Positions 1 to 64,000 of a DNA stretch of 64,000 bases are shown here, one piece after another; within the stretch, counting starts at the first letter, position 1; each line of letters opens with the position of its first letter. The notes below the pieces were generated by a model that saw only the letters and a program-made list of their open reading frames with translations, searched no databases and was not told the origin of the DNA. Origin of the DNA: Paramoeba atlantica (Eukaryota > Protista > Discosea); the NCBI GenBank assembly GCA_977017575.1, contig CDRNVI010000009.1:124001-188000 (forward strand), in the 5' to 3' direction. A program made the translations under genes and the position numbers.

Positions 1-173
1 TTTTCAAACCTTGTTTTCGCTTTTCGAGACATGCCCAACGTCTCCCTTCGTCGTTTTTCGTCTTTTTCAATGGAACACTTTCCAACGCAAGTTGTATGCG
101 AATGTCCGTTGTCAAAATTTACAAAAAAGAGAAAAACTCTAAAAAAAGGTAGCTACTAAAAAAACTTTACTAT

Positions 174-626
174 TTGGGAAAACCGTTTTTTGGGACTTTA
201 CTAACTGGGCGCACTGTAGCCCAAACGGTTGCGGTGACGACTCGAAACAACAAGTTATCCGAAATTTTAATGCAAGTAGTACCAGATCGCACTTCCGGTT
301 CTCTTGTCCCCGGAATTACAGAACTAGCCGCAGGAGAACGTACCAGAATTTGGACAGATGGCGCTTGTCACAATGTTTGTCTCGGGGAGAACTACAAGTG
401 GGAAAGCGTAAACCACCGTCGACAGTGGGTCACAGAGGGAGGTGTGCACACAAACACTGTGGAGTGTGCGAACTCAATCCTCAAGAAGCGTTCAAAGCGT
501 GATGGTGGTGTGTTGGGTCGGAAAGTCGCCCGGAGAGAAGATCGGGTGCAGGCCTACGCAGAGAAGGGAAGCGGAAGTTTGAAGTGTAATGGGGGGGATG
601 CTTTGTTGCGCGTGCTTGAAAATTAG
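174..626 (+). pseudogene. Merlin/IS1595 (ISXO2-like) transposase C-terminal fragment
   Basis: Motifs IWTDG...VNH...GVHTNTVEC match the second and third catalytic motifs of the IS1595/Merlin DDE domain; N-terminal half absent. Confidence 0.75.
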
Positions 627-774
627 AAGAGCATTGCGCTTGCGTGCATGTATAGTGTCCGCTTTTTAAGCCTAACGTTATTAGTTTAAGTTTTTCAACA
701 TTTTTTGAGCAATTTTTAAACAGATTTATGAAAAAAACGAAAAAAAAAACGAATTTTGCTTCAGTTTAACCGCA

Positions 775-1399
775 AAAACAGATAACAAACATTCAATTTC
801 TCAGGTGGTGGAATATTTGTCTTTTATTGGTTCTTTCTTGAAATGGTGAAATTCTTTTTTTCAGCTTTCCCTATTACTTTTTGCTTGAAGGGGCCTAAGG
901 GGGTTAAGATATCACTTTCCCATTCAAAATTCTGAGATCTGCACGTTCCCGTCATTTTTAAATCAGTTAAAAAAATGAAAACAAAAACATAATTTTTGTT
1001 TCATTTTTTTGCATCGTCAAACCACACAATTTTGAGCAAACAAACACTCCGCGGCCAGGGGGCACAAGTGGGTCAATATTAAAAAAATGGCGGAAAAGCT
1101 ATTTGCTAGGAGAACGAGATCTCTCCTTCGCAACGAAAATCAGCAAAAACAGATAAAAATAATTGAATTTCTCATGGGAGGAAAAGATTTGAATACTTAA
1201 AATGTGAGAAATTGGTCTCTTGAAAGGTGTAAAGAAAGTGATAATACATCTATCGGATGCACGCATTTGAGAATTTTGTCTCCATGCTTTAACGCGCAAA
1301 GTCCTTGTCCCGGGATCTGCAAAATGCAACAAGAATGAGCTCAAACGGACACTTGGCTGAAAAGTTCGAGGGGGGTGACTTTTCGCTGTGGGGGGTTTA
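775..1399. mobile_element. 5'-truncated copy of non-autonomous Tc1/mariner-type element (TAAACCCC family)
   Basis: Colinear with 17690-18312; ends ...GACTTTTCGCTGTGGGGGGTTTA|TA, same right terminus as 18312. Confidence 0.8.
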
Positions 1400-2175
1400 T
1401 AAATATTATTTAAAAATACTTGTATTTCTTATGCGGGCAGTAAATGTGAACGGGGGTGTAGGTGGAATTCAGCGAATTTTTCTCCAAAAAATAGAAGATT
1501 TTTTTATGTTCACATTTCGTATTTTTCAAGATTTTCGCATTTTTTTTACCAGAAAACTTTATTTCGTAAACCGATTGATCATCCAGAAGCTGGTCTAAGC
1601 CGCCTTCTGAATGGAAAACTCATGTATGATGCCCCACAGGTTGCACAGACTGAGGTTTCTGACCCCGAGAATTACAACATCAGTTGCAACCCACGTGGGA
1701 AAGGAAACCACTGGTCTGATATCTGTGGGTGGGTTCTTCGACTACGATACACCGATTATCACCATATCAGTCGGAACCCGCGTGGGGGAGGACAATATCC
1801 ATCCAATCCCTGCTTCAGTGGCAAGAGAGTCTCTTGACGTTCAGAGGGCTCCGCAAAATAACACACAAGGAAAACATGCAGATACATGCAGATATCTGCG
1901 TAGGGGGGTCGTCAAGGGAACTATCTACAGGCGATCGGGGCCTTAGAAATGGTGAGCAGAACTATATTATTTCCACAAAATAAAGGAAAACGAAAATACA
2001 GTCGTAACATTAAATACATGGTATCAAGAAAACACTTCACTGTATCACGAAAGTGCATCATCGAAGTCTGTGTAGTCAGCGCGTGGTGCTTTCTGATAAC
2101 TAAGAGTTGTACAGACATTGTCAAGAAGACGGTTCTACAGCTCTGTCGAGGTGTTCTTTGCCGAGGAATGAAATT

Positions 2176-3132
2176 CTACAAGGAAGAAGTACGAATTTTT
2201 GTGTTCCTTTTATATGAAATATTCAATGACAAACACTCAGGCGTAACGTTTCCCTCCAATTGTTTATTGTCGTGCAACGTTAAGTCGGCCAATTCCTCTG
2301 GAATTCGATCTAAATACACGTGACCACTGAATTCATTATTATCAAGCCTGAGTTCTTGCAGAGCGGAGGGTAAATGCCTTAGATCGGGTGTTCCCGTGAA
2401 CGCATTATAAGCAAGATTTACCGAATACAGAGTGGATGGCAAGTTTGAGAGGTTTGCTGCGCCACTAAACTGGTTGTGACACAGACTTATTTGTTCCATT
2501 GTCAATGGAAGCTTATCTAGATCAACACTACCCTCAAAATAATTGTTTTCCAACCACAGTTCTGTCAAGCCCTCTGGAAGATGTTGCAAATTAACGGGAC
2601 CAGATAGCCTATTGTACGCCACTGCAACAATGGAGGAAGATGCTGGCAAGCAGGCCAAATTTATACTTCCTTGGAAGCGATTTTCGCTGAAATACATTTC
2701 ATACAGGGAATGAGGTAATTTTTCTAAATCCAAAGTCCCGGAGAATAGGTTTCTTTGAATATCAAGCATTTGAAGTTGAGGAGAAAGGCCTTCAAAACTG
2801 ACCTGCCCATCGAATTCACAACTTGAACAGTCGAAAGTAAGTAGGGAGTCCGGTAAATACTTCCAATGAATAGTTCCCTCTAAATTGGAACCCCGCCAAA
2901 AGATATCAATAACTTGCCCTTTATCATCACATGTGATTCGTTCCCACTCGCATGCCGGGGTCGTTACTTCCCATGATGGAAGTGGGCGTTTGATGCTTGA
3001 CGTGAGTCGTACAAGTCCGTATTCTTGAGGTAACGTCGTCGTGTGTACTTTATTTGCGACGATTCCCTTCTTTCGCCGCTTTGGTGCGGGAGGTGTAATA
3101 TCAGACAGCTGTGAGGGTAAAATCATTATCAA
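2176..3132 (-). CDS. Leucine-rich repeat protein, 318 aa (LRRNT-like cap plus about 9 LRRs)
   Basis: SW..TTPACEWERITCD cap followed by repeats LxxLxLxxNxFxGxxxLxxLP; polypyrimidine tract upstream of ATG. Confidence 0.9.
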   Translation of the reverse strand: MIMILPSQLSDITPPAPKRRKKGIVANKVHTTTLPQEYGLVRLTSSIKRPLPSWEVTTPACEWERITCDDKGQVIDIFWRGSNLEGTIHWKYLPDSLLTFDCSSCEFDGQVSFEGLSPQLQMLDIQRNLFSGTLDLEKLPHSLYEMYFSENRFQGSINLACLPASSSIVAVAYNRLSGPVNLQHLPEGLTELWLENNYFEGSVDLDKLPLTMEQISLCHNQFSGAANLSNLPSTLYSVNLAYNAFTGTPDLRHLPSALQELRLDNNEFSGHVYLDRIPEELADLTLHDNKQLEGNVTPECLSLNISYKRNTKIRTSSL

Positions 3133-3169
3133 CGCGTAAACGAACAGAAGGAAAAATGTAAAATTAGGA

Positions 3170-3628
3170 TACCTAAAATTAGAATAATAACGTTGTGGTT
3201 GGTTGTTTGTAACTCATCATTTCCTTAGATCTTGATCTTAGTTAGGATTAAACAGGCAACAAAAAATATGTGTTGTATTTCTTACCTATAAGAACATTAT
3301 TCGACGAAATCACAAGTCTCATTCTCACTTCATGAGTTCTAAAATTGCGCTCGTCTGTGGCTTATGATACGGACTAATTAAGTACGACTTTCGAAGTCTG
3401 AATCCATAAAGATAACATTCTCTCAAGAGATTTCTCAGCTGCACATCTTGCAGCAAATCATTAGACAAAACATAGAGTGCCATGGTGCCCCAAGCGTTCT
3501 TTGCGGGCACCTTTAGCAACTCCGTCAGTCCCTCACCCGTATCCAACACTAAAACAACGATGTGCCTTTGCTCACGAGATGGGAATTCCATTTCAAATTT
3601 CGGCGTAAATCGATTCCGTTCAACAAAT
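3170..3628 (-). pseudogene. Duplicated 3' end (last ~97 codons plus 3' flank) of the 11517..13763 gene
   Basis: Near-identical to 11364-11818; ORF 3325..3591 matches the C-terminus of the 748-aa protein. Confidence 0.9.
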
Positions 3629-4080
3629 TTATTTATCTTTTGTTTACCTTAATTTCCGTTTCTACGGTATGATGCAAATTAAAATTAATCCGAATTTTCT
3701 TTTTTTCCATGAGGTCCACAACACGGTACATAAAAACACGAATTGCGGAACTTTATGATAGCGGGGTTTCCATGAGTTCCATTTCACAGATCTCGCGCTT
3801 TGAGACGAGGGGATCTTTGGACATGGGGGATCCCTGGGGAGGAACTGGGGGAAAAGGGGAGTGATCCCTACGGTCACATCGCAACTGCGTCAAGAGGGTG
3901 TTGCGGATGTCGTTCCACAGCCCATCCGCGTTTCGATGAAAAGTTTCGGGCACAAGGGCAGGAAGCGCGTCCGAAAGCCATTGGGCACCAGTAGTGTGGT
4001 CCGACGAGAACGAGATCTCGCGCTTGAAAGAGATTATTACATACTAGAGATACTACTTCTTGGAAGGCTAGTTACTAATA

Positions 4081-4340
4081 TTATTTACTAATCGTAGTCA
4101 ACGAACGTATGGAAAATCTCAAGAAATTCAAAGCTCAAGACAAGGAAAGAAGCAGAATACATGCGATGTAAATGCTTCATACTCCAACAGTTAGTTAACA
4201 AATCAAGAAAATATTATTTACTACTCGTAGTCAACGGATGCATGGAAAATCTCAAAAAATTCAATGTTCAAGTCAAAGACAGAAGCAGAATACATACAAT
4301 GTATAATGCTTCATACCCCAACAGTTAGTTAACAAATCAA
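4081..4340. repeat. Tandem duplication, two ~125-130 bp units
   Basis: TTATTTACTA..CGTAGTCAAC...CAACAGTTAGTTAACAAATCAA occurs at ~4081-4205 and ~4214-4340. Confidence 0.85.
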
Positions 4341-4546
4341 CCAATAAACCGCCTTAAAATAACCTTTAAAATCACTAATTGATTTGGTTTACCACAGCGC
4401 GGATGCGCACAGAGGCGAAAGGATGCTTATCCTGAGCGAAAGTTGAGTCGACCTTTTAATTTTTCTAGAAGTTTATAATTATTAATGAGAGGTGGAGTAT
4501 AGGCACATTAACGCGGAACGGAAAGTTTAATACATAGTAGCTTAAA

Positions 4547-5158
4547 TTACCTAAAGCAATAGGGACTGAAGGTTAGAACACAAGAAGGAAGGGATCCAGA
4601 AGGAAGAGTTAGTTCCGTATCGTAGATCGTAAGCCGTTGTAGGCCATGAGGAAGTTTCGAAAAATCAGGTACTCCTTGAATAGGATTGCGGCTAAGGTCG
4701 ATCTCTATCATTGTTTCTGGCAGAGCGGTAAAATTCACGCTACCTTGTATGTTGTTTCCGTTGAGATTCAATACGCGAAGCGAAGGAGGAAGATCGCTTA
4801 CTTCAAGGGATCCACTGATACTCAAATCAGAGAGAATTAATTCTAAGAGACCTCGTGGTAATGATGCAAAATCAACGTGCGGAATTTCATCAAAACGAAA
4901 AAATCCGGACCTCATATTCAAATGCAACAAAGAGTTCGGTAGAGAAGACCATTGGAACTCACCAGAAAGACCAAGGAGACCCCATTCGAGTCTTACGACA
5001 TTATTTGTTTCGTCACATTTCACACGCTCCCACTCACACGCGGGGGTGTGCGTAGTCCATGATTCTAGAGAATTGGGAAACGTTTTAATAAAGAGAGCGA
5101 GAGCGTACTTTTGTGGTAATTCTGCACCACGAACTCGATGTGCCACACGGTCTGACAT
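4547..5158 (-). CDS. Leucine-rich repeat protein, 203 aa
   Basis: SWTTHTPACEWERVKCD cap plus LRRs; near-identical paralog at 16709..17317. Confidence 0.85.
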   Translation of the reverse strand: MSDRVAHRVRGAELPQKYALALFIKTFPNSLESWTTHTPACEWERVKCDETNNVVRLEWGLLGLSGEFQWSSLPNSLLHLNMRSGFFRFDEIPHVDFASLPRGLLELILSDLSISGSLEVSDLPPSLRVLNLNGNNIQGSVNFTALPETMIEIDLSRNPIQGVPDFSKLPHGLQRLTIYDTELTLPSGSLPSCVLTFSPYCFR

Positions 5159-5722
5159 GTTTATGAATCAATGAAAAGTGGAAGTATGCGGAATAAATTT
5201 CTAAAAAGTTTTCAAGCATGAAGAAATACTTTGAATAAAGTGTTTTTGTTTCCAAATCTGGTGAAAGTGAAGCATTATTTCGCATAAGGAACACTTTTTT
5301 TTGTAAAATTGTTTATGTGTTCTAAATGTTGCCTTATCATATTTTACGTGCATTGTTAAGTGTTTTTCTGACATTTCTTTGCGTACAGCTGTACTTTCTC
5401 GCAGTGACGCTTGGTGGTGGGGAAGAAGCGCGAGACACTCGGTTGAGGTTCGCCAGAGAAATTGTGAAAGGAGGGGAGAACAGGAAGATTATGCCCTCTG
5501 TCGCCTGTTTTGGCACCTCAAATGGTATTGCGATATGGTTGACGCCATTCCTGAAGTTGTACCCACTGAAAGCACGCTTTCTGAGGGCCGCGCTGCGTTT
5601 CTTGATCTGTGCTCCATGAAGCGCATGCGATTAATGATAAAAGAGAAGCTTGTTCAGCTTCTCCCAGCCGCCATTGCGTTTGTAAAATCCCATGTCAATT
5701 ACTCCCTTGTTAGAAGAAGCTT

Positions 5723-6667
5723 ATGCAGCGGCTGGAGATGGAGACACGCGGCGCACAAGTGATCATCCGCACCGTAACTGCTCTCAAAAGTGGTAACGTT
5801 TCTTCGCGTGATGTTTCTCAAGCGGTTCTTGTGGCTTTGCGCGATCAGCTGTGTGTTCACGAGGGCGCCCTCACTGCCCCTAGTTCTCAATCTGTAGCTC
5901 CCCAAGCAGACGACCAGCATAAGGTGGGCCGCCTGCCCAAGAATATGCAAGAGGCTTTTCGTTCCGTTGTAGGAACACAGGAGGATCCCCGTTGTTCTGA
6001 AGCGCTGCATCAGTGTCTTACCCAAACTGGGTTTAGCGCTGCGACTTGGCTCACGCCACGGGTCAAGGAGGCTGTGCGTAACGCCGTCGGCACCCTCCCA
6101 GACTCAGTTTACTATGCAAAGCTGGTCTCCGAATTCCCCCCGGATTCGCGGCTCACCTCCTTGGATTCAGAAGGAGTTCGTCTTGGAGTTTGGACCCTCC
6201 TTTGTAAGCTGGGGGGCGTTCTCCTGTCCTATCAGCTGGCGCACGAAAATGCCCACGTGCCAGCCGAAACCCTGGTGAAACTAATGCTCGACGACGCATC
6301 AGAACGGTCAAACAAGTCGATCGTCTCCTTTCTTGCGGGACACACGCGAGCGCTCAGTATCATTACTGGTGCGCAGCAGCAAACAAAGCGAGTCCCCCAT
6401 CAGTCTTTCTCTGGTCCCCGCCCTCAGTCTTTCGTTCCCCGCCCTCAGTCTTTCGTTCCCCGCCCTCAGTCTTTCGCCAGTCAAGTTCCACTGAGAGGGA
6501 TGAGCGTTAAGAAAACCTGGCCTTTTCCAAATGCCCCGGAGGACACGTGTCGGCATTGCGGAAAGCGGGGGCATCGCATGAGTGAGTGCCGTGTTCCCGA
6601 GGCCAGTGTCCTGCGCACTCTCAATCGGGACAAGGGGAAGGTGCGACCCGGAAATAGTCAACACTAA
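5723..6667 (+). CDS. Gag-like protein with C-terminal CCHC zinc knuckle, 314 aa
   Basis: CRHCGKRGHRMSEC = CX2CX4HX4C; 21-bp coding repeat PRPQSFV x3; homolog at 29371-30328; no pol follows. Confidence 0.65.
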   Translation: MQRLEMETRGAQVIIRTVTALKSGNVSSRDVSQAVLVALRDQLCVHEGALTAPSSQSVAPQADDQHKVGRLPKNMQEAFRSVVGTQEDPRCSEALHQCLTQTGFSAATWLTPRVKEAVRNAVGTLPDSVYYAKLVSEFPPDSRLTSLDSEGVRLGVWTLLCKLGGVLLSYQLAHENAHVPAETLVKLMLDDASERSNKSIVSFLAGHTRALSIITGAQQQTKRVPHQSFSGPRPQSFVPRPQSFVPRPQSFASQVPLRGMSVKKTWPFPNAPEDTCRHCGKRGHRMSECRVPEASVLRTLNRDKGKVRPGNSQH

Positions 6668-7007
6668 GCTTACAGACGGCTTTTTATTTTCGACAAAAAG
6701 GATGTTTCTTAGTCATTGGCATGCGTTATGATATACGATTTGTATGTTCTTCCTAATTGTTTCTCAAAGTTTTTAGTTGATTGCAATGTTTATCGCAAAC
6801 TAGTTGTGTTTTCGTTTCTTGGCGCCTAGTTGTTAAATGAGCAGCGCTTAGTTTTTTTATAGCTTTATTACATGGACAGTATCTTCGTACGCTTACTATT
6901 TTTTAATTCAAGGTACATACTCTTACATGGGTTATCATCAGATTTAGGCACGATTTATTCGATACGTTGTTCAATTTATTTATACAACAAGGAGTATTGA
7001 AAACATA

Positions 7008-7786
7008 CAGGGGTGCAAATCAGATGCTGGGGGGGGGGTCTAAAATTAGCAATGTCTGCGCAATTTATTATTTTGGAAAATAATAGCGCATTCGAGAGCT
7101 CTCGCAGAGATCTATGTATTTGGATAGGCGGTTTCCCGGGGTGTAAGGGGGTGGTCAACTGAGAAGCCCAAAAACGTCAAAAAGCAAAAAATGAATGAAA
7201 ATTTTTGTACGTTCAATAATTACAACTTTCCCCTTTTTTTTCTACTACTATGTCGAAACGCCGCGGCATGCTGTTTAAAGAGTTTATGAGCATGTCATGA
7301 CCATCTGTTTTAATGTAATCAACCGCCTTTTCAATAGAACATCCACGGTTTCCTCAAATCGCTTAACCCACAACTTAACAGTGCTGTCGTGGACGCCTTG
7401 TCTTTGGCAAGTGGCACTGTAGGAGTTTGTATTCTCGTAATCTTTAACGAGAAGCATCCTGTGTGAATATTTTGTGTTCCCCCGGGGTTCATGTGATCTA
7501 TCAGATAAGCTTTTACTCTTTTGCTTAGAGCGGGATCGCTTTTGCGGCATAATAGTAAGCTGAAAAACAAAAATAACACGGAAAAAACTGCAAAAATTTA
7601 AAAAACTGCAACTTTTAGGGGGATAAAAAACCTTTAAAAAAAGTATCTTTTTCAAATTTGTTTTCTTTTAACGTGATAATAGCGCCAAAACATAGATCTC
7701 TGCGAGAGCTCTCGAATGCGCTATTATTTTCCAAAATTGCGCAAACATTGCTAATTTTAGACCCCCCCATCTGATTTGCACCCCTG
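7008..7786 (-). mobile_element. Internally deleted Tc1/mariner element, ~110-bp TIRs
   Basis: TA|CAGGGGTGCAAATCAGATG... and ...CATCTGATTTGCACCCCTG|TA; internal minus-strand HTH remnant GVHDSTVKLWVKRFEET. Confidence 0.85.
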
Positions 7787-7963
7787 TATACTGGACTCAA
7801 AAATAATGTTCAACAAATAGTTTAGTTTTAAAATCCATATTTAGCAAGAAAAGTCTTCCTACGACACAGGAGAAGAAATATTTACAATAAAGATTTTTAA
7901 ACTAAAGCTTTTTTACCCGAAAAAATAGATTATTCATACTGTTTGGGCAATTTTTCCTTTTTA

Positions 7964-8058
7964 GGCTCTTCGTTAAACGCGGAGGTGGTTTTCAACGCGA
8001 AGCGCGCAGCATGAGTGACTTCGAAGTTGAAAATAACCACCGCGTTTAACGAAGAGCC
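7964..8058. mobile_element. ~95-bp fold-back (MITE-like) element
   Basis: TA|GGCTCTTCGTTAAACGCGG...CCGCGTTTAACGAAGAGCC|TA; related copies at 34875-34969, ~46702-46800 and partial at ~61590-61620. Confidence 0.75.
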
Positions 8059-8580
8059 TAAAATAAATTATATTAACATTGTTTATTAAACGGGGGGCCG
8101 GGATAACATACCTGTAACACGATAACATACCGGGGGGTATGTTATCGTGAACAGGGGTGGACAACATAGCTCCCCTCCGGATTTTGGAGTTTAGTGATCA
8201 ATTTTTTTAATTGAAGCTTTTAATTGAATTCTACCTGCAACGATTTCTTCCTGTTCTAAAGCGCAAATTCAACCAACTCAATTTGGAAAGCGGAATCGCC
8301 GTCGTTCCAGGTTGGGAACACTGACCCCAGAAAGGCATCGGTCGGTAACATCGCCTACGAGCTTCGTGTTCCCCCCAGTCACCCCCCTCTATCAGCCAAC
8401 CGCATTGAAGCTCAGCATCATAAACAAATATTGGAAGTGTCTGAAGAAAGCCTAACGTCTCGACATCGTCCTCCAAGGGAGCGAAAAATCACAGATTTTG
8501 TAGGACTTCGAAACTCTTCCCAAGAGTACCGATCGAGCAAAAAAATTGACATTTTTTTAATTTGGTCCTTCGAGTTCGAA

Positions 8581-9090
8581 AAAAAAGTCGGACCAATATT
8601 TATGTGGACCAAAATTATTGGGGCCAAATTTTTCGTGCATTGAAACAAAAAAGATATATTTTCTTGGCCTCCCTCGAGGCTTGATATCGTTATTAGATTT
8701 TTCGTTTTCCAGAAAATGAAGGACCGTACTTTTAGATTGTTTTTGCTTTGTGTGCTATTCCAGTAGCTCACAACACTTGCAACCTTTCGTGTCACACACA
8801 ATTCTTAAATTGCTCTAACTTCAGCCTCACCTTATAGTGATGACCCTACGTGCGTAGAGTAAATATCTTGATCAAAGATTTTCTGCACCCATTCAACAGA
8901 CTGAGACATTACACGAAGACTAAAAAATGAAGTGTCGATTGAAAGAAGCAAAAATTTCTAATGACGAGTTCTAAACGTTGAAAACGACTGACAATAAAGT
9001 CAAAAAGTATTTTAGACCGCCGCCGAAAGAAAAATAAAGTCGGACCAAAATTTATGTGGACCAAATTTGTTGGGGACAAATAAAAGTGGA
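8581..9090. repeat. Dispersed direct repeat rich in GGACCAAA motifs (two copies)
   Basis: AAAAGTCGGACCAA(T/A)ATTTATGTGGACCAAA at ~8581-8612 and ~9033-9064. Confidence 0.6.
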
Positions 9091-9132
9091 CCAAATTTTC
9101 TGCTCGACCGGTAAATACGACATTGATTATTA

Positions 9133-10462
9133 TAAACCCCGCGTCACTAATAAGTGACCCCCCCTTATTTTTAGCACAGGGGGTCGTGGGGAGGTTATCA
9201 TACCACGTTGTCGTTCAAAATTTTGAGATATGTACGTTCCCGCTGTTTTTAGCCTTAAAATTCAGTTAAAAAAAAATAATTTTTTCAACTTTTTTTTTCA
9301 AAAATGCCAAAATCACCATATCGACTCCCAAGAGGGGGGTTGACTTCTAGTGGAAAGGTTCTTTTAAAGATGAGGCACGGACAAGGAGTACCAATAAATG
9401 AGCTAGCCCGTGATTTCAACGTTTCTAGAAGGATAGTTAAAAAATATTTGAACGAAAAAAAAACTACCCCAGTATACACTTTGAGTCCTGAGCGAAAAAA
9501 AATAACGAAAACTCGTAAAACGAAAATTGAGAAGATAATAACCCCTCTTGACCCCGCTGGAGTACCGAGACTCAATTCATCAAGGCGCATAGCAGCCCAA
9601 TTGAAGAAAAAGAATATGCAAGTTTCAAAAAGAACTCTACAGAGAGACTTATCATCCATGGATTACAGTTATGCCGCTCGATCGCTATGCCAAGGGCTTA
9701 CCGAACGACAAAAAGTAAAAAGAGTTCAATTTGCGTTGAATTACAATATGGATACTTCCTGTGTCATCTTTACAGACGAAAAAATATTTGATACGAATGA
9801 TGGCAGAAGAAAAATGTGGGTAAGGCGCGGTCAAAAAGCAGCCCCACGTCAAAAAGTACGTTGGGCACCAAGATGCCAAGTTTGGGGTGCTGTAGGGGTG
9901 GGGTGGAGGTACTTGGTAATTCTACAAAATGACACATCTATTACAAGTGAGACGTACATAGAAACATTAAAAGAGGTAGATTTCCCCCCTAATCGTATTT
10001 TTCAGCAAGATGGGGAAACGGCACACACTGCTCGTGCCTCAAAGGAGTACATTGAAAGCGCAATGAGTGAGCTTCTGAAAAATTGGCCCCCCAACTCACC
10101 AGATCTTTCCCCAATAGAAAACGTCTGGTCTATGGTCCAAGGGGCGGTGGACGAACAGACCCCATCGGATAAGCCTTCACTCATCCGATGTGTACGCAAA
10201 GCGTGGTCTCGCTTGTCTCAAAATGTGATCGACAAAACGGTCTTAAGCTTTGACTCACGCCTTAAGGAGTGTATAAGATTGAAAGGCGAAAAAGTGAAAA
10301 AATGGTAATTCCTCAATAAAATATACGTATTCGCTTCTTTTTGTTTCATTTCTTCACGCGCAAAGTCCTTGTGTTGAGATCTGCAAAATGCAACAAAAAT
10401 CAGCTCAAACGGACACTTGTACGAAAAAAAGTGGGGGGTCACTTTTCATGACGCGGGGTTTA
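9133..10462 (+). mobile_element. Complete Tc1/mariner (IS630-Tc1) DNA transposon, 1330 bp
   Basis: Imperfect ~30-bp TIRs TAAACCCCGCGTCA...GTGACCCCCC, TA target duplications at 9131-32 and 10463-64, intact transposase inside. Confidence 0.92.
9304..10308 (+). CDS. Tc1-like transposase, DD35E, 334 aa
   Basis: N-terminal HTH; FTDEK, FQQDGETAH, WPPNSPDLSPIENVW; 35 residues between second D and E (counted). Confidence 0.93.
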   Translation: MPKSPYRLPRGGLTSSGKVLLKMRHGQGVPINELARDFNVSRRIVKKYLNEKKTTPVYTLSPERKKITKTRKTKIEKIITPLDPAGVPRLNSSRRIAAQLKKKNMQVSKRTLQRDLSSMDYSYAARSLCQGLTERQKVKRVQFALNYNMDTSCVIFTDEKIFDTNDGRRKMWVRRGQKAAPRQKVRWAPRCQVWGAVGVGWRYLVILQNDTSITSETYIETLKEVDFPPNRIFQQDGETAHTARASKEYIESAMSELLKNWPPNSPDLSPIENVWSMVQGAVDEQTPSDKPSLIRCVRKAWSRLSQNVIDKTVLSFDSRLKECIRLKGEKVKKW

Positions 10463-11516
10463 TATTTATCATGTGACAAATCCATGCACGTAAGTTAAAG
10501 ATTTTGTGCTGCTTTCTGCCATTGTGAATCTAAAGTGTGAAATACTCGTATTATTCACAAATACAGTTATTATTAACGATCAGACTGATTTTCATTGTAA
10601 ATAATAACTGTGGGGGGGTTTAACTTGTTGCAGCATATTTCTTTAGTAACATGGCAGACTAATTCACTCTATCGAAACATTTCCCATAGGTAGATCACCC
10701 AGAAATCCAACATTCTGGTCAAGAGTGCAATAAATCAGCGTGGCAAGACGTTCTTGTGGGCGCTTGAACGCTCCCGACCATTGCTTGGGAATGGTCCGTT
10801 ACTTTGTTTCTTCTCGGCGATCTGACGGAACATCCTTCTTATAATCTCCCTCTTTCGGGCGCTCTAGAGCAGTTTCGACGCTTTGATCCACATGAAATCA
10901 ACATTTTCTTAGCTGACAAACGGAGGTGACGATCGCAGGACGGCGTTTCTGAGTGAATGAAGGGCACCGGGTCGCCCAGGCTGGCCGCTTGCTCCCTCAG
11001 GATGTTCCTCCTTTGGGAAGTTGCAACCCTCCTCCAAGGGTGACATACTAGGTCCTTCACAAACGGTTTGGGGTGCGAGGTCCGAACGCCTCTACCAGTT
11101 TCCGCCGACGTATTTAACGTTGTTTAACGACCACGTCGAGTACGGGAGTGGGTTCCATTCGGGAGGGTCCGAGTCGATCCCCCAGATCTCAGTCCTATTC
11201 GGAGGGTCTGGGCCCCTACTGTGAGGCCGTCAGGGAAACTGTCATACCCGGGCTTGGGCGTTTCTTGGATAGCAGCAACTGCGTGGGCATTATAACAAAA
11301 AAGGGTTAAAAAATTTTGTATTCTTTTTTCGGAAAAAAAAGTGTGCAATCTTCGCTGGATTCCACCTAAAATTAGAATCTTAACGCTGTGTTTGGTTGCT
11401 TATAACTCATCATTTCCTTGAATCCTGATCCTAGTTAGGATTAAACAGGCAACAAAACTATGTGTTGTATTTCTTACCTATAAGAACATTATTCGACGAA
11501 ATCACAAGTCTCATTC

Positions 11517-13763
11517 TCACTTCATGAGTTCTAAAATTGCGCTCGTCTGTGGCTTATGATACGGACTAATTAAGTACGACTTTCGAAGTCTGAATCCATA
11601 AAGATAACATTCTCTCAAGAGATTTCTCAGCTGCACATCTTGCAGCAAATCATTAGACAAAACATAGAGTGCCATGGTGCTCCAAGCGTTCTTTGCAAGC
11701 ACCTTTAGCAACTCCGTCAGTCCCTCACCCGTATCCAACACTAAAACAACGACGTGCCTTTGCTCACGAGATGGGAATCCCATTTCAAATTTCGTCGTAA
11801 ATCGATTCCGTTCAACAAAATCTTCAAGTTGATATTGTGCGGAAAACGCCTTTGACACCTGTTCGGACACCCCCATAAACACGCGCTCCAGCCCAGGCAC
11901 CAGCTTCGCCAGCGCCGCAACCTCCGGACACAACCTCGCTGCTAACCCTCTCCCCCCTCCGCATACCACCAAACCCATTGGACTTAACGGCACCACACAC
12001 TGCAACAGTGTGCGGCACACCAGTCGCATCCCCTCCACATCCAGACGGTACCCCCAGCCGGGGGCATCCATCCGTAGCGGGAGCACAATCTGTACCCCTG
12101 CGAGCCCGAGGCGGTCGTACACCACCCCTTGACCATATAAAATCTTTGTAAATATTCGCCCCTCACCTCCACTCGGGGTCGTGTCCTTAATTTGTACCGC
12201 AATATGATGCGACCCGGTAAGCACCGGGTACTCCACCCCCTCCAGAAGAGACTCCACAAGGGAGCGCTCTCGTAACGAGAGTCTTGGGGTACACTTTAGA
12301 GCGTGTGGGGGAGGCTGCGAAGAGGAGAGGTTTCCCCCTCTTCTCCATCCTGTTCCCATTGCCCCCCTCCGGTCTATCCCCCCCTCCTCCCCCTCCTCCT
12401 CCATCTCCCCATGACACAAACAGTAGTTATGGGTACCGCGGCCATACACTCGAATACGAGTAAGCAGCTGCTCCTGCTCCTCCGTACCCTCATCCACAGG
12501 GGTACTCCCCCCCCTATGTTGGGCGTACTCAGGAAGTAGACCACGACCACCACGACTACTCGTGTGATCCCTACCCGTGTGATCCACAACACCCATCGTA
12601 CCCGTATGGCCCCGATCACGGGGATCACGACTCCTCTGTGCGGGGTCGTGAGGGCGTAGACCACTCGTACCCCTCCCACGGGTAGGGTCCAACCCCTGCA
12701 GGTGGGCTGTACCTGTCGGTGGGCTACCCCCCGTGGCACTACCCCTCCCCGCGGCTGCCGCACTCGTGTGGTACACACTCACACTCACGACGTGGGAGGT
12801 GGGGGTCGGGACCTCATGGGGTCCCGGGACCAGGGGGTGAGCGGCCCACCAGGGGGTGAGCGCTTGAAGGGCGTGTCGGGTCACGCGGGTGAGGAGGGGG
12901 CAGATGGGGTGGATGGGGAACACGAGGGTGGGGGGAGGGAGGGGAGGGGTGGAGAGAGGTTGTGGGTTACCCCCTTGGTGGCTACCCCCTTGGTGGCTAC
13001 TCCCTTGGGGACTGCTCCCTTGGGGGCTACCCTGTTGGTAGTTCCCCCCTTGGGGGTTCCTCTCTTGTGGATTACTCCTGTGTTCTCTTGTTGGTTCATT
13101 GTGTTCTTCTTGTGGGTTACTCGTTTTTGTAATTGAAGAAGAGGAAGAAGAAGCAACCGTAGAGTCTACGTTGTTGTTGTTCTTCGTTTCTCTTCTATTA
13201 CTTGAAGAGACGAGGAGGGGAGAGGAAAAGGAAGGGAGGTCGGTTCCGGGACGTACCCCGACGGTACGTTGGCCTGTGTGGGGGTGACGTCCGAAAAAGA
13301 AGGTGTGGGATCGGGTGGGGGTGTTGGCGAGGGGGAGGACATTCGCGGAGAGTACCTGGAAAGGGGGATGGGTTTCCGCCACGCCGTGCTGCGGGGGGAG
13401 ACAGGATTGTAGAAAGTGGGTCGCGAGGACGGTTTTGTACTTTTCTTGGTAGGCCGCGGACATCGCACGCCACGGACAGCGAGAGCAGGTGAGCCCGGAG
13501 AGAGGGCAAGGGGCGTGCGTAAGGTTTCGACGAGAGGGGCTCACGGCGTGGAGCTTACCCTGGGAGCGAAGCAGGGAGGGGGCATTGCGTTCATTGCATT
13601 GAGCGAGTACGTCGTGGTCGAGCTCGATATAATCCCCGGGAAGCACCCAGGAGAGGGGGATGCCACGGGATGGATCCCCCGGCGACGTGTGAGGTTGGGA
13701 TGAGGGAAGTTTTACTCCGAACGGGTGGCTCGTGGAGTTTACGACTTGCACAGGGAGTCGCAT
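11517..13763 (-). CDS. Divergent TRAM/RlmD-Trm2-like RNA (uracil-5) methyltransferase-like protein, 748 aa
   Basis: VLPGDYIEL (TRAM-like) then SPSRR...CPLSGLTCSRC...YQEKYK resembling the RlmD Fe-S motif; C-terminus aligns loosely to motifs DPPRxG and YVSCN but lacks them; long low-complexity inserts. Confidence 0.55.
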   Translation of the reverse strand: MRLPVQVVNSTSHPFGVKLPSSQPHTSPGDPSRGIPLSWVLPGDYIELDHDVLAQCNERNAPSLLRSQGKLHAVSPSRRNLTHAPCPLSGLTCSRCPWRAMSAAYQEKYKTVLATHFLQSCLPPQHGVAETHPPFQVLSANVLPLANTPTRSHTFFFGRHPHTGQRTVGVRPGTDLPSFSSPLLVSSSNRRETKNNNNVDSTVASSSSSSITKTSNPQEEHNEPTREHRSNPQERNPQGGNYQQGSPQGSSPQGSSHQGGSHQGGNPQPLSTPPLPPPTLVFPIHPICPLLTRVTRHALQALTPWWAAHPLVPGPHEVPTPTSHVVSVSVYHTSAAAAGRGSATGGSPPTGTAHLQGLDPTRGRGTSGLRPHDPAQRSRDPRDRGHTGTMGVVDHTGRDHTSSRGGRGLLPEYAQHRGGSTPVDEGTEEQEQLLTRIRVYGRGTHNYCLCHGEMEEEGEEGGIDRRGAMGTGWRRGGNLSSSQPPPHALKCTPRLSLRERSLVESLLEGVEYPVLTGSHHIAVQIKDTTPSGGEGRIFTKILYGQGVVYDRLGLAGVQIVLPLRMDAPGWGYRLDVEGMRLVCRTLLQCVVPLSPMGLVVCGGGRGLAARLCPEVAALAKLVPGLERVFMGVSEQVSKAFSAQYQLEDFVERNRFTTKFEMGFPSREQRHVVVLVLDTGEGLTELLKVLAKNAWSTMALYVLSNDLLQDVQLRNLLRECYLYGFRLRKSYLISPYHKPQTSAILELMK

Positions 13764-14307
13764 GAGTGGGTTAAAGGTATTAAGCTACGCTCACGTAAAG
13801 CTTGTGAGGGAATTTGCTCGTCGCGGACCAGAAAACGCTATGTCGCTGTCCATTACACATACATGTATGCGTGTGCAAAAGGAGTACATGTGTGCGTTGA
13901 TATATTGTAAATTACGTTTCTTTTAATGCTCTTTGTGATAGAGACCGATTTCAGGCTACTGTAAGTTGGCTATAAATGGGACTTAGTTATCGAATAAATT
14001 CTGTCATGAACTAAAAAATTGTTAATTTTAGAAAATAATAGTGGCGTCGAGAGCTTTCAAAAATCCGTCTTGTTGGACATGCATCGTTTTTGAGGTTTTG
14101 ATATGAGTGCTGTCACCCCCCCGCCGGTTTCGGTACTTTCCTTTTTCCCCTCGAAATCCTGCCTAGTCGCCAAATAGCATATTTGGCGACTCATTACTCA
14201 GGAAATGTCACCGCATTTTTCAGGTGCACGTTGTGGTTCCAAGGAACACGGAGCACCGTTGTAAGTACGTACAATGCAATTCTTGTTTAAAGATATGTAT
14301 TTATGTG

Positions 14308-14828
14308 GAGGGTTGAAACCTATGAAAGGCAAAACTTGGCAAAACCCGCATATTCCTCATTGACGTGGCGAAGAAAAGTACTATGTCAAATTTAGTGAAG
14401 AACATACTTGGTCTCCATCGTGCGCTGCAAAACATTTTTTGCGCCACAGAAAATGAAAATTTTGAAAAAAATACTTTTTGAAACAGACCCCCAGAAAGGG
14501 TAGCCAAGGTCTTGGCGCACATTTTCCACCCTCGTACTCGGGGACAACCCCCCTGGTATCAACAGGACGGGGCCGCCGAGTTCAGTTTTTTCCTAAAAAA
14601 ACTTGAAAAACAGGTCAACTTGGCGAAAATCATGGCTTAAAAAATAGTTTTTCAAAATCGTTTCACCTATTTTGAGAGTTTGAGACCCATACTAGCTTTC
14701 TACGCCGTTGTTTTCACAAGATACCCCTTCTGACACGCCTCCCGAATGACGCCCAAAAAAATAGGTGTCCTGACAAAACCAGGCAAAACTTGGTAAAACC
14801 CGGCAAAACCTAACAGGTTTCAACCCTC
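14308..14828. mobile_element. Small TIR element with GGCAAAAC subterminal repeats
   Basis: GAGGGTTGAAACCT at 14308 and AGGTTTCAACCCTC ending 14828; no TSD recognised; same terminus motif near 40085. Confidence 0.55.
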
Positions 14829-14865
14829 AGAGTATTACGATCCCTTTTTATCTCCAAATTACATT

Positions 14866-15535
14866 ATGGGACGTCCCTCTAAGTCTTCTTGTACGCCTAG
14901 GCCCCCTGGATCAGTTCCCATTCGGATTCCCGCGCACATTGCGGAAAGACTCCCCCACGTTGAAGCACGGCAAACCCCATCTTCAAATTCAGAAATTGAC
15001 CCTGAGGCTTCGGAACCAACTCCTAGTTCCACATCATCATTTTCTCAGCGGACATAAGTAGAGCGAAAGGACGCGGCTGATACTCTTCGTATGCATTGAG
15101 TATACGCCCCAAGTTAAACTGCCTTGGATTTTGCGTCTAGTGCGGCACAATTTCATCGAAAGCGGAAGGAGCGGGGCGGCAACAAAATGCTCCAGAAAGC
15201 ATGGATAACGGACAACTTCGAAGAGGAGCTTTGCACTGATCGTGTGGACTGCACTTTATACGGCAGAAAGCACGCTGATGAACAAAAGACACTTCGTGAC
15301 AACATGCGGCAGCTGTTTCACCTGAAGTGCCGACATTGCGGCGAAATTTCTCGCTCCTATGGCGAGAGTCATTACAACGCGTCCCGGCCTTCAAAAGTCC
15401 GAGCCAAAAAAAGCAATGCCTGAACAGGGCTCGGCTCGAAACGTCCAGGAATACTGGAGTCATGTATTTCCATCGGTCATCGCAACAACAAACATTCCCT
15501 TATCAAAGGCTCTCCGTACACAACAAACTTTGATG
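14866..15535 (+). pseudogene. Possible degenerate hAT-like transposase N-terminal fragment
   Basis: Broken frames give LKCRHCGE (BED-finger-like) and WSHVFPSVIATTNIPLSKA, reminiscent of hAT N-termini; multiple stops. Confidence 0.3.
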
Positions 15536-16708
15536 AAATTGGTACCAAACGGTACACGCAAGGAAGATATAGTTGTATAGTGTCAGTGTACATTTGCATA
15601 TGTTTTGGCTTGGGACTGGAAACTGCGGAGTTAGAAAGCTATGTATACATCCCTAATCATAACACATAGACGTGTTAAAATAAAGCAAAATTCGCTTTTT
15701 CAAAAAAAAGTCTTTTTCTGTTCATAAAAATGTTGTGTAAAGAAATTAAAACTTTCCGCCTCTAGCTCTCAACCTAAAATGAATACAACGACGATGTTCT
15801 TGTAGATTATCTAGGATGCGCAGCATTACATCGCCGCCATTGCATCGTACACTGCAGTTGCATTTTAAGAATGGTGCCACTGCACCATGAGAACCTCTGT
15901 GACGTTACATCCTTTACAGGGCATATCTTGGAGTTGAGAAGAGTGTGAACCTGAACAAAAAACGATTTTTTTCGAAAAAATTTGCTCGACCATGACCCCC
16001 CCCCTGGACCCCCCCTCTGGACCCCCCCCTGGACCCCCCATTTTTTTCAATTTTTTTTTTCAGTTTTGGTCCACCGGAGCCCCCTTTTATATTTTTTTCT
16101 TCTATTATATTACTGTGTTCCCCTTTATATTTTCACTGCTTTTGTTCACTTTTTTTGCAATAATCGACGGTAGAGCGGTAGTTATACAACCACCGCAACT
16201 GTATACTGTAGTTCAAAGTTCAAGCCTGCTGTACAAAAGGTGCTATACAATCAATGACCATTTACTGAATGATTACTCTTTTTAGAAAAAAAATTGTAAG
16301 CGTACCTGCCATAAATACCTGCAATCTTGGCAGTCACTGGAGGTCAGTCGCTGGCAGTCACTGGAGGTCACAGGAGTCCACATCCGACTTTCAGAAAAGC
16401 TGTTTTACCGACTATAAAATTATTATAAATTTATAATATAGAAATCAATGAGAGACAGGATACTAGTGCTACTAGAAACCTAGAAAGAACACGACCGAGG
16501 AAACTCGTGAAAATCTTACTAAATCTGAACTGAAACCTCACTGAACGAAACTGAGGCCCTCAGCCCTTCACATGATGGAACCGTTCCAACTTTTTTCTCT
16601 AATTTTTAATTTTCGAGCATGCAATTTTTTTTATTACTTATTCACAAAAAAGAGAATTTATGACTCTGACGATCTGTGTATCATAGAACTAATACATTGT
16701 AACTTAAA

Positions 16709-17317
16709 TCACTCCCAATAGGGAGTGAAAGTTTGAACACAAAGAGGAATAAATCCAGAAGGAAGAGTTAGTTCGGTATCGTACATCGTAAGCATTTGTA
16801 GGCCATGAGGAAGTTTCGAAAAATCAGGTACTCCTTGAATAGGATTGCGACTAAGGTTGATCTCTATCATTGTTTCTGGAAAAGCGGTAAAATTCACACT
16901 ACCTTGTATGTTGTTTCTACAGAGATCCAATAGGCGAAGCGAAGGAGGAAGATCGCTTACTTCAAGGGACCCGCTGATACCCAAATCAGAGAGAATTAGT
17001 TCTAAGAGACCTCGTGGTAATGCTGCAAAATCAACGTGCGGAATTTCATCAAAACGGAAAAATGCGGACCTCATATTCAAATGCAACAAAGAGTTCGGTA
17101 GAGAAGACCATTGGAACTCACCAGAAAGACCAAGGAGACCCCATTCGAGTCTTACGACATTATTTGTTTCGTCACATTTCACACGCTCCCACTCACACGC
17201 GGGGGTGTGCGTAGTCCATGATTCTAGAGAATTGGGAAACGTTTTAATAAAGAGAGCGAGAGCGTACTCTTGTGGTAATTCTGCACTACGAACTCGATGT
17301 GCCACAGGGTCTGACAT
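16709..17317 (-). CDS. Leucine-rich repeat protein, 202 aa
   Basis: Near-identical paralog of 4547..5158. Confidence 0.85.
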   Translation of the reverse strand: MSDPVAHRVRSAELPQEYALALFIKTFPNSLESWTTHTPACEWERVKCDETNNVVRLEWGLLGLSGEFQWSSLPNSLLHLNMRSAFFRFDEIPHVDFAALPRGLLELILSDLGISGSLEVSDLPPSLRLLDLCRNNIQGSVNFTAFPETMIEINLSRNPIQGVPDFSKLPHGLQMLTMYDTELTLPSGFIPLCVQTFTPYWE

Positions 17318-17383
17318 ACAATAATGTTTATAATTTAGAATTGTAAAATCAATGCCTAAGTAAATTCAGTGATAGTTCGTATA

Positions 17384-18312
17384 TAAACCCCCCACAGCGA
17401 ATAAGTCACCCCCCTCTTTTTTTTGTACAACGAGGCTTAGGGGGGTTGCGGCACCACTTTCTCGTTCAAAATTTTGAGATCTGCACGTTCCCGCTGTTTT
17501 TAGACCTCTTAACAGATAACAAAATAAAACTCATTTTTTTAATGACGTTTTTACATAGTCATGCTAATATTACCCAAAAAATCTCATGTTCCTCGACCAG
17601 GGGGGGAGAAGGGGGTCAACATGAAAATGGTGTCACAGATCTTCGCTAGGGGAACGAGATCTCTCGATTGCAACAAAAATGATCAGAAACAGATAACAAA
17701 CATTCAATTTGTCACGTGGTGGAATATTTGTCTTTGATTAGTTCTTTCTTGAAACGGTGATAAATCAACTTTTTTAAGCTGTCCCCTTTACTTTTTGCTT
17801 GAAGGGGCCTAAGGGGGTCAAGATATCATTTTCTCGTTCAAAATTCTGAGATCTACACGTTCCCACCATTTTTAGATTATTTTAGAAACTGAAAAAGAAA
17901 ATTGTTTTTAGGTTCTATTTTTTTGCATCGTCATACCATACTAATTTAACAAAACAAACACTCCGCGGCCAGGGGGCACAATTGGGTCAATATTAAAAAA
18001 TAGCGGCAAAGATCTTTGCTAGGAGAACGAGGTCTCTCGTTTGCAACAAAAATCAGCAAAAACGGACAAAAATAATTGAATTTCTCATGAGAGGAGAAGA
18101 TTTATTTTGTTAAAGTGTGAGAAATTGGTCTCTTGAAAAATGTGAAGAAAGTGATAATCCATCTATCGGATGCACGCATTTGAGAGCCTTGGTTCCATGC
18201 TATAACGCGCAAAGTCTTTGTGTTGGGAACAGCGAAATGCAACAAAAATGAGCTCAAACGGACACTTGGCTGAAAAGTAAGAGGGGGATGACTTTTCGCT
18301 GTGGGGGGTTTA
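17384..18312. mobile_element. Non-autonomous Tc1/mariner-type element, 929 bp
   Basis: TA|TAAACCCCCCACAGCGAATAAGTCACCCCCCTC ... GAGGGGGATGACTTTTCGCTGTGGGGGGTTTA|TA; termini related to the 9133 element; no ORF. Confidence 0.88.
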
Positions 18313-18789
18313 TATTGTATGCAACCTAAATGCTGAATATTTCTAAAACGGTATACATTAAGTAAGTTCATAAAATATCCGGCTAATTTATTTTTCCACT
18401 ATAATTTTTCATCACCTGCCCAACTTACGACTGGGAAATTTCTCGTTTACAGTTCGTTCTCCAGTCGCAAATGCCCTGCTCGCTTGTGCTGTGCCGGCTC
18501 GCTGCTAGCTTTATGTCGTAATTTTCGCTGACTACGTAGAATTTGAATATCCACAAGCTTAATTTCTCAAGTCTTACAAAATAAATTCAAGATGGTACAT
18601 AGTTTTTTTTTTTAGCCAGTCGGGTTAAACCCGAGTCCCAGCAAACAATAAAATTTTTTTTTGTTGTAAAGTTAGTCAATTAATATTTTGTACATCCATA
18701 GCGGTGGCCCCCGCTGCAGATGGTTTTATTTTAGCGTTTGAACAATTATTTTCCTTTCCGGTATGATTATGCCTGCATATTTTCATTGC

Positions 18790-19446
18790 CTAATCCTGAA
18801 ACTTCCTGCTCCAAGAATCAGCGATGTTTTCTTCTGAGCGGATATAGGATGGTTCAATCTTTAGTCTACGCGCTTCGGTAAAATTTAGGATTGTATCGAG
18901 GACAGAAGACATGGCGCTGGAGTTCGACCATTTTCGCTGTATAGCAGCCGCTGCACTCGTGTTATCTATTCGCAATTTAATATGTGTAATGTTAGACCAA
19001 TGGTCATCGAATGCATGTAAGGCATTAAGTACAGCTTGCGTCTCCCCACGATTTATTTCTGTGTCGGTTTTCCTTTGGGCACCAGTGGCGTAAATTGTGC
19101 CGCGCGGCAAAAAGAGTACTGCTCCCCATCCGCTGAGCGACGCGTCAGTGTATAACGTTGCCGTTTTGTTTGTAGTACGTTTATCTATCTCATACTTGGT
19201 CCAAGGATTTCGCAGTACACATTGCAGCCATTCCGATAACTGGTGCCTCACTCCGTGTGATAGGATTAGTTCAGTATTATCATGTATTATCGCCTTATTT
19301 AACCGCGAAATCTGACGTCTTGTATACTTAATGGCCCAATAGTAAAGAGGTAGATGAATAGGAAGAGTACCGCTGGCATATATCAAGCGTGCCGTCAAGG
19401 TCTCTAGTTCATGAAACGGCATTTTTGTTGGAATGACCGCAGGCAA
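18790..19446 (-). pseudogene. RT C-terminus/RNase H of VIPER-like element
   Basis: LYTDASLSGWGAV, INRGETQAV, LRIDNTSA, YIRSEENIADSWSR = DIRS-type RNase H motifs. Confidence 0.9.
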
Positions 19447-19560
19447 CTTCTTTACAAACCTACAATGTATCTGCTAATTTATACATTTTGGCGCTGTGGT
19501 CATATTGCACACCGAGGAATTCATATTCAGGTCCATTGTTGGAATCAATTTTCTTAAAAG

Positions 19561-20183
19561 TCATTCGAAGTGGCTTGGCGCCATCCATTTCTCGTATTGG
19601 CGGCGCTCATGCTCCGATCCGGACCACCGTAACCCGTCCGAATAAATGTCGAGATCTCCGCATTGGGGAAATGAAGTTTGTGCATAATCAGGATGTCCCG
19701 CCATAACCGCTGTCAGTGTATGCTGAATTTCAGGTGCGCACATGTGCCCCATAGGCATCCGTGTTATTTGATAAAGTTTTCCTTTGTACTGAAACCGGTA
19801 GTATGCCCGCGTGATCGGGGGCAACCCAACCTGGTAAAATCCGCATTGTAAATCCCTCTTAATTGCACCACTATGTTTAATTCGAGGAATCTAACTACCA
19901 GGCTGTGAGACAGGGACGTTTGCTGTATAGTGCGGCTCTATAGCCGAATTTTGCGCCTTCGGCCAAACGATGAATCGCCGCCGCGGACCGTCATTCCGAA
20001 ACTCTAAAGCCGTGAAAGGGACTGTGAAAGGGTGTACTGTGCCTTTTGTGGGGTGGAGCTGCTCCTCTTCAATACTTTCATGTTCAATTATACCGGTTTC
20101 CTTTAGGTTATCAATGTCCTTACTACTTAATGATGAATCATTCGAATTGTTCAAGTTAACGTATGGAACCGGAGGCTTGTATA
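19561..20183 (-). pseudogene. Reverse transcriptase core of VIPER-like element (frameshifted)
   Basis: RRFIVWP...; YYRFQYKGKLYQITRMPMGHMCAP; LDIYSDGLR at the YxDD position. Confidence 0.8.
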
Positions 20184-21740
20184 CAGGGGGGGGGGGCACG
20201 AAAACTGACTAGCTTCGCATTTTAGCCTCGTGAGGCCGTTTGAGCTAATTTTTGTTGCAAACGAGAGATCTCGTTCTGAATATCGTGTCTACGCTATTTA
20301 GAACTCGTTTGTATAAACCCGATATTTTGCATTTCGAAAATACTGAACTTTAAGACGATTTATTTTGCAAAAAGCATAAAAAATAGTAAAAAAGTTGGTT
20401 TTCTCTTCTTTTTTCTTCACTATGGGCAAGCGGCATAGATTAAACCGTCGCCAATTGTCCCCAGAGCAGTCTTCGTATTCCATACGCATTGTTTGCGCAC
20501 ACGAAAGACATCGTGGTACAAGTATTGAAGACACGGCACGAATAATGAACTGTTCTGCGAGCTCTGTCTATCGGTACAAGGCACGTTTTGATGAGTCAGG
20601 TGACACGTGCGAGCTACTCGCGCGATAATGCCGTTGATACGGAGGAATTCCGTGCTATGCTCTGTACCCTTGTTGATGATGAGAAAGACACGCCATTCGG
20701 GTGTCCGGGGTTCAAATGGGTACACAAGAGAGTGGACAAGACACTTTATCCTTGTAGTCTGAACACCGTAAAACGGAGTTTGAAAAGGATGGGATACGTC
20801 ATTAAGACTATGTCACACAAACCTTTCTTAACTGCTGAGCACAAGGCTGCCCGATTACAACTTGCTGATTACTTCGATGGATGGAGTCCAGATCAGCTGT
20901 CCCGTGTGGTATGGTGTGACGAGAAGATTTTCCGATGTGGTTCACATGGGAAAAAAATCACATATCTTGCAAAAATCACTGACCCCCCAAGGAAACACCA
21001 GTAGAAATGGATAGGTGGTACGGGGGGAAGGGAGTGCATGTATTCATGGCAACCAGTCTGCGTTGGGAAGTACCCGATGCGTGTTTCCACGAGTTTTCCC
21101 AGAATGAAACCGTAACAAACGAAGTTTTTCTGAGAACAATGAAGAAGCGAAATGGGTTTTTTAACTGGATGCATCGGCGGCCGGGGGCTGCTGTTGTCCT
21201 TGACAATGCGCCAGGGCACGGGGCAGCCCGGAGAATAGGTAAGCTGGAAGGAATTAAAATTATTGACTGGCCTTCGAAATCTCCTGATCTCAATTTGATT
21301 GAGAATTTGTGGAGTATGATGGATAAGTACATCCACACCCATCTTCGTCCGAAAAATCGAACGGAATTGCAAGCTGCTATTCCTAAGGCGAAGGACTACT
21401 TGTTGGCAGAGTGTCACGAGGCGTATGTGAACACGTTACAGAGTCTTCCCACACGCCTCGCTACTCTACGTGAGCGTGGAGGTGGGAATACTGGATATTA
21501 AGACTTAGTTTCTACCGCGAAAGGCCAAAAATTACTATTTTGCGCTCTTTTTTCAATTTGCAAAATCTCAAAAATTTCAGTTTTTCGACCCATGGGAAAG
21601 GCTTGCTTTCATCAGTTTTTGTATTCTAAATAGCGTAGACACGATATTCAGAACGAGATCTCTCGTTTGCAACAAAAATTAGCTCAAACGGCCTCACGAG
21701 GCTAAAATGCGAAGCTAGTCAGTTTTCGTGGCCCCCCCTG
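20184..21740 (+). mobile_element. Tc1-like transposon (frameshifted DD32E transposase) inserted in the VIPER RT ORF
   Basis: ~120-bp TIRs starting CAGGGG, TA TSD at 20182-83 and 21741-42; ORF pieces 20395-21501 with WCDEK, LDNAPGH, WPSKSPDLNLIENLW; removal restores RT frame ...VMSDIYKPPVPY... Confidence 0.93.
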
Positions 21741-21991
21741 TATATCACTCATCACTGCGTCAAACCTTTTACGTACTTCCGGTTTCATGTATTCACGTGC
21801 CTTTGTTATATCCATGATCCCCGTTTTGCGAGCATGAATCGGGTATTCCATTTCTTTTTGATTTGGTTTACGCGTTCGGTTTCGGATCCTACCCAAAGAT
21901 CTTCATGGAGCCCAGAGTATCGCGTCATCCTCGTGTGCCCACACGCTTCGGGAGAGATCAAAACGGGCAATTTTCGCTTTAATTTGATTAT

Positions 21992-22579
21992 TCAAAGGAG
22001 GAACGATGCATTTTGCGTGCCCATTGCGATGGTCGTGGTCTCGTTTATCCCTGAGTATCGTAGTAGAGTACTGAGATGCTTGTGGTTTGCAATTCTCATG
22101 ATATGCTCGAGTTCCACTTTCCCCTGAGCCACGTACCGCATCAGCGTACGTACTGCTCCATGCTTGATGGAGTGGGAAGAGAATGCGTTGCCGAACTTGG
22201 CCCGAAGAAACTGTGTTACTTGCATTGTTGTCACTGGAGCCACCTTTTGCCGTGGGCGAAGGTGACGAATATAATCGTAAATCTCTTGTACATGCTTTCC
22301 CTCGATCACTACGAAGCTGTCTGGGCGGTAAGGCTGATCTTTTGTCGTTTTGGTTTTGCGCCCCCAGTAAATGACTATTCTGGTCGGAGTTAACAGTATG
22401 AAATCTTGTCTTGTTAGGTTCGCCACTTCTCCAATTCGTGAAGCTGTTTTGTATGCGATTTTTACGACCATATCGAAGGGCATGGTCCGAACAGCGAGTT
22501 CGAGATTCCAAGGTGATATTGGCTCCGCTTGATGTATTGGTTCTGCTGCCCCTTGTCTCGTTAAGACCTTTGCGTACAT
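21992..22579 (-). CDS. Tyrosine recombinase of VIPER-like element
   Basis: TASRIGEV (catalytic R), KTKT, SHSIKHGA, ANHKHLSTLLRY (H...Y). Confidence 0.88.
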   Translation of the reverse strand: MYAKVLTRQGAAEPIHQAEPISPWNLELAVRTMPFDMVVKIAYKTASRIGEVANLTRQDFILLTPTRIVIYWGRKTKTTKDQPYRPDSFVVIEGKHVQEIYDYIRHLRPRQKVAPVTTMQVTQFLRAKFGNAFSSHSIKHGAVRTLMRYVAQGKVELEHIMRIANHKHLSTLLRYSGINETTTIAMGTQNASFLL

Positions 22580-22841
22580 CTCGGCTCTGTTTTTCCGTAT
22601 GTTGCGCTGTTTCCCGTTTTGTGATTTCTATTTGCTGGACGTGGTTTGCCGATGTTATTAGATGTGCATTGTTTGTTCGCGTTGCTGGACACGTTTCCTG
22701 GGGGAGAGTCATATAATCGGCTTGTTTTAGTAATTGATAAGTTTGGGGAAGGAGCGTATAACTTACTGGTTGTAATTGACGTACTCGTTTTGCTGTATGG
22801 TTTGAAAACTGGCTTTCTGCCGGGAGGCGGACTGTAGCTAG

Positions 22842-24083
22842 TCATCTTGTTGCGCCAGGCCCCCCTGTGGAAAAATCCTGACCACCACGGTAGCGTACTC
22901 CAGGTCTCCCTCGTGAGTATGATCTACCACGTCCACCTGCGAATCCCCGAAAATAAGCACGCGAATAAGAAGGGGAATAATTTAACTGAGTATTAGGGTA
23001 TTGTGACCTGAAACTGTACCGATAAGGAACTTGAGCTCTGTTGTAATCAATACTCCGGCGCAACATAGTACCCAAACTATCGTTTGGCTCACAAGAATTC
23101 GAATACTGTGTAACGATGTACTGGAAGTCACCTCCTCTCATGATGGCAAGTTTCATGCGCAACATATCAAGAACGTGTTGTCCTTGTTGCGCATGCGCTT
23201 GGTACATGTGGGCATCAATGCCTCCACGTGCAAATGTGTCTCGAAGAAAATACATTAAACCATCCCATGCCTCCAACACTGATTGTGGCATGCTCGCAGG
23301 CACATGCAATTCCGATCGAATTCGCTGGACCAGGATCTCTAGTGCGAACTTGTTGTCCGAAGAGAAATATACATTCTAAGTCTTAATGTCATAAATTTTG
23401 AACTGGGATTCCTTGACATCATTCTCTGGTCCATCTCCCCCACACGTCATGAGTTCAATGCGTTTGTATTTTACTCCTGCATTCGGAATTGAGTAGACAC
23501 AGCCATTCCGAAATATCACGTCCAGCTTAACCCTAACTTGTTCATCCAATACTGCGCGCGGTGAACCAATCCATGTTGCGTCACGTTCCGGGCCAAAAGT
23601 TTCGCTGTACCAGGTGACCTTGATCTCACAATCACGTACTTCTAAAGCGGCAGCGATTTCGTTTATTTTGTCTCCCAGTTCGTGGTCTGTCATCGTGGAA
23701 GTTCCGTGAGATGGTACAAGGGTAGGTTGAGGTTCAGCCGGCAGGATCGATTGCAATTGAGGTCGTGACTGTGGTTGAGTATTGCTCCGCTCACCTTGGT
23801 CGTATAGCCAGTCTTCTTGACGCACCTGTGTTGACGTTGTGCTGTTCGCATTCCGTTGTGTTCCAGTCAAATTACTTAATTGGGTAGATATGTCCGCCAC
23901 TTTGTTCACGAGCTGTTCCACTATAGAACGAAGTGCCATGCTCGTTTCCGTCATCTCATTGCTTGCTTGGGTAACCGGTTGTGAAGCCGTTGCAGCCTCT
24001 GCACTCTCGGGGCCACGAGAGCCCAAAGCTTGTGCTTCATTTTCACTCGATGCCGCTGCGATTTGAGAGCGAGTTTGCGGCAT
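22842..24083 (-). pseudogene. Gag-like ORF of VIPER-like element with one in-frame stop
   Basis: ORFs 23376..24083 and 22842..23309 are in the same frame; position directly upstream of YR; RGG-rich C-terminus. Confidence 0.65.
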
Positions 24084-24960
24084 AAATCAAAACTTTTATC
24101 GTGAATAATCAATGGATGAATCCTACCATAAAACAAATGTACATGTAATACAAACATTGAGCCGTTATAAAATATTCCTAATTATATAGACAATTCCAAT
24201 TAATATCGCAGGCTCCTATGAACCAATGAGAACTGAAAGTATACGGAATCGGTTTCTAAAAAAATTTCAAACATGAAAAACGTTCGGGTAATATGCAGTA
24301 TAAATGTAGGTTGAACGTGAAATTTTTCAACATTTTTCGAATTCATTTTTTTTGAAGGAAATACGCGTACGCAGGAGAAATAAATTCAATAGGAATTCGA
24401 ACTTCTTTGGAAACGTACTCCCTGTATTTCGGACCTTTTTCACTTCCCAAATGTTCTGTGCAACGTGTACTACTTTTATCTGGATGCAGCCTCAAGAAAC
24501 CTCGATGACACCTTTCGGAACGTCGATGAAACTTCGCGAAACCTCGGTGAAACCTAACGAAACGTTGAGAACATGATGAATCCCTGGTCAAACTTCGCGA
24601 AACTTCGCCATCCGTTGCCCCTCAAGTAAATGATGACATCTAGAGAGCAATGTTTTCTCGAGGGAATCTAGAAGAAATCTAAAGAAAAATCTAAGCACTA
24701 AATAGGGGGGATAGTAAGTGTAAAGTCGAGTGTAAAAGAGCTGAAATACCACTTTGAACGCCGCTAAAGTCGTTTACCATACGTCTAAATACAATAGAAC
24801 AACCATTCAAGGTTGAAATTTATTAAAAGATTTCTTTCCAAAAAAGCTTTTTTCGACCTACATTTATACTGCCGGTGACCCAAACTTTCAATACAGCGTT
24901 TTTGTTTCAAAATCTACAGCAGAAAATCATCTACAGCTGCCGTAGATCTACTGCTACTAC

Positions 24961-26397
24961 GGCTACAGATGACTTATATTGTAGTCATTTTTCGGAAATT
25001 TGCGAAAGTGCATGAAAGGACTATTACTCATTTTTTCGAAATATGAAATGCGGTTTTTCGATATGCTAGATGTTATTTCCCTATATTTTCCATTCCTTGT
25101 CTCAAAAGAAATACAGATCCTGATACAAATACATATCCTGATTGAAGAAATACACCGATTTTGATTATAACTGCAATCTTTGTATGAACTTCCAATCTTC
25201 ATCTTCACTTTCATCAACAAGCGACTCACTAGAGTCTTCTTCTTCTTCTTCTTCTTCTTCCATTTTGTCGTGTTCAAACTCGCTTTCCACTTCATCTTCT
25301 TCCGACTCGCTTTCACTATCACTTTCTGTCCCCATGTCTCGAGCTACTTTAAACGCACATAACAGTACTTGTAACTTCTCTTGCCAAGACGGCTTTTTAA
25401 AAAATAAGGTAAACAACGCCACCGTCCGCTTAGACTCTCTCAACGACATCGATAACCTACCTTGTTTACGTATAGCCCGCGTCACTGCTGAATGACATGA
25501 CTCCGCGTTGTTGGTCTGAGTTCCATCAGCAGTTACAAACTTAAACTTTCCTTTACTAGAATGGTTCACAGTGCGGTGATCGCGAAATGCAATAACGTTC
25601 GAGTATCCTTTCCACCCGTCTGTAGTTACTATGGTACGTTGGCTGTCCAATGTGTGCTTCCTGATCGCCTGCTCCAAGGTTTCCTTATTTCGATTTTTTA
25701 CGTGTAACCACACCGTGCTTACCGATTTACCGTTCCTTGCAACTTCCGTAAGAGTCAATACCCACGTTGGTTTCTTACGAGTTCTTCGTCCGCGGTTGTA
25801 CTTCCGGCTCCATAAATAAGTCTCGTCAACCTGACAACGCGAGTACTGTATCTTGGAGTTCCGATACTTCATGTACCGATAAACTGCATCTAAGAGCTCT
25901 TTTTTCCACGTAAATGCAGTTTTCCGGTCAACTTCGCATTGCGAAGCAATTGAGCTCATTGGAACACCTTGACACAGTTTTACCCAAAAAGAGAATTTCT
26001 TCTTTCTTTTCTTTTGTTTGCAAGACATGTAGGGATACAGCAGTGATAGACGTTTTCGACAACTCCCCTTCTTCCGTCGTTTCCAGCAAATGTTTTCAAA
26101 GCGTCTCGCTGCACACCCTGTACCCCCATGCCTGCGACAAGTTTCGGACTTCACAATACCATGGCTTATAAGAAATTTCTCGAATTGCTCGAATGGAATT
26201 GGGCCATCGTTTTTCCACTTGAGAACACAACGCATATCCGAGCACGAACAGGAGGCCATTTAGTGGAAAAAAAAGAAATGAAATAAGCCAAATCTTGTTT
26301 CACGCATAAATACAATGTATTCTGAGGGAGATGTCATGTTATATATTTGCTTCTCAACGTTTCCCCAAAATGACTACAATATATCACCCCATTAACC
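24961..26397 (-). mobile_element. Complete Merlin DNA transposon, 1437 bp
   Basis: GG...CC termini, imperfect TIRs sharing ATATTGTAGTCATTTT, exact 8-bp TSD GCTACTAC (24953-60; 26398-405). Confidence 0.93.
25165..26259 (-). CDS. Merlin/IS1595-family transposase, 364 aa, acidic C-terminal tail
   Basis: QVDETYLWSRKYNRG, TTDGWKGY, VNHS, TNNAES motifs; Cys-rich N-terminus; intact frame. Confidence 0.93.
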   Translation of the reverse strand: MASCSCSDMRCVLKWKNDGPIPFEQFEKFLISHGIVKSETCRRHGGTGCAARRFENICWKRRKKGSCRKRLSLLYPYMSCKQKKRKKKFSFWVKLCQGVPMSSIASQCEVDRKTAFTWKKELLDAVYRYMKYRNSKIQYSRCQVDETYLWSRKYNRGRRTRKKPTWVLTLTEVARNGKSVSTVWLHVKNRNKETLEQAIRKHTLDSQRTIVTTDGWKGYSNVIAFRDHRTVNHSSKGKFKFVTADGTQTNNAESCHSAVTRAIRKQGRLSMSLRESKRTVALFTLFFKKPSWQEKLQVLLCAFKVARDMGTESDSESESEEDEVESEFEHDKMEEEEEEEEDSSESLVDESEDEDWKFIQRLQL

Positions 26398-27149
26398 GCT
26401 ACTACGTACTGCGATATCTACAGCAGCAAATGTATGCCTTTTGGGAGTGTGAGACATCTGCTAACCTACTTCTGTATCTCTTTCGAAGTTTTCTCACTAA
26501 ATAGGCCTCCTTACCTTTTCTACCACATATTGGTTGGTACTATTTTTTGTGAATTCCAAATAATGGGCTCGAGATCATGTCTTCGCGCTTTAGACTTAAA
26601 GTGTGCGGGACAGAACGTTGGGAGAAGTGAAACCCTTCGGACTGAAGGTTTGACGCGAGGTTTGATTACGACCGAATTCCTTACGGCCAATCTCGTGTAC
26701 CTGACTACATAATTTTTGGAGAATAATAGCGCGTTACACTTCCCAAAAAACATATTTCCAAAAAAAGTCTTTCCTGAAACTGCTTGTCTCCTAAAAGCGC
26801 ACTAAACCCCCCCAAATTTAGGGAAAGCACAAAAGTGCAAATTCACAAATCAAGAATAACAATAATAAAAATCCATCAACAAACCTACATATTGGTTCAA
26901 TCAATCTTACAGATGCACTTTGTACGTTCTATTCTTTTAAATCTAGACTTCTATTTTTTTTAAATCTATCAGTAAATGGAGCGTCATCGTGGGTGTATTT
27001 TCTCTTTCAAGACATTTACAAAACTACATTGTATAACAACAAGGTTGCAATGACATTCATTCTAGTATTGTTCGTAACTTTTTCACTTTATCAACTCTAC
27101 GTTTCGCATTTAGATGCATTTTATTTAATCTTTGAATGAAGCGACAGGG

Positions 27150-27653
27150 TTACTTTTTCTTCTCTACCAGCGTTTCAATGAATGCCTTGCCCTTCTTACG
27201 GAGTCGTGCTGCTTGATCTGAAAGTGCTTTGCGTTGAGCGGCTGTCAGCTTCTTATATTTGGCAGATACCTTCTTTACCGCCGCGCGGAAACAAGCTTTA
27301 GGATTCTTGTGCTTTCCTTTCTCTGCCTGGTATATTGCTGGCATGGTACGCTTTAAGAACAAGCCATAAGGAAGGCAGCGTGCGCTTTTCACTTGTGCTT
27401 TGAGCGCTTTCTTTTGTTTCATATTCTGGGCAGCAATCTTACTCAAGGATTGGACTTGAGCAGGAGATAACTTTTTAAAAGCAGCATGTGCTCCGGCGAG
27501 ATTTGGGTATCCCTTTTTACCTTTGCAAAACTTTGCTATAAATACACGCAGCACACTTGTCGGGGCCGACTTCCCAGCCCACGGCTTCTTGATAACTTTA
27601 AGGCGAAGCTTTGCGATGTTCTTGGCGAAGTTTGGAAATACACGAGCAAACAT
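27150..27653 (-). CDS. Basic tandem-HMG-box-like protein (KAP/TFAM-like mitochondrial DNA-packaging protein), 167 aa
   Basis: Likely start MFARVF at 27653 (matches paralogs); two HMG-like units (..F...AF KKLSPAQ..; PYGLFLKR...YKKLTAAQRKAL); very Lys/Ala-rich; presequence-like N-terminus. Confidence 0.65.
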   Translation of the reverse strand: MFARVFPNFAKNIAKLRLKVIKKPWAGKSAPTSVLRVFIAKFCKGKKGYPNLAGAHAAFKKLSPAQVQSLSKIAAQNMKQKKALKAQVKSARCLPYGLFLKRTMPAIYQAEKGKHKNPKACFRAAVKKVSAKYKKLTAAQRKALSDQAARLRKKGKAFIETLVEKKK

Positions 27654-28200
27654 TACAGGTAGAAAGACAACAAAAAAGATAAATAATCCGGGATGACATA
27701 AATTCTTTTTGTGTGACATTAAATTGACCACATAAATCTACGTAAAGATTGCCTACTCTTGGCTACTCTCCCTCTCATTAAATTCTATAATTTTAGTTGT
27801 TTCGTTGAACGGGGTTATTATCGTACAACGAAAATATACATGTTATTATCTAAACATATTATCTATAAACATGTATTATCCAATCACTTTTACTGACGTA
27901 CTTGATCTATCCATTTTCTCTAACCTGTAAAAGCATAATTTTTAAAAAGGTAAAAAGTCCTGTGCACGTAAATTTAAATTTTAAAAAGAATCTATTAGTA
28001 AATTCTATTTGTAAAGGATAATGATCCTACATGATGCATGAAAATGATCCTATATGTATGTGTATTCGCAGCGCGATCTCATTTACAAAAAAAGCTATAA
28101 AATAGCTACAATGATAAGCATTCTAGTACTTTTTATAATACTTTTACTTTATCAACTATATTTAAAAACATTTTTTCTACCCTCGATTGAATCGAAACGC

Positions 28201-28704
28201 TTACTTTTTCTTCTTTACCAGCCTTTCAATGAAGGCCTTGCCCTTCTTACGGAGTCGTGCTGCTTCATATGAAAGAGCTTTGCGTTGAGCGGCTGACAGC
28301 TTCTTATATTTGGCAGATGCTTTCTTTGACGCCGCGCGGAAACAAGCCTTTTGATTCTTGTGGTTTCCCTTCTCTGCCTGGCACATTGCTGGCATGGTAC
28401 GCTTTAAGAACAAGCTATAAGGCTTGCAGTTTGCGCTTTTCACTTGTGCTTTGAGCGCTTTCTTCTGTTTCATATTCTGGGTAGCAATCTTACTCAAAGA
28501 CTTGACTTTAGAAGGAGATAACTTTTTAAAAGCGGCATGTGCTCCGGCGAGATCTGGGGCTCCCTTTTTGCCTTTGAGAAACTTTGACATGAACATACTT
28601 TTTGCACTTGTCGGGGCTGATTTTCCAGCCCACGGCTTCTTGATAACTTTACGACGAAGCTTTGCGATGTTCTTGGTGAGGTTTGGAAGTGCGCGAGAAA
28701 ACAT
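28201..28704 (-). CDS. KAP/HMG-like protein paralog, 167 aa
   Basis: Colinear, highly similar to 27150..27653 and 33908..34411. Confidence 0.65.
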   Translation of the reverse strand: MFSRALPNLTKNIAKLRRKVIKKPWAGKSAPTSAKSMFMSKFLKGKKGAPDLAGAHAAFKKLSPSKVKSLSKIATQNMKQKKALKAQVKSANCKPYSLFLKRTMPAMCQAEKGNHKNQKACFRAASKKASAKYKKLSAAQRKALSYEAARLRKKGKAFIERLVKKKK

Positions 28705-28817
28705 TACAAGTAGAAAGACAAGAAAAAAGAAAAATAATCACAGCTGTTATAAATTCTTTCTGTGTGACATGAGATTGCCCACATACAGTGTAAATCTACA
28801 TGCACTATGCAAAAAAC

Positions 28818-29360
28818 GGCTTATGTCGGATTCAATTGTAGTCATTTTTTGAAAACCATATTTTTTAAAGCAACGTATTTTATTGGTCTAATATTGAGAT
28901 TCTGAATACAAAAAAGAGAATATAAATTTATTCTAATACTAATGACATGCACATGTGCAGATTTGAGTTGCGTATTGAAAAAGAAGCATGACGGTCACAT
29001 TCCAAAGAACTTTGAAGATTTTTTGCGGAATCAGGGCGCTGTAACCGAGGAGAAATGTCCGCAGCATCACGAAAAAGGAAAGTTCCGTGACTCTTTCTCC
29101 AGTATTTGTTGGAAACGAAGGAACAGTGGGAGCTGTAGAAAGAGATTATCTAGGCTATACCCTTCCCTTTCTTCGGATCTGCGCAAACCATCCCAAAAGT
29201 TTTGGTTCCGGATTAAGATATGTCAAGGAGTCCCTAGCAATTGCTTCCCAGTGTCAGGTCCATAGAAGGAATATCTTTGAGTGGAAGACAGAAGTGGTGA
29301 ACACCATTAGTCGACAGGTGGGGCTTGAAAACAACAGTACAAAGCAATTCAGTATGTAAA
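28818..29360 (+). pseudogene. Truncated Merlin element (left end plus transposase N-terminus)
   Basis: Begins GG...ATTGTAGTCATTTT like the 24961 element; ORF 28942..29265 homologous to the N-terminus of 25165..26259. Confidence 0.82.
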
Positions 29361-29370
29361 GGAAAAGAAT

Positions 29371-30328
29371 ATAATACCTATTTTCGAGATTGCTGTTGCT
29401 ACGGCGGCGAGGGGAAACACCGTAAATGGAGCGCTCATTGTCCGGCGGACCCTTGATGCGATGGTGCGTGGTGATGTTTCGCCAGACAACGTCTCCCAAG
29501 CTGTTATTGTCAACTTGCGAGATGCGCTGTGCGGGCTTGTAATTGATCTAGCGCACTCTGAAGTTGAACCAATCGTAGAATTAGAACCTCCGAACCACGG
29601 AGATCAAAACAGCAAGAATCTCCGGAAAGCTTTTTGCGGTCTTATTGAGACGCGTGAAAGCCCTCGCTGCGGTACCCAACTTCATCAGTGTTTAACAGAC
29701 ACAGGGTTTACTACAGATCCGTGGCTTTCGCCGCAAGTAAATAGGACAGTGAAGGAATCGGTCGTCAACCGACCAGACATGGTGCACTACGCCAAGGTTC
29801 TGGCAGACTCCCCTCCTGACGCTCCGATAAAAAGCATTGATTCTGAGGGCGTGCGACTCGGGGTTTGGTCCCTCCTATGCAAGATGGGAGCGGTGCTCCC
29901 CATGCACCGCCTACGATATGAGGGTGCTGCGGTGTCTGCAGAGGCCCTCGAACGCCTCATGCTTGACGACCACAACAAAGCCACGAACAAGTCCATTGTG
30001 GCCAATCTCGCGGGACACGAACGTGCATTGGAAGTGGTAAACCGCGACTCGTCAACCATGCACAAGTTTGCGGCTGGTACAGTTCCGTTGGCCCTTCGCA
30101 CCCCAGCAGCGCGAAACGCCTACAAACCACCCCACCGTTAAAGTATCCTCAAGTATCGAAGTCTGGAACTACCCACATGCTCCACGAGGTACGTGCCGTC
30201 ACTGCGGGAAGAGAGGCCATGAAATCCGGGATTGCAAAGTAAAAATCGAATTCTTGCCCGGTAAAGGCAACAATTATAAGCGTAGTCATTCTGGCTCAGT
30301 AGCTCAGAACAAATTTCAGAAGAAGTAG
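29371..30328 (+). pseudogene. Gag-like CCHC protein paralog (5'-truncated, frameshifted)
   Basis: Aligns with 5723..6667 (VSQAV, SIDSEGVRLGVWSLLCK, NKSIV); knuckle CRHCGKRGHEIRDC lies in the shifted frame 30068..30328. Confidence 0.75.
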
Positions 30329-30382
30329 ACAGAAGAAGTTTAGTTTAATCCACTGATATACAGGTATCCGAACGCGTCAATC

Positions 30383-30867
30383 GTGGGGGGAGTAATCGCA
30401 AAAGAGAACGGGGTGCGAATTCTGCGCGCAGAGCTGCTGAAGAAAAAGTACACTATGAGCTTGAGCATATGTTGGCTGCACAAATTTCCATCAACAAATC
30501 TCTTGTATTCGAACTCATGCAACGTCATGGAGTATTCGAAAGCAGATCGGAAGGCTCTTTGTCCGAGAAATCGAAAGAACGGATAAACAAAAAATTTAAA
30601 TACGCTTTCGGTTGGTCTTGGCAGCGTTTTGGGAGAAAACGCGTTATTGCACCTGCAGATCTTGAGGCTAGAATCGTCTCTTGGTCGAGGCAGCTGTACA
30701 CGCAGCATCGCATTCGCCAATATAATTTTGTTTTTTTTGGGGACGAAACTTCAGCTTTTCTTGATGGGGGGCCGCACGACATGACCCTTGCCCCCGTTGG
30801 TTCTGAATCAATAAAGATTTCTCAAACAAATGAAGGGGAGGCAGTGACGTTTTTCTCGCCGGAATAG
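30383..30867 (+). pseudogene. pogo/Tigger-like transposase fragment
   Basis: CENP-B-type FKYAFGWSWQRF followed by FFGDETSAFLD...TLAPVGS (DDE_1 first motif). Confidence 0.65.
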
Positions 30868-31244
30868 TGAACGTACAGTGCCGTTCCAGCCATATTGCAA
30901 CAAACTTTTCGCTCATAGGAAAGGTCCTCAGATGAAATAAGTGGTGGAAACGCATCATTTAGGGTGGGGGATTTAGTGTAAAAATAGTTTGAAACAATTT
31001 CTAAATAAAATGATTTATTTTGCGGTCCCAATATTGGGTAAGACGCAATTTTTCGGCCCTGTTTTATCGAATTTTTGACATAAATACGTGTGAAATGTAT
31101 ACGAAGGAAATGTATACGAAGCACAGGATCGTTTGCTAAAACACAAAGCATTTCAAGAACGACCTAGAAGTCAACAGAAAGCTCTAATATAGAATTCTAT
31201 AGACTTTAGTATTGTTTCTACTCCCGAATCTAAAATTTATATCC

Positions 31245-32750
31245 CTAGTAAGGGATTTTTTTCCCTTCCTTTTGAATACAGAACTCCAACCTTTTCTTGA
31301 ATGTCACATGTAATTTCTGGCAATAAATCTCGCATGATTCTGACTTTAAATATTCCTCGCAAACAGCTTTTATTTCCGCTACTGTCGATGGATTTCTCTT
31401 ATTTTTTCTCCAAAGGTGTTCTATCGGGTTTAGGTCAGGAGAATCTGCTGGCCATTTCGGAGGTATCTTCTTCTCATCGAACGAAGAGTGGTACTGGCGG
31501 AGAGGTGCTTCCGCATTTTCGAATGCCACATGTGTCGTCCACCGCTCCACCGTTCTTTTTGCGGTATGCGGAGGTGCACCGTCATCAACTAGGATTGCTG
31601 TTGAGTGCAAACGCGCATAAGGAGCCCAGTGTGCTTCCAGGACTTGCTTTCTGTAATATATGGAACCGAATTGTTTGTTTGGCGGTGGCATTTCACCAAT
31701 TTCACTAAAGACCGTGCGACGCACATTCTCATCACTGTAGAACCGTCGAAAGTCGTCACACCAATGAAAAATTACCCGACCATCACTGTCGATAGCCCCC
31801 CATAACATCACCTTTGTCGGATGATGAGAACGGCTTTTCGGAACGCGATCTTCGGGACTTTGCCAAGCGCCACGAGACAGGTCTCCAGCGTGTACATTAA
31901 CCTCGTCCGTGAAGACCAGACAACTAAAAAATGATCCATTAGACATGCTGTTCTCTTTAAGCATGGCATGACAAAATTCTACGCGAGCCTTGCGTTTCGC
32001 TTCTGTCAAGTGAAGCGTGTGCTCCTTCGAGCGGAATCGATAACCATGATAATACAGAAGGGCTCGCATTCGTCGCCTAGAAACATGTAAAGGTACTTCA
32101 CTCATTTGCATCATTGTGCAACGAAGATTAGTAAGTGTTCTTTGCGAGTTGACAACAGCCAATACTTTGGGAAGCAAGTTTTTCGCATTCTCGTAACCAG
32201 ACCAACTCTGTAAAGTGGTACGTGTGTGTGCAAGTTTCTTTAGTCGCTCGTCACCTTCCGGACGTTGCAAAATTCTGCTGCAAGTGCTTCGCGTAAGGAA
32301 CAGCATGTGACACAAGTCAGCTTGTGTGAACATCCCAGCCTTAAAAAGAAGTTTGACCGTGATGACGCCTGTTTCGGTCAAACCACCTTTTCCGAACCAA
32401 ATGCGCGGTAGGCCTCTTCGATTTCTTTTTCGACGACTCTGCGGACGACCAACTTGTTTTTTCGGTTCTCCTTTCCATCCCTCACTTTGCTTGAGTAAAA
32501 AATTTTCGTCCCTGAGGCGAGCGATAGAAAGTAGCAATGTCGTTTCGCTTTTTTCTAAAATTTCGCACTGCGCTTTGTAGTGTTCGCAAAGCTCGGTAGA
32601 CGTTTTCAACTCTCCTTTCAGAAGAGTTAGTTCAATTGCGAGCTCTCGTTCGCGCTGATTTGCTTTGCTTACAGACAGGTGCGGTTTATTTCCTACGTTT
32701 ATTTCACTACGCGCTACGTAGTGGAAAGCGTCACTCAGAGGCTGAGCCAT
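31245..32750 (-). CDS. Tc1-like transposase, 501 aa, with N-terminal coiled-coil extension and long D-E spacing
   Basis: FTDEV, VMLWGAI, DDGAPPH, WPADSPDLNPIEHLW; 53 residues between DG-aspartate and E (counted). Confidence 0.85.
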   Translation of the reverse strand: MAQPLSDAFHYVARSEINVGNKPHLSVSKANQRERELAIELTLLKGELKTSTELCEHYKAQCEILEKSETTLLLSIARLRDENFLLKQSEGWKGEPKKQVGRPQSRRKRNRRGLPRIWFGKGGLTETGVITVKLLFKAGMFTQADLCHMLFLTRSTCSRILQRPEGDERLKKLAHTRTTLQSWSGYENAKNLLPKVLAVVNSQRTLTNLRCTMMQMSEVPLHVSRRRMRALLYYHGYRFRSKEHTLHLTEAKRKARVEFCHAMLKENSMSNGSFFSCLVFTDEVNVHAGDLSRGAWQSPEDRVPKSRSHHPTKVMLWGAIDSDGRVIFHWCDDFRRFYSDENVRRTVFSEIGEMPPPNKQFGSIYYRKQVLEAHWAPYARLHSTAILVDDGAPPHTAKRTVERWTTHVAFENAEAPLRQYHSSFDEKKIPPKWPADSPDLNPIEHLWRKNKRNPSTVAEIKAVCEEYLKSESCEIYCQKLHVTFKKRLEFCIQKEGKKIPY

Positions 32751-32975
32751 AAAGGCCTCGGATCATCAAAATCTGGCAAACAACGAAGTCCGAAGGACCT
32801 CACTACGCACCTCGTAGTGGAAAAGCGTCACTTAGAATCTGAGCCATAAAAGGCCTCGGATCATAAAAAGTCCGGGAAACAACAGTCCAAAGGACCTCAC
32901 TACGCGCAACGTAGTGGAAAGCCCAGACGCTGAGCCATAAAGGCCTCGGATCATAAAAATCCGGGAAAACGCTGA
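32705..32975. repeat. Three tandem ~96-97 bp units, each with palindrome CACTACG-N5-CGTAGTG
   Basis: Units start at 32705, 32801, 32898; the transposase ATG lies within unit 1. Confidence 0.85.
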
Positions 32976-33907
32976 GCCCCAAAAGCGTCGGTTCATGACA
33001 CACAGCCGAGTCACGAAAAACTTCACTACGTCAACGGTAGTCTAAAAAGTCATTTTTTTTCTGCATGCAGTCACGGTGCCAGGCAAGCATTGGCGCATTT
33101 CGTGCGCCGAGATAATGGGTCGTTGACCTTACTGGACAGGTATCCTGGCCAGTGGGGCAACGACCTCATCACCCGGTACTTGGATCATCCAAGGGATCCT
33201 CACTAACTCCCCCCCCCCCCCCACGATGAGGGATTTTCTCACGGGAGCAAACCTCAAGCTTTTCAACAAGTCTGGGGCCCCGGTGGGACACCACTCTTCA
33301 TACAGACCTATAGGTCCCCATGCGTACAGCCACTGCAAGCCAGTGTCAGCCACTGCCAGCCAGTGCAAGCCACAACGGCCATTATTCTAGGGGACCGGAA
33401 GTGGTTGACTGGTGGAACGTGTATTTTTTGCGGCCTTCAGTCTCAGCATGGGGTGATAAATTAAAAAAAGGGAATTTCTTGTCTTAAATGGTGTGAAATT
33501 ACATTCACAAAAAAAGATGCTCCCCTTTTTTCAGCAAAAAAAATCGATGTATTTTTTTCGTGTTTCCGTTCATAGAAAAGGACGTCCTGTTCGATGAGTA
33601 TTCATCGAATGCCCCCCTCCCCAAATATTGTATAGAGTTGAGTCATTCTCATGGTAATCTGGTGCTCTATTGAATTAGGAAGGATGTAAATCTACTGGTT
33701 TATTAAATAAATAAAAATTATTAGCAAACTAAAGCGTGATCTTGATATAGTGTCACCGTCGACGAAACTAAGGAACGTTCGCTGTGCATTCGATTATAAA
33801 TATACTTTTTTATAATTAATTATAATTCTACTTTTTTAACGCATTCCTATTTGTAATAAATATTTCTAAACCTTTTGTTTATTGTGACTCCGAATGAAGT
33901 GATACAG

Positions 33908-34411
33908 CTACTTTCGTTGTTCCACCAGCTTTTCAATGAATGCACTGCCCTTGTTACGGACCTGTGCTGCCTCAACTGAAAGTGCTTTGCGTTGAGCGGC
34001 TGTCAGCTTCTTATATTTGGCAGATACTTTCTTTACCGCCGCGCTGAAACAAGCTTTAGGATTCTTGTGGTTGCCCTTCTCTGCCTTGTATATCGCTGGC
34101 ATGACACGTCGCATGAACAAACTATAAGGGCGACATTTAGCACTTTGAACTTGCGCTTTCAGTGACTGTTTTCGCTTCATATTCTCGGCAGCAATCTTGC
34201 TGAAGGATTGAACTTGAGCAGGAGATAACTTTTTAAAAGCGGCATGCACTCCGGCGAGATCTGGAGATCCTTTTTTACCTTTGCAAGACTTTGCTATAAA
34301 TACACGCAGCGCACTTGTCGGGGCTGATTTTCCAGCCCATGGCTTATTGATAACTTTATGACGAAGCTTTGCGATGTTCTTGGCGAGGTTTGGAAGCGCA
34401 CGAGAAAACAT
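33908..34411 (-). CDS. KAP/HMG-like protein paralog, 167 aa
   Basis: Third copy of the family; RPYSLFMRR, KYKKLTAAQRKAL. Confidence 0.65.
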   Translation of the reverse strand: MFSRALPNLAKNIAKLRHKVINKPWAGKSAPTSALRVFIAKSCKGKKGSPDLAGVHAAFKKLSPAQVQSFSKIAAENMKRKQSLKAQVQSAKCRPYSLFMRRVMPAIYKAEKGNHKNPKACFSAAVKKVSAKYKKLTAAQRKALSVEAAQVRNKGSAFIEKLVEQRK

Positions 34412-35511
34412 TAGAGATAGAAAGACAGAGAAATAGAAAAAAAACTAGTATGAGATAAATTAAGATAATTTCTTAACCTTAACCTTTTAGATTTATTGAG
34501 GGAGATATAGTGAGCATCTAACTCGTCTTCTAAGGTTAATTCCGCGAGGGTGGAATGGGCGTAAAGCGAGTAATCCGAGGAACGGTATATTATTTGAATA
34601 ATATAGTGTTAAAATTTCTATCAAAAGAATATAGCGTTATCTAATATTTAAATAGGGGAAAAGTGCAAGTGAAAAGATGATCTTTAGAAGTCCACACGGT
34701 AGTTTAAGGGGCTTTTAAGTTGCTATAGAGCACTAAAGAATTGTAAAAAAAATGATTTTAGCCCATAATTCAAGCTATGGCCAAATAAGTCTAGGTATTT
34801 CCAAAGAAAAATCACGACAAGTAGGTCCGCCATAATGGAAAAAAGAGGTGAATTTTACCATTTAAATAATATTAGGCTCTTCGTTAAAAGCGGTGGTTGT
34901 TTTCAACTTAGAAGTCCCTCATGCTGCGCGCTTCACGTTGAAAACTACCACCGCGTTTAACGAAGAGACTAAAAAAGAAAATTTGGCTGGGAAAGCTGAA
35001 GAAAACGGAAAGATTATAGCCAAAATCAGCCAATTTTCGGATAAAAATGGGGTCATTTTTGGGTATTTTTGCTCTCAGAGCACTAAATCTGATATTAGCA
35101 AGTGGGGAATCACTCGTAGGCATGAATGGAAGCCTACTGAACGTATTGGGTAGAGAATGCGACTCCAACCGCACCATTCATTTGACATAAAAAGACCCCT
35201 TTAGGCCCGAGAATTGCTTTTTTGCATTTATTGGTCAAAAATGGGCCATTTTGGGAGGCGTACCACGGCTAGAAGGGGTATCTGGCGAAAAAGACGATGT
35301 AGAAGGCTAGTATAGGTCCCAAACTCTCAAAATACAATAGGGAAAAAAAGTTGAAAAACTATTTTTTTTACCATTTTTTTCGCCACGTTGATTTTTTTTT
35401 CAATTTTTTTTTCCGAAAAAATCCGAACTTGGCGGACGGCGTTAGCACATTTATAATGCATATTTACCGCACGTTTATAATGCATACTAAGCGGCACATT
35501 CAAATTCATAT

Positions 35512-35656
35512 AGCACATTCACATGCATAACAGCACATTCATATGCATAATGCACATTCACATGCATAAATCCGACACATTCACATGCATAAATCCGACA
35601 CACTCACATGCATATAGCACATTCACATGCATAACAGCACATTCACATGCATAAAA
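35512..35656. repeat. Tandem array of ~19-23 bp units CACATTCACATGCATAA
   Basis: About 7 imperfect copies seen directly. Confidence 0.85.
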
Positions 35657-36295
35657 TTTTAGGCACCGATTTCAACTTTTTCAAAAAGTTGGTGCGGGGT
35701 GCTATGGAAGCTCACCTTTGCTCCCGGTGAGGCCCCGGAGTTGCGAGAGGCCTCCATACCCCACAACTACCACCTTCCCCCCCTATTTAGCGGGGGTCGC
35801 GCGAGGGGTTTCTTCCCTTTTTAAGGGACAATCCAATTTTGCTTATGAAAAAAGAATCCACTTCCCCCTCCCCCCCACAAAAAAAAATCTCCCCCCAAAA
35901 AATTCTTCCCCCAATTTTGTCTCCATTAAAGCCTTTAATAGGCCTTTAATACTGACCACCCTTTAAAAGGGTGGTCAGTATCATAAATGCCCGCGAATAA
36001 GAATACTTGAGAATGTACAACTCTTCTGTTTTGAGATAAATTTATGCTAGTTGATTTTATGCGATTCTGAGAATGAAATACAGTTGATTTTCATTTTTTT
36101 GGAAAGTGTACAATATTGGCTGAATCTGACCTGCTTAAACGGGGGGAATGAGGTCCGCCGGGGTGCGCTTAAGGGGAGGCGGGACAGTGTACGAATTGTA
36201 TGTAAAAAAGGACCGAAAGAATAAATTCTAGACTTCCCGAATCCGACTCGTACCTCTGAGATTGGACCCTTTTGTGCTTTTTTATTACAGTGCAG

Positions 36296-36918
36296 TTAGA
36301 AGACTACTCCGTTAGGAATAAAGTCCGGTACCTCCAAACCATTTCCACTAAGAAGTATGCTAAGCTCAGATGAAATTCCCGTGAAATCCAATAGTCCATT
36401 AAACGAGTTGTCTCTGAGATCAAGTTTTGTTAAAGATGCCGGAAGGCGCGTGAGATCAATTCCGCTATGAAATTCGTTGTCATCTAAGGAAAAGATTTCC
36501 GGTGCCCTGGGCAAAGCGGTAAGATCTATGCATCCATAAAATTTATTCATGCGTCGAACTCCGTTAACGACCCTGGAAGTAAGGCAAGGTTTATGGTGCC
36601 CGTCAAGTCTTGCCGATATGCTACGAAGGAAACAAGTGTCTGGGGTATATGTTCCCACTGCAGTGTACCTTCTAAACTAAGATAGTTGGAATCAAAAAAT
36701 CCGCTATTCCAGCAAAGATGAGTCACCTGCTTTTCGCTGTTACACTTAACATGATCCCACTCACACGCAGGTGTCGACTCGCTCCACGATTTTTCTGAAG
36801 TAGTTACATTACTTATGAATCGCACGAGAGTACACTCCTGTGGTAACAGAGAGCCGTGCACCTTTCGAGGACGAGATACGCCATCCTTTGTCAAGCATGT
36901 GTTACTGTTCCGAAGCAT
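36296..36918 (-). pseudogene. Frameshifted LRR-family gene
   Basis: N-terminal cap (SWSESTPACEWDHVKC) in ORF 36547..36918; LRRs continue in another frame (36296..36658). Confidence 0.82.
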
Positions 36919-37200
36919 GTTGAAATATGAAACTGATAAAAGCGAGAAAAAAGCTGAAAGCTCCTTTTACAAGTCTAAACAAGTATTTAAATAACTCAGA
37001 CCTTTTATTAAAAGGTCTGAGTTATTTAAAGTAGTTACTTAAAATTTAAAGTAGTTATTTAAAATTTAAACCCGAAACTAAGGTTTTTTACATTGTCCCA
37101 CGGTTCACCAACATTGTGGGGCCCGCTTAATTGGAGCACCACCCTTTGTCACGGATAAACGGAACCAAAAAATACCGATTCTCAGCAAACAGCGAATGAC

Positions 37201-38250
37201 CTACGCTCGATACAGTCCCGCCCTCAGGACATACTCCATCACGGTCTCCGGTATAAGATACCGCACACTCCGCCCCTCGCGGAGCAACGAGCGTACGTGG
37301 GAGGAACTCACGTCATTCCGCTCCCCGGCCGCACAGACGACCACAGTCGTGCGGGTGTACTCTGCAAAGTTCACCTCACAGCCGTTGTCATCCTTTAACA
37401 CACAGTTCAACACATCCGTAAAGGAGGGATGTTCTTGTTGCTGCTTACAGTCAAGTTCAGTCAAGTTCTTGTTGCTGCTTACTGTATGTTCTTTTTTGTG
37501 TTTATCTTCTGGTGAGGGGAGAACGGCACTTTTTCGTGTCTTCTCCTCCCCCACGTAGTCCGCCTCGGTGCAGCGGTCAATCACCACCAGCGGGTAGTGC
37601 TGGAGTAACGGACGAAGCGTGTCCAGTCGCCACACCGGGCGCCCTGACGCACCGTCACACAGTGCCATGGAGCGAAACACATCGGCTCCGATCACGAGAT
37701 GGACCTCGAGGGCATACGACCCCAAGGGAGAAGCTTTATTTTCGCTTTCCTTTTTTGTATCCCTTTTATTTGGGGATTTTGTTTCTTTCTCAAGAGTTTT
37801 ATCTCGAGTGTGAGGACTGAGCTCACCTTGTAGCCATTGGGCCACGTTTTGATAGATGTGGTCCAGGACATGGTAGGTCCGGGTGTAGGACTCCCGGGTC
37901 CCCTCCCAGGGGTCACACATCAGCCATGGGCTGGAGGCGAGGGCCTCGGTGGTCATGTGGATGCGAGTGGACGCGGGCGCGAGATCTTTTTTGTGGTACG
38001 CACTCGCGACGGGACTGAGGTAACCGCCAAGGACGATTTTCGTATTCGGCGTGTCAAGGGAGGTGAGCCCGTCGTTTGGGTTGGTTTGCGGGCGCTCAAT
38101 TGCATCGCGAGCGAGTTCCATCATACGTAGATGAGCGTAGGTGATGGGGTTAAAGGATCCACACGCGACGAGTACGACGTATGTGGTAGTAGTAGTCTCC
38201 TTGGGGGGTGGAATGCATAACTTTCCAGTGGGAAAGTCAATGGAATCCAT
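37201..38250 (-). CDS. NMNAT: Nicotinamide/nicotinate mononucleotide adenylyltransferase, 349 aa
   Basis: CGSFNPITYAH (HxGH-type), GGYLSPV..AYHKKDLAPA, WE, GAD, NDVSSSHVR..L..G.SVRYLIP..V..Y: eukaryotic NMNAT signature. Confidence 0.95.
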   Translation of the reverse strand: MDSIDFPTGKLCIPPPKETTTTTYVVLVACGSFNPITYAHLRMMELARDAIERPQTNPNDGLTSLDTPNTKIVLGGYLSPVASAYHKKDLAPASTRIHMTTEALASSPWLMCDPWEGTRESYTRTYHVLDHIYQNVAQWLQGELSPHTRDKTLEKETKSPNKRDTKKESENKASPLGSYALEVHLVIGADVFRSMALCDGASGRPVWRLDTLRPLLQHYPLVVIDRCTEADYVGEEKTRKSAVLPSPEDKHKKEHTVSSNKNLTELDCKQQQEHPSFTDVLNCVLKDDNGCEVNFAEYTRTTVVVCAAGERNDVSSSHVRSLLREGRSVRYLIPETVMEYVLRAGLYRA

Positions 38251-38682
38251 GGATAAGGGGGTATGAATACGTACTACATTTTTTTATAGTCGAGACGTAG
38301 TCATGATTCCTATTTATAGTATGGTGAGAATAATATACAGGGAGTCACAAATCTAAGCTTAAAATTTCTATTTTTAAACGAAAATCGTGTAGTTTACCTT
38401 TTAACCTACATTACGTCCCGTGGTTAAAGCAATCTTTCCTGCAGAAGCGCGTTGCTGAAAATACGAGTAAAGCGAGCGAACAAAAAGAAATGTGAGGGAA
38501 AACGGATAAAACATCATATTTTTGAAAAATATGAAAAAAATTCTGGAAGAGGAATCATTACGAGACGGGCTAGAGGGAATCGATTCTGACTGGACACGTG
38601 TACACACGGGATATTTAGTCACACCACTGAGCCGTTTGCTCTCGTTCCACATCAAATTCCGTACCTGGAGTGAAAACCGTAT

Positions 38683-39300
38683 CTAGAATTCTTCTACCTT
38701 TATGCGGGTACCGCTGCACTCAAAATAATTCAAAGACTCGGGAAGATCCCGGCGACAAACTACACCTTCAAGAAAACAGTTGTTCTCTAGAGAAAGATTC
38801 ATAATACCGTCCGGGAGCCGACTCAGCGTAACTTCCCCTTCAAACTTGTTCGAATTCAACTGTATTTCCACCAACGTAGAGGGGAATCCTTCAAAATCAA
38901 TCGTTCCCGTAAACTGGTTGTGTTCGAGAAGAAGGGACTGCAGGGACCGAGGAAGTTCCTTCGTTTCCAGAGTCCCGGAAAAATTATTAAAACTCAAATC
39001 CAACTCTACCAAAGTGTTGGGAAGGTAAGACCAATGCAGAAACCCTGTGCTCTTTGCATTCTCCCAATTCAAATAGATTACGTTCTCGTCCAGATCACAG
39101 AATACTCCTTCCCACTGACATGCATGGGTTGCCGTGGTCCAAGAGGGATGGCAAGGGAGAACGTCTTCAGCAAACCGGCTGAGGTCATACTGGGGGAGCC
39201 ACCTCGCTCCCCGAACGCGTCCTAAACGAGATGAGACATGAGAAGAGGGATCGGAAAAGTGAAGACGCGAAAAAAGGGAAAATAGGATGAGTGCCGGCAT
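38683..39300 (-). CDS. Leucine-rich repeat protein, 205 aa
   Basis: SWTTATHACQWEGVFCD cap plus LRRs. Confidence 0.88.
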   Translation of the reverse strand: MPALILFSLFSRLHFSDPSSHVSSRLGRVRGARWLPQYDLSRFAEDVLPCHPSWTTATHACQWEGVFCDLDENVIYLNWENAKSTGFLHWSYLPNTLVELDLSFNNFSGTLETKELPRSLQSLLLEHNQFTGTIDFEGFPSTLVEIQLNSNKFEGEVTLSRLPDGIMNLSLENNCFLEGVVCRRDLPESLNYFECSGTRIKVEEF

Positions 39301-39792
39301 CGTGATATTTTATAGAGCTAGGAGAGAAAAAAGTTCAAATGTTTACTTTTTTTGACGAAACAAATGAAACGAAAAAGGATTTCTTTGATACTTTTGAGTC
39401 ATTTACACCAACTGTTTAGCTTTGTTTACGACTTGTACCTTTACTGTTGTACCTTTACTGTTTTTATGGACTGCTCAGGGTGCAACACTTTTACATGTTT
39501 GACGATAGCGATGTCAATTTTGTAAACATCGTAGGAGAACCTTGCTGTCTGACTAGCGAACCGCTATTGCGGAGCCGATGCTCCATAACTTCGCTGCGGA
39601 GAGCAACCTAGAAAGAAGGAATGTTTCGAAAAGCTCGAAGACAGTTTGATGTACCGCCTTAACTTCCTCTTGACGGGTAAACTAGGTGCCGATGTCGTGG
39701 TATACGGTCACAGTTGGGACTTGCCTCCAGACAGGTAATGTACAGGTGTAGTGTCTGTATCCAGACAGGTAATATACGGTGTAGTGTCGTGG

Positions 39793-39890
39793 AAAAGTAC
39801 TCATCCAAAGTGCCATATACAGAGGTAGTTTCGATGAGTACTTTGTTTTTGGAAAACTACAAATTTCGATGAGTACTTATCCAAACTACT
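39793..39890. repeat. Cluster of GATGAGTACTCATC-core palindromic repeats
   Basis: Inverted homolog of 47074-47215; homology extends to 39660-39780 versus 47270-47430. Confidence 0.8.
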
Positions 39891-40378
39891 GCACCGCCAC
39901 TTCAATACTAAAAAACTTTTTTTCATTGTGCTTCATGGCACACCGTTACATAATTTCGAGCGCTCAATCACGACTTTTATCATCCTTATGTAGGTACTGA
40001 GTACCTACAGTGAGTACTACTCACGGTAGATGTGCTCCTTGTGGAGGTATTCACTGAGTTATAAATAAACCACCGCCCCACTTAGAGGGTTGAAACTGGT
40101 GAGTGCGTCCGGGTGCGTCCTGGTGCGTCTGGGTGCGGCTGAGTTAGGGGAGGGCCGATTTTTTTTGATAACTTTCCTCTTTTATTTTTTCTCAATGCCT
40201 AGATATTGGACACTATGAAGATTTGGATGGCACTGAATGACTAAGTTTTATGTACTTGTGTACTACAAGTATCCAAAACTAAAATTTGTGGGACGGTTTG
40301 CGCACATCTGAATAAAAGTAAGGAAGTAATCGAGACCATCTTTTTCTAAAACTTACGTGCTTACATCGCCTCCAACAA

Positions 40379-41983
40379 CATACCCTGGACTTAGCTCCGA
40401 GCAACTTACTCGGCATGGATCAATGATGCTTAATTTACTACACTTGAATTGATCATTAAGTCATAGAAACTGATTTTTTCCCTTTCGATTTCTATTTTCT
40501 TTCTCTGTGTTTTGTGTTCCGAATCCTCCGAAGTGATGTGATGTGCATTCGTGGTGGCGCGCGGCTGAACCGTGTGTTAGGGAGGAAGGGCTTTATCGAT
40601 TGACATAAGGGGAAAAAATAGAATAACTAAGGATTGCTATTATTATAGCAGGTATTATTAGGTGAACTTTAAACTTGGCCGTGATAATTCGAGTATATAG
40701 ATTATAAATCGGGAACAGTGTCCTAAGAAGACCTTGTGTCAGACGATTTGTCATACGACAACATTGACGGTGTTCGTTATCTACGAACAGCCCTATCGAA
40801 AAGCCCCTTCTTTTATGCAATGCATTGAGAAGGGGTCAGGTGTAGAATTTTACGCCAAAAGGGCGCAGCACCATGATAAGGCTTCCCAAGGAAACTTTCA
40901 AGTGGAATTGGGATTTTCCTATACATATCACAAAGTACAAGGTATTACTTGAAGAACGGTGTTATTCTTGACTTAAATGATAAGGCGTGGTCCAAGAGAC
41001 CGGAACTCGCCAAGCTCACAGTAGCAATATCAAAATTACCTGCCACGAAGTAAAGCATCCCCCGCGCCAGCGGGTCTGCACACTCTCGAAGGGCGGAGTG
41101 TGTACAGTATGTTACATAGTGTTTTTTTTATGAAACTATAATAAATTAAGTAACGCGGCCCTCCTTCTCTAGGCAAGTACGGCGCGTTTCCGGTTGGTTC
41201 TTTAATTTGCGTGATGGTACATGTAACTTTTTTAAGAAATAAGAGTTGTTCATTTATTAAGTTGGATATGTATTGTGTTTTGCTCATTGATTTTAGAGTG
41301 TAAGCTTAATTCCCAAAACTTTCATTTTCTTGTCTGTGGTTTTTACTACATGAGCAAGTCTGAAGAAAGCAATTCCCCTAAAAAGGCTGTGTGTCCCTCA
41401 ACACAATTTATTAAGAGCAAAGAGAAAGTTAAAAATACGGAACTTGAACTTAAAAGAGCCAAAAAGGAGTTGGAATCCGAGTACACCTTTTCATCTCTCG
41501 ACCCCTTTTCAATCACCGTCAAATGTATTTCTGACAGGGCCTGTGGAAGTGAGCAAGGAAAGTTTTCGAACGTTTTTTTCGTCCTTCGGAACGATAGTCA
41601 AAATGACCCTTCTGTCTAACAAACATCTCGGCTTTGTTATGAAACAATTGAACAGGCGAAACGTGCTGAACACTCATGCCGATGCATGCAGGTGCATCTA
41701 AAGGGAAAAAGAAAAAAGCGGAAGGAACGGGATTTTCCGAAATTGGCCAAGTATTAAAATTTTTAGTCACCCCCCAGGTCGAGCTGATCCCCCCTGTATA
41801 CTGATTTTAATCGACCTAATTAAAAACACATCAGAAAAAAGAAGCTAGGGCGCTCCACGAAGTTATTTTTCGGCGCAGACTGATCTCTAAAAAAATGATT
41901 TTTTGATCCATTTATGCTCACTTTGAAAATGTTTAGTTGTGCTTAATGATGCTTAATTTACTCGGAGCTAAATCCAGGGTATG
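40379..41983. mobile_element. Non-autonomous TIR element with CATACCC termini and 6-bp TSD, carrying captured fragments
   Basis: CAACAA|CATACCCTGGACTTAGCTCCGAG ... CTCGGAGCTAAATCCAGGGTATG|CAACAA. Confidence 0.85.
40734..41053 (+). pseudogene. Pif1/RecD-like (Helitron-type) helicase C-terminal fragment
   Basis: ELGFSYTYHKVQGIT(fs)LKNGVILDL...KLTVAISK matches SF1B motifs A.T.HK.QG.TL..V..DL and YVALSR. Confidence 0.6.
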
Positions 41984-44575
41984 CAACAAATACTAGAAAC
42001 AGAGTCACGAACTTTCCCACCCTCGTGATCGTGAGGACATTTCTCTTCGGTCACAAAGCAAAAAATCTTCAAAAGTTTTTGGTGTGTCTCCATCATGCTT
42101 TCACTTTAAAATTCAACTCAGGTCCGCACATGTACATGACAGAGCACGCACAAGAAGAGACCGAGAAAATATCTTAATTTGCAAAAAGAAAGGAAAAGAC
42201 GTGTTTTTGAAAAATGAGTACAATCCGACATTAGCCGCTTTTTCATATCATGGCCATCACTTGTCCTACAACATCCGGCGGAAATGGAAACTTCTTGGGT
42301 CCTCCAAATCAAAAAAAAAGGTCTTCGGTCCTCGCTCATATCTCTGTTTTGGATGGCACTGGATGGCAGCGCATGGCACTGGATGGCAGTGGACAACTGC
42401 ATAGTGTCCATTTTCAAACTCATAATTTTCTTCTATATTTTTCTATTTATACAGACGAATATTGGCATTTCATATTTTTTCGTCTCTTCGATCTTTTCTC
42501 GAATGGCGCTTTATTACGATACCTTTTTCAACCATATTCCTTATGAACGATTTGCTTCCCAAAGATAGTGACAAAGAGGCGTGTTCATATGGACATACAG
42601 ACTCTGAAAAATTCGATCGATTACCCGATTGGGTGCAACACACCTTAAAGAAGGTGCTCCGCATTCGTTTGAAAAGAGTGGAGAGAGATTTGGAGTATCT
42701 TGAGACCTCTCAGGAGGAACGAAATAGTGCCCAATTTGCCCCTGACAGGCTTCTCCAAGAAATCATGGATCGTCTCGAAGATGATATAATTTCGAGGGCC
42801 GTTGCATGGTTAAACAACCGCCATCATCAGCTCACGACTTCTTCAGTTCCCATTATTCACAACACTTTGTGTGGTGTTACAGCGGACGAAGAAATCCCTC
42901 TCGAGGTATCATCCTCGTTGCAAAACATCGCGAGGTAGACTTGTTGTTCTTTTCCGACGCCAAATGCCACGTGCTAAATAGCGCCCGAGAGGAAGAGATG
43001 TTAAGTTATACTTCCGTACCCCGTGCAGTCCACAACGGAACCCACACCTCTACACCACAGTGCGAAACCATCAACACACGATAGGACAGAGCGTCCCTTG
43101 AACCCAAGCGCGTACCAACTCCCCAGCTACAGAGCTCCTCTTCGAAACGTCTCGCACGATAGTGGGAGGACGCGTTCGGGTACATTTCGCAGAGGAACAA
43201 GGGGACAATATGATTGTCGCGAAAACTGAAGCACGCTGCAAGTTACGCACGCATCCGATGGACAGCCGCGGGTGAAGGCTCGGATCGCACAGACCCATCT
43301 GCCGAGGAAACTGAGACACCCTACCTAAGGTAGGTAATCTTACAGTGCCTGTACCGGAGATTGGGAAATTCTTTGCGGCGTCAATGTCTAAGCCAGAAGG
43401 GGCACACTGCATTCCCCATTATGAAACTAATGCCCCACCACGAGAGGCAATGATCAGATATCGACACAGAAACGGTCGCAGTAGCCGCCGCATCCTAACG
43501 CTCTGGCGCTGCCCTCGGATCGTACACTGTATACTGTACCCAACGCGCTGCTAAAGCGCTGTGTCCCTATTTTTCCCACATGGTACATGCATGTATACGT
43601 ACATACTTTTCAGAAAATTAACACAGATTAATGTTGCACCGAAAAATGTCTTCCCTGTACCTCAGGTCCTTCTTGTTGAATTTGATATACACATGGCCCT
43701 GAAACGTTGATCTTTTTCGAAAGTGTTTTCATGGTCTCACTCGATCTGCTTATCGACGGCTTCTCCTCCATAGAAAGGCTCTTTTTCATGTGATAGGGGA
43801 TTCTGTGGCGAATGATGGGATGGAGGTATGTTAAGGGTTGACGAGGGCTCCAACTCGAGGAGCTGATTTTTGAGACGTAACCAGCCTGTCAGTGGCCCGA
43901 TTGACATGATAGATACTAGCCGTATACATGCAAGTGCCGTATACATGTAAGTACCATAGACCCCCCCAGTAATAGAATCGATTTTGGGCCAAAATGGACA
44001 ATTCCTAATTACTGGGGGGTATGCTTTTTGGGTGAGAAAAGACCTTTTTTGTTCATGAGTGCGTTGATTTTCAGCCCATGGAACCCCGCAACCACGCCAT
44101 TCGCTCCCTCGCAACCGCCCTCACCCGGCCCAGCCACCCCCACCAGCCCAAACACCACCTCACCCCTCCAACGACCCCCCGAGTCAAATCCTTGTTACTG
44201 GAGATCAGCCGAAAAAGGGCCGAATCCTTGTTACTGGAGGGGTCTACGGTAGTAGCAGTAAAAAGATATTACTATTCATCCTTCTTCGAGTTATAAAAAT
44301 ATATGGAGGGAGGAGTATAAAAAATAGTATGTGACTATACTAGTTCGTAATATACCGGGGTGGCATGATAAGCTGGACAGTACAGTTGTAGTTTAGATGC
44401 AGACACCAGACTTATAGGATAGAAACTTCCCGCTTTCGGACTATACCTGTACCTGTAACTAAAAAAGTATAGTATTAAAAAAATAGCAACATCACTGTTT
44501 TTCTTGATTGGCAGACGCACGACGTAAAACTACGTAAAATCACCAAATATATTAAAAATAGAATGCAAAATAAAA

Positions 44576-45325
44576 TTACAATATGAACATTAATTTCGTT
44601 TTTTTAAAGCAGGCTAGCCAATCCTGAGAAGTACCTCGCTTGCTGTACAGCTCACGCTTGAAACGCTCCGGTAATTTACTGAAATCCACTTCACCGTAGA
44701 TCTTTGCGTTATTCTGAACATCAAGAACGCTCAAAGATGGAGGCAGGGAGCTCAAATCGATTCGGCCCTCCAAATTATTGTTCTCCAAATGCAGTTCGTT
44801 TAGTTTGCGGGGAAGCATTCGAAGCTCAGGGGAGCCTGAAAATTGATTCGAACCTAAACAAAGTGTTACGAGCGATGGGGGAAGAGATTTTAAACACAGA
44901 TCACCGTCAAATTTGTTTTCATCCGCAATGAATTCCACGAGATCTTGCGGCAGAGAAGCTAAATTTAACTTTCCAGAGAACTCGTTGCGAGCAATATTCA
45001 TCCACTTCAAGCAAGGAGAGAGGTAAGAGAACGACACCCCCCCACTGAGCTCATTTCCCTGCAGCGATAAACGTGTGATGGTTTGGGGAAAGTACTCCCA
45101 GTGCAATTGGCCTCGGAGTCTTCGCGATCTGTTCATCAAGACAATGCTAATGATTGTGCCCTCCGCATCACGTCGTATGTTGTGCCACATCGTCGTGGAT
45201 GTCGCATCACCCCAATTCAAGGGTATATTTTCCACGCCTTGGAAAAAGCGGTCGAGATCATACTCCTGGGATAAGAATGCACCACGTACTTTACCGGGCC
45301 GCGTTGTTGGGACAATGGAATCCAT
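44576..45325 (-). CDS. Leucine-rich repeat protein, 249 aa
   Basis: LRGQLHWEYFP followed by about 6 LRRs of the family consensus. Confidence 0.88.
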   Translation of the reverse strand: MDSIVPTTRPGKVRGAFLSQEYDLDRFFQGVENIPLNWGDATSTTMWHNIRRDAEGTIISIVLMNRSRRLRGQLHWEYFPQTITRLSLQGNELSGGVSFSYLSPCLKWMNIARNEFSGKLNLASLPQDLVEFIADENKFDGDLCLKSLPPSLVTLCLGSNQFSGSPELRMLPRKLNELHLENNNLEGRIDLSSLPPSLSVLDVQNNAKIYGEVDFSKLPERFKRELYSKRGTSQDWLACFKKTKLMFIL

Positions 45326-47073
45326 ATGTTTGTAAGTTAATGTTTGCAGTGAACGAGTTGAAAGAAAATACCAAAACTATACCACAAAAGGTGACCCAAA
45401 AATAGATACAACTTTTCGGCTATTATCCGGCAAAAATGTACCCTAAATTGACCCTATTTTTTGATAAAAAAAGTACATTTGTTTAAAACAAATGTATTTT
45501 TGTTGAAAAAGCGTAAACAAATAGTTTTCGTTTTTTGCAATTTTTTTTCGTAGTTTTGAGTACGTCTAGTACGTTCCTTTTGTCTTTCCGTTTTCGTCTA
45601 TATGGGCTGTCTAGGGTGCACACCATTAGCCTGAATAATATTGGTGACTTCGATTGTGCCATGTGTTTTTTAACATTCCCCCCCTTGAAAAACCCTCGTG
45701 CCCCCCCCCGTGGCTTACAGGTTCACCCACTCTACCGACGAAGAGCCACCACGAGGGATTCTCAACTCTGCTCCCCTAAAGAGTCCTTCAGGTTTTCGGT
45801 ACGCATGTACGCTGACGGAGTACTTTAAGAAAGTTCAAGAACGCCAAGAAAGTGAAGCAAAAGAAGTCGAAGAAAAGTCGGCGCCGCTTGGCCGCGCCAT
45901 TTCATCTGTACATCCAGTAAATCAGCATGCGTGCTAGTGGTTTTTACAATCTGTACAATTCGAACATTTCGCTACATGAGCAAGCCACGGCATGTCATAA
46001 TTCGAGCTACTGTCCCCCCTCCGTTTAAGTGTACCTTGTTATTCGTGAAAAGTGTGGTTAAACAGGGGGCTTAAATGATTCTGAAGCACGAACATGAGAA
46101 AAATGATCGGCGCCGTGTACTTCAACTCGATGGGCGTTTAAACAGGGGGCCTCTCCGGGTGCGCTTAAAGGGGGGGTATTAATTTATCTTTTTCGAAAGA
46201 CTCGGTATAATGTCCAACAGGGTGCGCAGATGACACTGAGGCAAACAACTAGCACTAAAGGAGTGCAAAGAGTATTCATTTCAACAAAACACTGCTTAGA
46301 AACATTATTTTCCTGTAACAGTTTCCTACACCTTAAATTTGGATGCCTTAGTTCCAGATACAGTAATGAGGCCGAGGTTAGGAAAAACGTAACTGAAAAC
46401 ACGAAAACATTGAAGTATCCTTTCCAAACATTTATTCCATGCATCGAATTAAGATAGGAGCATTCTCGCTAGGTGCATAGATTGTGGAGCTCAGTTAGAG
46501 AATTTGCGCACGCAATGTTGAGCAGAATTGGAAAAAGGTACAATTTAAAGGTCGAAAAAAATCTTGCAATAAGATGCAAGGGAAGCCCTCGTGGATCACG
46601 GGGGGTATAAAATTTGTCAAAATTACCGAATGTGAAGTGGTGAGCACGTATTGCAATTCGCTAAAATAGCCATACAACGTAAAAATACGGGAATTGTTTT
46701 TTAGTCGCTTCGTTAAACGGAACTGTTGTTTTCAACTTCAAAAGAATCGCTGTTGCGATCTTCGTTTTGAAAATTACCTCCGCGTTTAACGACGCGACCA
46801 AAAAAGAAAAAGTTTCCTCGAAAGCCGAAGAAAACGGAAGGATTCGATCTAAAAAAGCTCGTAGATATAATAGAGTCATTTTTACGTGTTTTTGCACTCA
46901 GGGAACTAAATCCAAGCTTTTGGTATGAGAGTTCACTACTGTACTTCGCGTGAGCCTTCAGAACGGAATGAGCCAAGCCATTTTTACGCGGAAAACGGAC
47001 TCCTTTGGGCCCGAAAATTACTTTTCCTGATATTTTTGGGATATGATTTATCATTTTGATAGGCCGGCGTTGT

Positions 47074-47215
47074 AGTAGTTTGGGTGAGTACTCATCGAAA
47101 CGAATCTTTAGTTTTGCGAAAAAATGTACTCATCGAAACGACCTCTTCACATGGTAGTTTGGATGAGTACTCATCGAAACGACCTCCGCACGTGGTACTT
47201 TGGATGAGTACTTTT
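47074..47215. repeat. Cluster of GATGAGTACTCATC-core palindromic repeats
   Basis: Four units GTAGTTTGGATGAGTACTCATCGAAAC or variants. Confidence 0.82.
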
Positions 47216-48899
47216 CACTCTATTATCAACGTCTGACTCCCTAAGACTAAACTGTGAACGTAGCCCGCGACAGTGACGCCTAGTTTACCTGTCTGGAGCA
47301 TTGCGTATTTATTTTCCTATATTGCATCACCTAGTTTACCTGTCTGGAGGCAAGGCCCAACTGTGAGCGAAGCCCACGTCTAGAGGCAAAGGCCCCCGTT
47401 GGCGAGCAAGGCCCAACTGTGGGCGTAGCCCTGGGACAGAATTATAATTTTTGGCGACCCGTGCGCTCCAGCGCGCGGGTCGCGCACCGAGAACCTATGT
47501 CTGCCACTTCCGCAGGAACACCTACGGAATTGTAACTTGTGTTAAACCAGGGAAACGAACCAAGAGCGATACCTTACTTTATAATATCTCATGTCTTGAC
47601 AAATAGACTACGCTCTCTGATGATTACAACGCTTTTTTCTTGTTGACTCACCTTTTTATTGAGGGTGTTTTTCGATCCTTCTTGGTCCTGTCGTTCGGAG
47701 TAGTGGTTCATAAGGGACTATATTGGAAGGAGGTCGCTTTTTGTTCGTGCTTGTAGATTAGTTCCATTGCAGTTTTATGTAGATGTATGGTGCTGGATAT
47801 GCGGATACGTAATTTATGATATAATTGTAGTATTGCTTTCTACTACTCTGCTTTTCTTCCTCTCAAAATCTATGTCGGGTAGCGAAAATAGTGCAAATGA
47901 CACAGCGCATTTGTTTCGATTGTTTTCGCAGTTTTTCGGAACCCAGTAAAGTAATTCACCGCGTCCCGAAGAGAATCCGCCTATGCGTCTGAGTCCCAGA
48001 GGGAGAATTTTACGTGACCACGCTTTGTGTCATGGATTGCGAACTTCGCTTGCGTGAAAGAGTGGCGTTTTAAGCTACAAGTTCCCTGCGGTGGTGATGC
48101 CATTCTTTGGTTGAAGAAACATTTTCCTTATAAGCCGGCGACTTATCCGGAGTATGGTTCGCATTGCATGTAGCAATCCGAAGAGCCTGGTATCATGATT
48201 TGCATGCACCGTGGCCATGGCCAACACAATCGATGCCGCAAAAAGATCAGCGTTCTTTCCTCCGTCATTCCGCACCATGCTCGATACGCGGCGGGCGATC
48301 TCCTGAAGTTTTGGGCCGATGTCGCTGATCATTTTTCGGGATATACAACTTATATTGCAGGTCGTCAACTTATATTCCAGGATGTTAATTTATATTGCAG
48401 GTTGTTCACTTGAATTGCTCAATATAATATCGAATAAATAATAAAATTTATAATAAAGGCATTTATAAGCATGCCGGGATGCTCATGCAAAGATATTGGG
48501 TGCGTGCTAAAATGGAAAAGCAATGTGGATATTCCGACAAATTTTGATGAGTTTCTTCGAAAACATGACATCGTAGGGCTACAATCTTGCCCCAGGCATG
48601 GAGGATACGGCAGAAAACTTTCCAACTTCATCAGTATTTGCTGGAAGAAATGGGGAAAGAATGATTGTAGGAAACGTCTTTCTAGTTTGTTTCCTTATTT
48701 TTCTTCCAAGCAAAAGAAAGCGAAAGAAAAATTTCTGTTCTGAATTAGCTTGTGCCGAAGCGACTTGCAATTATCTTCTGCGGCACAACTAGGAGTAAGT
48801 CGTGCGATCCTTTGTAAGTGGAAGCGACAGGTAGTTGAAGTTATCCACCGCTATATGAATTATTTGAAAAAGCATACTAAGTTGCTCTGTGGACGCCTA

Positions 48900-49489
48900 G
48901 CTGTATTAATAATTTTTTTAATAATAATTATTAATAATTTTTATTAAAAGAAAGGGTCAATTATTAATAATTTTGCATTTTAGGTTTTTGGTCCGCGTTA
49001 ATACCATCGGTGAGAGCAGACAAGATCAAATAAAGTGGAAGCACGTTGCACGCACGTCATGTAAGAGACATTAAAAGATTCTGAAAGCAGTATGTAGGTC
49101 TTCATGGACATCCATGAAGTCTTCATGTATATACTGCCAAGCTTAAATGGAGTTGCACGTTGACATGATCATTCAGAGCCGCATTCTCATTTTTAAAACT
49201 AGACGTTTAATATCTATTTTTTTGGGATACATTAGCCAAAAAACATCATCATACATAGCCAAAAAACGTGATTTCTAAGATCTCTTAAGAACCAAAGTTT
49301 TCTGAGTTGATCCCCCCCAGGATTCTTCCTTGGCATGAAGCAGAATTAGAAAGAAAAATGTGAGGGAATAAAATATTCTGACGTTGGTATTTTTATGTCC
49401 TATCTGCCTACTAAGACCTTATTAATAATTATTAATAATTTTTAATAATAATTATTATTAAACGAAAAAATTATTAATAATTTTACAGC
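48900..49489. mobile_element. AT-rich MITE-like insertion, TA TSD
   Basis: TA|GCTGTATTAATAATT...AATAATTTTACAGC|TA; removal restores Merlin frame CGRLCVDET. Confidence 0.8.
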
Positions 49490-50661
49490 TATGTGTGGAC
49501 GAAACGTTCATCCAAAAAAGAAAGTACACCCATGGACAGAAGTGTGCCCCAGGCCTGGCAAATGCCATTTTTTTATCCGTTTTTTTCTCATTTTTGCAGC
49601 ATTCGAGAGATCTCTTTGCCCTAGCGAAGAGCTTTGCCCTTTTTTTCATAGGGACCCCCTGGTGCTCTGGTGGTGACCCCAAAGTAGACCAAAAACAAAA
49701 AATGGTACATTAGACATCTAGAAACAAATCACCCTTTCAATGAGAAAATGAGAAAAAAGGAAGAAGTATCAATATCCGCAATGCTCCCCATTGGTCTGAA
49801 TAACTATTTGCATACGTTTGGGAACAGATTTGATGGAATTCAACGCTTTCTGTCTATCATACCCCTGCCGGGTAAATGGGTAATTACCCACGTGGTGGTA
49901 AACGCGGGTAATTTACCCGGGTCATTGACCCATTTACCCGCTTTCACCCAGATTTACCAACCAACCATACGATCCCGTACTAGAATAAAGCTCGATGACT
50001 GTGCCAACTTTGCTGAGCAAGTTGTCGCTACAGAAACAGTATCTCAATCCATAGAAGGAAAAATCCGTCTTTCATTCGGTTTCCCCCCTTTCCTATCCCC
50101 TAAACCAAACAATTTTGTTTTTTTTTTTTTTATTTTTTTTTTTGATGACACTTGGAAAGGTGAATTTTTTTTTTTTTAAGTATGAATCGCGGCATTGCCT
50201 CTATATTTTGACCCATTAGACGAACCAAGTAGGTCCATTGGGGGGGGTATATGATTTTAAAACAAGCAATCAAATTAGCAATTTCATATTTTGGAGCCCA
50301 AAACCAGCAATTCGATCTCCCGTAAGTATAAGAACAATAAAAACAATAACAATAAAAATAAGCAATCTATGCCCAATCCATTCGCGCGTTCCGGACCGGG
50401 TCTTTCGACCTCTCCACGGCCTGACTTGTGAACCCTTCCCTTGTTATACAGGAGGGCGCAGGCGCGGGCCTGTGTCGACAGCGACACGGTCACGAAACAG
50501 GATGCTGGCCGACGGGGAGGAGATTCACTACCCGTGTACTACCTCACTTGGGGTACCTAGCCCTCGCGGGCTAGGCGTGAGTATAGACTCTGTCGACTCG
50601 GCCAGCACCCGTCCTGGATATTATGGCGTCTTCGTGCTGAAACTGGACTGTCAGTAGAGGC

Positions 50662-53600
50662 TTAAGCCTCTACCAAAGGATCCGCTGGGTCCTCTACGCG
50701 GATGCGCGAAACCATCATCCTGGCTTGAGAACGCATTAGCGTCACGTTCAGATCCGTTAGGAGATCGTTTCGCGCTTGGTCTCGTGAAAGGAGCCCTTTG
50801 GACGCATTCGCCCGTTGGGTTCCGATGTCCCGGAGTAACGCTAGCGCACTCTCGCTCCAGGAACCAAAGGATTCCACCACCATCGCTGTGAAGAGATGTC
50901 CTGCTTTTTCTGCTTCTTGTCGCTGTCGCGCCTTGGTCTCCGCGAAGTGCTCAGCAAAAGACCCCGGGGTCACCCAGCTAGCATTGTGGACTGAGTCCGA
51001 ATACTTTGTTTGCTGTGCGTGAGTGACCGCAAAATCTAGGACCATGCCTTGCGCTAAAGATCCTTTGGCGATGGAGGCCGTTGGCAGAAATACGTCCGCT
51101 GGTCTCGTGAGAGCCCCCCCAGGACCCCGATTTCCCAAACTCTTCTCTCTCTGTGGCGCCAGGAAGGCTCTGCTGCAGAACGATGTAAATTGTTGGGCCA
51201 GAGCGTTGTGCCGTGAGATGATACCATGGCCGTTCTTGCGGAGCAAAGCGTGCTCTCCATTCTTGAGCAAGGGAAGGGTGCACCCGTCAGCTGGGCAAGG
51301 CCGATCTTCGGGGAAGACGTCCATGCCTAGCCACCAGCGTGTTAGGGTACGAAACTCCGTGTGAGTGAAAGCGTAGCCTCTGGTCTTGGAGGGAGTTGCG
51401 AAAGCCCAGTTTCCGGCCCCTTTTCCGGACTGCGAGATCCATCGCGCCCGCGTTCTTGCGTCTGCCTTTGAATATGCCGTTTGAAATTCCCTATCCGAGA
51501 TAGCTTGGCTGAGATGTTTTTGCCTCGGGATGATCTTTTCCTGATCCGTCGAGACCGGGAGAAGGGAGTGATTGAGGGATAGTGCGAGTTTTCTTTTCGC
51601 TGGGCGGGAAAGGATGCTCCGATTTGCATGATATTCACCAGGCACGCTAGGTTTGGTAATGCGTCCAGTGTATGGATCAACCAGATCAGTCCCAACTTTG
51701 TCATTTATGTCATGTGCTGAGCTGGAAAATCCCTCAGCTTCTGTGGGGTCCCAGTTGTCCAAGCTAGCGGCGTGCGCGACGGAAGAAACGTAGGCTGCTG
51801 ACTGGTGGAGAATTGATGAGCGAAGTCCGAACCCGCCGTGGCGTTTTGGTCGTTGTATTTGGTCGCGAGCGGCGACGCCTAAGGGAGAAATTGCGTGCTC
51901 CACGGCCTGGACTAGATGAGAGTCAAGTTTTTGGCATAATTCTCCAAGGGCTTGGGGAGGAGTGGTGCGCAGTGCGTACACCATCTGACAAAACCCCGAA
52001 CATTGCCGTATTAGTGCGAGAGCTATTTGGGGATCTTCTAACACAGCAGTAGCTTCTAATGTTTCGCGGGCTGGTTCAATCGCGTGTGTCATGAGAAACT
52101 CCGCACAGTGTTCCGCAGAGCCTATTGGGCTTCCAAGAATGTCGAAGTTCCCGTCGTACCGTATTTTATCACTGGGGATGTCAGGAAAGAAAACGGATGT
52201 ATGAGCTGATGCTGGGGGGGTAATGATCTCGCACTTGGAGAGATTCAGGAAGAGTCCCCACTTCGGTCCTATCTCGTCGAGGACGTCTAGGGCTTTACGG
52301 ACTTCTTTGGGATCACCTACAAGCACACCGTCATCTAAATACCATAATTGTGTTCGTAGGTTAGAATTTGATGCAATTTCTTCTGTTACCTCTGCTAACA
52401 CCAAAGAGAAGAGGAGTGGGCCCAGAGGGTCTCCTTGTTGCACTCCTTCTGCCGAGGGGATAAAATCATCGCCGAATGTGAGACAGCTATGATTGGCATA
52501 ACACCATTCTACCCATGGGGATAGTTCAGGGAAATGCTTTCGTGTGAGGAAGATGAAGACGGGTCGGCTCACGTTATTAAAGGCGTTCCGAAGATCCACC
52601 TTACAGAACGTTATGTTCTCATTTTCTTCATTATTTCTCATTAGACGGCGACAAAGGTGTATCACTCTTTCCGCCCCAGCAGACGCTGCGACTCCGTATT
52701 GACGACGTCCAAAGAAGGATCCTGCTTTTTCTTTTATCGAAAGGCATACTGCCTTGCTCACCAGGCGTCTAAGGGTTTCCCCCGCAGCGATAGGCCGCAC
52801 GTCATCTTCCCCTTTTTCGAGTGCGCATAGCCGTGCCCCTGCAAAAAAAGGTTGCACTTCGTCTGGGGCTTTGCCAGCTAGAAGATGGTTTACGAAGGAA
52901 GTGAGCGTCGTAAGAGGATTCATATTCTGGTCGACGTGCTCTTGAAGCGCTGTTTGGAGGTGTTCAGGCCGGAGCCCCATAGTCCCAGCAGAGGATCCGC
53001 GACGGAAGGTATCTACTGCTTTTCTTACCTCGGATTCGTCCAGTTTTAAAGCTTCTTCTTCCAGGGGAGGTAGGGGGCACGAGATCGGATTACCATGGGG
53101 GCTGGGGTGTTTTTCCTGCAGCTTTAGCAGGGTTTCCTCGCTGTATGGTGCAAGTGGAGCTGCAGTAAGGGCAGCCATGCCTCGGGAAAATTCTCCTTGG
53201 CGAACCAGAATTTCAGCCCGTATTGCAGCCTTGTCTTCTTCACCCTCAATCTCATTATTCGGCACTTTTGAGCGCTTCCTGTCATGCTCCGAATTTGCTT
53301 GGGCCCATAGGGTGGTATATTGGCCTTGTATCCAAAGTTCCATTCGCTTTGAGATGTAGGAGGTATAGGACTTGTGAGCTTTACGGCCTCCTCGGTACGG
53401 GGCTGGTAGGACGCATTTCGGAAGCAAGGCAAGAAGGGTCCAGGCTCTCAGTGAGTTTTCGTTTACCGCGGTGGAGAGGGCTGCGGTAAAAATTCTGGTC
53501 CACAGATATCGACATCGGTGTGGGACATCCTTGCACGTGCTTATTTGGGTCGTGCAAACTTCCTCTAGGGACGGTAGACTATGCGTACCTTGCATATCGT

Positions 53601-54462
53601 ACATGGCTTCTCCGGACTCTGACAGCTGTGAATGCTGCTGTGGTTGTGAGGGCGGCTGCGAGGAGGGTGGTGTAGATTGCATTTTACAATGATTCAAATG
53701 AGAAGTTTTCTTGCTAATATCGTAATGACGACCGCATGCGTCGCAGAGAAATCGTCCTTCCTTTGTCCACCAGTCATTGGGTATGTTATTTCCGTGTCGG
53801 TAAGCAACGTGGTTGTAGTACGACTGCCATTGACCTCCATGGGCACGAGTTTTCCAAATACAGTTTTCTGCGGGGCACTCCCTTTGTGTCGGACGGTTTT
53901 GGGAAGATGGAAACGTGAGAACTGGTTCGCTCGTCGAAGGTGGGATTTCAAGGGAAGTTCCTTGTATTATTTGGCGTGGAGAGTTGTTTTCGGGGTTATG
54001 TTCCGTCGCTTCCCCTTTTCGAGGTGTAGCTGGTTCGCGCGCTTTTCGATGAGACTTTACGATTCCCCGATTCCCTTTGACGCTTGGGGGTGTGGAAGAT
54101 GGTTGGCATCGAGTAAACTTTTTAGTGATAGTGTTGCTATCAGATTGCATTTTTTGGTGTCCATGATGTAATCTGATGACTCGTGAGTGGTTTGTTTCCT
54201 CATCGCTACTATCTACCTGTCCCGTATCACGTGTCTGGTTCTCAGTTGAGATCAAGGCGGCGTTCATGTTCCATTCTTCCGGAATGTTCGCAGGAATAGG
54301 GGTCGTGTAGAGCAATTCGTTGTACGTACTCCGTTGCTTAATGAGATGTGCGTTTCCAGCAAACTGGTCCCAGGATCCTCTATTGTGTACTGCTTCCTTT
54401 TGTAAAAATGAATCGTCGTCCATCGGCGGAGGTGAGGCTTTGAGAAGATCGTCCTCAGACAT
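50662..54462 (-). CDS. 1266-aa polyprotein: LsmAD-like domain, zinc fingers, reverse transcriptase, restriction-like endonuclease
   Basis: RPIAAGE, KVDLRNAFN, GVQQGDPLGPLLFSL, WYLDDG (RT); RHNAL, RPADV, LDFAV (RLE); CPAENC..H...H and CDAC..H..C fingers; knuckle CPADGC..HALLRK has final Cys replaced by Arg (CGC). Confidence 0.93.
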   Translation of the reverse strand: MSEDDLLKASPPPMDDDSFLQKEAVHNRGSWDQFAGNAHLIKQRSTYNELLYTTPIPANIPEEWNMNAALISTENQTRDTGQVDSSDEETNHSRVIRLHHGHQKMQSDSNTITKKFTRCQPSSTPPSVKGNRGIVKSHRKAREPATPRKGEATEHNPENNSPRQIIQGTSLEIPPSTSEPVLTFPSSQNRPTQRECPAENCIWKTRAHGGQWQSYYNHVAYRHGNNIPNDWWTKEGRFLCDACGRHYDISKKTSHLNHCKMQSTPPSSQPPSQPQQHSQLSESGEAMYDMQGTHSLPSLEEVCTTQISTCKDVPHRCRYLWTRIFTAALSTAVNENSLRAWTLLALLPKCVLPAPYRGGRKAHKSYTSYISKRMELWIQGQYTTLWAQANSEHDRKRSKVPNNEIEGEEDKAAIRAEILVRQGEFSRGMAALTAAPLAPYSEETLLKLQEKHPSPHGNPISCPLPPLEEEALKLDESEVRKAVDTFRRGSSAGTMGLRPEHLQTALQEHVDQNMNPLTTLTSFVNHLLAGKAPDEVQPFFAGARLCALEKGEDDVRPIAAGETLRRLVSKAVCLSIKEKAGSFFGRRQYGVAASAGAERVIHLCRRLMRNNEENENITFCKVDLRNAFNNVSRPVFIFLTRKHFPELSPWVEWCYANHSCLTFGDDFIPSAEGVQQGDPLGPLLFSLVLAEVTEEIASNSNLRTQLWYLDDGVLVGDPKEVRKALDVLDEIGPKWGLFLNLSKCEIITPPASAHTSVFFPDIPSDKIRYDGNFDILGSPIGSAEHCAEFLMTHAIEPARETLEATAVLEDPQIALALIRQCSGFCQMVYALRTTPPQALGELCQKLDSHLVQAVEHAISPLGVAARDQIQRPKRHGGFGLRSSILHQSAAYVSSVAHAASLDNWDPTEAEGFSSSAHDINDKVGTDLVDPYTGRITKPSVPGEYHANRSILSRPAKRKLALSLNHSLLPVSTDQEKIIPRQKHLSQAISDREFQTAYSKADARTRARWISQSGKGAGNWAFATPSKTRGYAFTHTEFRTLTRWWLGMDVFPEDRPCPADGCTLPLLKNGEHALLRKNGHGIISRHNALAQQFTSFCSRAFLAPQREKSLGNRGPGGALTRPADVFLPTASIAKGSLAQGMVLDFAVTHAQQTKYSDSVHNASWVTPGSFAEHFAETKARQRQEAEKAGHLFTAMVVESFGSWSESALALLRDIGTQRANASKGLLSRDQARNDLLTDLNVTLMRSQARMMVSRIRVEDPADPLVEA

Positions 54463-54502
54463 GAGAAAGAACCGCGTACCTGGAAAAGATGAAATAAAGA
54501 AA

Positions 54503-54532
54503 CAACAAGGTACAGAAACTGTATCTTTATCG
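54503..54532 (-). other. Spliced-leader (mini-exon)-derived sequence
   Basis: CGATAAAGATACAGTTTCTGTACCTTGTTG; contains GATACAGTTTCTGTAC, the conserved kinetoplastid SL core, and ends in TTG like the 39-nt SL. Confidence 0.75.
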
Positions 54533-54668
54533 TTTTTTTATTTTTTTTTATTTTTTTCTTGACCTGGCGGGCTAATCCCCGCTTCATACAGTACTAATAC
54601 TATACTGTATAGTAGTCACTGTACTAAAATCAAATACAACTACTGCGTACAATCCACATAATGTTAAG

Positions 54669-56158
54669 TCAGTTATGTTCTGTATCTGACAATGATTCAA
54701 GCTCACTATCATTTTCCAGCGAATCAGAATCACCTTGAGTCATATATCCTAGCTTGTCGCAATTTCCTCGCACGAATATCTGGTGCGATACAACATCGGG
54801 AGTAAGGGAGGCCTGGCGTGAGCTATACATATATCCAAGCACGGAAAGCCAGGAGTCGCACTTGTTGACCAGGGGTGGCGTCCAAACGTAGTGTACGGCA
54901 GCTTCGTAAATCGCTGGGAACATTTCACACCCAGGACCACACCACCATTCGTACTCGTTGCTGAACTTAGACGGATCCCAACTGAAATCGAGGCATGCTA
55001 AGTATTTTTCCCACTCATCGGATGAAATACGAAAGATCGGCTGCTCGGCCGACGGACCGTCCGCATTTTTGTCAAAAACATTATTTGCTCGAGCTACCGA
55101 GATGGGGAGAAGACCACAAGGACGAGCGAACTGAACGATCCATCCGGGACGGAACCAGAGAACATCGTTCCAAAAGCGCATATTATGATTTTTTTTGTAG
55201 ACGAGTCTTGTGATAAAGAAGTGCTTCTCGCATTTTCATTTAAAGAAGTGCTTCTCGGGGAAATTTGGTCATATATGCGTTTGAGAGCTCCTTCGCAATT
55301 GTTACGTGCCACGTGATTCACAGAACTTCCGTCCGCGATCATGAATTTTAGCTTTAAAAGTCGGTGCTCACCAAGATTCGCCTGAAGAGTAAACACTAGT
55401 TGTTCGGCTACTGTTTTTCCATCAAAAGCACGATGACTAGGAGAATAAATGGGAGGTAAGACGTATTCTTCAGGGCCTACATATAAGACGGACAATAAAA
55501 TGTGCTCAGACTTTGCTCGGTCGATTCCTGCATCAACGGCAATTCCGTACACCATGTGTAAGTCAATGGCAGCGCAAAGCTTCTCCCAGACTTCGTGGGC
55601 TAAAATTTCACAGTGTTGATGCCACTTCTTCAAATTTGTTTCCGGAATAGCCTCTTTGATAACATTCGGTGGAAGGTCGGGGCGGAGATCCTCATACTTG
55701 CGAATCAGCCAAACGAATTTACTCGACGGAAGGTTTGTTAGGGTTTGTAGACATGGGAGCACCTTCCCAGCGAATCTTTGAACGGCCGCTCTCTGAATAA
55801 ACGAAACCTGCGCAGTCGCCAAGCGAGCTCGCTCCACGCCCTCACGACACTTGCGTACATGCTTATGATAGACGTTTTTAAATCGGCAATGAGATTGAAA
55901 CGTGCAACCCTCTGTCGTGCACACAAAGTGTACTTTTTGGTTAAGGGGGTCTGTGAGAACATCCGCGTGTTCATGCGGACAGTTTGGCGGGCAACGAGCC
56001 AAATTAAAGTGCCCAGACAAAGACTTCACCGTCATCTTGTGCCGCTCGTTTCGCTTTGATCGCTTTGGGTCCGGGGTCACTATCTCATCCTCAGAGCTTG
56101 ATTCAGATGAAACGATCGGTTCGGGCGTACTGACTGTCGATGATCTTCGTTTGGGCAT
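54669..56158 (-). pseudogene. hAT-like transposase, frameshifted and shortened
   Basis: Zn-finger-like CTTEGC..HKHVRKC, YGIAVDAG (D1), FMIADGSSVN (D2); C-terminal frame EWW...FPAIYEAA...TPPLVNKCDSWLS..R.SL..N matches the hAT dimerisation domain; frameshift near A8 run at ~55195. Confidence 0.75.
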
Positions 56159-57766
56159 GTAATAAATAGAAGATAAAAGTGCAACGCTATCAGCAAAGTA
56201 AATGATATTATGATTGAAGGAAAAAGAATCTGAGATTTTTCTGATAGATATACAAAAATAAAACATTCAAAATCATTTAAGGTACAACTTTTCAGTTCCT
56301 GTCATCGAGCGGGTAAACGTGGGTAAAGCGGGTAAATGGGTAATTTACCCGGGTAATTACCCATTTACCCGGCAGGGGTATGGTCTATGTGGGGCACGTT
56401 TTAGATCATTAAACGCCTTTTCTATGGCCTTTATCAGGGTTACAGAGTTGTGTGGCTTAAAACTACAAAGTTGTGTGGATTTATGCTGTTTGACTATCTC
56501 TGTTCGCTCCGAAATCGACAAAGCGATGTTTCGTTTATGATTAGTACGAGGCGGGGTCCTCATGAAGAAAAAACAGGGAGAAAAAAATAATATACTAGAA
56601 AAATTGACTGTGTTCCAAAAAAATGGGCAATAAAACCATGTTTTTTGGACCCAGGGGGTACCAGGGGGTCCCTATGAAGCAAAGGCGGCAAAGCTCTTCG
56701 CTAGGGCAACGAGATCTCTCGAATGCTGCAAAATTGAGAAAAAACGGATAAAAAAATTGACATTTGCCAGGCCGGGGGCACACTTCTGTCCATGGGTGTA
56801 TAATCGCGGTAAGCCTGCACGAACAGAGTCCTTCTGGGCAGTTTCTGTGACGGGTGTTGAAAGGGATGGAAAGTGCCAAGAAACAGTGTGGTTCAAAGTG
56901 AAGAATCGGAAAACTAACACTTTGTGTAATATTGTGAGGCAATGCACACTAGATTCCAAACGAACAGTTGTGTATACCGATTGTCTATCAAGTTAACGCC
57001 CATTGTCTGCTACTCGCGATCATTGAAAGGTGAACCACTGATCCAAGATATCGGTTCAAGACAAAAGAAGGTGTGCACAATAATAACGCAGAGTCGGCCC
57101 ATTCTTCTATAAAAAAGATGATAAGACGACAGGGGCGACTGCCCAAAAACGTGATAAGTGCAAGTAGAGTTCTTTCCGTGTATACTTTATGGTTTAAGAA
57201 GACAACCTGGCAAGAACGTTTACAAGCCTTACTGAAAGCGTTCAAGGTTGTACGAAATTTGCCTCAAGTAGTTGACGTTTTATTCGACTCGTTCGATTCC
57301 ACCTGCGAGGGAATAAGTGATGAAGAAGATGTTAGCGAAGTCGCATATCCCGAAGATCGGGATATGAATGAAACACCATGTGAAGCGGAGTCCGTTGAAA
57401 TTGACATAAATATGCCAACCGACTAAGACTGGGTGTTTATTGAAAGTTTGATACAGAATTGATACATCCTTCAAGGGGATTCATACATTATATTTTGCTT
57501 TCACTATATTTACTTTCAATAGAAGTTAACAACCTGCAATATAAATTAACATCCTGTTATATAAATTGACATCCTGCAATGTACAGTTAACGGCCTGCAA
57601 TATAAGTAAGTTGACATCCTGCAATGTAAGTTAACGGCCTGCAATATACAGTAGTTTGAAAGTAGTTTGAACCCCATTTTTCAACGGGACAAATACTTCG
57701 AGAAAATGCTGTGGGAATAAAGACTCACCCAGCTTTTCAAGGATCTGTGCGACACCGCTCTGAAGC

Positions 57767-58354
57767 ATGAAGAAAGTGAAGTGTCGCGCTTCAATCGTAT
57801 GGCCGTTGATAAAACTTAGGTTGAGAAACGTAAATATCATCGCGGTAAGCGTGTTCGCAAGGAAGTTCGTTACTGCGACAGAAATCCTACGTGACGGTAC
57901 ATCCGGGAGGACCGTATGGAAGCTCGTCCAGAAGCGTGACCGACCTACTTTGACTGCATTCGTCGAGAAACATACAGGGAGTAGGTTGGACTGTTGGAAG
58001 GGTTATGCCGGTCTCTCTGAAATATGTGAACAACACCATGTAAACCATCAAGTCGAATTCGTATCGGAGGAGGGGTATCACACTAACAACGGAGAAGGCA
58101 TGTACAGTATAGTGAAGGACTGGGTTAAGAAGCAGCACCGTAATTTTGGTATTAATTCTACGCATTGTCAGGAGCGCGTGGCTCTGCAATGTGTGAAACT
58201 GGGTCGAACTCACCGCCACGGTCAAGCTGCTCGAGGAATTCGATTGGCGAATATTATCGCATGTGTCGCACAGTACGGCGAAGGGGACCCCCCCAACTTT
58301 CGGAGGCTCTGGACCGCATGGGCCCCCGCGCGGACGAGTCGGTCAGTGGGGTAG
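57767..58354 (+). pseudogene. Merlin/IS1595-like transposase fragment (second lineage)
   Basis: LDCWKGYAGL...HVNHQVEFVSEEGYHTNNGEG. Confidence 0.78.
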
Positions 58355-58660
58355 GGCGTAAGTGGAGGAAGGGAAGGACGTGTGGTGAGGGGCAGGAAGT
58401 GGGGGAAGGAAGGAAGTAGGGTGAAAGCTTTTTGGGTGAAGGATTGTGTGGAGAGTAGGAAAGTTGGAAAAGTAGATAAAAACATTAGACTCAATACTAA
58501 AAAAAAATAAAAAAAACAATGGTTGGTTCAGGGGAAAAGAATGTGAAATGGTATTGTGAATAGCAAACGAGTTGGAGGTACGAAAAAAAATAAAACAAAT
58601 TGTTTGGTTCACGGGGTCAACAGGATAAAAAGGGGAAAGGGGAGCATGCTTTCGCTTTAG

Positions 58661-58686
58661 ACGTATAAAGATTCAGTTTCTGTATT
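58661..58686 (+). other. Degenerate SL-like sequence
   Basis: ATAAAGATTCAGTTTCTGTA matches the 54503-54532 copy at 19 of 20 positions. Confidence 0.5.
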
Positions 58687-58774
58687 TCACAGCGCCCTAC
58701 TCGCTTCGCAGAAAATGAGTGTGTATTTTGTGTCAGAACCTGGCAACAATTTACATGATTCTTGACTACGGAAG

Positions 58775-59020
58775 AAAGTACTCATCCAAAGTACCATTCG
58801 CAGAGGTCGTTTCAATGAGTTTCTCATCCAAAGTACCATGTGGAGAGGTCGTTTCGATGAGTGCTCATCCAAACTGCCATTACAACGCGATCTATGATTT
58901 GGATGAGTACTTCCATTTTCGTCAGAGGGCGGTGATAGTAGTTTGGATGAGTACTCATCGAAACTACCACAACCCCCTAGGAGGCAATGGTAGTTTGGAT
59001 GAGTACTCATCGGAGCTACC
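58775..59020. repeat. Array of 6 palindromic units (core GATGAGTACTCATC) with variable short spacers
   Basis: Best unit GTAGTTTGGATGAGTACTCATCGAAACTAC at 58938-58967 is a 30-bp palindrome with one mismatched pair. Confidence 0.85.
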
Positions 59021-59184
59021 ACAATCCCGATAGGCCTATCAAGGCAACAAAAAGGGGTATCTTGTGTATTAAAAAAAGCTGTGGAAGCCTTCTACTAAAG
59101 AAGGCTAGTAGTAGCCGCAAACCTCTATATTATTGGAAAAAGGTAAATAGCTTAATAATTAAGGGGTAAAGCACGTAAAAACAG

Positions 59185-60273
59185 TTAAAATTTGAATACG
59201 TCCCATTGATCATCGAATGACTGCCACCAAGGGTTCCCTGATTTAGAGCCGGATGGAGAATTTTCCTCCTTATCAGCGTCGATTAGGGTTTCGGGAACAG
59301 AACCGTTGTATACGTACCACACATCAGAAGACGTGTCCCACTTGGCAAACCGTGTTGGAAGCTTGCTGAGGTATAAGTTCTTACGTGGGGGATCGTACAC
59401 ACAAATCTTATCAAGGTGATTGGGCGCTTTGCTCGTATCCAGATAAACTAAAACTTCGTTGGTGAACAGCGAAAGGAAATATATTGAGTGGGGTAGCTGA
59501 GAAATATCAACCACCCCCTCAAACTTATTTCGTGCTAGCGCCAGCTGTGTGAGATCGGGAGGCACATGTGAGAAATCAAGTACCCCTGTAAATGAGTTAT
59601 TGTGCAAAGACAAAGTATGTAGACCACGAGGCAGAACACTCAAATCAAGATACCCTTCCAATCGATTGTGGTCTAGAAAAAGTTTGCTTATTGTAGGTGG
59701 CAAAAAGCCGAAAAGCACACTTCCCGAAAAATCATTCGAGTCAATTAATAGGTCTCGTATTGTAGGGGGCAAGGAGGTGAGGTCCACTTTCCCCGTACAG
59801 CAATTTGATCTTGCCCAAAAAAAGTGCAACGTGCGTGGAAGTTCACTAAACGCGATTTCACCATTCAGTTTATTGCTATCTAGATAGCAATCTCGAAGTT
59901 TCTCCGCTGAGTGTCCAATATTGATTGGACCTGTCAAATGATTTCGTTCCACACGTAGGTCTTTCAATGTGTTTGGAATAAAGGCGAAGTTGAGGCTGCC
60001 TCGAAGGCCCAAAGCCGACCAGTAGATTGAGTGAATCTCACTGTTTTTAGATAACTGAACGCCACCCCAGTCTTCAGCAGTATTTTCTACGGTCCACGAG
60101 GGATGTGGATTGGAGATGTTCGCCACAAACTGAGCCAAGTGATATTCGGGCGCCAGGATTGATTTATGTACTTTGGACGGCCTTGCATGAGAGGCGTCAT
60201 AATTAAATACAGCCGAAAGCATATCAACGGATTGTGTAACTATAGAAGAAAAAACTCGCCAATGTGACTTCAA
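59185..60273 (-). CDS. Leucine-rich repeat protein, 362 aa
   Basis: PSWTVENTAEDWGGV cap plus about 8 LRRs; distinct C-terminal tail. Confidence 0.9.
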   Translation of the reverse strand: MKSHWRVFSSIVTQSVDMLSAVFNYDASHARPSKVHKSILAPEYHLAQFVANISNPHPSWTVENTAEDWGGVQLSKNSEIHSIYWSALGLRGSLNFAFIPNTLKDLRVERNHLTGPINIGHSAEKLRDCYLDSNKLNGEIAFSELPRTLHFFWARSNCCTGKVDLTSLPPTIRDLLIDSNDFSGSVLFGFLPPTISKLFLDHNRLEGYLDLSVLPRGLHTLSLHNNSFTGVLDFSHVPPDLTQLALARNKFEGVVDISQLPHSIYFLSLFTNEVLVYLDTSKAPNHLDKICVYDPPRKNLYLSKLPTRFAKWDTSSDVWYVYNGSVPETLIDADKEENSPSGSKSGNPWWQSFDDQWDVFKF

Positions 60274-60405
60274 TGTTTGTCATTCGTTTATTCGCTAGTG
60301 CGTAGGTAAAAGGCTTAGACAATTTTAATAGATACACAGCAATTTTTATCCTAGTATGCAGTATATTTTATGTGGAGTTAAATGAGGGTTGTAGGGGGAA
60401 CTTTG

Positions 60406-60723
60406 CCCCTAAATGACATTTTTACCCCTTAATGACATTTTTACCCCTTAATGACATTTCTATTCCAAGATTAAATTTTTATCCCAAAAGCGACCCCCGC
60501 TAAATAGGGGGGAAGGTGGTAGTTGTGGGGTATGGAGGCCTTCACGCAACTCCGGGGCCTTACCGGGAACAGAAATGGGACACCATGGTTCCAGTATTTA
60601 TAGTCCGTCACTACTTTTTTGTAAAGCACTCCTTAAGTGATGAAAAAGTCATTAAGGGGTAAAAATGTCATTAAGGGGTAAAAATGTCATTAAGGGGTAA
60701 AAATGTCATTAAGGGGTAAAAAT
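60406..60723. repeat. Inverted 20-bp tandem arrays flanking a dispersed ~90-bp core
   Basis: (AATGACATTTTTACCCCTT)x~2.5 at 60406-60460 versus (AAAAATGTCATTAAGGGGTA)x~4 at 60648-60723; core 60488-60572 is an inverted homolog of ~35716-35806. Confidence 0.8.
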
Positions 60724-61698
60724 CGCCGGGTTGTAGAGTTAAATAAGGGGCTGCGGGTATGATTTCGCGTGATCTCGTTTTGAGGTCGTCCAACCACCCT
60801 CCCGAGCCAAATCCGCTCTCGAGTGATCTGACGTGGTCTCGCATGATCTCGCGTGATCTTGCATGATCTCCTGTGATCTTGCATGATCTCGTCTTGGGCC
60901 TCACCCGCAGCCCCTCGAATATGTATTTCGGAGTAAAATCTGTCCAGGGGCGTTGGACGTGTAAACTCATCTGAACGATCGCGAGCTCTCTACCCCTTAC
61001 GTTCTGTGGGTTTTCTTTCATGTCTACGAACATAGCTGTATTTTCAAATACATCCGGAGCCTAGATCGGGTGACGACACGAGTTTCGGAAAAATTCCTAA
61101 CTACTGAATACTGTATATTGGAAAAGAACTACCGACGGTGGCGCGTTTTGTACCGCGCCTCGTGTCTCGACCCAATAAAGTTCCATCAGCTTCTGTGCTG
61201 AATCGCAATAAAACTTTGAAAGAGCCTGGTTCTATTCAACATATCATAGAAACTGCAAGTACCTTCTTGGAAAATGCTTCAAACGGAAGTTAATGGCAAC
61301 TTCGGTGACCTGTGCCTCAGCACAGTTGAAGGACGAAATTCTTTTAAAGAATTTGGACCGTTCCCATACCACACGATTAAAACTTTCTTTTTCCTTCTGA
61401 GAAGCCATAAAACGTAACAAATACCAAAAAAGGTAAAATCCACCCCAGTGGAACCATTACCCGAAATGATGTGGTGTTACCTGAGCGGTGGAGGAGGGAA
61501 AGAAGGTCACAGAAATGTAGCTGAAGGTCGTGTTTGTAAGATAAGAAAGAGGGTGACTTTTCTTAACTTACAGATAGTCCAAACAGAAAAAACAACTACC
61601 GCGTTTAACGAAGCGAATAAAAAAATTAGTGACCAACCGCCGCATTAATAAAAATGAGCATCGCAATAAAAAACAACTGAATAATTCTATGAAAAACA

Positions 61699-62526
61699 TC
61701 ACCCCATTAAAAACAATTGCGGACTCATAGGTGTATCGAAGAGAACGTTTTCCGGGAGCGCGTGAACTGAAGGCGGCATCAGATACGATTGAAACATATT
61801 ATCGTACAACGAGATCTCCAATGGAGCATCTCCTTTCCATTTGTCACCTAGAATGGGTACTAAATCAATAATCCCTTCAAAACGGTTATTGTGTAAGTCC
61901 AAATGAGTCAGGGATGCAGGTAACCCTTCGAGGCATACAGGCCCATGTAACAGATTGTTATTCAAGTTCAGTTGCTGTAGCACAGGAGGTAAGCCCGACA
62001 AACATATGCATCCTTCAAAATTATTGCGTTCTGCAATGAAAACTTCAAGTTTTGGTGGCAGAGCACTTAACAAAATCTCTCCAGATAACTTGTTCCTGCG
62101 AATATTGAGAAAAGTTAAATATACAGGGAGCTCATTGAGTGCGATGTTGCCGCTTAGGTAACTGCGGTGTTTCGCTACCTCACATTTCTCCAAGGTGGGA
62201 GGCAAATAACGCCAACATAAACTTCCTTTCAAAACAATTTCCTTGGCTTTACCAAACCAACGAATGCCCATAACATTTCTTTGCGCATCACAAACGACAC
62301 CTTTCCATGTACAGGGTGAAACTTCACGAACTTGACCAAAGAAATTACGTTTACTTCGTACCCACGAGGACGGATGATGCGTGAGATTACTGACCAGCTT
62401 AGACATAAGCTCTTCTTGGGGAGCCAATAGTGCAGACACTTTTCCCCGACGATTGGACGAGGGTTGTGTGTCGGCGTTCGACACACGACGCATTGAGACG
62501 AAGTTGGCCAAAGCAACCGCAGTCAT
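61699..62526 (-). CDS. Leucine-rich repeat protein, 275 aa
   Basis: SPCTWKGVVCD cap, LKGSLCWRYLP, LRRs of family consensus. Confidence 0.88.
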   Translation of the reverse strand: MTAVALANFVSMRRVSNADTQPSSNRRGKVSALLAPQEELMSKLVSNLTHHPSSWVRSKRNFFGQVREVSPCTWKGVVCDAQRNVMGIRWFGKAKEIVLKGSLCWRYLPPTLEKCEVAKHRSYLSGNIALNELPVYLTFLNIRRNKLSGEILLSALPPKLEVFIAERNNFEGCICLSGLPPVLQQLNLNNNLLHGPVCLEGLPASLTHLDLHNNRFEGIIDLVPILGDKWKGDAPLEISLYDNMFQSYLMPPSVHALPENVLFDTPMSPQLFLMG

Positions 62527-63500
62527 GGTGTGTAAACTGCGAGGTCCGAAATAAAATATTTGAATCGGTTTATGTTTGAAGCAAAAGCTCCCCGAAAAGT
62601 AGTCTGCCGTATAATACTGTACCTCCCCTAGTTATCTGTCGCACCCCCACCCCCCCTAGTTATTTGTCGCTTTTCGGCCCTTCGAATTTTTTTTTCCTTC
62701 GAACACCCCCCTAGTGATCTATCGCCTTTCTAAACAAAAATAAAAATTTATAAAATTAGAAGCGAAACTTCAATTCTTTTTTTCTGTTCTGCTTTCAGGA
62801 TAATGGTTTTGCGTGGCGTTCTACGGTCATAATTGGAAAACAGGAGTCGGAGCTCGTTATCCCCTCCATCATCCCCTTCATCATCCCCATCATCGTCCGC
62901 TTCGGTATCTCTTCCATCATCCCCTTCATCATCCCCGCCCTTATCCCCTTCACTGCCGTCTTCGCCATCCCCTTTCTCTCAGAAGTCTCAGCCGTCTTCC
63001 CTTTCTCAGCGACCTATCGGCCCGCTTTCCTCTTGGATTAAAGCAAGGCCGCCTGCTCCACGAGTGGGCCCTCTTATTACTCCACTGCACGAGAAATCTT
63101 CCGATGTTCCCACTGTGCTAGTTAAAACTTCTAAAGAACTAACTGCACAGAATACATTGTATATGTCAGAGTACCCTGAAGACGAAGGAGCTTAGCGAAT
63201 CCTTTTCGGTAACATTACGTACAATGCAACGCATCAAGGAAAAGGGTGCAACACATTGTCAGGCCACGATAACGAAAGCAGGAGGAAAAAGTAAGCGGCT
63301 GCGGAAATTTAATCACGACAGAGAAGACACCACCTTCTCTTGCCCCGCAACTATAAGAGCAGTCTCCGAAAGCAGATGAATGGGCACGTCTGCGACGAAA
63401 AGGTGCGCTGATTCCCTCCACCAAGCTTGACTTTCTTTGCGATAGACTTTTTCTTGTTTATAAAGAGAAATTTCCTTCTGAAGATGTAATTTTCTGGAAC

Positions 63501-63922
63501 GTGCAGAATATGCTTCTTATTATGGGACGAGCCAAATTTTCATCTCAAGCCTCACATAGCACCCGCATATTTGCATGTTTGTACTATGCATATCACTACG
63601 TTCTAGTTCATGTGCGGGGTCATATTATAGCGATTTATGACAGTTTCAATGGGTACGCGTCTCAAATTTTCAATGATAATATAAAGAAATTTAAAGATCG
63701 TGTATGTGAACATTTGAAAACGGACTCTTCACCGTATTATAGTGCCATATTATAATAGTGCCAATGTGTTGTCCGCAGCAAGGTTCTGGTGAAAACAGTT
63801 GTGCAATTCACGTGATAAATAATATGTATTGCACCTTATTTGAAATCCGTGATATTGACATTATTTCCCGTCGTGACATTTTTGAAAATTGGAGTCCGAT
63901 AGCTCCCGATGTTTTACTTTAA
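63501..63922 (+). pseudogene. Ulp1/C48-like cysteine protease fragment, probably transposon-borne
   Basis: HYVLVHVRGHIIAIYDSF (His, Asp) then, after a frameshifting ~13-16 bp duplication at 63735-63763, CPQQGSGENSCAIHV (Gln, Cys). Confidence 0.55.
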
Positions 63923-64000
63923 CCCATGGATGTAACATAATTAATATTTTAACTCTATAAAATGTGTGAATTACTCGCTGGGCTTCTTTTAACCCGTAGG

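Follow-up and report, generated by a model that had tools for sequence, protein, structure and literature searches.

Known CRE elements occupy a fixed site in spliced leader (SL) RNA genes and have been described with zinc fingers, a reverse transcriptase (RT) and an endonuclease only (PMC12278014). CRE1/CRE2, SLACS and CZAR share with the element described here a single open reading frame (ORF), N-terminal zinc fingers, an RT, a C-terminal restriction-like endonuclease and poly(A). A kinetoplastid-type host and an association with the spliced-leader sequence are further points of likeness to the CRE clade. The element differs from that clade in that the SL is its own 5' end, found at ~890 dispersed A-rich sites, and in that it carries an LsmAD domain. 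Human LINE-1 uses a polyadenylated mRNA as template, and poly(A)-tail mRNP factors including PABPC1 aid formation of its RNP. LINE-1 recruits these factors via ORF1p/ORF2p without an ataxin-2 domain and has an APE-type endonuclease, unlike the element here.

LsmAD is a hallmark of ataxin-2, a disease-relevant mRNA regulator. The isolated domain folds poorly and shows no RNA binding; next to the LSm domain, LsmAD influences how that domain folds and binds RNA (PMC11898529). The contacts of ataxin-2 are distributed over several regions: PABP binds via PAM2, LSM12 has its partner site on the LSm domain (PMC11166328), and Mkt1 contacts Pbp1 elsewhere, at aa 491-549 (PMC12345631). DDX6 binding has been attributed to the LSm/LSmAD region (PMC12898128), and LsmAD has been proposed as a docking site for further RNA-binding proteins (PMC7946432). 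LsmAD has also been reported to be neither necessary nor sufficient for mRNA targeting. Ataxin-2 "chimerisms" that combine LsmAD with unrelated domains are whole ataxin-2 orthologues plus extras and were attributed to read-through (PMC12898128). They share with the element the pairing of LsmAD with foreign domains, but none has a reverse transcriptase or a transposon, and that 2026 survey of ataxin-2 chimeric architectures mentions neither (0 mentions, PMC12898128).

The window, by which we mean the whole 64,000-nucleotide stretch of DNA analysed, contains on its minus strand an uninterrupted reading frame of 1266 aa. This frame lies within a ~4.37-kb retrotransposon copy (50165..54534) that is flanked on either side by A-rich tracts. 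The features of this copy are as follows.

50165..54534, minus strand: complete retrotransposon copy, ~4.37 kb, from SL-derived 5' end to 3' poly(A).
54503..54534, minus strand: spliced-leader-derived leader (AACGATAAAGATACAGTTTCTGTACCTTGTTG), read from the sequence; a few 5' bases are missing here.
50662..54462, minus strand: ORF, in the order LsmAD, linker, two zinc fingers, RT, CCHC, restriction-like endonuclease.
54172..54426, minus strand: putative captured PBP1 segment, residues 13-97, from hhalign, Pfam, conserved columns and dN/dS.
53680..53877, minus strand: two zinc-finger-like motifs, residues 196-261 (C196...C261), with a Cys/His pattern kept in 11 families.
52174..52815, minus strand: reverse transcriptase, residues 550-763, YLDD at 708 (Pfam RVT_1, E 1.1e-18, 68 bits).
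51013..51297, minus strand: CCHC knuckle (1056-1075) and restriction-like endonuclease motifs, residues 1056-1150, from the 11-family alignment.
50165..50661, minus strand: 3' UTR with a terminal 13-nt poly(A), read directly; the same end sequence is found upstream of other copies.

The original prediction, made from this stretch alone, was that a CRE-like retrotransposon ORF begins with an Ataxin-2/PBP1 LsmAD-like domain at 54172-54372. The position is correct, since residue 31 of the ORF begins at 54372 and residue 97 finishes at 54172. Likewise, the 11-family alignment bears out the claim that the LsmAD-like segment, the zinc fingers, the RT and the endonuclease motifs all share one frame. 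The zinc-finger-like motifs at residues 196-261 gave no Pfam match. The endonuclease assignment is a reading of motifs, made without a profile model: RHN, PAD and D lie at residues 1084, 1121 and 1143, and CPxxxC...H...C, RHN, RPAD/RPGD and LDFAVTH are conserved across the 11 aligned families. A single ORF with an RT, then a CCHC and PD..D-type endonuclease motifs, together with a 3' poly(A), is the arrangement of the restriction-like-endonuclease type of non-LTR retrotransposon, to which R2, NeSL, CRE and HERO belong. The first ATG is 40 nt downstream of the SL and there is no ATG earlier, so the LsmAD-like segment would be translated first.

We found that the N-terminus of the ORF consists of an acidic lead-in (MDDDSFLQKE) followed by an LsmAD-like stretch (H26, G29, W31-D-Q-F ... 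LYTTPIP ... DEETNHSRVIR), and that the motif on which the prediction had been based, WDQF..N..STYNELLYTTPIP ... DEETNHSRVIR, is present. When the isolated N-terminus of the window copy was compared with Pfam LsmAD (PF06741), residues 44-95 matched at E 5e-4 with 20.9 bits, under the cut-off of 25. Taken by itself, this match is suggestive and borderline. We then aligned 16 diverse family N-termini (alignment A1), which are 27-62% identical to the window copy and represent a partial sample of the families. LsmAD was matched at E<=0.01 in 14 of the 16, the best Pfam match reaching 1.6e-8. Aligned by hhalign with the PBP1 encoded in the same genome (the host PBP1), A1 gave a probability of 99.2%, E 1.1e-19 and 41% identity over 90 columns; the alignment pairs A1 columns 14-103 with host PBP1 residues 117-217 and takes in the acidic lead-in that precedes the Pfam domain. 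In a language-model atlas search the 114 N-terminal residues of the window copy retrieved LsmAD clusters exclusively (score 0.92, 194/256 shared features). By family profile, hhalign and language-model search, therefore, the LsmAD-like N-terminus is a genuine LsmAD homologue, as had been predicted.

Conservation within the segment follows the ataxin-2 pattern. W31, Q33, F34, N37, S45, L51, Y52, T54, E88 and E89 are invariant in the 16 families and Y47, T53 and V95 nearly so, and these positions are likewise conserved in 44 ataxin-2 domains. The element domain resembles the LsmAD of ataxin-2, Pbp1 and trypanosome PBP1 in WDQF-x2-N ... S-T-Y/F-x-E-x-L-Y-T-T ... followed by an acidic run and [YFH]-S-x-V. 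It differs in its central NxH..EERG (ERG) motif, which is TPDTG in most element families, and in standing alone at the N-terminus of an RT, without an LSm (SM-ATX) domain, PAM2 or the disordered tail. Consistent with this, Pfam detected neither an SM-ATX domain nor PAM2 in the 1266-aa ORF, where LsmAD starts ~25 residues after Met1. An AlphaFold2 model of the N-terminus contained short helices only (pLDDT 65, pTM 0.22, low confidence), and an atlas fold search with this model found no match; such a model would agree with a flexible docking segment and with the poor folding reported for LsmAD. Residues 2-34 also resembled a tachylectin-2 blade, with a summed E of 1.7e-8 yet an i-E-value >2 for each single match. 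We regard this likeness as chance, as it is gone with the family profile (E 0.17) and residues 2-34 are poorly conserved.

The genome (45.7 Mb, 248 contigs) was searched by tblastn with the 114-aa N-terminus, which gave at least 150 genomic matches at 44-100% identity. Among the matches listed, 68 lie inside open frames at least 1,100 aa long. For the subfamily of the window copy, 9 of 15 places among the listed matches carry frames of at least 1,100 aa, at 96-100% identity; these long, near-identical frames point to recent activity. A scan of the genome with PF06741 gave 151 matches, of which the best two (53 bits) are a host gene on C44/C66. Next come dozens of element copies in 1,300-1,420-aa frames that score 26-37 bits, above the cut-off. 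The domain is thus present in many subfamilies and is not a one-off, which is what the proposed genome-wide check for further fused copies was meant to decide. The LsmAD-RT fusion is family-wide. A tandem 2.28-kb array with short LsmAD frames was considered as a host gene and rejected, being a composite of element fragments.

The age of the fusion can be bracketed from the RT. RT relatives that do not belong to the group (30-42% identity) are without LsmAD, which places the capture after that split, and RT identity between families that share the fusion falls to ~50%, which places it before the family radiation. Hits from ENA and from representative libraries were 98-100% identical to genomic copies or dS 0.02 apart in those tested. 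A search of sequencing runs found the sequence only in contig-level, DNA-type records from one study and in no RNA run. All copies found come from the window's genome or a near-identical one, so on the sequences compared the fusion is documented in one host lineage.

We next consider selection on the domain, using pairwise Nei-Gojobori estimates between subfamilies. For the LsmAD domain dN/dS was 0.036-0.131, at a dS of 0.7-4 that is often saturated. The linker after LsmAD gave 0.12-0.34, and the region from the zinc fingers to the endonuclease gave 0.05-0.09. In the best-behaved pair, L037/L039 (dS 0.7), dN/dS was 0.105 in the domain and 0.093 in the remainder. The LsmAD domain is under purifying selection at the protein level, of a strength like that of the enzyme core, and the combination of high dS with low dN rules out constraint on the nucleic acid alone.

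The original prediction also held that the element lineage had captured a host domain. The host gene on C44/C66 encodes SM-ATX, LsmAD and a PAM2-like LNPNARAFTP, and hence is a PBP1/ataxin-2 orthologue. When the A1 profile was run against 1.84 billion representative proteins, 793 hits were obtained at E<=1e-3. Per domain, element fragments scored 90-177 bits, and the best non-element hits were P0038, a metagenomic PBP1-like protein (88.7 bits), together with host PBP1 (83.4 bits). Every other ataxin-2 among the best 150 of the 793 hits scored <=60 bits, ~25 bits behind P0038 and host PBP1. In a maximum likelihood tree of 79 domains the elements formed one clade (100/96), and the elements, host PBP1 and P0038 formed a clade (100/99) separate from 54 other LsmADs, with host PBP1 as sister of the elements at 80/71; the outgroups, sampled among the top-scoring matches to the element profile, include no identified trypanosomatid PBP1. 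Derived states common to the elements and this PBP1 clade are HL[IV] for LFGV, YTT[PS]IP, and SFLxEE..H..G before WDQF. A word-indexed search with host PBP1 residues 1-230 gave no match.

Scores, clade and derived states agree with the predicted capture in placing the element LsmAD in the host PBP1 lineage. A second host LsmAD gene bears on how closely the donor can be named. This 360-aa gene (L071 1393..2475, minus strand, on C48 and C90) has no SL close by, adjoins a NIF-phosphatase-like ORF and is placed inside or beside the element clade on a long branch. AU tests that included this gene did not reject monophyly of the elements (p 0.35), and they did not reject a grouping of the gene with the PBP1s (p 0.30). 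The safe statement, from these comparisons, is that the element domain derives from the host lineage's own LsmAD genes, with PBP1 as the likeliest donor. Proteins with a double LsmAD, RRM and PDZ (P0032 group) were also considered as donor and rejected: their high whole-protein scores are sums over 2-3 domains, they reach <=52 bits per domain and lie elsewhere in the tree, and the window's genome has no orthologue.

The SL 23-mer is present at 891 dispersed genomic sites, vs 0 for a reversed control. In 11 of 11 aligned copies it is invariant as the 5' end and similarity starts there; immediately upstream is a variable poly(A) stretch, and the flanks beyond it are unrelated and often consist of the 3' tail of a different copy. 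With the SL at the 5' end and a 3' poly(A), the template looks like a mature trans-spliced, polyadenylated mRNA. Insertion looks like it goes into A-rich sites and not into SL genes; in the 11 copies and 891 SL sites we did not find the site-specific insertion into SL RNA genes that characterizes the CRE clade. None of the best 120 RT relatives has a trypanosomatid name, the named ones being from the sponge Ephydatia and the others metagenomic. Since the SL is the element's own 5' end and trypanosomatid CRE, SLACS and CZAR are absent from these 120 relatives, the label "CRE-like" in the original prediction is unproven. We therefore file the element by its sequence features as an endonuclease-type (R2-group) non-LTR element, with CRE membership unproven.

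Taken together, our data make it very likely that a large group of restriction-like-endonuclease non-LTR elements carries an N-terminal LsmAD captured from the PBP1 of its host lineage, probably as a protein-docking module. As isolated LsmAD is poorly folded and not RNA-binding, protein docking is the most likely activity of such a module. Which partner it would meet is constrained by what was taken. It had been suggested that the domain plugs the element RNP into the PBP1/MKT1/LSM12/PABP machinery; the element has no LSm domain, no Mkt1-binding region and no PAM2. With only LsmAD taken, a link to MKT1, LSM12 or PABP is left without a domain basis, and this part of the proposal is not supported. 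By analogy with ataxin-2, our best guess for the docking target is DHH1/DDX6, or another LsmAD partner. The WDQF-x2-N-x3-F start of LsmAD presumably resembles the FDF-type DDX6-binding motifs of EDC3 and LSM14, a likeness that we use as a lead only.

A mechanism that would fit these results is as follows. The host is a euglenozoan with a kinetoplastid-type spliced leader, and the window copy belongs to a large group of single-ORF non-LTR retrotransposons, recently active and of the restriction-like-endonuclease type. An ancestor of the group probably copied ~100 residues of the host-lineage ataxin-2/PBP1 onto the N-terminus of its own protein, the copied piece being LsmAD with its acidic lead-in, minus the LSm domain, the PAM2 motif and the disordered tail. 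LsmAD would then link new element protein, along with its RNA, to an mRNP component of the host that binds the PBP1 LsmAD; DHH1/DDX6 is the best candidate. Docking to this partner could aid the assembly of RNPs or make the polyadenylated template more stable or better translated, and target-primed reverse transcription at A-rich sites would follow.

Two metagenomic RT/endonuclease relatives, P0177 and P0178, have a C-terminal MLLE (PABC) domain of PABP. They are ~41% identical to the element over the RT-endonuclease region and, like it, bear a module of the PABP-PBP1 poly(A) mRNP. They differ in that MLLE, which binds PAM2 motifs, is at the opposite end of the protein and LsmAD is lacking. The MLLE relatives and the LsmAD elements together suggest repeated borrowing from the poly(A) mRNP. 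A broader proposal, which we put forward tentatively and think somewhat doubtful, is that LsmAD, and MLLE in sister lineages, gives the elements autonomous docking to the poly(A)-tail mRNP (the DHH1/PABP-PBP1 axis) and in this way secures cis-preference for a template that is trans-spliced and polyadenylated.

The element LsmAD might instead act as a decoy that titrates a PBP1 partner and so blunts a host mRNA-repression or granule pathway restraining the element. A segment that shares its origin and its conserved contact motifs with host PBP1 could do this, and since the other PBP1 parts are absent it could bind a partner without passing on PBP1 output. However, every one of the 68 listed frames that reach 1,100 aa has LsmAD joined in cis to the enzyme, we found no expressed version of the domain by itself (the short frames in tandem are arrays of fragments), and the MLLE-carrying relatives look like recruiters. 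Decoys also require abundant protein, whereas retrotransposon ORF proteins are typically scarce. We consider a decoy unlikely.

A role within the element protein is less likely still. Here LsmAD would have lost partner binding and would serve as a folding or regulatory arm for the zinc fingers or the RT, much as in ataxin-2 LsmAD helps its LSm neighbour to fold and to bind RNA (PMC11898529). The replacement of ERG by TPDTG in most families shows that the ancestral surface has partly changed, which would suit such a role. However, the positions most conserved in the elements (W, Q, F, N, S, L-Y-T, EE) are those of all ataxin-2 LsmADs, which argues for a retained ancestral contact, and ~100 poorly conserved residues (dN/dS up to 0.34) separate LsmAD from the zinc fingers. 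The last possibility, a chance motif resemblance or the single template-switch chimera raised in the original prediction, could appeal to the sub-threshold Pfam score of the window copy and to the spurious-looking tachylectin-2 match at residues 2-34, but is refuted for the chimera and has a negligible probability overall, given the hhalign E of 1e-19, at least 150 in-frame copies in many subfamilies, purifying selection, the supported clade with host PBP1 and the loss of the tachylectin-2 signal with the family profile.

Docking by a captured LsmAD thus stays our preferred reading. Transposons are known to capture host domains, and the few accessory domains acquired by non-LTR elements now include one from a host mRNP. 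As far as checked, LsmAD as a captured module, maintained stand-alone, is new; in agreement with the prediction, we found no LsmAD-RT fusion described in the literature searched. A domain freed from ataxin-2 and strongly selected across dozens of diverged families argues for a self-sufficient activity. The conserved element positions indicate which LsmAD residues matter, and the construct is usable as a partner bait. If the broader proposal of autonomous docking to the poly(A)-tail mRNP is true, evolution would have supplied, in the 60-plus diverged copies that are intact, a mutational scan of LsmAD function and of its contact surface.

One feature sets the window copy apart from the rest of its group. 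Residue 1075 (51238-51240) is Arg in this copy and is the fourth CCHC Cys in the 10 other aligned families. Because Arg1075 replaces a conserved zinc-ligand Cys, the window copy may be inactive.

Besides the element in the window, a retrotransposon whose ORF begins with an LsmAD domain, we found further LsmAD-coding loci in the genome of the window (G000):

L071 1393..2475 (G000:C48, ~75.5-76.5 kb), minus strand: second host LsmAD gene, 360 aa, C-terminal LsmAD (26.4 bits)
L023 (G000:C163:167722-170829): third LsmAD-coding locus, interrupted by an intron-like, AT-rich insert
L050 191-5182 (G000:C17:55100-60800), plus strand: 1664-aa open frame with an LsmAD-type start followed by APE endonuclease, RT and RNase H

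The 360-aa protein of L071 is identical to the protein P0051, and a further copy of its gene is found on contig C90 at ~85 kb. No spliced-leader (SL) sequence was found near the L071 gene, which is adjoined by a NIF-phosphatase-like ORF. In the tree the LsmAD of L071 formed a long branch nested among the elements, and AU tests did not separate a donor, a domesticated element fragment and an independent PBP1 derivative. The LsmAD sequence of L023 is closer to canonical (DEEDLYSGV), and the contig carrying it may come from another organism in the sample.

The N-terminal 293 aa of the L050 frame share 98.6% identity with the LsmAD-type element L051, and the remainder has an ingi/L1Tc-like architecture. 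This composite, observed in a single copy, represents either a nested insertion in frame by chance or a recombinant of two retrotransposon classes.

Fragments of LsmAD-type elements also form an array:

G000:C22:137-156 kb and C21:0-12 kb (loci L059-L066): tandem array with a repeat period of 2.28 kb

In every unit, the 5' 430 bp from one family, covering SL and LsmAD, are fused to the final 112 codons and the 3' UTR from the window's subfamily. The array was considered as a gene and rejected; its units are an amplified composite of element fragments.

Other borrowed domains were observed in RT/endonuclease relatives from other metagenomes (P0177, P0178, P0183, P0193 and P0191; 38-41% identity):

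P0177 1557-1620: C-terminal PABP MLLE domain
P0178 1079-1143: C-terminal PABP MLLE domain

Among these relatives an N-terminal Prim-Pol domain and ubiquitin occur as well. Domain capture seems to be a tendency of this RT lineage.

In the window element, residue 1075 (51238-51240, minus strand) is Arg, a position occupied in all 10 other aligned families by the fourth Cys of the CCHC knuckle that precedes the endonuclease. With its ORF intact, this copy may nevertheless be integration-dead.

An alignment of 11 element copies around the 5' end (A2) revealed poly(A) or A-rich tracts immediately preceding the copies; often such a tract is the poly(A) tail of a further copy arranged head to tail. 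Similar tracts flank the copy in the window on both sides:

54535-54560: A-rich tract
50110-50164: A-rich tract

These flanks would fit a target-site duplication that is long and A-rich. The surroundings are a transposon-rich stretch: the adjacent ORFs of the window (54669-56266, minus strand; 57073-58354, plus strand) resemble transposase genes, with a hAT-like pair adjoining the element and an ISXO2/IS1595-like fragment lying farther from it.
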